This document shows positions 1 to 31,731 of a stretch of DNA of 31,731 nt, piece by piece (the stretch's first letter is position 1; every line of letters starts with the position of its first letter). A program made the translations under genes and the position numbers. The stretch is from the NCBI GenBank assembly GCA_000165425.1, contig CT868041.1, forward strand, positions 620,001 to 651,731, given 5' to 3'. Below the pieces are notes generated by a model. The model was not told the origin of the DNA and did not search any database. It saw only the letters and a list, made by a program, of their open reading frames with translations. The stretch comes from Paramecium tetraurelia. Taxonomy: Eukaryota.

Positions 1-21
1 TAAATATAATTATTTAATAAT

Positions 22-1333
22 TCATATATATTGAACATCTATTGCCTTGCTTAATCTTTGGTAATCGCCTGTAAATGTGACTTCAAATTCTTAATTTTCT
101 GAAGTTCTTTTGTTATACATTTCAATTTCATGCACTTTTGATATAAATCTATATTAAATAATTCAAATTAAATACCCAAATTTCTTTGGTTTTATTAATC
201 TAAAATCATGTTAGAATGCTTTCCAATTATCTGTTAATACTTAGCCAAGCGTTCCAACTTTATTTTCATCTTCAGATATAAAATCTCTGTAAGCAAAGGC
301 AAAAATACTTGCAAGAGTCATGCAAAGCATTTCTACACAAACTAGAGTGTTCTTGTTAATTATTTTTGATTATTTACTTCTATGGCACTTATGATTGTAG
401 CACTGCTATATTTTGCTTCATCTGGTTCAAAACAGCTTGAAATTTCTTCTTCAAAAATTGATAGGGTTAACGATTACCAGAAGGTAAAAAATAACGTTAC
501 TTTTATAATCAAGAATTTGAGTAATGGTCTATAGAATTAATATAAATTTGTACTTGTATGGTTGTAAAGGATGCTTTAGTGCATAATAAAACAAAATTAG
601 GTAATAGAGTGAGAATGTTTCACTCGTTATGATGATAAATTCAAAGCTTGACATCAATCTTTACTTTAAATATGAAATATAAAAATACTGCGTATAACTT
701 ATGATGAAATGGGTGCAAAACTATGATTAAAATAGTGAGAACAGGTTTCACAACACAATACTAAAGAACAAATTTCTTGCATCTATAAGTGAAATACTTA
801 GCTTTAGCCTTCCTAATGAATTAAATTAATATTATACGTAGTTAATAGGTATCTTTCAGTACAGTAATTAACCGGCCACAAATGATGTATTTCTTTTTCA
901 TGTTCAATCATTGTTTGATAAACGCGATCATCGTATAATTGTTTATCCTCTGGATTATATGCCATATAAGAGAACATAAGGTAGAAAAATGTGAACAACA
1001 GAAAAGCCAAATAAATATCACGAACCAATTCGAAATAGGATGCTAAACCCTGTTTACTACTATATTTGAATTTATTCTTACATGAAATTCCATCGACATT
1101 ATTGAAATTAATCCATAAAAAGGTGCCATCATGAGTATAACTAATAGTATAAAGATTATTTTGGTACTTATGATTTTACTTTGAAAAAAGGGCATATTGA
1201 AATTCATTAGGTGTCTAATAATTAAATACAATGATATCATTAAAGAGATCACCACACATCCTATAGACAGCAATAACCCATCGGTCAGGAGGGTTTCTAT
1301 ACAATCTTCATCACATTTATAAGGGCAAATCAT
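22..1333 (-). CDS. TMEM184: TMEM184 / organic solute transporter OSTalpha-family membrane protein (multi-exon)
   Basis: Ciliate-code translation from ATG 1333 to TGA 24-22 (...DVQYI*). Family motifs: HLMNFNMPFFQSKIIIILMMAPFY, VRDIYLAFLLFTFF, PLLKFLIIKVTLFFTFWQ, ENTLVCVEML...AFAY. Several tiny GT-AG introns (e.g. 1141-1167). Confidence 0.92.
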
Positions 1334-1592
1334 TAAAATTAAATATAATTATAAATATACTTTTCTAATTTTAGAATAACCGATTTCATTTTTAAATCCA
1401 TTTCATATAGCTCTGAGAAGTCACCTTTAAAATATTCATAACAGCAAAAATAAAAAAATATTTGAAAAATTTGTTTCTGTTTTATTTTCTAAGTTTCTGA
1501 TTGTATTTATCTTCTTAATTCTTTCTACATTAGAAAAGAAGAATATAAGTACATATTCTTATATAGCAATACATATAAAATTAATATTGTGT

Positions 1593-3071
1593 TCAGTCAT
1601 GTAGTATAAATCTATCTTTGTTTGGCTATTAGTTTTAATCTCCTTCAAATAGTTTTGATGCCACTTGAACGATTTCTAAAATAGATTAATAAACTAATTT
1701 ACTTTTTGTAGACAAATTGGGTGCTAATTTTTACTAATCATCCGTAAATAATAAATGAAGTTTCTATTTTCTGAATGGGGAATCAGGAGCGTTTTACATA
1801 AAATTGGTTCTATTTGTTAAGGCTGAAGTAGTCTTAATTGGATAAGTGTCTAATCTTCCAGGAGATGAGACAAATGAATGAGAATAATTATGAATCATTT
1901 TCTATTAACTTTAACTATAGAAGTTCAATTTCTCATTCAATTACTAATTCAGATTTCTCAATTAATTGTAATCATAAATAATTTTATGATTCTGCTATTT
2001 TTGCCCCTCTAATTCCTTAATCAGTGTTTATACTTATTATTGCAAAATCTACTAATTCTAATTATTAGCAAAATTATTTGAGGCAATTGCAGTTTAAATT
2101 TATTTAGCATTCTATGAGAGTTCTTCTTATTATTATTCAAGAACTTTAATTTGATGTTCTTTCTATTTTAACATTGACTAAAGATCCTAAATTATTTTTT
2201 GTTATTCTTCATCATTCTTTTATTAGACCTTTGACTTGTGCTGACAATTATTTTATTGACATTTTTCAACTTATTATTTCAACTAATGTACTTAAATCTG
2301 CAAGGCTTTCCTCTCAAAATCAGAGGAATGGGATTTCTATTTAGAATTATGTTATCTCATATCGGTGATATCTTGATCATAACTTTCTTGTAATTTATTG
2401 TAGGCTTCATTTCGTTAGTTTAATAATTTTGTTAGATTCTCTAACTAAACCAACCTTTCCTCAAGTAACTTATTGAGTTTATTGTTTTGTTCTTTAAGCT
2501 AACTGATTTGTATTTCATTCATCTTTTGGTGAGATGATAGATGATCTTGTGTATCCTGATTACTTAGTGTTATTACTTTTTAGTTATATTCAAATTATTT
2601 TTATTATTAGTATTACTCTTGTAATTATATCTCTAAGTCATTAACTACTTAAACTGTTTCTTCTAAACGTTATTTTAATTATTCATAGTCATTTTATGAT
2701 CTTTACAAATTTTCAATATATTTGTTCTATTCATCCAATTAATATTATAATTTAGTTATTGTTCTTCTTAAACACTCATTATCCACAATCAGTTTTTCCT
2801 TTTATATTTTCAGTTTACTCATTTCCTCTGATGATTATTCAAATTCTATTTTTTTACTCCTTTGACTCTTAATACTTTGGATTCCACTTGTAGCTAACGA
2901 CTCGTATTCTTGTCTTAAATGTTCCAATTATTATATCAGCTTATCATTTTGTTAAAGCAGCTTTTAATTTTCTGTTACTAAATTGCTAACTTGTGACTCA
3001 TTAAGTGGTTTATCTCTTCCCTTTGGATTACAAGAAAAGCTTGATCTACTTGAAAGTGGTTATTTTCTCAT
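1593..3071 (-). CDS. Hypothetical coiled-coil protein (Q/E/K/L-rich)
   Basis: MRKQPLSSRSSFSC...NQKLLQQNDKLIQQLEHLRQEYE...; heptad-like composition; a tiny intron near 1676-1702; ends ...DRFILHD* (TGA 1595-1593). Start codon inferred; middle not checked codon by codon. Confidence 0.75.
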
Positions 3072-3900
3072 TATAATTATATCAGTTAAATAATAAATTA
3101 TGATAATATCTAAAAATTATTAACTTACTAAATTATTGAATATTGTTCATGGTACCCAATTATACAGATTTGAGTATGATTTCTACATAATTATAAAAGA
3201 GAACATTAATAACTATATAAAAATATCTATTTATCAAGATTTTCACAACTAAAATTAAATTGAAAGAGAATATTGAAAAATGAACATAAGCAATTAATAA
3301 GAATTAGTTTGTAATAAATATAATTTTAAAATCATAATATGTTGCTCGAAATGTTTCATAAATAATTTAATTAAATTCTTTTGGAAAAATCAAATATAAA
3401 AATGAACTTATTCTAAATTGATTATATATGATAATACAAAGAATTCTATTCAATTTATTAAAATGTATTTTCGTAAAGAATCAATAATAATTTTTTTATA
3501 AAAAAGTTAAAGCTCAAATTATCAACACAGTATTTATGATAGTTTTATTTTTTTTAAAGTAATCAGAGGAGAATGTTATTAAGTGAGATTTTACACAGAT
3601 ATTGCTTTGTAAATTGATTACACAATTCTTTAAAAGAAATGAATCAATTATTTATAAATTAAAATGTAACAATAATTAGTCAATATAATAGATCGTTTAA
3701 GTTATAATATTCTTTTTAGCTATCATGGTATTTAATAAATTTGATTATTAAATAATAACTTTTGTAAAATTAAAACCTTGAGTAGATAATTAGAAATAAC
3801 AGGAGATGAAATTAACACTAATTATATTAAACAAAATCTTTAAATTGAGAACAATATACTTAAAGTAATAATAAATTATTTTGGTTTTTTAATAAAAATA

Positions 3901-4387
3901 ATGTCTTTGAATTCTTGTGAATAATAACTGGATTTAGATGATTCTTGTGAATCTCCTTTCTCATAATCACCTAAATCCAAAAGAATAAAGAAGTTTGAAT
4001 TGATTTCCCCTAAAAAAAATGTTGGCCATTGGACGAAGGAAGAACATGAAAAATATTTGTACTTCCTAGAGGATCATTCTGACATAAAGAAAAATAATAA
4101 AATATTCAAGTCAATGAGCGAGGTTATTGGAACTCGATCACCCAGTCAATGCAGGTATTATCTATATTTACATTAGATCACATCACTAAAAGTTTAACCC
4201 CTAATCGCCATTAGTTCAGAGAAAGACTTAAAAAGTGTAAAAACAAACTTAGTCAACTTTATAAGACGATTTAAACTTGTAAATGGATGAAGAATCTCTC
4301 AATAGAAATATGGTCCAACTTATGATCTATGATGAAGATGATTAAGTCTACTAAACTCCATAATTTAATTTAGATGATTTCTTTTGA
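3901..4387 (+). CDS. Single-repeat MYB/SANT transcription factor, SHAQKYF class
   Basis: GHWTKEEHEKYLYFLE...IFKSMSEVIGTRSPSQCR^SHHQKFNP across a 22-nt intron (4155-4176); TGA 4385-4387. Confidence 0.9.
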
Positions 4388-4606
4388 ATTTATTTCATGC
4401 AAAAAACATGTACAAGTTGTTTAAAATAGCTTGCAATATAATATAATATATAATTTATACATAAAATTTAATCAAGAAATGCTATTATTTACGCATCACT
4501 TTAATTAAAACCCATAATGATGATCTAAATTGTATTTTAATTGGTATAGAGTAACAGAAAAAAGCAACAACGTTATAAATTACACATAATCAAATATATT
4601 TAGACA

Positions 4607-4689
4607 TCAGCCGTTCTTAATTATTACTCATCATTCTTTAATCGCAATTTGTAAACAAAGGCATAACATATAATTTGCTTTATCATCAG
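4607..4689 (-). ncRNA. Candidate box C/D snoRNA with a guide complementary to 18S rRNA helix 34
   Basis: Intergenic, minus strand, 83 nt: box C-like CTGATGA (4689-4683), possible D' GCGA, C' ATGATGA (4634-4628), guide AATTAAGAACGG directly before box D CTGA (4610-4607). The guide pairs with the conserved 18S sequence CCGUUCUUAGUU (one G-U). Terminal stem is weak. Confidence 0.5.
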
Positions 4690-4934
4690 TTTTGGTGTGA
4701 ATTGGATATATTATATATAGTTCCTTTATTTACTTAAGTAAAGGGGTAATCTTTATTATAATAATGGATTCTAAATTAGATATGTAAATATTTAATAAAT
4801 ATAATTTTAATTCTAAATCAGTCCTCAATTGATTTATGAATACGTGTCAAAGTAATAGTGAATTTATGAAATTTAATGGGTGTTATAAGATAATTAGAGG
4901 ATAATATTAGTTTGATATTTTTTGATATTAATCG

Positions 4935-6454
4935 ATGGTGTTAACAGAACTTGGATAATCAATTAAAGGAGTTCTTAATAAATTAAATTAACCTTAACAA
5001 ATTAATGAAGTAGTTGTTGATTAAATTCTAAATGAAATATCTATTGCCTTATAGAAAACAGATGTAAATGAGAGTTTAATATAAGAGTTGAGAGAAAATA
5101 TTAGATTGGAGTTCAAATTACACTTATTAGAATTTATAAATCTCTAACGACTTCTTTAAAAATCAATAATTGAAGAATTGACAAAATTACTTTAAAATGA
5201 TATTATGTCATTTCAACCAAAGAAAGGTATATTATACTTTGAATTAAAGGATAACCTAATGTTATGATGCTTATAGGTTTAAAAGGATCTGGTAAAACGA
5301 GTACTTGCTTTAAATATGCGTACTACTTTTAAAAAAGAGGATGGAAGGTTGGGATTATTTGTGCTGGTTCATCTTAATTATAAGAGATAGATTGGGTAAA
5401 ACAGTAAGCTAAAAAGATTAAAGTTCTATTCTATGGGTAATTTCAAATAAAATATAAAGTTCTTATTTTGAATCAGATCCAGTTAACGCTACCTAGGATG
5501 GAGTTTAAATTTTCAAAAAGGAGGGAATTGATATAATACTTATAGACACGGTAGGAAAGTATGAAAAAGAAACTGATTTATGTAAAGAAATGAAATAAAT
5601 GGAGTACATGATATAACCAGATAATATTATTTTTGTGATGGATTCATCAATTGGATAAATTTGTTAAGATTAAGTATTTGTTTTCAAAAGTGCTTTTAAT
5701 TAAGGATCAATAATAATTACAAAAGTGGATCGTCATTCAAAAGGTGGAGGTGCGATTTCTGCTGTTGTAGCTACCAACACGCCTATTGACTTTATATGTA
5801 ATGGAGAAGGTCATGAAGATTTATTAGAATTTTAATCTTCATAGTTTATTAGCAAACTATTAGGATTTGAAGATCTTAAGGGGTTACTAAATAAATTAAA
5901 CAGCTTTGTTTCAATTGGACCTAAGGAAAAATAGTTTACATTAAGAGATTTGGAATCAGAAGTAAAAAAACTGTTAAAATTTGGATCAATTAATTATTTC
6001 TTTTCGAAATGCTTGATGGGAATTCCAAGTATTAATGTAAATGAAAAAGAGTAAACATAGTAGATGAAAAGATATCTTTATATTTTGAATTCAATGACAT
6101 CAAAAGAATTAGATGGACAAGGTATTTCATTATAGTAAGTGTTGTAGTAACTTTATCGAATTCTAGAATTATTCGAATAGCTAAAGGTTCAGGGACAACA
6201 ATTGAACAAGTCAATAATTTATTAAAAATCTATAAATCATTCATAAAAACCTCACACACTCCTCCTAAACACAATTTTAAAGAATTAAGTATAATTGAGT
6301 AGTGATTTTAGCGAACAAAGAATTTTCATCAAAATTATTAGAAGATATGTCGAAAGATCCAAACATACTTTAAAAATTGGGTGATTTCAAAAGTATATAA
6401 GACATGATGAAATAATTGGGAAATATATAAAATAATAACATATGTCGGAAGTGA
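4935..6454 (+). CDS. SRP54: Signal recognition particle 54 kDa protein, divergent paralog (N, G and M domains)
   Basis: MVLTELGQSI...; [70 protein letters not shown]. Introns 5227-5249, 5437-5459, 6122-6147, 6289-6311; TGA 6452-6454. Confidence 0.93.
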
Positions 6455-6491
6455 ATACAGAATAGATGTTTATCTCATTATTATTATACAA

Positions 6492-7087
6492 TCAAACTAA
6501 CACATATCCTTGTTCTTGCTTTTTCTTTCTCTTCATTAGGAATAAACCAGCAACTATTAAAACAATCAAAAACACGTAATAATTGAAGTAACTCTCTTTT
6601 TTTCTGCATGCCATAGGATGCGTTGTCTAAAGCATAATATTGCATGGGGAATCTGTCATTATTTATTTAAATGGTGTTTCATCTCCGCATTATATCTAAA
6701 ACTAAACAGAGTATTGTAAGGTTTCTCCACATAAATCACCTATCATCATTCAATACTCCATACCATTTTTATATTTTAGATTTAAACCAAAACTATCATA
6801 CCAAATATCTGATTCAGATCTTAAGCCTATTGTGTAGCATTTATTATGAAATAATTAAAACGCAGCAACCCTTAATACTCAACATTCTTTACCTCTCTGT
6901 GATTGCATTAAACACCATATGTACAAAAATTAAATTCGAATGACATTGCCCCACTAAATGAAGTCACTTTATAATTGTCTTTCTTTTTCAGATGATTGAT
7001 ATCAAAATGAAACCCGTCTGGATCTGTCCATTTGCAGTTATCGGGAATAAGCCCTTATACAATTCCAATCAAATAAAAAAATATCAT
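6492..7087 (-). CDS. Type I membrane protein with a mannose-6-phosphate receptor homology (MRH; ATG27/CD-MPR-like) domain and C-terminal GYxxPhi motif
   Basis: Signal peptide MIFFYLIGIVQG; CKWTDPDGFHFDINHL; FEFNFC; AAFQ...CYTIG; LKYKNGDLC; FQIQCG; PCNIMLQTTHPMAC; TM YYVFLIVLIVAGLFLM; tail KRKKKQEQGYVLV*. Two introns; the first (6871-6892) leaves a 1-nt frame problem. Confidence 0.8.
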
Positions 7088-7528
7088 TAATTATGGAAAA
7101 TCAAGTTTTTATATTATAAGTCGAAATAGCATAATTTACAAAATTTCCTTATTTGCAAAATAAAACCTCAAAATTCATATAAAAAGTAAACTATAAAGTA
7201 ATATAGAAGTATGAAACATGTAATTAGTGTTGTTAAATAAATAACCGTCTAGGATTGAGTTATCAAATCACTAATTATATGTTGATAAAATTTGTATTCG
7301 TTTTCTTGATTGAAGAGTTATTTCACAAATTTCGTCTAATATTAAAGGTAGTTTTGGTTTATAAAAATATCTTTATTAGAACTTTGATATAGATCAACAA
7401 TATGAGAAGCTTAATAGAAGAAAAATCTCGTTGGTTTTATAAGATCATAGATTTAAAAACAAATTTGATATATAGTTATAATTTTGATGAAGGATTAGTA
7501 AACTAAATAACTCAATCAAATGTTCATT

Positions 7529-8086
7529 TCAATAAGGAGACTAATTGGAAATTATGCTATCGATTTCTTCACATTCGTATTATTTTGACTTTTTAAATAC
7601 TTTTCTTTCTAATTTTGTATATGAAATGGCTTATAAACTGGAAATACTTTAATTGGTGCTTGCAAAACTCACCTGAGTCTTTCTTCTCTCAAGTAGTGAA
7701 TTTACCTTTAATGACAATTAAGATGATTTGATGGTTGAATCTGGTGTATTGTCTGAAAAATCTCTTTCTATCTCCAGAGTAGTATATGCTCTTCTTTTAT
7801 TATTATTCCTTAAGTTAGAATAGTAACGATCTTATTTAGCTTTTGGATCTGTTTTCATTTTAATATTCATTGAACTTAAATAGTCAACTATTGACAACTC
7901 AATTTAGAGACTTTTTTTTTTAAATTCATTCACTTCCTGACATTCTCTTATACTCAATTCTATTGACCTTCCTGAATGGCCTCCGTAGAAATCTTCTTCA
8001 TCATTCATTTATATGCTCGATTAAGATATTCTAGAAAGATTAAGTCCTCTAATACTAACTGGCTATTACTATTATTCAACTTCCAT
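7529..8086 (-). CDS. Hypothetical protein (~185 aa, S/K/E-rich, probably disordered)
   Basis: Continuous ciliate-code frame MEVEQQQQPVSIRGLNLSRISQSS...SNQSPY* (TGA 7531-7529); no recognisable domain. Confidence 0.7.
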
Positions 8087-9357
8087 ATAAATATTTTATT
8101 AATGTTTTGATGCTTTTAATGATATCAGAAAATATCTATCATAACTTGAATAACTTAATATTAAAGAAAAGATATTACTTTTCTAAAATTTAATCGTAAT
8201 CATTGATAAATTACGAGATTTAAGGTTTAATTAATTTGCCAACAAACTCATACCATTCTCCCTACTGTTTAACGAATTCAAATATTTTATTTTGATTTAA
8301 AACAATGAGTGATTAAGTTATTCAGTGAAATCAAATATTTAATTACTTGTTTAAATTTCATCATCTCTCTATAAAAAAAAAGCATGACAAAATTACTTTT
8401 GTTACATATTGTTATTATTAATTAATTTTGATTTTAGCTCCTTTCTAAAATAAGGAATAAAATTACTATTTCACCTTGTGTAAGTACTTAAAACCAAAGA
8501 CAATTTATGAAATAATTTAAGCAATTGCTTTTTCGATCATATATTTAAATCAAGCTTTCAAATTGACTGAACCTTATGACAATAATCGTACTAATCGAGC
8601 TAATACTAAAAATATCATGAAGCAACTTACGAATTCAAGCTATTAAAAATAGCCTGAGAAACAAAACCGATAAACGTAATTGAATTTATAAATTTAGTTC
8701 ACTATTTTTAATTATTTCAAACTATATTAAATTTAAAAAACTCAGAATATTTGCATTTTTAAGCTTTTTAAATTAGAAAGAATGATGATTATAATAGAAC
8801 CTAATTTTGAGCTGATAACTTATTTAGGTAATATCAAATTTGGCATCAAATTAAGTTATTTTTTAAAAAATGGGGCAGTAAAAAAATATATAGAATTTAA
8901 AAATTTTTCCAATGAAATCAATTGGTCTTGGGATAGCGTTATTAAAATTCTTTAACAAAAGATAGTAAAAATTTAATAGTAGCAGAAGAAGTATAAATGA
9001 AACAAAATATATAATTATTCCGGATTATCTATTACCTCAAATTCAGGTTTAATTATTATTTGCAAGCCTTATTAATTATAAATATAAATCTATGTAAGCT
9101 TAATCTCATATAATTAAGAGTGTCAAACAGTATATATGATTGTTCTCTATTTTTCTTCAATTTTTTCAAGTTGTAACTGTTTGTTGACAATTAATACCAA
9201 AATAATTTGAGTATTAATTGCCTGGGGGTATTCTTTGAATAATTGATTTATTTATCATTACTTTATTTATTTGAATTAATTAATATAAGAAAGTAACAAT
9301 CAAAAATGTAATTTTTGCACTACTTTAATAATTACATTAATTATTTACTTATTTGAA

Positions 9358-10482
9358 ATGAAGAAGATAATAAAATACTTTAAGGATTTTTAGTCCTAGA
9401 CTGAGTTTGAGATTGTATTTAGATATTCAATAATAGGTATTGAGAAGAATTTTAGAGAGTTCTAAAGTACAACTAGTAAATGAACTAAAATACTAAGTTC
9501 TATAGGAGGGATTCAACGGATAAATAGAAGAATTACATGTTCAACAATCCTTTAAGATTTTATATAAACATTTTAAATCATGCAGGAATGATGTTGCTTC
9601 CCTCAAAATATTAATAATTATTCACAGACTTCTATTGTCATGTAGGGATTTTGCTGACCATATTGATTTAGATTAGGTTTTATCCTATTACAGACAGCCA
9701 ATTTAATAACTCCCTATTTTACAATAATTATATTAGAATTTAATTTTTTAATATCGAGACTATCTGAAAGGGATTGCAGAAAGAAACCAATATTTTTTGT
9801 TGTGCTCAGGGAAAATTAATGACTTTTATCAAATGGATTTCAAAAATTAATTAGCATCATAAATTGTAATTGTTTGTTTATTGAAGAAACTTAAATTAGT
9901 AAAATATTCCTCATAATTTAGTTTATTCCATATATTGAGAATATTTTAGTAAAAAAATCAAACAGTTTAATATAAAATCTTATAATGTTGATACTAAATG
10001 ATGCTAAGAATTTATATGAATTTATAGCGTAATTTTGTTTTATAAAATCAATGTGGCTTGTGAAATTTTTACTAATTTAGATCGTATCCTGGAACCGTCT
10101 CCAGATAACACCGCAAATATGCTAATGTATTAATTGTATGTGGATTTGATATAAGTGAATTATTGGATAATTAAGTTATTTTAATTAGCAAATTTAGCAG
10201 AAATAAAAGATAAACTAGAATTTCCATAAATTTTTGAAATAAACAGTGAACAAAATAAAGAATACGAATTATATATTTAGTTAATTAGAAACAAATACGA
10301 GATGAGATCCCCCGATTCTTCTCCTAAATTTTAGGATTTGACTTAATTGAAAGTAAATAGATACTTTATATTATCAAAAGAAATAAGAAGAGTTTTAGAT
10401 AATTCTCTTAAAGCCTTAATAGCTGAACACAGTATTAGGATAATCAGAAAGACCATTAGAGTATATCGAATCAAATATGTGA
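9358..10482 (+). CDS. ANTH (AP180 N-terminal homology)-like domain protein
   Basis: VASLKILIIIHRLL matches the ANTH K-x-L-x-x-x-H-x-L-L motif; ILNDAKNLYEFIA helix follows. Introns 9415-9436, 9899-9921 and ~10353-10380; junction near 10029-10080 unresolved; TGA 10480-10482. Confidence 0.7.
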
Positions 10483-10769
10483 GAGTTGATAATTTCATTA
10501 AAGAATAAGATGTTTTTAAATAACTAAATTAATCTAATAAAAAGGTTCTATGCGTATAATAAATAATTTGTTATTTATTATTTAATCTTTCTTGATTCAA
10601 TAAAATCTATTCTTTAAAATTATTACATAAATGTCAGTTTAAATAAGTGAGTCTTAGGAATTTACTAAATTAAGGATAGCCTTATGAAATTTAATTCAAA
10701 CACTAAAAGAAATGATATTCAAATCTAAATCTCTGAAATAAATTCAATTAAATTACATACAATTTAAGA

Positions 10770-11558
10770 TCAAAATAATAAGTCTTATTTAGATTTCTTT
10801 TATTATCTTTTTGGGAACAGATTTTTAAATTTCTACATTTCTCCTAATGATTTTCTAAAACTCTCTAAATCATCTTGTAATTCATCTAAAAGGATTAGAT
10901 TGTTTGTGTTTTTCTATAACAAATACTCCCGATTTCTTGGAATAGGAGATGGTGGAATCAAAGAAAATTAATTTATCCCCTTTTTTTTTCTTTTTGAGTT
11001 TAACTGTCTTGAGGGAGTAAATTCTGGATTTCTATAAGATGACATTGGTTTTTCAGAATCTGAATATTGTTAAATTAACTTTTTCATCTATTCGGAAGAT
11101 GAAATATATTAAACCTTTACTAAATCTTAATATTAGGTGAAAAGCTTCCTATATAAAATAAAAAATAACTTCAATGGACTTGATGGTGTAGCAACGCAAT
11201 TTCTAGTTAATGTTTCTTCTTTTATTGGAGATCTTGTAATCTATTATTTCTCCTCATTTTGTTTAATTTCTTTATGTTTCTTATCTGAACTAGGAGTTAT
11301 GAATTGCGGTTTATCAACATAGCTCTCCAATCTAAAAGGATGGCGTAATGTTTTAATCGCTTTCTCAATTTATTATTCATAAACTGTTTTCTGCCTACTT
11401 TGCCGATTCCATTTATTCATCTGATATTCAACTAAATTTGAATTTTCTCCAATAAAGTATTTTACTTAGAAGGCTGGATCAATTTTTTAGAAATTGTATT
11501 GAATTTTTTCTAATATCTGTTATTTTCTAAGGCTGATAGTTCGGGATCTGTCAGTCAT
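10770..11558 (-). CDS. Hypothetical protein (basic, Ser/Pro-rich)
   Basis: MTDRSRTISLRKQQILEKIQYNF...LDELQDDLESFRKSLGEM...QDLLF* (TGA 10772-10770); no known domain recognised. Confidence 0.7.
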
Positions 11559-12010
11559 TATAAAAAGTAATTAAATAATAACTTATTTCTTATTCAGTTT
11601 GAGAAATATAGGAAAGTATTTTCATATTCATTTGTTAATATTTTTTAACAAACCTATTGGAAATGATTCATTTAATTTGAATAAACTAGAAAATATAGCA
11701 TTCTAAATAATCTTTAAATCTGAAAATCTGTTAAGCTCTAATTTACAATCTATTTATTCTTTCTATATTGAATATTAAGATAAAAAGTATATATATATAT
11801 ATAAAGTAAGATTATTAAACAGTAATTTTAATTCTAGTTAAATTACTTTACAAATTCAAGAAGAATTGTATACCTAAATTTTATAATCTAAAACTGATAA
11901 ATGATCATTCTCATAGTTTTTATTGTAGTAAATTTACCTTAAAATATTCTTTCAGACCCTATTTTATAAACATATTCAAACTTCCCTTAATTAATTATTC
12001 ATTTTAAGAA

Positions 12011-13619
12011 ATGCCAATATCTGAATCATAAAAAAGCAGTTCGCTTTGCTAAAATAGTTTGAAAAAATTAACATCGAAGCTAAGAATGAGTACAATCTTA
12101 TTAATATACACCTTTATCATCCTTGGAATCAGTTTAGCAATACTTATTATATGTTAGAACATTCAATTATCGATGGCTACTGATTAAGTCCAATTGATTT
12201 CACAATAAATATTATCACTACAAAACAAGAAGTATTATGAATTCACAAATCTAGAGCTCTATAAATTTAATCGAATGATGCTATGTATGTGATAAAGTTT
12301 GCATTTTATATGATAACAACTAAAATGTCGAAGTTAGTGTTCTTGAACTATTGGATGAATACTGTAGATTTTAGGATTGTGTAAGAACTCCAACATTGCA
12401 ACATCATGCAACAATTAAATCAATAAATCTAAATTTCAAGTAATTGCTTTACTACTATTGGTAACTTTAGCCTCTAAGGGGCAGATATGAAACCTTTTGA
12501 AAAATTGGTCAATCTTATGCATATTCACTAATTTACCTTTGATTTCTACATTGTTTCTCAATAAATATATTTAATTTCTATTGTAGACAATTTATTTACT
12601 GTTTATTACCCAACGAAACCTCTTAATGAAACTGTTGAGGCCTATCAGTAATAATGGTTCACAAATTACACTCAGGAGCTAAAATCAACAAAAACATTTA
12701 TTCCATATAAAATCAGTAAGCTGTTTTAAATGTCCAACTACAATTACTTATTGGCTGCATATTCTAATATTCTCTTTAATCCAAAACTACAAGTAACAGG
12801 TATTGCATCTTTATTAATCAATTTTCCTAAATTACAAAACTTTTTGTATATGGATCAATTAAGTTTGATGGTTCTGGATGAAAAAGGAACCCTCGTGTAT
12901 TCCAAAAGCTATATTGATCATCAAATGGAAAACAAAACTGATTTCATTTATAATGAAACTTTAACAGGATTTAATATCACTGATTGGGAGGAGATAAAAA
13001 AGTCCATAAATCAAACTACTTACCCAATCTACAAATACAATAGTTTATTAAAATAAAACGTATATATTAAAGCTTCATAATTACCTTAGACGGAGTTAAT
13101 AGCATTAACGTAATTATAGCAAATGTATTTAGTTTATAAAATAATACTTATGAATAAGAAATAGCGTCAGTATTGGATGGCTAAATTTAGAAAATAGTAT
13201 CTTGGTATGCGAATATGAGTCTATATGCTATTTTGGTAGACATTATTATTATATTACTAACAATTTTGCCTCTTAGATTTTTATTTCGATCAACAAACTT
13301 GGTGTTAGATATGATGATAAAGTATTTAAATGGAAAATTTGATTATAAAATGAAGGATGAAGTATTCAGCCATCAATTTCTTTAATCCAATGATAATTCA
13401 TTATCTAAACTCTATGAAACTTATTAGAAAATTGACAAAACTTTGAATAATTCCTAATTCGAGAAATCAGAGCAGTGCAAGATTATAGAATCTTTTCAGT
13501 GTTTAAAAAATGAAAAAATAAAACTAATTTTCTCAAAGGATGCATTAAAGGATAAGGAAGACTTTATTCCTCTATCACTTTTTTACTCGTTAATTAAAGT
13601 TCATTAAGAAGATATATGA
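12011..13619 (+). CDS. Two-TM protein with an extracellular Cache-like sensor domain and a short HAMP-like cytoplasmic tail
   Basis: TM1 ILLIYTFIILGISLAILIIC; VYYP...YQQQWFTNY; LMVLDEKGTLVY; IYNETLTGFNITDWEEI; TM2 LYAILVDIIIILLTILPL. Introns ~12232-12254 and 13110-13132; TGA 13617-13619. Confidence 0.72.
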
Positions 13620-13874
13620 AAATATAATAACTTTAAATAATTTAATTTTTATATCATCAAAATTTAACTTATTCTAATCATATTGCTTCATCAAAATAGA
13701 AGAAACTGAAGTATAAATTAAGATAAACAAAGATGAACCAATTAGAGGATGAAAATCTATAAGAGCAAGTAAAATCGGATACTATTATTATGATGAAATA
13801 ACAATGGTATATTTTAAATAAATAAACAAATAAAGTCAAGGTAACTTTGCTTTTAAAGTTAAATAGAATAAAAA

Positions 13875-15334
13875 TCAAGGAGTTTAAATAATCATCTCTA
13901 GACAAGCATAAAATCTAACGAATGATTAATCCATTTCATATTTTATTCTATTATCAAGAACTTAATTATAATCCATCATAAATCTTAATTTATAAAATAA
14001 TCTGTTTAAATTACATTAACTTGACTCTTAAAATTTATGAAGTAAAAACAAAATAATTGAAAGCTTATTATCCTCAGCAAGAATAAGCTCACGATATTTA
14101 TTTTATTAATCTTAAGGTCTGGACTATAAGTAAATGTCAACAATGTCATCCGACAACTTTTATATCAATAGAAATATTCTATATGGTTTAACTTCCTCTA
14201 ACATTTGTTTCAAAATAATAAACATTTCTTTGTAAGGGAGATTCTCTTTTTCAATTTATTCAATTGCATTCATAATTTTAGTCTGCATCTCAATAATTGA
14301 CATCCTTGAACTATTTCTAAAATACTATTCTTATCTTGATCTTCCAAAATCATGAGCAAACATATCCTCTTCGAATTCCTTAATCATTGTTTACTATCCA
14401 GGTTCAGGATATAATGATATATCCAAAGTTTATTATCTTTCTAATATTTGACCTTCATATTAAATCTATTAATTTTAATATTTTAACGGAATCATCTTCT
14501 CAATTAGTTAACCAATGCACAATTCTTTATCATATATGTAATGTTGAATTAACTTTTAGAAAAACAAACTATTCTGGAGATATTTTTAAATATCATTTAA
14601 AGAAATGAATTCTTTTATAATGTCTTAATATGTCAAACAGATTATCTACTTCAAAAATTCAAACAGATTAATTATACTAATAATTAGGTAATCGATCAAA
14701 CATTTATCCTCTTTCATAAGAGCACTTAATTTCCTTTTAGAAAAAAAACAGTCTTCAAATTCAGTAGTTTATTATTTTTCTTAAATTTCTAGAGGCAATT
14801 GAGTTTTTATAAAACTCTTAGTATCTGACATATGATGCAAATTAGGAGATATTGTTATATCATCTAATTTGTCTTTTTTTGATAACACCAATTATTTGTA
14901 GAATCTGTCGAATTCTTTGAGAATTAGATAAAAAAGAGACTTTTCTTTTAACTCATCGATATCGTCCATTAAACTTTTTAACAATTGAGAGTCTACATCA
15001 CCATCTTCTTTATGAATCTGCTGGGTAATATCCGTAATATTTGCAAACGATAATACATAACCAGATTATAAAAAGTCTTTGCCTGGCTTTGGAAACTCGT
15101 ACTTTTAAATTACTTTAAGAAGTTTATTCTATTAATCAATTTCAATATTACTTAAAAAAAGTCAAGGAAATAATCTAGCATTTCAGTTTTTTCAGATCCA
15201 TTTTCCAGTTCCTTTGCTCCTTTAAGCACAATATTTTTAAGCTTTTTTTTTATTTCCATAGCTCTTTTTGTTCTTAAGGGCATACTTTCTTTTTTTCTAA
15301 TGTCATCCTGACTATAACATACTGAGTTTCCCAT
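13875..15334 (-). CDS. N-myristoylated protein with a divergent C-terminal VPS9 (Rab5-family GEF)-like domain
   Basis: MGNSVC start; intron 15129-15151; C-terminal PYKEMFIILKQMLEEVKPYRIFLLIQKLSDDIVDIY...LILAEDNKLSIILFLL...LFYKLRFMMDY...EMDQSFVRFYACLEMII follows the VPS9 helix pattern; TGA 13877-13875. Confidence 0.72.
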
Positions 15335-15545
15335 TATTAAATTCGCTGACGTAAATAATAAATAATTATTTAATTAAGAAAAGAAGTCTTTTTTTTCTTA
15401 AAAATAGAAGTCATATTATATTATGCACTTAATTTAAGGAAAAAGGTTCAGAATTATCAACTAAATAGTCATCAAATTGCATATTATATAAAATTATATA
15501 AATAAAAAACATTTTAAATTATTAAAACGAATATCAAAGTGAGTA

Positions 15546-15594
15546 TTGATGAAAAATATTGAAATCGAATTCGAAATTTCAAATATTTTATCAA
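15546..15594. repeat. Imperfect palindrome centred on TCGAATTCGA in a divergent intergenic region
   Basis: Left arm ttgatgaaaaatattgaaatcgaa; right arm ttcgaaatttcaaatattttatcaa is its near reverse complement. Confidence 0.5.
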
Positions 15595-15800
15595 CTATTT
15601 TAAGAGTAATTCAAAATATTAATTGAAATAATTTCATAATTCTTTTCTTTTTAGAAATATTTAAACTACCCCAAGCTTCATTGTATTATTGGTTAAGTCA
15701 TTAAATGATAAATAAATTCTAAAGTTTTTGCTTGGCTTAATTTATACTTAAGTATTTGGGTGATAAAAATATTAATATAAATAAATAAATTAACATTAAA

Positions 15801-17744
15801 ATGAATCCATAAGATCAACTTGTAAAAATTACACTAATAAAAGTGCCAGATGGATATTAAGTTGAAGAGAAAATTTATACAAAAATAAAAATTCCAAAAA
15901 CATTTCTTGATCAATAAAAAATTACTCAACCAAAACCTACTTAAAAATAAGTTGTTTCTAAACCACCTTCATAAATCAAATAAGCAATGCCTCCACAAAT
16001 TCAACCTGTTAATCTTCCTCCACCTATGCCCCCTTAAAATAATTTAGTTCAATAATAGTTGGAAAATATTCCCTCTAAACTGATTTGGAATCCTTCCCCA
16101 GCACCTTAAAACCCTCATTAAATTAAGCAAATGCCACCCTAAAATCAATGGTTTGCTTAGCCTCAACTCCCTTAAATCCATTAACCTCCACCTCAAATAT
16201 AATAGCCACCTTAACCATAAATAACTCTGCCAATATAATAGCCATAAGAATCATAAAAACAAGAAATAAGAAGATAATTATCAAAACATTCACTGATAAT
16301 TCCTTCCTGTGCTAATTGGTTTTAGATGGATAGTATTAATGAAATTGAAAAGGATCACTTCTCTGAATTTTTTACAAATTAACATGTTTCAAAAACACCT
16401 GAACTTTATAAAAAATATAGAAACTTCATTGTTAATCTGTATAGAAACTAGCCAAGCACATATTTAACAACCATTGCGTGTAGAAAGGTCTTAGCAGGGG
16501 ATGCATGCACAATATCTAGAATTCATGGGTTTCTATAATATTGGGGTTTGATAAATTATTCTGTCGATCCAGACACATGTCCAAATAAAGTACTTCCTTA
16601 ATAAGCCTTGACAAAGAGTCTCTATAGAACCTTGTAATTAAATGCAAAAGATGAGCTTGATGAAAAAAGTGATTTAAATTAATATGAGATAACCTTGATT
16701 AATGCCATCAAAATATTTTCTAAAAGATATAGGTATTAAACAGTATTAACATTAGACCTGGTTGTTCTTTTTGCGGAATACTATGTGGATTATAATGGTA
16801 TGCCGAAAAAGAGTAGACACAAAAGGAGAAGGTAGATTAAGATAAAGTAGAGAATGTAAAAGAGGTTGAAAATAAATAGAAAAATTCAATCAAATTAGAT
16901 TTATGTATGAAGTGCTTTTCTAATAATAATTTTCCTAATAGTTTAACATCTGAGGATTTCTAATTAACTAATCTTGAGTAAAAGTTTTCATAATTACATA
17001 TCTTATCCGATTAACCTAGATCAATATTAAACGACTAAGAAGTAAGCTACCTAATTTCGATTATTCAAGAAACTTCTGATTCAAATTGGGAAAAATTAGC
17101 TTAGCAGTTGAATTAAACATTTTCGACTTCTCATACTGAGGAGGAATTAATTCTACACTTTCTTTAATATCCTATTGATCATTTAATAGAGATTGATAAA
17201 GTGATTGATTCAAAAGAATGCCTAGAGAAATTATCAATTAATGATGTATCTAGTAGAATTGCTTTTGAAGAAGTACATATTACTTTAACTTTAGCCCAAT
17301 GTTTTTAGTGACCAAAAAAACCTTGTTAGCTTTCATTTATCCATTTTCAAAAAGCTATTGAATAATTTAAATAAAAGAGATTCAGAATAATTTCTAAAAC
17401 TTGATGATGTGAAATCAAACAGTAACAATAATGAAGATGTTATTGAAGAAGAAAAAAGAGTAATATAAATGAGCTAAGAAACCTTAGAGAGGGCAAAATC
17501 TTTGTAGAAAAGGGAAGAAGAGAAATTGAATAATCATATTAATCTTTTAATAAGTTTATAGATGGAAAAACTAGAACATAAACTCACCTTTTTAGAAGAA
17601 TATGAAAAACTAATTCTATATGAAAAGCAATAATTAGAAATTTGTTAAGTAATTTAAAAATTATATTTTTAGAAATAAACTTTAGCAGAAAGATTGGTAA
17701 TAGTATAATAAAAACTATAATATTACTCGGATAATAATTAATGA
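15801..17744 (+). CDS. SWI3: SWI/SNF core subunit SWI3/SMARCC/Rsc8 (P/Q-rich N-terminus, SWIRM, ZZ-like zinc finger, SANT, coiled coil)
   Basis: IIPSCANWFQMDSINEIEK...YKKYRNFIVNLYR...[27 protein letters not shown] (SWIRM); CSFC...LCMKCF; C-terminal LQMEKLEHKLTFLEEYE. Introns 16733-16755, 17273-17294, 17649-17672; TGA 17742-17744. Confidence 0.93.
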
Positions 17745-17830
17745 AAATTTGAGCTATTCCTTGCACATATAATTATAAAATTTGTTTCATTTATTATTTT
17801 TAATTTATACGATTAACTATATTTTATTAA

Positions 17831-19840
17831 ATGGAAAATTATTAAGATGAACAGAAAGAAGTAGGTTCAATCTAGTAACTGTAATTTAATTATGAAATAC
17901 TACTAAAAGATGGAATTTCTAACTCAAATTCTTCAATAGATGAGCATTAAAAAAAAATATCTGTTGAAAAATCAACTAGGAACTCAATAGTTACGACTGA
18001 CTATTAAAATCATGTTAATCAATTGGTAAAATAATGTGAAATATTGAACTAATTTTAATTGAACAATAAGGTTGATGGAAAGAATGTTAATGTAAATTTT
18101 TAAAACTTTTGGGTGATTGAATAAAATATAGTAGATCATCAAATAGCAGAATACTCTTTGAAAATTGGTTTAGCAAATCTATTATTATTAAAAAGCAATT
18201 TGAAAGGCTCTCTCTACTGTCTCTCAAAAATTATTTCTTTTAGAAATACTAATATCACTTAATAACTTATAGACCTTGATTGGTCTCTATTGTATTTAGA
18301 TGAATTAACTGAAGAAAATTTAGAATTTTTAATATAAAATGCAAATTTAAAATGCCTATAACAATTGTTATTCTCTACAAATAAAATAGATATGATTTTA
18401 AATATAAAATCAGATTACAGCAATAAAATACTGAAAAAAATATTTACATGTTTGGACTCTTATTGTATCAGCTACAATTATGCAGAAATTCTATATCAAA
18501 AGAAAGTTATTGATAGGATTTTACAATACTTAACTGTTGCAAACTAAGAATGCTTTTAATTAATAGGTTCATTATGTTTATCTTAAAATGCGCAAAATGA
18601 AATTTTAGAAACAGATATCTAAAAAAAATTATTTTTAAATCTCAAAAGCAAAAATCCATAGATTGTTGCAAACTCATATTATGCATTATCTGGAATTTGC
18701 TTTAATTAATCGTATTTGTAGCTTAAGTTTGTTGATTCAGAGCTACCAAAATTCATGAAATCTCACTTATCTTAATCATCTGAAATTTGTATAATAGATG
18801 CATTGTCTTAATTGATTTCAAATTTAACATATAATAATGATCAAGTTAAACAAGTTCTTGGAGATTTTATTCCAAATTTAATCGATATTGTCCTAAGTAT
18901 TCTTAAATTGATAATAGATAAGAAATAACTAAAAGATTAATATGTTAAAGGGGTTAAATCTCTCTTAAGGGCAATTTGCAATCTTATTTTTATAAAATCT
19001 AATGCAATATTTGCTTGTGAACATAATTTAGGAGGGCTTTGTTCCTTTCTTTATTCAAATGAGTGTGTAATATCAGAGTATCTTGATATACAAATAAATT
19101 TAGGTATTCATTAATTGATGAATTAATAATTGCTGATATCTCTCGATAGTTTAATTCAAAAATAATAACATTAAGAGCATTTGCTAAAAATATTAGACGG
19201 TATAATTAGCTCTGCAAAACAATTTAGTAAGTTTATATGCAAAGATCTTAACTTAGTAACATACAAGAATATTTTAGTAAAATAGATTGAGAATCATTAA
19301 ATAATTTAAAAAATCTATAAATTAGTTAGCATTTTGTTAAGTGACAAACAAAATTTTATATATTTGTAAGAATGTGGCTTAATTGAAGAGATTAAACCAT
19401 TTTAGCATATTAATATTTAATATTATTATGAAAAAATTTAGAATTAATTACATGAGATTACACTTATGTCAAGAATCTTTGGGACTCAAGATGAAAAAAC
19501 TGAATAATTATTTGACGTTAAAGTTGTTAAAGGTAATAAAAAGTTAAATAATGCCATCTTATAGATCAACAAAAATTCAATTTCGATCTCTTAAAATGGA
19601 ATTACTAAATCTAAGTATATAATTTAAAGGTTGAAAGAAATTTTAGATCTAGAGATTGACTAAAAAGAATTCAAAAACATTCTCTAGATTAAAAATATTC
19701 TAAGATCTTATTGCTTTGGCCTTATTGGCTATTAAAAATCATAAATGAATAGAATTATAATACAAGCCCAAGATTCTTAATAAAAAATAAAAATTTTTCA
19801 CCTGCTCTAGCAATTTATATCTGATTAAGTTAAATCATGA
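17831..19840 (+). CDS. Armadillo/HEAT-repeat protein with a possible C-terminal PH-like domain (~669 aa)
   Basis: Start and stop in the same frame; ARM-like helices (LFLNLKSKNPQIVANSYYALSGIC, LLRAICNLIFIKSNA); C-terminal beta-rich stretch closed by a helix (CFGLIG...IIIQAQDSQQKIKIFHLLQQFI). Confidence 0.72.
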
Positions 19841-19947
19841 ATTTTACTAATGCATTTTATAAATTTAAAAAATTTGATTTTTGATTAATCTATAAAAGAA
19901 TACTGTATATCAATTATGCAATTAAATAACAAAACTTTTAAAAATAA

Positions 19948-22900
19948 TCAATTTGATTCTACGATTAATCTTTTTATTAAATCCTTACAATTATGCTCTG
20001 TACCTATTTGATAAAATATAGCTAATGCCTAAAAAAAATAATTAACAAATACTTCGAAAAATTTTTAGATCCCATTCAAAGTTTTAAGTGAACTCTTTTC
20101 TAAAACATCATCAAGGATACTTTAACTATCAAAATTGTTCTTAGAGATCTCAGAAATCTAGAGTTGTTTTTTTCCCGTCCTTTAAGTTAGATATTCATTA
20201 ATTAAATCTCCTATTTAAAATGTTCTATTTTAAGTATTGCTATCCAAAATAGCAATCAGTTGTTTTTCTTAGTAAATTAATCCTTAAGCTATTCTTGTTA
20301 TTTCATCTATATCAAATCTGTTTAAAGAAATTATAATTTTTAAACATCTTATGTATTAGGAGTAGAGCCAACGATCATGAATTCCTAAGTGGTATAAAAA
20401 TATTCCTTTGATAGGGTGTTTATTATCTTCATACCATCCAGAAAGACTTTCATTTGTTAGATCAAGCATATCTTAAGCCTTCTACATCTGGTTTAAAAAT
20501 GTATATGATTCATATTGTATCAAATATATTATTGAGATATGAGGATGAACTAAATATGAGAATGTTTATTGAATGTTTTAATATCCATTTATTGCTTTTT
20601 AGGTGCTTGATAATATCCAATTATTTATCAATTTTTTATTAACTTTGTTTTTCGAATTTGATAAGACATTTAGCTGAAAATCTAAGAAAATTAAATTTTG
20701 ATGTATAAAGCCTGCGTCTGATTCTGTGTATAATTTAAGGGAGCTATAAGCATTATATTTCATCTCTTCATCTTTAATTTTTTTCCGAATTTACCCTATT
20801 TAATTTTATTCATCTACTAGTAAATGCTCAATCAATTTATTATCTTTTTCTTTTAACAAAAAATTAAAATACATAGCATAAATCATTTGTAAATAAGGTT
20901 GATGAGTCTTATGAATTTAGCTTAATTGTAACGAAAATAGTATATTTACTTTAGGAACATTTTTACCTAAATTTATTAGGATTCTAATATGATTTAGTAT
21001 AGCTTCATTGATAAAATCTTTATTAAATATATGTATGTAATCAGAATCTACAATTTCATCTATTAGAAACTCATATTCCATAATTTTTAAATCTTTAAAA
21101 AATGTATGTACTGGATATTCTTATATCTATATAATAAAATAAATCTTACTAATCGGCGATTAATTATTGATAGTATCGTCTATTCTTATTTCAAGAACGT
21201 GACCACATATTTCAAAACTTTTTCTGAATATTTCAAAGCATTTTCATAATCGAATAAATTAAGATGGTATTTGCATTATAAAAGAGCTAAAATAGCATAT
21301 ATGAGTGTTCTTTCTAAATAATTATTTAGGTTCAAGTCACTTTCTATTTTTTCTTAGTCTTGGTAATTGCGCTATTTTTTTGGATCAATCTTCCCAATCA
21401 TTGCTTGAATAGCATCTAACTAATATTCAAATATATGTATGAAGCGGCAATAAATTGCATTACCTTTTAAAGTGTTAATTAATTTAGTGACAATCTCTTA
21501 AATCAAAAAGTAATTTTAATTCATCATAATATTGAAAAGTATATATTATGCATAAAATTTTATGTCTTCAAAATTATAAAAAGTGTCTGTATATTCAAAT
21601 AGGTACTTTTATGGATAAGGAATGCAATTGTGATTGCTTTTATATAAGCTTTCTACTACATAAAGATCCTATTCAAACCCTTAATGCTTTTTATCAAAAA
21701 TTGGAGCTTCACATTAAATTAATCTTAAAGAAAACTAGGTCATCAAATCAACAAGATCAAATTATTAAAGTTGCAAATAATTATGAATTAGGGCTAATAC
21801 GAAGATTGATGATTCAATATCATCGTTTAAACACTCTGAAATTTATTGGTATGAGCCTCTTAAATTATGATATTACTTTAAGCTGCAATTTAAAAATTAG
21901 CAAAAGAGTTATTATTGTTACTATTTACCTAAATTTGAATCAAATTACAATTAATATCCTTTTCTGTTGTTAATTTATGTACACTTGAGTGTTTGGCAAT
22001 AGAATTTTGATTTAAACTAAAATTTTTTTATTTAATTTGTTGCATGTTTTGATATTTCATTTTCTTCTAATACAAGATTTTCAAGATGCTTAGGAGAATA
22101 CGCAAAGCAGATTGAAAGATAATAGAAAACCTATAATTCTTCTAAACTCGAATGAAAAAACCAAGAATCTTATTGTAGTTAAATCTATTAGTGAATCTGT
22201 TTTAATAATTAGATAAAAGATTATTAGTTTTAATGGCAAAATGTAGTTCTTTAGATCTAAGTAGATAAATTATGGTTAACAGGTTAAACATTATCAAGAT
22301 GTAATATAAACTAAATTAACTTAATTCTAAATAATAAGTTATAACAGCATATCTTTGAGAAAGTGAATAACTACATTGAATGTTATAAAATTTTTCTATT
22401 TTTAAAAGTTGTTTAAAGATTCGAAAAAATCATAATCTAAAATTTCAGGAGTTCAAGATCATCTGATTCTAATAAGTCCACTTATTAATGGCTGGTAATT
22501 TCCTTCCATTTTTTGAACTTTATTATTAAATACTTTCCGACATCACATTACTCTTCATACTCTTAATCTTGTTATTGGATTTCTTCTTTGTTAAGCAATT
22601 TAAGTTGATTTAGATAAAAATTATATACCGGAATATAAGCTCCTTCAATCTGCTTAAACTATTAGTAATATTTTGAAAACTCTTCATTTCTGTTATCATA
22701 TAAATTAATTAAATGAAGGTATTTAAAATATGTTAACTATGTGCAATACAATGTGTTCCTATCTATGATACCTTTAGACTTTGTTTAATATTCTTCATTT
22801 CCTATGTCATCATTGTCTTCATCTAATGGAGAAGATTACTTTAAATTAATTAAACCTGGTGTGTGATCAAGAGGTACATTCAAAAAGGTTGGGATGGGTT

Positions 22901-25900
22901 CCCGAAAGGCCAATTCTTCTTCTCTCTGAATTATTTAAATATATTAAAGATCTGCCAGAATAAAATTTTTATTGAAATAATTATAAATTGCTTTTATTAA
23001 AGTAAATTGATTTTTGTATCTTTAAATCTAAGTGTGAAATTAAATTAGAATTAAAATATACTTTGAATTTTTCCTTAAGGTACTAATTAAATTTAATCTT
23101 TCAAATGAGCTTACAGATGACTAATTATCTTATGTTTATTTAAACTTTTATTTCAAAATTGTGCGATGCTCTACTTCAGATAGATTTTCTAATTTTATAT
23201 TAAAGCTTAATTATTTTAGAATAATTTTTAGTTGACTACAGCATTTTTTTATCGCAGCGATAATTTACGAGTTTTCAGGTTCTATTTATTGCTTCAAACC
23301 AAAAAGAGCAGATATTTTAAAATAAAATATTAATAATGTATCCAAAATCTTCTTAATATCATGGGGTTTTAGAATATATGTTTGTATCTCTCGGGAGATG
23401 TAATCTAAGAATTTTTCCATAAAGTTAATAGTTTGTACATTATGTTAAGCTGCCAAATAATCTTCTGCTTCCTGAATCAATTAAATTGATTTTTTAAATT
23501 ATTTCATTCTAAGGTGAAAATTGATTTAGTGCTTCATATTCTCGATATAGAATTAATAGGATTAGTCTTTTAAATTGAGATTAAACTAAAAATTAATATC
23601 TGAGAATGGATCTTATTTTTGCATATTTTCTAAGGCCTAACTTGCTGTTAAATCATTATATAATATATCCATCAAAAAGGACAATAAAGGGTGTTCAATG
23701 TTTTTAAGGACTTCCCCCAAATCTTCGATTGGGTCTAGCAATATCATCTCCAAAATAACTTGAACTAACTAGAATACCGGATTGTCCTCTTGTAAAATAG
23801 AATTTAAAATCATATATTCATTATTACTTAAAGCATACGTATAAATTGAAAGGCTGTTTACAATACCCTTTGATAATATAATTAAATTTGCATACAAAAA
23901 TTACATTAATTAATCTATTGTGTAATGAAGTGAATGCTTTTTTCTAAATTTTATTACTTAATATAAAGTTTTACAATCTAAACAAGGGTATAAGGATACA
24001 CAATAAGCTTTTATTAAAAAATCATCAATTTAATCAATTATATTGAGTAATTTGATGTAATTCTTGCTTTCGCTAACAAAGACTCCTAATCCATTGTTGT
24101 AATGCTTTAAAAACTGCAATTATTATCCATGCTTTATTTGGAAAAATTACATTAAATATTCTTAATCCTCAACTTCAACAATCCAGAGAAGATCATGAAG
24201 ATGCTTTTTCATTGTTATATTAGGAATTTAATTCATTTCATCTAAGCAATATTATAAAACAAACTCTTCTAGTTTTGTAGAATATTATTCAAATATATAT
24301 GTGTCTTTAGATTTATCGATTATATTTTTAAACACTTCTGATTTTAAAGAATTTAGATAATAATTTTTTTATTAAATTCTCCCGTTAACTGAAGGAAATA
24401 TATAACTAGTTTTTTACCTATATAAATATCAAATTTTTATACTCATATTCTAATTTATTAAATAATTCTATAAACAATTCTAATGTATATTAATTTAACT
24501 GCGTATATTAAACTAAATTGTTAAATTTTTTATGTATATCTGAACCATTTTGAGCTTCCTCTAACTTTTTAGTTGCTTCGTAGTATTCTAAAACAAATTA
24601 AATGGCTTATTTTCTTATACTTTGTTTCCGAAATCCTCTAAAAAATAAACCCTTGTATCTGAATATTGTTACTTTTCTACAATTTAGCCATGATTTTTTT
24701 TCAATAAATTTATTATATTTTAAAACTAGCTCATTATATTCTTTTCTTTCTTCCAATGTAAGTTAATTTCCAAATTATCTAAATTATTTGCTAAATTTTA
24801 AAGCTGCCTAGGCTTTATAGTATTTATTTTGATTCTCAAAACTTTACTTTAATATTTAAAATCTCTTATAATCTAGATTATGCAATGCTTTTTATTTTCT
24901 TCTAAAATAAGATTAACTTTAAACCAATCTATAATCATTCCATAGCATATTATAAGAGGATAATAATTGAAGCCGAAAAAAAAATCGCCATATAATTGTT
25001 CTGTCCCTGATTAACTATTTAGGTCCTGATTGACAAGATTATATTTAAAATGCCCAGTTTATTGAACGCTTTTTATAATAGTTATAAAAAAATTAATAGT
25101 CTAATTTATCTACTTATTACAATTTTTTTATTATTTCTGTAATCATAAGCTAAAACTTACTTTTCCCTAATTTTTAAATTTCTTTTGCTGAATTTTATAT
25201 CTATGTAGTACTCTCAAAAGGATCAATAATACTTTTCATTCTGTTATTCTACCTTGAACTAGATACTGTAAATATAGGACTAGATACAGAATTCAAAGGG
25301 CTAGAATTTGAGATTTTTGAAGAATTTGAGTTGATTGGGCTTTATGTTTGTTTAACATGATCTTCATTTTAAATTATTTCTGCCTTTGAGATGAGATAAT
25401 TGGTTTCCTGTTCTACTAATCTCTAAGAAATCAACTAAATTTTTTTTCTCTAATGATCTAAAATTTCATCATCAGAACTAATTGTTTCAAAATAATCTGC
25501 TCTTTGCATGCCATTAGATCCAAATACTTTATATAACGGGCATCTTTATAATAGTACTTTATTCTCTTATTCTCTTCGACTACTTCTATTTGTAAGAATT
25601 TTAATATTATTCTAATAAATGTATTAGCCTCTCTTTACTATATACTCAAGTATTAATGGAGGACTTAAAAATGTCGTGTTTGTAATATATTTGATAAAGA
25701 AATTATAAAATAATAAAGTAACAAATAGCTAAATAACATCATCCTAAAGATATTTGTAATAATAAACACATATTAAACTACAATTACTAAGTAAACTAAT
25801 AAAATTAATAAATTAATGTATTTCAAACCAAATTCCTAAGGAACTATCTCCTTTCGGCCAAGGCCTTTATATTTAATATAAAAGTTTAAATTTTACAATT

Positions 25901-28900
25901 TAAAACTATAAGATCATCCATATCCAAAATAAAGTAAAACTTAATGGAAATAAGCCGCCAAACATATTGATTAATGTTGATAGTAAAAAAAATTTCATAT
26001 ATTCATCGATAATACCATATTTTTCTTGGGTTTGCTAAAAAGGAGTTTTAGATTCTTAATTTTCAATAAATGTCAGCAAATTTTTGCTTGAATAACTCTT
26101 CTCTTTTATTTATTAAATTCTCCTTTTTACATTAATTATTGTTAATAATAACTTTAACATTTAGTGTATTAGAATTAAAAATACAGTGGTACCGAAAAAA
26201 TATTATGCTTATCCAATACAATTATTTTGAGAGCACTTTAGATTCAGTTCTCCATTTAAAAAACACAAGATCAGTAATGGAAATAATTAAGAAAAACATA
26301 TAAGAGCATATTTTTTTAGGCAATAGCTGTTTTCATAATGTTCAACAGTCTAAAAATTCTCAAAATCTGTCAAAACTATTGCAATAGATTCATAATAATA
26401 TTCTACAATTATTTAAATCACATAATTCAAAATTGCTGTCACTATTATTTCAAAATTCCTAAATTAAATACTTGTACTCGCAAAGATACTTTCAAGGTAT
26501 AAATTAAAGAAGTAAAGTCCTATCGTTATGCAAACATCAGATCCAAATATCAAGATAAGAACAAAAATCGAAATACTAATTCTCCAAAAAAATTGAAAGT
26601 GAATTATCCCTGTAAAATTTAATTGATCAGTTGAAATGGATCTAATTTATTCTCCTTTAAAAGAACTTCTAATTAAGTTATATTTATAATTATTATTTTA
26701 ACCATTTTAAATGTTAAAAGCAAATTGTGTTTAATTCCAATAGTCTGTTAGAAAGCAATTTAAATTGATAATTAAAATTGAAAATATAGATTAAGCCACT
26801 AAGGATATATCATTATGCTAAATGTTAGTTGAATACATAATCATATTAAAAATTACTCCTAGTGCTGCCATGATCGTAGAAAATTGAATATAATATGAAG
26901 AAAATTTAAAGTATAATCCTATTTTTTCACCAAAGTAAATGCAAATTTTGCTTATCGGCATAGACCAAGGATATAAATAATTTAAATTCCATTTGCCAGA
27001 TAAATCAAAAGGTTATTGCTCATACATATAGAATTCTGAATTGATTTCTTATTAATGGTTATTGCTAATTCCAAATAATTCATAATTATTGTGTAAACTA
27101 AAAACAGAGTTTATCAATTTCATATTGATAAATATATCTAATCGAATTGTTGTTGAAAGAACAAAATATGCTAACTTTAATCTTTCATTGGTTGGAAATA
27201 AAGTTATTTAATGATTTTCTTTTGATAAATACCTGGACCATTTTAATTACGATTTAGCAATATTTTTTATAGATTAAGAATGTTATCGAAGGGTGAACGG
27301 AATATAAAGTTCAAAAGGCTATTAATAATATCTATCCCATATTGTTTTTAATGTTTATCCTGTGCTGTTTGCCACTTTTAAAGCCTCTTAAAAAATTAAG
27401 TAATAATTAGAAGCTAATTATTATTATTTAAACAACTTTATTTTTTTTAGAATTGGAAGCTTTTGGGATAATTAAATTTTATTTTATTGGCCTTATAGCT
27501 CTCTAATTTTTTCAAAAAGAATCTAAATTTGCTCTTATTCTTCTTCCGTAAATTCAAAATATCCTTTAGGCTTTTATCCAGTTCTTAGCGCAAATAATTC
27601 TTCTGCACTCTTTTATTTATCTAAGATTAAAGCAATATCGCTTTCTATAAAATATTTTTTTCTTTAAATTTCAATCTGTTTATTAAGATGAACAAGGTAA
27701 ATGTAATATGCCGTCCATTCATCATCAGTTGGACCTTCTTGATCTCCATAAAAATTAATTTTTCCATATTCAAATAATTCATTATTTATGTTACTTTAAC
27801 CTACATCTCTAGCTAATCTCTTAAAATTTATTTGCATTATTTAATCAATAATTAATGGTCTTAAATATTATAAGTATGAAGAAATACTATATTCGTCTGG
27901 CTTCCATAATCTGCCATTTAATCGTAGGGGTCTTAATTATTTATCAACAGGCTCGAGGGAAAATAAATCGGAGAAACAAAAACACAGTTTTTTCGAAAGT
28001 TAACAATTTTCAGCAGCTATTTCTAACATTTATTCAGGCATATATAACAAGAGATATATTTTTGATCCATCTTCAGAAATAATTGATCTGACCATAAATC
28101 CTTTTCTGGAAAATTACACTATTAAAATATTCCTTACTAATGTTAAAAGATCAGATGTTTCATTCATAGTTTTATTCCATTAAGATTGGATCAATCTTAA
28201 ATATTCCCCCTAACTATATGCTTTCTATTATTATTATTGAATTTTTTGAAAATCTATTTAAATTTGTTGAGCAGTCATTTAAATATTCCATTTGTTTTAT
28301 GATGCTAATTCCAATAAATCTTGCCTAAATTAGTTAACAGCTTTTTTTATCTAAATTTCTCTTTAGCAAAGCCCAAAATCTTATGAATTGCGATTATTAT
28401 TGTTGTTTTCAATAAAACCACAAAATTAGTTACTTTAATCAAATATTTGTTGATTTGTTCCTAATAAATTCATTGCATTTCTTTAATCATTTGGAATAGT
28501 TTCCAACCCTCTTGTTCTTTGCTCAAATAAAGAATAGGTCTTACGATCAGACAATTAAATGAATGCAATTTCGATCGCTTTTAAAAATAATTTATCCTGA
28601 ATAGATTTTTACTCTAGAACTAAGGCTTGTACAATCTAATCAACAATTTCATACTGTTTTTATTATAGCTAAGGTTCTTCTGATATATAATCTGGGTTTG
28701 GTAAACTTTATATAATTGAGAATTACCTCACAACAACTTCGGGTTCATCAAATTAGCTCAAGCAATCATCAAAACTCGCAATGTTATTCTCAGAATGCAG
28801 TAATTCCTCTTCATTTTTTTCTATACCTAGTAAATATTTAAAGTAATCTTGAAAAATCTCAACAAAATCTTCAATTTTTTCTGCTTTTGATTACTTTCCA

Positions 28901-29001
28901 GTTTTATTTATTATTTCAGGTATAAGATTTGGAAAAAACTTTGTCGGAAGTTTGGTAATAAACCTTTAATACTAGTTGGAATGGCTTGATCGAAAATTCA
29001 T
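19948..29001 (-). CDS. Giant (~2,990-3,000 aa) anoctamin/TMEM16-family protein with a degenerate kinase-like lobe and a long helical/TPR-like C-terminal extension
   Basis: Exon 29001-24443 holds the anoctamin signatures PWSMPISKICIYFGEKIGLYF, LTDFEN...YENSY, DEYMK...FGGLFPL and QRPWP...LGIW. A 25-nt intron (24418-24442) leads to a stop-free exon down to 21150, then a 23-nt intron (21127-21149), a possible 24-nt intron (20029-20052) and TGA 19950-19948. Confidence 0.85.
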
Positions 29002-29196
29002 ACAAATTATTAATCAATTTTTAATTATTTATTTATAACTATAATATTAATTTATAAGAAGAAAGTAGAAAAGGATTAAATTAAGGTTGATAGAAATACT
29101 ATATTCTTTGAAATTAAATTTCGAAAATACTCCCATATTGAAGGGATGGGCATATATAAGTGAAGAAATCTGAGAAGTAAAATTCAACATTCAAAA

Positions 29197-30370
29197 GAAT
29201 CTAAATTTTTTGCACAAATGAAATGAAAATCAATAAAAATTGCCCAAGTCATTCGTTATATCTGTTTCTCATCCGCCCTCATATTGATAATCATTAAAAA
29301 ATTTTTCAAATAGAACACAATTTAATATCAAACTATAAGATTTTTGCCTAATCTTTAGACAGATTCCTTTAAATAATTTCATTGTTTATTTCACTATTAA
29401 TATAATCCGTTTATGCTTAAAAAATGAATATTCAAGGGGTTCAAAATTCCTTCTTCTTGGACTGCTAATTTCCAATTTATTTTTTTAGATAATTTTCAGG
29501 TCCTGTTTTCCCTTTTTTGGAAAAAATTTCCTTAAGGTGAATTTTAAAATGGAGGTTTGTGGAAAATTAAACTTTTTTTTTTGGGAAACCTTTTGAGGTT
29601 GTGGTGGAAAGAAAATTTTTAAAGGAATCCCCCAGGAAANNNNNNNNNNNNNNNNNNNNNNNNNNNNNNNNNNNNNNNNNNNNNNNNNNNNNNNNNNNNN
29701 NNNNNNNNNNNNNNNNNNNNNNNNNNNNNNNNNNNNNNNNNNNNNNNNNNNNNNNNNNNNNNNNNNNNNNNNNNNNNNNNNNNNNNNNNNNNNNNNNNNN
29801 NNNNNNNNNNNNNNNNNNNNNNNNNNNNNNNNNNNNNNNNNNNNNNNNNNNNNNNNNNNNNNNNNNNNNNNNNNNNNNNNNNNNNNNNNNNNNNNNNNNN
29901 NNNNNNNNNNNNNNNNNGCATGTCCCAGCTGGACTCCTTGTGTCTAGCGAATCTAAATTTTTTGCACAAATGAAATGAAAAATCAATAAAAATTGCCCAA
30001 GTCATTCGTTATATCTGTTTCTCTTTCTACCTCATATTGATAATCATTAAAAAACTTTTCAAATAGACACAATTTAATATCAACTAGTAGATTTTTGTCT
30101 AATCTTTAGACAGATTCCTTAAATAATTTCATGCTTATTCAACTATTATATTATCTGTTTATGCTTAAATAATGATATTCAATGTGTTCAAATTTCTTCT
30201 TCTTGACTTGCTAGTTCTAATTTTATTTTTTAGTTATTTTCATGTCTTGTTTTCCTTTTTTTGTATAGTTTCTTTAGGCTGATTTTAGATTGAGGTTTTG
30301 TGAATATTATACTTTTTTTTTGGAATCATTTGATGATTGTTGGAGAGTATATTTTAATGAATCTCATGAT
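29197..30370 (+). repeat. Apparent direct duplication either side of an N gap (29197-29639 vs ~29949-30370); probable assembly artifact
   Basis: Both copies begin gaatctaaattttttgcacaaatgaaatg. The left copy gains errors and homopolymer expansions progressively toward the gap (N at 29640-29917), as a decaying read end would. Confidence 0.85.
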
Positions 30371-31731
30371 ATATATATTGAATTTCCTAAAATGTGAATT
30401 ATTTCTGCTTGTTGGAATGTTTTTATATTAACCTGGAATCTGTTCCAATTTTAGTGGTATCTCTTTCAAATCCTCAATGGTGATACCAGATTTGGAATAC
30501 CTTCTTATTATTATTAAATTTTTTCTTGTGTGTTGACTTATTTTTTATATATGCTGTTATCTTCAATTTAACCTTTTCATCATTTGAAATATAGCTCAAT
30601 TCTTCTCCGCATTAATGACTAAATTTATTTATGACTATTTTATACACGACTTTCAATGTTCAAATATTTTAAATGTATAGTTCCTCTTCACAGAATAGTA
30701 CTCCTGCTGTTACAATTTCAATTTAAGTTCATCTGCTATGTTGCTTACTGTCATATCAGCCCTTCTCCTATTAACTCACTTGTTTAAATAGGAAATTATC
30801 ATAGAAACTTTGTCTTTCTCATACTTTTGTAATCCTATTCAAATAATGTTGTTTTATTGATTACTGTGTTTTATTAAAAATAAATGCAATTCAAATTCTT
30901 GAGAGACAATTAAATAGTTTAGGAATCTCTGAATATTTAACATCAGTTTCCAATTATCAATTTAGCCCTTTAACTTTCGTTCGTTTATTGATTTTCTTGT
31001 GATTTGTAATGACTAAGAATATATTTTTGTTCAAATATTAGCGAGCCCCATTTGTTTCAGTAAAAGGGTATTCCTTAAAGGCAAGGTACATTATTATTTC
31101 TAGTCTCTTTTATTTACTTAACATCCCACTTTATGTTTATTGATTATCTCGTTTTCTATATAAAATTTTTAGATTATTCTCCAAAATTTTCCTTTATTTA
31201 TATATGTCATATGAGTGGTAATGCAATTATTATGTAGAAAATTTTGAAAAATCGTAAGAAGTTATTCCGTTTATTTTCTAGAATTAATTAAAGAGTTAAA
31301 TACCCCATAATTTTGAGCAAATGCAGTTATTCTCAAATAAGTCCTAGTACTTTAGGAATGGTGAAAGTGTAAAATGAATTTTTTTCTTATGAACTCATGA
31401 ATTATAATGTATCTCGATTGTTGTCTGTATCTTGCAATTCCATCCTAGGTTAATCTGAGTAGTAAAACATCTCTCTCCTTGTTCGGGTTCATAATCAAAT
31501 TTTCTAAACAAGTTTGCATTTTAAAAAGTTATTCCATCTGTAAATTTTGTGCTTGTGATGTTCTTTGATGGCTTTTTTCATTTTATATTCACTCTTCATC
31601 CGTCTTTTATCTTATTTTTGCTCTTTGGTGTTTTGCAATGCTATAATTATATTAGGAGTATTCTGCACACAACTTGCCTTGTTCTTATGCCATGGCTTAT
31701 AATTATATTTTGAGTCTTTAATAAATAAACT
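29970..31731 (-). pseudogene. Decayed coding-like region, probably extending beyond the window
   Basis: Coding-like purine skew on the minus strand and protein-like fragments (GLQKYEKDKVSMIISYLNK*VNRRRADMTVSNIADELKLKL; GITIEDLKEIPLKLEQIPG; NDYQYEVERETDITNDLGNFY*), broken by repeated TGA and frame changes that tiny introns do not explain. Confidence 0.45.

Follow-up and report, generated by a model that had tools for sequence, protein, structure and literature searches.

What becomes of an SRP54 gene whose GTPase motifs have changed: is its product maintained in another capacity, does it still work as a GTPase, or is the gene slowly decaying? Few mechanisms in biology are as conserved as the GTPase switch of SRP54, and this question is raised by a single gene in the window (the whole stretch of P. 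tetraurelia DNA analysed, 31,731 nucleotides). Positions 4935-6454 on the forward strand correspond to GSPATT00006553001, an SRP54 homologue of N-G-M architecture with five exons encoding 474 amino acids (aa) and a terminal TGA; under the ciliate code, the region is one gene. A sequence-only reading of this DNA had described it as an intact SRP54 paralogue with four introns, and the description was borne out by a single frame, the Pfam N, G and M domains and the lack of any internal TGA. The introns, all GTA...AG, are 23, 23, 26 and 23 nt long, and none of these lengths is divisible by three. The gene is organized as follows:

4935-5226, forward strand: exon 1, with the start ATG and the N domain, aa 1-97 (Pfam SRP54_N, E=3.6e-8)
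5227-5249, forward strand: intron 1, 23 nt, GTA...AG; retention would lead to a stop at aa 111
5250-5436, forward strand: exon 2, with the P-loop and the eroded G2/IBD loop (Pfam SRP54 GTPase, E=9e-11)
5437-5459, forward strand: intron 2, 23 nt
5460-6121, forward strand: exon 3, with G3, G4 and G5 (Pfam SRP54 GTPase, E=4.8e-36; SRP_SPB, E=9.3e-9)
6122-6147, forward strand: intron 3, 26 nt; the deposited model has a 14-nt intron at the same place
6148-6288, forward strand: exon 4, with the SRP RNA-binding motif at 6162-6215 (Pfam SRP_SPB, E=3.8e-8)
6289-6311, forward strand: intron 4, 23 nt; kept as coding in the deposited 436-aa model
6312-6454, forward strand: exon 5, a C-terminal tail without the Gly/Met-rich segment of canonical SRP54; stop TGA at 6452-6454

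Four of the five exon translations matched Pfam families (SRP54_N, SRP54 GTPase and SRP_SPB), while exon 5 gave no match. The PF02881 match covers residues 6-82 of exon 1 and corresponds to the N-terminal helical bundle domain, the PF00448 matches of exons 2 and 3 combined span profile positions 1-196 of the GTPase domain, and PF02978 matches in exons 3 and 4 indicate the presence of the M domain, which serves signal peptide and SRP RNA binding. A search of the whole window against Rfam at gathering thresholds returned no match.

Could the altered motifs be an artefact of gene modelling or assembly, produced by reading the wrong frame, by an intron or IES left in place, or by misassembly? The deposited model is indeed wrong twice, in its 14-nt intron and in its retention of intron 4. 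The intron 3 splice used here yields GQVTLSNS, in agreement with GEVTLSNS in the orthologues P0002 and P0202, and the removal of intron 4 produces a tail that can be aligned to the very end with theirs. The eroded motifs, however, are all located within long exons that share an uninterrupted frame, they show no difference in length from the orthologues, and similar changes are present in the independent assemblies of three other species; we consider an artefact barely credible. A 31-nt candidate intron at 5674-5704 was also rejected, as the frame needs no splice there and the read-through sequence aligns with canonical SRP54.

All the motif changes that had been reported from G1 to G5 were found in their places. 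These motifs and the other altered or retained segments of the G and M domains are listed below:

5276-5302 (aa 107-115): G1, GLKGSGKTS, canonical GLQGSGKTT; fits GxxGxGK[ST]
5360-5398: G2/IBD, CAGSSQLQEIDWV, canonical CADTFRAGAFDQL
from 5545: G3, DTVGK (DTVGKY at 5545-5562), canonical DTSGR
from 5719: G4, TKVDR (longer G4 stretch at 5719-5754), canonical TKLDG
from 5797: G5, CNGE (CNGEG at 5797-5811), canonical GEGE in Paramecium and GTGE elsewhere
5857-5877, forward strand: linker LLGFEDL in exon 3, an LLGxGD motif with Gly replaced by Glu
5983-6054, forward strand: remodelled finger-loop region in exon 3
6091-6117, forward strand: SMTSKELDG in exon 3

The G2/IBD loop no longer matches DTxRxxxxxQ: it reads AGSSQLQEIDW, with D, T, R and Q all substituted, and the equivalents of human D138, R141 and Q147 have become G, Q and W. 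In G3, the DTxGR pattern is broken by the replacement of Arg (human R194) with Lys, while DxxG is intact. The guanine-specificity motif TKxD of G4 is preserved as TKVD, with the following Gly changed to Arg (G252R in human numbering), and GxGE of G5 is replaced by CNGE, the first Gly being Cys (G274C) in the three members of the divergent clade described below that cover the region. The P-loop, DxxG, TKxD and KGGGA are all intact in the tetraurelia copy. Thus, the earlier claim that the catalytic motifs are lost holds only for G2, the Arg of G3, the Gly after TKxD and the first Gly of G5, since the nucleotide-binding residues of G1, DxxG and TKxD remain. The substitution G251R beside TKxD, together with C273, may compromise GTP binding as well. 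A local frameshift was considered as the source of the scrambled G2 loop and rejected, because neither of the other two frames over 5360-5400 resembles the loop of canonical SRP54 and the loop has kept its length.

As the sequence-only reading had proposed, canonical SRP54 was sought elsewhere in the P. tetraurelia genome, and two ohnologues were found, GSPATT00038381001 and GSPATT00011321001. The canonical P. tetraurelia proteins (P0208 and P0209) sit in a cluster of at least 90% identity that comprises nine sequences from five aurelia species. The gene studied here belongs to a divergent clade, specific to the P. aurelia complex, that contains copies from P. tetraurelia, P. pentaurelia and P. 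primaurelia, together with a P. sonneborni model truncated at 231 aa. In a 41-row tree, the tetraurelia, pentaurelia and primaurelia copies group at 100/100, their sister is canonical aurelia SRP54 (97/96), and the two are joined at 100/95 with Tetrahymena outside; in a 23-row tree, P. sonneborni P0211 (subclade B) joins the divergent clade at 100/100, all these placements being subject to the deviant amino-acid composition flagged for the divergent rows. This topology places the duplication in the Paramecium lineage after the split from the Tetrahymena lineage and before the aurelia radiation, and by this timing the intermediate whole-genome duplication (WGD) is the likely source. Each species has one divergent copy, indicating that the twin from the recent WGD was lost everywhere. 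Orthologues were thus found in P. pentaurelia, P. primaurelia and, in truncated form, P. sonneborni. For P. octaurelia, the closest species compared, the proteome yielded canonical SRP54, and no clade member of any length was found. A metagenome scan with the tetraurelia protein gave 44 pattern matches and zero relatives, and a scan with the clade alignment gave three loci at 32-33% identity that are unrelated to the clade.

In an alignment column of 85 non-redundant canonical SRP54s, the Arg of G2 is conserved at 100%, and the residue is missing in all four clade members; of 373 fetched family members with a P-loop, seven lack DxxR, namely the four members of the Paramecium clade and three sequences that seem to be broken gene models. 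The absence of the Arg in 4/4 members indicates that the catalytic defect is old, that it predates the aurelia radiation and that long retention followed, which speaks for a pseudo-GTPase-like protein that has been maintained rather than for a recent pseudogene. According to the alignment, the early losses of the clade comprise this Arg (of DTFRAGA), the first Gly of G5 and the Gly of LLGxGD, as well as most Met residues of the M domain and some of the GM-linker and finger loop. Later losses, in the tetraurelia lineage, removed the equivalents of human D138, T139, Q147, R194 and G252.

Another possibility is that the protein is a still-active, subfunctionalised SRP54, specialised for a stage or a client, that relies on substitute residues or on the catalytic residues of SR-alpha alone. 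Within the clade, the P-loop, DxxG, TKxD and KGGGA vary little or not at all, and the RNA-binding motif is retained. In P. pentaurelia and P. primaurelia, DTPGRH, TKLDGH and the DQ of G2 are still present, and the position next to the lost Arg, on its C-terminal side, is occupied by Lys. The clade as a whole, however, has no basic replacement in common: P. sonneborni has a 3-aa deletion at this site and tetraurelia has no basic replacement, the latter also being without the equivalents of D138 and Q147, and the G domain is the least conserved one within the clade (0.64 between the tetraurelia and pentaurelia copies). An experimental analogue comes from the receptor, where R458 of SR-alpha is presumably the G2-loop counterpart of SRP54 R141. 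SR(R458A), in which this active-site arginine finger is removed, is impaired in reciprocal activation, and the SRP-SR complex still forms (PMC13588191). The active-site Arg is thus lost in both cases, although R458A is a laboratory point mutant of the receptor, whereas the loss observed here arose naturally in a paralogue of SRP54 that has changed at many other sites too, and is known from sequence. Overall, continued GTPase activity seems decidedly improbable.

The M domain shows a similar combination of retention and change, and both parts of what had been claimed for it were confirmed. The RNA-binding motifs SMTSKEL and RIxRIAKGSG are retained, and the 21-aa RNA-binding window is the best-conserved stretch in comparison with pentaurelia (95% identity), followed by the N-terminal 21 aa and the P-loop helix (90% each). 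The Met-rich finger-loop region is altered: Met accounts for 6 of the 178 residues of the M region (3.4%) versus 19 of 211 (9.0%) in the canonical tetraurelia copy, indels are present in the GM-linker and finger loop, and there is no GM-rich tail. The worst-conserved stretches in the same comparison are the finger loop (14-29%) and the G2 loop (29%). The orthologues share a conserved tail downstream of intron 4.

The remaining question is whether selection still acts on the gene. The divergent clade evolves approximately 25-30 times faster than canonical Paramecium SRP54, with 0.57 substitutions/site on the tetraurelia-pentaurelia path versus ~0.02 for canonical SRP54 and a stem of 0.96 versus 0.15; sites that are at least 95% conserved in canonical SRP54s are just 75% identical between the tetraurelia and pentaurelia copies. 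This rate and the long stem are compatible with a slowly decaying duplicate, redundant and under strongly relaxed selection, in which the tetraurelia gene would be dead or dying and would have acquired no stop or frameshift yet. The progressive erosion in tetraurelia (D137G, T138S, Q146W, R193K, H194Y and G251R), the copy not found in the P. octaurelia proteome, the truncated P. sonneborni model and the disappearance of the recent-WGD twin in every species point in the same direction, as does the gene loss after WGD that is still ongoing in the aurelia complex according to PMC10195154. On this explanation, what is still conserved would simply not have decayed yet, or would result from selection against toxic misfolded products. 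The frame itself offers some room for it: there are 106 single-step paths to TGA, which implies that more than ~0.085 neutral substitutions/site would probably (p<0.05) break the frame and that a neutral phase up to this value is compatible with an intact one.

Several observations nevertheless argue against simple decay. The reading frame contains neither stops nor frameshifts, all four introns restore it, and in-frame TGA codons number zero versus 12 and 16 in the other two frames; none of 5000 shuffles was stop-free. Frames are intact in three species that represent two lineages split deep in the aurelia radiation, and the median interspecific dS in the complex reaches 1.7 (tetraurelia vs sexaurelia; PMC4199370). 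By our own inference from that value, the tetraurelia and pentaurelia copies, with 67% amino-acid identity, are much more alike than neutral evolution would have left them. Changes private to tetraurelia affect 10 of 78 sites in the bin of at least 95% canonical conservation versus 18 of 66 in the bins below 60% (Fisher p=0.035), and those private to pentaurelia 7 of 75 versus 15 of 63 (p=0.034). The replacements are also conservative, with mean BLOSUM62 scores of 0.36 and 0.80 versus -0.29 for random single-nucleotide changes (p=0.004 and p=0.0004). In both lineages, changes are depleted at canonical-invariant sites and replacements are mild, contrary to neutral substitution; these measures are protein-level proxies, not codon-based dN/dS. 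The tetraurelia branch carries 45 private changes, several of them in G2, G3 and G4, versus 30 on the pentaurelia branch, a difference that is not significant (p=0.105), and the conservation of the RNA-binding motif and of the post-intron-4 tail likewise counts against decay. Purifying selection judged from these proxies is thus weak but real, and much weaker than on the canonical copies. Relaxed selection after duplication, the other explanation offered earlier, clearly contributes, as the rate and the additional tetraurelia erosion show; decay as the whole account appears possible but on balance doubtful.

We therefore consider, with a probability of roughly 0.55, that the gene encodes an SRP54 paralogue that has been retained with impaired catalysis and has probably not lost its binding to 7SL RNA. 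The pseudo-GTPase interpretation proposed from the sequence stands insofar as the G2 loop is gone and its Arg is missing throughout the clade, and it is tempered by the ~25-30-fold rate, the P. octaurelia result and the truncated P. sonneborni model. Such a protein would still fold like SRP54 and, through the helix-turn-helix of its M domain, could bind helix 8 of 7SL RNA; the nucleotide pocket (P-loop, DxxG, TKxD and KGGGA) would persist in P. pentaurelia and P. primaurelia at least. Together with SR-alpha, reciprocal activation of the GTPases would be impossible, and classical hydrophobic signal peptides would be bound poorly. Since it would combine fold and RNA binding with neither activation nor signal binding, it would act as a non-canonical SRP54 rather than as a standard co-translational targeting GTPase, and its role could lie in SRP RNA occupancy, in a different class of clients or in the regulation of SRP assembly.

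A bolder version, which we advance only tentatively, is that this is a catalytically dead paralogue kept since before the aurelia radiation that loads onto 7SL RNA without signal binding or the SRP-SR switch; no earlier natural pseudoGTPase might then be known in the SRP54 family, and the protein could be part of an alternative or regulatory SRP. Our literature search found no SRP54-family pseudoGTPase in print and nothing on this gene by its identifier, and titles and abstracts combining SRP54 and Paramecium were silent on it. If the switch was lost long ago while the frame, the RNA-binding motif and the P-loop were kept in several species, the gene would be a natural separation-of-function variant. 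It could then reveal roles of SRP54 beyond GTP-driven targeting, in SRP RNA occupancy, assembly or regulation, and would also illustrate how whole-genome duplicates of Paramecium drift into pseudo-enzymes. If it is a slowly dying duplicate instead, it would be no more than one of the usual by-products of three rounds of genome duplication in Paramecium.

Among known systems, duplicated SRP-type GTPases such as cpSRP54 and FlhF have been recruited to a non-standard task with their catalytic motifs and GTPase activity kept, and cpSRP54 works without RNA in land plants, whereas the Paramecium copy appears to have kept the RNA-binding motif and lost catalysis. PseudoGTPases in general, in which a GTPase fold under some selection lacks catalytic residues, display the same pattern, which in the Paramecium copy is judged from sequence. 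The closest relative in architecture and Pfam families is canonical eukaryotic SRP54, represented by the Paramecium pair and the mammalian structures PDB 4ue5, 5l3q and 7obr; phmmer matched the mammalian SRP54 chains over residues 1-417 with E ~1e-98. The P-loop, DxxG, TKxD, KGGGA, SMTxxEL and RIxRIAKGSG are common to both, and the gene is placed inside eukaryotic SRP54. It differs from canonical SRP54 in the replaced G2, in R194K, G252R, G274C and the Gly-to-Glu change of LLGxGD, and in deletions of 8 aa and 6 aa around the GM-linker and finger loop, the finger-loop one being that of the pentaurelia and primaurelia copies. A further feature, the Paramecium-specific signature GWKV, is common to the divergent and canonical copies.

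The window consists of macronuclear DNA whose reading requires the ciliate code, with very small GTA...AG introns. When translated, the largest exon of the SRP54 paralogue (the window gene) is 100% identical to CAK66054.1 / GSPATT00006553001, which is labeled in the database as a "signal-recognition-particle GTPase".

Exons of the window gene (spliced model)
4935-5226, + strand, exon 1
5250-5436, + strand, exon 2
5460-6121, + strand, exon 3
6148-6288, + strand, exon 4
6312-6454, + strand, exon 5

The four introns measure 23, 23, 26 and 23 nt, the product has 474 aa, and the spliced frame contains 0 internal TGA codons versus 12 and 16 in the two other frames. The deposited 436-aa model (P0001, CAK66054.1) differs in two places: it contains an implausible 14-nt intron at 6122-6135 (6122-6147 in the 474-aa model), and it keeps intron 4 (6289-6311), which cuts off the C-terminal tail. 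At both places, and up to the C-terminus, the 474-aa model agrees with the 465-aa orthologues of P. pentaurelia (P0002) and P. primaurelia (P0202), and the deposited model appears to be mis-spliced. Pfam detected SRP54_N, SRP54 GTPase and SRP_SPB domains in four of the five exon translations, and mammalian SRP54 structures matched residues 1-417 (E about 1e-98). An artefact is a highly improbable explanation.

All motif changes listed in the sequence-only reading were recovered at their positions in the alignment. In mammalian numbering (window-protein residue + 1 in the G domain), the G2/IBD loop carries D138G, T139S, R141Q and Q147W, G3 carries S192V and R194K, G4 carries L250V and G252R, and G5 carries G274C. 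The claim that the catalytic motifs were lost was overstated, however: the catalytic and activation set is gone, whereas the nucleotide-binding residues of the P-loop (GLKGSGKT), DxxG of G3, TKxD of G4 and the KGGGA loop are retained. In Ffh/FtsY-type GTPases, these G2 residues are the catalytic ones according to the structural literature. Removal of an active-site arginine finger in the receptor partner (SR-alpha R458A) is reported to impair reciprocal activation while still allowing SRP-SR assembly (PMC13588191).

The G2 Arg column was 100% conserved across 85 non-redundant non-Paramecium SRP54s, obtained by greedy 85%-identity reduction of 194 fetched proteins (440-560 aa), after which the one surviving canonical Paramecium sequence was left out. 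Among 373 family members that were fetched and have a P-loop, only 7 lacked DxxR; four of these constitute the divergent clade (the window gene and its orthologues in P. pentaurelia, in P. primaurelia and in P. sonneborni), and the other three resemble broken models bearing deletions. Given this invariance and rarity, the loss of the G2 Arg in the clade is not due to chance. In the SRP54-like models P0386, P0455 and P0462 from other organisms, DxxR of G2 is missing through clean loop deletions; this suggests exon skipping or faulty modelling, not genuine variation.

Is the window gene the only SRP54 of the cell? A canonical SRP54 was found elsewhere in the P. tetraurelia genome in two copies of 507 aa each (GSPATT00038381001 and GSPATT00011321001), so the window gene is not the sole one; the count per species is one divergent and two canonical copies. 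Both canonical copies have every canonical motif and fall within a cluster of nine sequences at least 90% identical, from P. tetraurelia, P. octaurelia, P. primaurelia, P. pentaurelia and P. sonneborni. Canonical aurelia SRP54s are almost identical over the five species (tree paths ~0.02), and their G5, including that of P0208 and P0209 from P. tetraurelia, reads GEGE, while most eukaryotes have GTGE.

In a maximum-likelihood tree of 41 rows, hand-picked from 210 proteins as named taxa plus the best unnamed matches, the three full-length divergent copies formed a clade (support 100/100) sister to canonical aurelia SRP54 (97/96), and the two groups were joined (100/95) without Tetrahymena and other ciliate-like sequences. 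When 23 rows were compared over their first 225-235 residues, the tree placed a further member, the 231-aa P. sonneborni model P0211, in the clade (100/100). Both trees carried flags for deviant composition or long branches, but long-branch attraction would draw the divergent clade away from canonical Paramecium, not toward it, and GWKV and other Paramecium signatures common to both kinds of copies are consistent with the placement. P. sonneborni is placed in subclade B, the other species considered here in subclade A (PMC8354472); since the clade is present in both, the duplication is older than the aurelia radiation and, judging from the tree, younger than the split from the Tetrahymena lineage. 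Such timing would fit the intermediate WGD, which PMC11334263 describes as shared by the aurelia complex alone. A HMMER clade profile, scanned in full against 1.84 billion representatives, gave 864 bits for P0001 and at most 428 bits for ordinary SRP54s, with nothing but P0211 in between; as far as current data go, the clade is restricted to the aurelia complex.

The G2 Arg is gone in all four members.

G2 loop in the divergent clade
P. pentaurelia, ADTYSKMCLDQ
P. primaurelia, ANTYSKMCLDQ
P. sonneborni, ADTLS---LDQ
P. tetraurelia, AGSSQLQEIDW

The three full-length copies also share G5 Gly to Cys, LLGxGD Gly to Glu, a deletion of 8 aa ahead of the M domain, loss of the Gly/Met-rich tail and a remodelled finger loop, with 3.4-3.6% Met in the M region versus ~9% in canonical copies, in keeping with the altered finger loop noticed earlier. 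Private to the tetraurelia lineage are D137G, T138S, Q146W, R193K, H194Y and G251R (window-protein numbering); DTPGRH and TKLDGH are still present in the P. pentaurelia and P. primaurelia copies. A specialised, still active GTPase might be imagined from these retained motifs; with the G2 Arg lost throughout the clade, we consider it improbable. The further erosion of the D138, Q147, R194 and G252 equivalents suggests that the tetraurelia NG domain may now be a structural module only.

Identity of P. tetraurelia and P. pentaurelia divergent copies in 21-aa windows
residues 381-403, SRP RNA-binding motif, 95%
residues 1-21, N-terminus, 90%
residues 111-131, P-loop and next helix, 90%
residues about 334-361, finger loop, 14-29%
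residues 131-151, G2 loop, 29%

The M-domain RNA-binding motif is kept, as the sequence-only reading had noted. The free-running parts are those for signal capture and for GTPase activation, which define canonical targeting; the predicted RNA-binding and nucleotide-pocket parts are held.

A further question is whether the gene is a slowly decaying duplicate. Selection was assessed by protein-level and single-sequence proxies. None of 5000 shuffles of the spliced frame was stop-free, and because 106 single-step paths lead to TGA in the CDS, neutral divergence above ~0.085 substitutions per site would probably have broken the frame (p<0.05). Among 458 usable columns polarised by canonical Paramecium SRP54, 194 were unchanged, 118 had a shared derived state, 71 differed in all three, and 45 and 30 were changed in P. 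tetraurelia only and P. pentaurelia only, with no significant difference between these branches (p=0.105). In both lineages private changes were rarer at sites invariant in canonical SRP54s: 10/78 sites in the >=95% conservation bin versus 18/66 in the <60% bins in P. tetraurelia (Fisher p=0.035), and 7/75 versus 15/63 in P. pentaurelia (p=0.034). The replacements were also more conservative than random single-nucleotide replacements in the same CDS (mean BLOSUM62 0.36, n=45, and 0.80, n=30, versus -0.29). Other figures speak against strong constraint: the tree path between the tetraurelia and pentaurelia copies measures 0.57 substitutions per site versus ~0.02 for canonical copies, canonical-invariant sites are only 75% identical between the two divergent copies, and conservation within the clade is lowest in the G domain (0.64 versus 0.75 for N and 0.71 for M). 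By rough arithmetic, the 67% identity to P0002 would correspond to ~0.17 replacements per non-synonymous site and omega to ~0.1-0.35 for dS from 1.7 to 0.5, the former being the median for tetraurelia-sexaurelia orthologues, a pair other than tetraurelia-pentaurelia (PMC4199370). This approximate omega would be several-fold above the mean of 0.05 reported for aurelia ohnologues (PMC10195154) and well below 1.

Signs of dispensability come from other species. Orthologues are retained in P. pentaurelia, P. primaurelia and, as a truncated model, P. sonneborni, but the annotated proteome of P. octaurelia, the partner lineage of P. tetraurelia in the published phylogeny (PMC8354472), contains canonical SRP54 and no divergent-clade member of whatever length, although the genome may differ. 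P0211, on a 66.8-kb contig, lacks 3 aa in the G2 loop and breaks off past the G3 region, where a 15-aa tail without homology follows. Because initial P. sonneborni assemblies were reported to contain MAC-variable regions (PMC8354472), assembly or an IES may have caused this truncation; P0211 might be a pseudogene, a copy interrupted by an IES or one from a MAC-variable region. Slow decay is the main rival reading, which we hold to be rather unlikely.

The most likely reading, to which we assign a probability of roughly 0.55 from sequence comparisons, is a non-canonical SRP54 with impaired catalysis and predicted RNA binding. The protein would fold as SRP54, use the conserved M-domain motif to bind helix 8 of 7SL RNA and, at least in the P. 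pentaurelia and P. primaurelia forms, bind guanine nucleotide; it would be unable to take part in reciprocal activation with SR-alpha, and classical signal peptides would probably not be held by its Met-poor groove. Its role might be to compete for SRP RNA or hold a place on it, to serve in assembly or regulation, or to be the adaptor for a different class of client. Paramecium commonly has divergent WGD duplicates; the open-access literature searched yielded no print record of the window gene or of any SRP54-family pseudoGTPase.

Elsewhere in the window, eleven other long frames had no Pfam match at E<=0.001, and four gave matches.

Other frames with Pfam domains
654-1307, - strand, Ostalpha-type solute transporter domain (E=2.4e-8)
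3745-4290, + strand, Myb-like DNA-binding domain (E=1.4e-5)
15627-16910, + strand, SWIRM domain (E=6.9e-25)
24289-29013, - strand, long open frame of 1574 codons, Anoctamin (calcium-activated chloride channel) domain (E=1e-64)

A run of 278 N at 29640-29917 marks an assembly gap.

Follow-up and report, generated by a model that had tools for sequence, protein, structure and literature searches.

Sequence analysis of the 31,731-nt window of Paramecium tetraurelia DNA demonstrated that a single gene on the minus strand (29001-19948), split into five exons by four tiny introns (21, 25, 23, and 24 nt), encodes a giant anoctamin of 2,986 aa, in which four of the five acidic Ca2+ ligands are lost and the membrane domain is followed by a conserved tail that is restricted to giant anoctamins of Paramecium. 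The gene corresponds to GSPATT00006562001 (UniProt A0C5J6), which is listed in the databases as a predicted "Anoctamin transmembrane domain-containing protein," and its paralogues are likewise annotated in GenBank/UniProt. The initial annotation of this DNA had not recognized the architecture as a described one. No published description of the GSPATT00006562001 protein or its architecture was found in the literature searched, but the gene and its paralogues were already present in the databases. What is new here is the predicted loss of most of the canonical Ca2+ site, with one of five acidic ligands kept.

We give about an even chance to the explanation that one gene produces a single 2,986-aa protein combining an anoctamin of degenerate Ca2+ site with a conserved scaffold tail, in a logic similar to that of yeast IST2. 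Such a protein would consist of an N-terminal cytosolic region of ~680 aa, a ten-helix TMEM16 domain, a variable linker of ~190 aa, and a conserved cytosolic tail of ~1,690 aa. From the membrane outward, the tail would comprise a very basic aromatic region, possibly a dead protein-kinase lobe, and then ~1,180 non-repetitive residues.

Gene structure and transcription

Reading frames were determined under the ciliate code (table 6), in which only TGA was counted as a stop. Three open frames were identified on the minus strand at 24289-29013 (1,574 aa), 20883-24428 (1,181 aa), and 19948-21243 (431 aa). When the window was simulated 200 times with a first-order Markov model, the longest TGA-only frame reached a median of 379 aa and at most 790 aa; therefore, the first two frames exceed chance, whereas the third does not by length alone and is supported by homology. 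The frames are joined exactly by the GTA..TAG introns at 24442-24418 and 21149-21127. Removal of the former gave ...LEYE/QKTSYIFPS..., a join conserved among the homologues, and removal of the latter gave ...INRRL/IQEYPVH..., which is the same in 15 of 16 homologues, with a 7-residue insertion at this point in P0011. Exon 3 was 54% identical to residues 1486-2589 of a 2,945-aa Paramecium anoctamin and 32% identical to residues 1412-2499 of another of 2,914 aa.

Introns 1 and 4 lie in frame, and they were inferred because the residues that they would encode (RQFSIIQ, 7 residues, and VFVNYFFQ, 8 residues) are missing in all 16 aligned homologues; both are also missing in the database model P0015. 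The same model splices out a 33-nt stretch in helix 6 that is, unlike in P0015, most likely coding, as suggested by homologous residues in 16/16 aligned homologues. The end coordinates 19948..29001 and the 25-nt splice proposed in the initial annotation proved to be right, and its estimate of ~1,900 codons after the last transmembrane segment agrees with the ~1,870 codons found beyond the last membrane helix. Its count of two to three tiny introns had to be raised to four. The features are listed in Table 1.

Table 1. Features of the giant anoctamin gene (positions in the window)
Feature	Position	Strand	Remarks
Exon 1	28727..29001	-	ATG at 29001-28999, the first of the open frame; homologue consensus likewise begins MNxRxS
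Intron 1	28706..28726	-	21 nt, GTA..AAG; multiple of 3, without in-frame stop; predicted
Exon 2	24443..28705	-	Uninterrupted frame; N-terminal cytosolic region, anoctamin domain, variable linker, basic aromatic region
Anoctamin/TMEM16 membrane domain, corrected aa 679-1114	25639..26946	-	Pfam PF04547 and solved-structure matches
33-nt stretch (VFLILIHQMLK, helix 6)	26152..26184	-	Spliced out in database model P0015
Post-helix-10 segment and variable Ser/Asn-rich linker, aa 1115-1300	25081..25638	-	Conservation profile
Conserved basic aromatic-rich region, aa 1301-1511	24448..25080	-	pI 10.0, K+R 19%, F+W+Y 18%
Intron 2	24418..24442	-	25 nt, GTA..TAG; links frame 1 to frame 2
Exon 3	21150..24417	-	1,089 codons; kinase-like lobe (candidate) and middle of tail
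Kinase-like stretch (candidate), aa 1594-1801	23553..24176	-	hhalign; catalytic motifs absent
TPR-like helix pair 1 (candidate), aa 2564-2584	21204..21266	-	TPR_12 profile: score 19.2, probability 5.9%, not significant
Intron 3	21127..21149	-	23 nt, GTA..TAG; links frame 2 to frame 3
Exon 4	20053..21126	-	C-terminal tail region; open frame, homologue-conserved
TPR-like helix pair 2 (candidate), aa 2794-2826	20455..20553	-	TPR_12 profile: score 16.8, probability 2.5%, not significant
Intron 4	20029..20052	-	24 nt, GTA..TAG; multiple of 3, without in-frame stop; predicted
Exon 5 and TGA stop	19948..20028	-	Stop at 19950-19948

Transcription was analyzed in four RNA runs. The 71 stranded oligo-dT reads obtained from three of them were all oriented along the minus strand, were scattered over 20254-28101, and covered both halves of the gene at similarly low depth; contigs of the fourth run also covered both halves. 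No read or contig in the four runs examined spanned any of the four introns, including that at 24418-24442, and the single transcript is therefore inferred from conservation and predicted gene models.

Two adjacent genes could have been wrongly merged, the first an anoctamin that stops at the TGA at 24291-24289 and the second a separate gene further downstream. This would be in line with the missing RNA read over 24418-24442, with homologue proteins that are all computer predictions, and with a dip in G + C content to 0.13 near 24400-24520, a level equal to that of the flanks. However, an equally low dip occurs inside exon 3 (22930-23050), and only ~52 nt would separate the stop from the next start, as translation of the second frame by itself could begin no earlier than at its first ATG, at 24236 (residue 65). 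Met65 is not conserved, whereas in an alignment of 14 sequences, residues 3-64 of this frame include 8 columns that are invariant and 10 that are nearly so. These ~60 conserved residues lie 5′ of the first ATG, can be reached only via the 25-nt splice, and would be lost from a separate gene, which makes the two-gene reading very unlikely. The 100 aa over this splice, of which 89, 67, 69, and 39 are identical in the four homologues compared, are also among the best conserved of the protein. Furthermore, no stand-alone tail protein was found, either with the tail profile in the range of 930-3,012 aa or in a whole-library search.

The fusion was constant among the relatives of this protein, all of which are computer predictions. 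The 22 full-length relatives, which originate from five P. aurelia species, are all giant (2,737-3,007 aa), and their tree contains at least seven paralogue lineages with branches of up to 0.8-1.3 changes per site. Searches with exon 3, the anoctamin region, and the tail profile each yielded 12 matches, and in each case all 12 were Paramecium proteins of 2,737-3,007 aa with PF04547. Whole-library phmmer analysis of exon 3 returned seven proteins at E ≤ 0.001, of which two were full-length (2,945 and 2,914 aa) and five were fragments (62-227 aa). The tail was not found outside Paramecium, and no relatives of it were detected in a metagenome scan. Thus, the proposal that an anoctamin and a large built-in cytoplasmic C-terminal region form one protein was borne out in 22/22 full-length relatives, and the suggested survey of other Paramecium proteins for the same architecture showed the tail always fused and never separate.

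Membrane domain and calcium site

The membrane domain matched Pfam PF04547 with an E value of 1e-64 and 219.6 bits (cut-off, 28), covering positions 1-456 of the 460 in the model, in agreement with the anoctamin identity first assigned to it, and the same family was matched by all 13 full-length homologues scanned. In single-sequence phmmer analysis, 15 distinct solved TMEM16 chains were retrieved at E ≤ 0.001. When the family profile was searched against the PDB, 20/20 matches were TMEM16 proteins (best E value, 5.7e-30), all on profile positions 670-1129. The protein resembles TMEM16A, F, K, afTMEM16, and nhTMEM16 in sequence over the whole membrane domain. In contrast to the solved chains of ~660-975 aa, however, it is three times longer, with a long N-terminal extension and a C-terminal addition of 1,870 aa. 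Within the N-terminal cytosolic region of ~680 aa, conservation is strong in a block spanning roughly aa 276-470.

In TMEM16A, five acidic residues on helices 6-8 (E654, E702, E705, E734, and D738) bind the two gating Ca2+ ions (PMC7118279). Helices 7-8 of the Paramecium protein aligned to mouse TMEM16A without gaps and with high confidence, and only the position of E702 was acidic; E705 is replaced by K, E734 by Q, and D738 by V. No acid was aligned with E654, but the loss of this ligand is less certain than those on helices 7-8 because helix 6 aligns poorly. Accordingly, one of the five acidic ligands of canonical TMEM16 proteins is present. Q was found at the E734 position in 17/17 aligned family members. 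The E705 position is K here and in the P. primaurelia orthologue and N in the P. sonneborni orthologue, whereas D/E is retained in the other lineages, except for Q in one. A TMEM16 fold without a Ca2+ site could also be dead for transport.

A transport-dead domain that serves as a dimeric membrane anchor only, with the real function held by the cytosolic scaffold, is an unlikely reading. The loss of four of five acidic ligands would fit it, as would the higher identity to the P. sonneborni orthologue in the tail (83-89% over aa 1301-1700) than in the membrane domain (54-79%). However, the membrane domain is complete and is clearly constrained, at ~30% identity across lineages, and yeast IST2 demonstrates that constitutive scrambling is possible in a TMEM16 protein lacking the Ca2+ site (PMC12618243).

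Conservation and candidate domains of the tail

The only poorly conserved stretch of the protein is aa 1115-1300, a gap-rich segment with 58 (P0017), 17 (P0018), 18 (P0023), and 7 (P0005) identical residues per 100. This sole low-complexity stretch of its kind directly separates the membrane domain from the conserved tail and could be where a single product is cut to release a soluble protein of ~190 kDa, in which case the fusion would provide co-expression but not coupling. This is quite improbable; nothing in the data points to cleavage, a flexible linker would suffice to explain the segment, and the fusion was kept in 22/22 relatives over deep paralogue divergence. Beyond the linker, identity to the P. 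sonneborni orthologue was 83-89% in aa 1301-1511, above that of the membrane domain, and 69-89% over aa 1301-2900. By these alignments, conservation of the tail equals or exceeds that of the membrane domain.

No Pfam family matched the tail, either in pieces of the window or in the family sequences, and the tail profile gave no PDB matches at E ≤ 10, including any solved kinase or TPR protein. The initial annotation had proposed a pseudokinase-like lobe followed by a TPR-like tail. When 34 segments were scored with a profile built from 38 kinase domains, aa 1594-1801 ranked first with 21.3, compared with 8.8-15.2 for those outside this stretch. The hhalign alignment, which was below significance, comprised 203 collinear columns over the whole kinase domain (score, 18.3; probability, 0.7-1.5%); column shuffles gave a mean of 13.4 (sd 2.3), and 3 of 120 reached 18.3. 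As a control, 76/76 true bacterial kinase fragments scored 99.7-100% probability against the same profile. Language-model analysis of the equivalent 281 aa of P0018 gave 30 neighboring clusters, 7 of which are kinase-bearing (score, 0.92-0.93; 170-179 shared features) and 23 of which are unnamed bacterial clusters. No Pkinase or PK_Tyr_Ser-Thr match was obtained at E ≤ 1 in pieces of the window or in any of 14 family sequences. In the best alignment, GxGxxG, HRD, and DFG are all absent, with HRD aligned to VNS and DFG/activation segment falling in a gap, and these losses would be compatible with a dead pseudokinase only. The pseudokinase-like lobe thus stands as a weakly supported candidate, favored by the top-ranking segment and the kinase-bearing neighbors and disfavored by the lack of Pfam and PDB matches and of catalytic motifs.

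The TPR-like tail is barely supported. TPR_12 scanning gave two isolated, non-significant helix-pair matches (19 and 33 columns), which were the best of 48 segments (median score, 9.2) and fell within the last 430 residues. TPR families of Pfam were not matched at E ≤ 1 in pieces of the window or in 14 family sequences, and pairwise comparison of 13 overlapping tail segments detected no internal repeats, the best match covering 18 columns at 22% probability.

Scaffolds that combine a pseudokinase with helical repeats include ULK4, SCYL1, and Vps15, none of which is known to be fused to a membrane transporter. The Paramecium tail may faintly resemble them in layout, in that a degenerate kinase-like lobe would precede a long helical region, but it shows no sequence-level membership in those families and no detected repeats. 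A pseudokinase lobe and TPR-type solenoid might act as a signaling scaffold that detects phosphorylation or nucleotide state, or binds partners, and gates a Ca2+-activated channel or scramblase. The first rank and collinearity of aa 1594-1801, the kinase-bearing clusters, and the C-terminal position of both TPR_12 matches speak for this reading, but it is rather unlikely: hhalign probabilities were far below those of true kinase fragments and at most 5.9% for TPR, most language-model neighbors were unnamed, motifs and repeats were absent, and the Ca2+ site required for Ca2+ activation is degenerate.

Proposed function and comparison with yeast IST2

In the explanation that we favor, the membrane domain would scramble lipids or act as a leak channel independently of Ca2+, being either open at all times or gated by its own tail. 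As a folded scaffold, the tail would hold the protein at a particular site on the membrane and bring in its partners. A further-reaching version is doubtful but can be formulated: the Paramecium family may comprise self-contained membrane-contact or cortical machines, each built of a Ca2+-independent scramblase covalently linked to a lobe of dead-kinase fold and a non-repetitive, genus-only scaffold of ~1,200 aa, and both gated and placed by the tail. If true, scrambling controlled by the protein's own tail and not by Ca2+ would add a new mode of regulation to the TMEM16 superfamily, and the tail would constitute a large protein fold or module of a new type.

IST2 is a yeast TMEM16 member that tethers the ER to the plasma membrane and is a constitutive scramblase without a Ca2+ site; its C-terminal half tethers the protein and recruits a lipid-transfer protein, and on helix 7, E506 of nhTMEM16 is replaced by K443 (PMC12618243). 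In both proteins, the TMEM16 domain is followed by a cytoplasmic C-terminal region that equals or exceeds the membrane part in length. Both also show changes to the Ca2+ site on helices 7 and 8, including a Lys at the second position of helix 7; from the conserved spacing, E506 of nhTMEM16 would correspond to E705 of TMEM16A. IST2 was not among the 20 PDB matches of the family profile, and the resemblance would thus be convergent.

The two proteins also differ in several respects. The Lys of IST2 is described as bridging acids on helices 6 and 8, both of which are missing in the Paramecium protein, and K at the E705 position is not family-wide, as other paralogue lineages keep the acid. IST2 is 946 aa long, with a disordered tail, a polybasic membrane-binding end, and a short OSH6-binding peptide. 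In contrast, the tail of the 2,986-aa Paramecium protein is conserved apart from the ~190-aa linker and lacks a polybasic end, with 3 basic residues among its last 26, and it is proposed to form a large ordered module, whereas that of IST2 is a disordered linker.

Gene model of the giant anoctamin

The G+C content of the window is 19-30%, and a sensible reading of it was obtained only with TAA and TAG as glutamine codons. With this code (table 6), the minus strand from 29013 to 19948 contained three open frames of 1,574, 1,181, and 431 codons. When the window was simulated 200 times with a Markov model, the longest frame ended by TGA alone had a median length of 379 codons and a maximum of 790 codons; therefore, chance falls far short of explaining frames 1 and 2. 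The third frame is within chance by length, and its assignment to the gene rests on homology. The ends of the frames overlap, and removal of two GTA...TAG introns with lengths typical of Paramecium (introns 2 and 3) joined the frames exactly, giving a naive spliced product of 3,001 residues with one stop, at its terminus. The splice that the initial annotation had placed at 24418-24442 was thereby reproduced as an exact join of the frames, and its junction was conserved in the homologues.

Exon 3 was 100% identical to the corresponding part of a 2,975-aa P. tetraurelia protein (CAK66063.1/XP_001433460.1/A0C5J6, gene GSPATT00006562001), for which the database gives just the name "Anoctamin transmembrane domain-containing protein". 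The open reading frame is thus already known as a GenBank prediction and is not new. Three in-frame deletions distinguished this public model from the naive one, and they were judged by aligning the public model with 16 full-length homologues. Two of the deletions correspond to introns 1 and 4, which we infer to be real solely from the absence of their residues in the homologue models. The length of each is divisible by 3 and neither has an in-frame TGA, which means that retention would merely add 7 or 8 residues; introns of this kind are under-represented in Paramecium. The third deletion, a 33-nt stretch at 26184-26152 (minus strand; GTA..AAG) that is spliced out in XP_001433460.1, codes for 11 residues within membrane helix 6, and the equivalent residues were kept in all 16 aligned homologues. 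XP_001433460.1 is probably wrong in this 33-nt intron, losing 11 residues of the helix. After correction, the gene model comprises five exons and four introns and encodes a protein of 2,986 residues, which is the same as the public one apart from these 11 residues. The P. primaurelia orthologue has the same length, with 2,561 of the 2,986 residues identical.

Three public models of other family members also look mis-spliced. P0011 (GSPATT00021791001) has a 7-residue insertion precisely at the intron-3 position, and P0004 and P0021 are without 9 residues beside the conserved PWPKGD motif that all other aligned family members keep.

Features of the giant anoctamin and its surroundings (window coordinates in nt; residues of the protein in aa)
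Feature	Window position	Residues	Strand	Remark
Ost-alpha-type transporter	657-1402		-	unrelated neighbour
Myb-domain protein	3745-4287		+	unrelated neighbour
SRP54	5182-6381		+	unrelated neighbour
SWIRM/SWIRM-associated (SWI3-like) protein	15627-17741		+	unrelated neighbour
695-codon convergent open frame	17753-19840		+	no Pfam match; end 108 nt from giant-anoctamin stop
Intron 1	28726-28706		-	21 nt; its 7 residues missing from 16/16 homologues
Intron 2	24442-24418		-	25 nt, GTA...TAG
Intron 3	21149-21127		-	23 nt, GTA...TAG
Intron 4	20052-20029		-	24 nt; its 8 residues missing from 16/16 homologues
Variable linker, Ser/Asn-rich		1115-1300		after helix 10
Conserved region, very basic, aromatic-rich	24448-25080	1301-1511		pI 10.0; K+R 19%; F+W+Y 18%
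Acidic lobe		~1594-1801		pI 4.7
Rest of tail		~1,180 residues after acidic lobe		

A run of 278 N at 29640-29917, which precedes the start codon by approximately 640 nt, is a gap or a masked stretch, and the upstream neighbour is not fully readable because of it. Rfam, tRNA, and tandem-repeat scans returned no matches.

Whether the membrane domain and the tail belong to one gene depends on intron 2. The family alignment was unbroken through its junction (...LEYE/QK...), and the 100-residue window over the junction was among the best conserved of the whole protein. In a two-gene model, frame 1 would run to its own stop and translation of the downstream part would begin separately. The first ATG of frame 2 is residue 65 (window 24236), a Met that is not conserved, while in the 14-sequence alignment 8 of the columns at residues 3-64 are invariant and a further 10 nearly so. 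Two genes would thus be separated by only about 52 nt from stop to next start and would throw away the conserved residues before this Met, which makes such an arrangement highly improbable. The GC profile did not discriminate between one and two genes, with a dip to 0.13 at the junction and an equal dip to 0.13 within exon 3.

RNA data were taken from three stranded oligo-dT runs with the same species label and from contigs of a fourth run. Over 9.8 kb, the oligo-dT runs contributed 23, 34, and 14 reads. Every read was in minus-strand-RNA orientation, with a spread from 20254 to 28101, and contigs of the fourth run lay within both halves of the gene. Since the reads were few, all minus-oriented, and scattered over both halves, expression appears to be low, on the correct strand, and to include both halves. 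Among these reads none crossed any of the introns, and no joints, starts, or ends were called over the 9.8 kb. The RNA check suggested in the initial annotation for the intron-2 splice was therefore answered in part, with minus-strand transcription of both halves and no read across the intron; the reads neither prove nor disprove the splices. The comparative evidence for one gene is the stronger argument. Two contigs of RNA run X14, at 21938 and 22590, matched the gene on one side and had approximately 250 unrelated letters on the other; such contigs may be chimeras or derive from a paralogue.

Membrane domain and Ca2+ site

The Pfam Anoctamin family matched with an E value of 1e-64 over model positions 1-456 of 460, and a single-sequence phmmer search matched 15 solved TMEM16 chains. 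A full-length family profile (2,959 positions) matched 20 PDB sequences at E<=0.01, every one of them TMEM16A, F, K, afTMEM16, or nhTMEM16 and every one at profile positions 670-1129. At this threshold neither the tail nor the first 670 positions of the profile had a PDB match. A single irrelevant match (E value, 0.054) was obtained with the N-terminal 689 aa.

TMEM16A is described as having five acidic Ca2+ ligands, E654, E702, E705, E734, and D738 (PMC7118279). The phmmer alignment to mouse TMEM16A was gapless and confident across helices 7 and 8, where the giant anoctamin has E at the E702 position, the sole acidic ligand retained. The other positions carry K (E705), Q (E734), V (D738), and W (N730), and no acid aligned with the helix-6 ligand position, helix 6 being a region that aligns poorly. 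Among 17 aligned family members, Q at the E734 position was invariant, and D at the D738 position was kept solely by two distant paralogues. The E705 position is K/K/N in the lineage of the giant anoctamin itself and D/E in most other lineages. Judging from these substitutions, the canonical two-Ca2+ site cannot form in the giant anoctamin, which on its sequence is a TMEM16 member without one defining feature of the family, the Ca2+ site.

Conservation, distribution, and identity of the tail

Conservation was expressed as identical residues per 100-aa window against P0017 (the P. sonneborni orthologue), P0018 (a P. tetraurelia paralogue), and P0005 (a distant paralogue). The membrane domain (aa 701-1100) had 54-79, 42-65, and 29-39 identical residues per 100, respectively, and the linker at aa 1201-1300 had 58, 17, and 7, with many gaps. 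In the tail at aa 1301-1700, the values were 83-89, 63-76, and 34-45, and the remaining tail to about aa 2900 had 67-84 against P0017. With such a pattern of conservation, the tail is unlikely to be a disordered appendage.

A phmmer search of exon 3 against the whole library (1.84 billion representatives) returned seven proteins at E<=0.001. Two were full-length matches of 2,945 aa (residues 1486-2589) and 2,914 aa (residues 1412-2499), and the remaining five were fragments of 62-227 aa. Word-seeded searches were performed with exon 3 and with the anoctamin region against longer proteins, and with a six-sequence tail profile against proteins of 930-3,012 aa. Each returned 12 proteins, all of them Paramecium proteins of 2,737-3,007 aa with PF04547; such searches miss some true relatives, as the search with the tail profile failed to recover three of the six sequences from which this profile had been built. 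Including cluster members, 22 full-length relatives were found, from P. tetraurelia, P. primaurelia, P. pentaurelia, P. octaurelia, and P. sonneborni, and every relative found had the same giant form. No stand-alone tail protein was found by the exon-3 search of the whole library or by the tail profile at 930-3,012 aa, and of 591 pattern stretches matched when JGI metagenome contigs were scanned with this profile, none was confirmed. A FastTree of the 22 proteins contained at least seven paralogue lineages, with some branches of 0.8-1.3 changes per site. All 22 relatives are giant across deep paralogue lineages, and therefore the fusion predates the deep duplications in the lineage. The initial annotation was right in joining an anoctamin and a long tail in the same polypeptide, as seen in the conserved junction and in these relatives; orthologues with a separate tail, which it had considered as a possible objection, were absent among the 22.

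Besides Anoctamin, no Pfam family matched the giant anoctamin or any of the 14 sequences scanned at E<=1. Exon 3 gave two irrelevant matches against the PDB by phmmer (E values, 0.35 and 1.2), and the tail profile gave none by hmmsearch at E<=10. The region at aa 1301-1511 likewise had no IQ or other Pfam match at E<=1. Stretches in it such as IFRYKGLFFRGFRKQ resemble basic amphipathic helices, and membrane or calmodulin binding would be a guess at its putative function. A hydrophobic-periodicity test of helix against strand was dropped because its own controls were not separated (a kinase N-lobe scored 0.75).

The initial annotation had also proposed a pseudokinase-like lobe in the tail. The family alignment was divided into 34 overlapping windows of 320 aa, each of which was compared by hhalign with a profile of 38 kinase domains from viral contigs. 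The top scores (21.3, 18.5, and 18.7) came from the three windows containing aa ~1640-1710; a fourth, overlapping window scored 18.9 at the predicted helix-F position, and all remaining windows scored 8.8-15.2. When aa 1540-1800 (numbered as in the public model) were aligned more globally, 203 columns ran collinearly along the entire kinase domain, with HRD on VNS, the activation segment deleted, and no glycine loop. This alignment scored 18.3, whereas column shuffles averaged 13.4 (sd 2.3) and reached 18.3 in 3 of 120 cases; its reported probability was a mere 0.7%. As a control, all 76 bacterial kinase fragments reached 99.7-100% against the same profile, and their first ~100 residues alone had a median of 98%. 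The 281 residues of P0018 that correspond to this stretch were used for a language-model search, in which the 30 neighbours listed (~0.92-0.93) comprised 23 unnamed bacterial clusters and 7 clusters with a kinase Pfam in 15-59% of members. The best score among the 34 windows and the seven kinase-bearing neighbours favour the label, and the low probability, the missing motifs, and the lack of a Pfam match speak against it. The label is thus weak, with the chances of a dead kinase-like fold in the lobe roughly even, and by these profiles the lobe is not recognisable as a kinase.

The TPR-like tail of the initial annotation found hardly any support. A profile was built from 20 aligned TPR_12 units of five bacterial genomes (a giant-virus record searched for such units had none) and compared with 48 windows, of which the best were two isolated helix pairs at aa 2564-2584 (probability, 5.9%) and aa 2794-2826 (probability, 2.5%). 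When profiles of 13 tail segments were compared with one another, no internal repeats were detected, with a best value of 22% over 18 columns. A TPR array in the tail is not supported by these comparisons.

Taken as a whole, the giant-anoctamin gene is real, conserved, and unusual, with a TMEM16 domain joined to an orphan tail of approximately 1,870 aa. In the main texts of non-subscription literature, none of four P. tetraurelia gene identifiers was mentioned, and searches on Paramecium, Tetrahymena, or alveolate anoctamin, TMEM16, scramblase, and TMEM16 with pseudokinase found no description of the fused architecture. The words Paramecium, ciliate, fused, and kinase are all absent from an anoctamin-superfamily survey (PMC5868767). 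Passages of a Stentor preprint mention one ordinary anoctamin, and those of a Tetrahymena preprint place an unrelated "predicted lipid scramblase", Scr7p, at the contractile vacuole and do not say to which family it belongs. The remark in the initial annotation that the architecture was not recognised as described therefore agrees with the literature searched for the architecture, the open reading frame itself being already in GenBank.

Comparison with IST2

TMEM16 proteins are usually studied as Ca2+-gated channels or scramblases of approximately 700-1,000 residues. Yeast IST2 is the closest documented precedent found for the giant anoctamin; it has recently demonstrated that a TMEM16 member can dispense with the Ca2+ site and form a lipid-transport site by means of a C-terminal extension. 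The N-terminal half of this TMEM16 protein is reported as a constitutively active, Ca2+-independent scramblase, with three acidic residues of helices 7 and 8 substituted, in particular by a Lys in place of the Glu at nhTMEM16 E506, and its equally long C-terminal half is an ER-plasma membrane tether that recruits the lipid carrier OSH6 (PMC12618243). Like IST2, the giant anoctamin has a degenerate Ca2+ site, with Lys at a helix-7 position that is probably equivalent to that of IST2, and a long C-terminal half, which is functional in IST2 and presumably so here. Unlike that of IST2, the giant tail is probably ordered, is three to four times longer, and is without a polybasic end. The acids bridged by the Lys of IST2 are missing from the giant anoctamin, sister lineages of the giant anoctamin retain the helix-7 acid, and IST2 is absent from the PDB matches of the family profile. 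Because of these differences, the likeness to IST2 would be convergent.

Since both departures of IST2 are common to the giant anoctamin, its membrane domain may be a Ca2+-independent scramblase or leak channel, and its own tail would set its position and partners, and perhaps also its gating. By analogy, we infer Ca2+ independence from the degenerate site and a scaffold role from the conserved tail. The Paramecium family would then be a second, independent, and far more elaborate case after IST2, in which a conserved and presumably folded extension of this size, on a TMEM16 domain with one of five acidic Ca2+ ligands, was retained through several rounds of duplication. It would offer a natural experiment in scramblase regulation without Ca2+ and a large orphan module joined to a TMEM16 domain. 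Paramecium is amenable to RNAi by feeding, GFP tagging, and electrophysiology, and the question is therefore directly testable.
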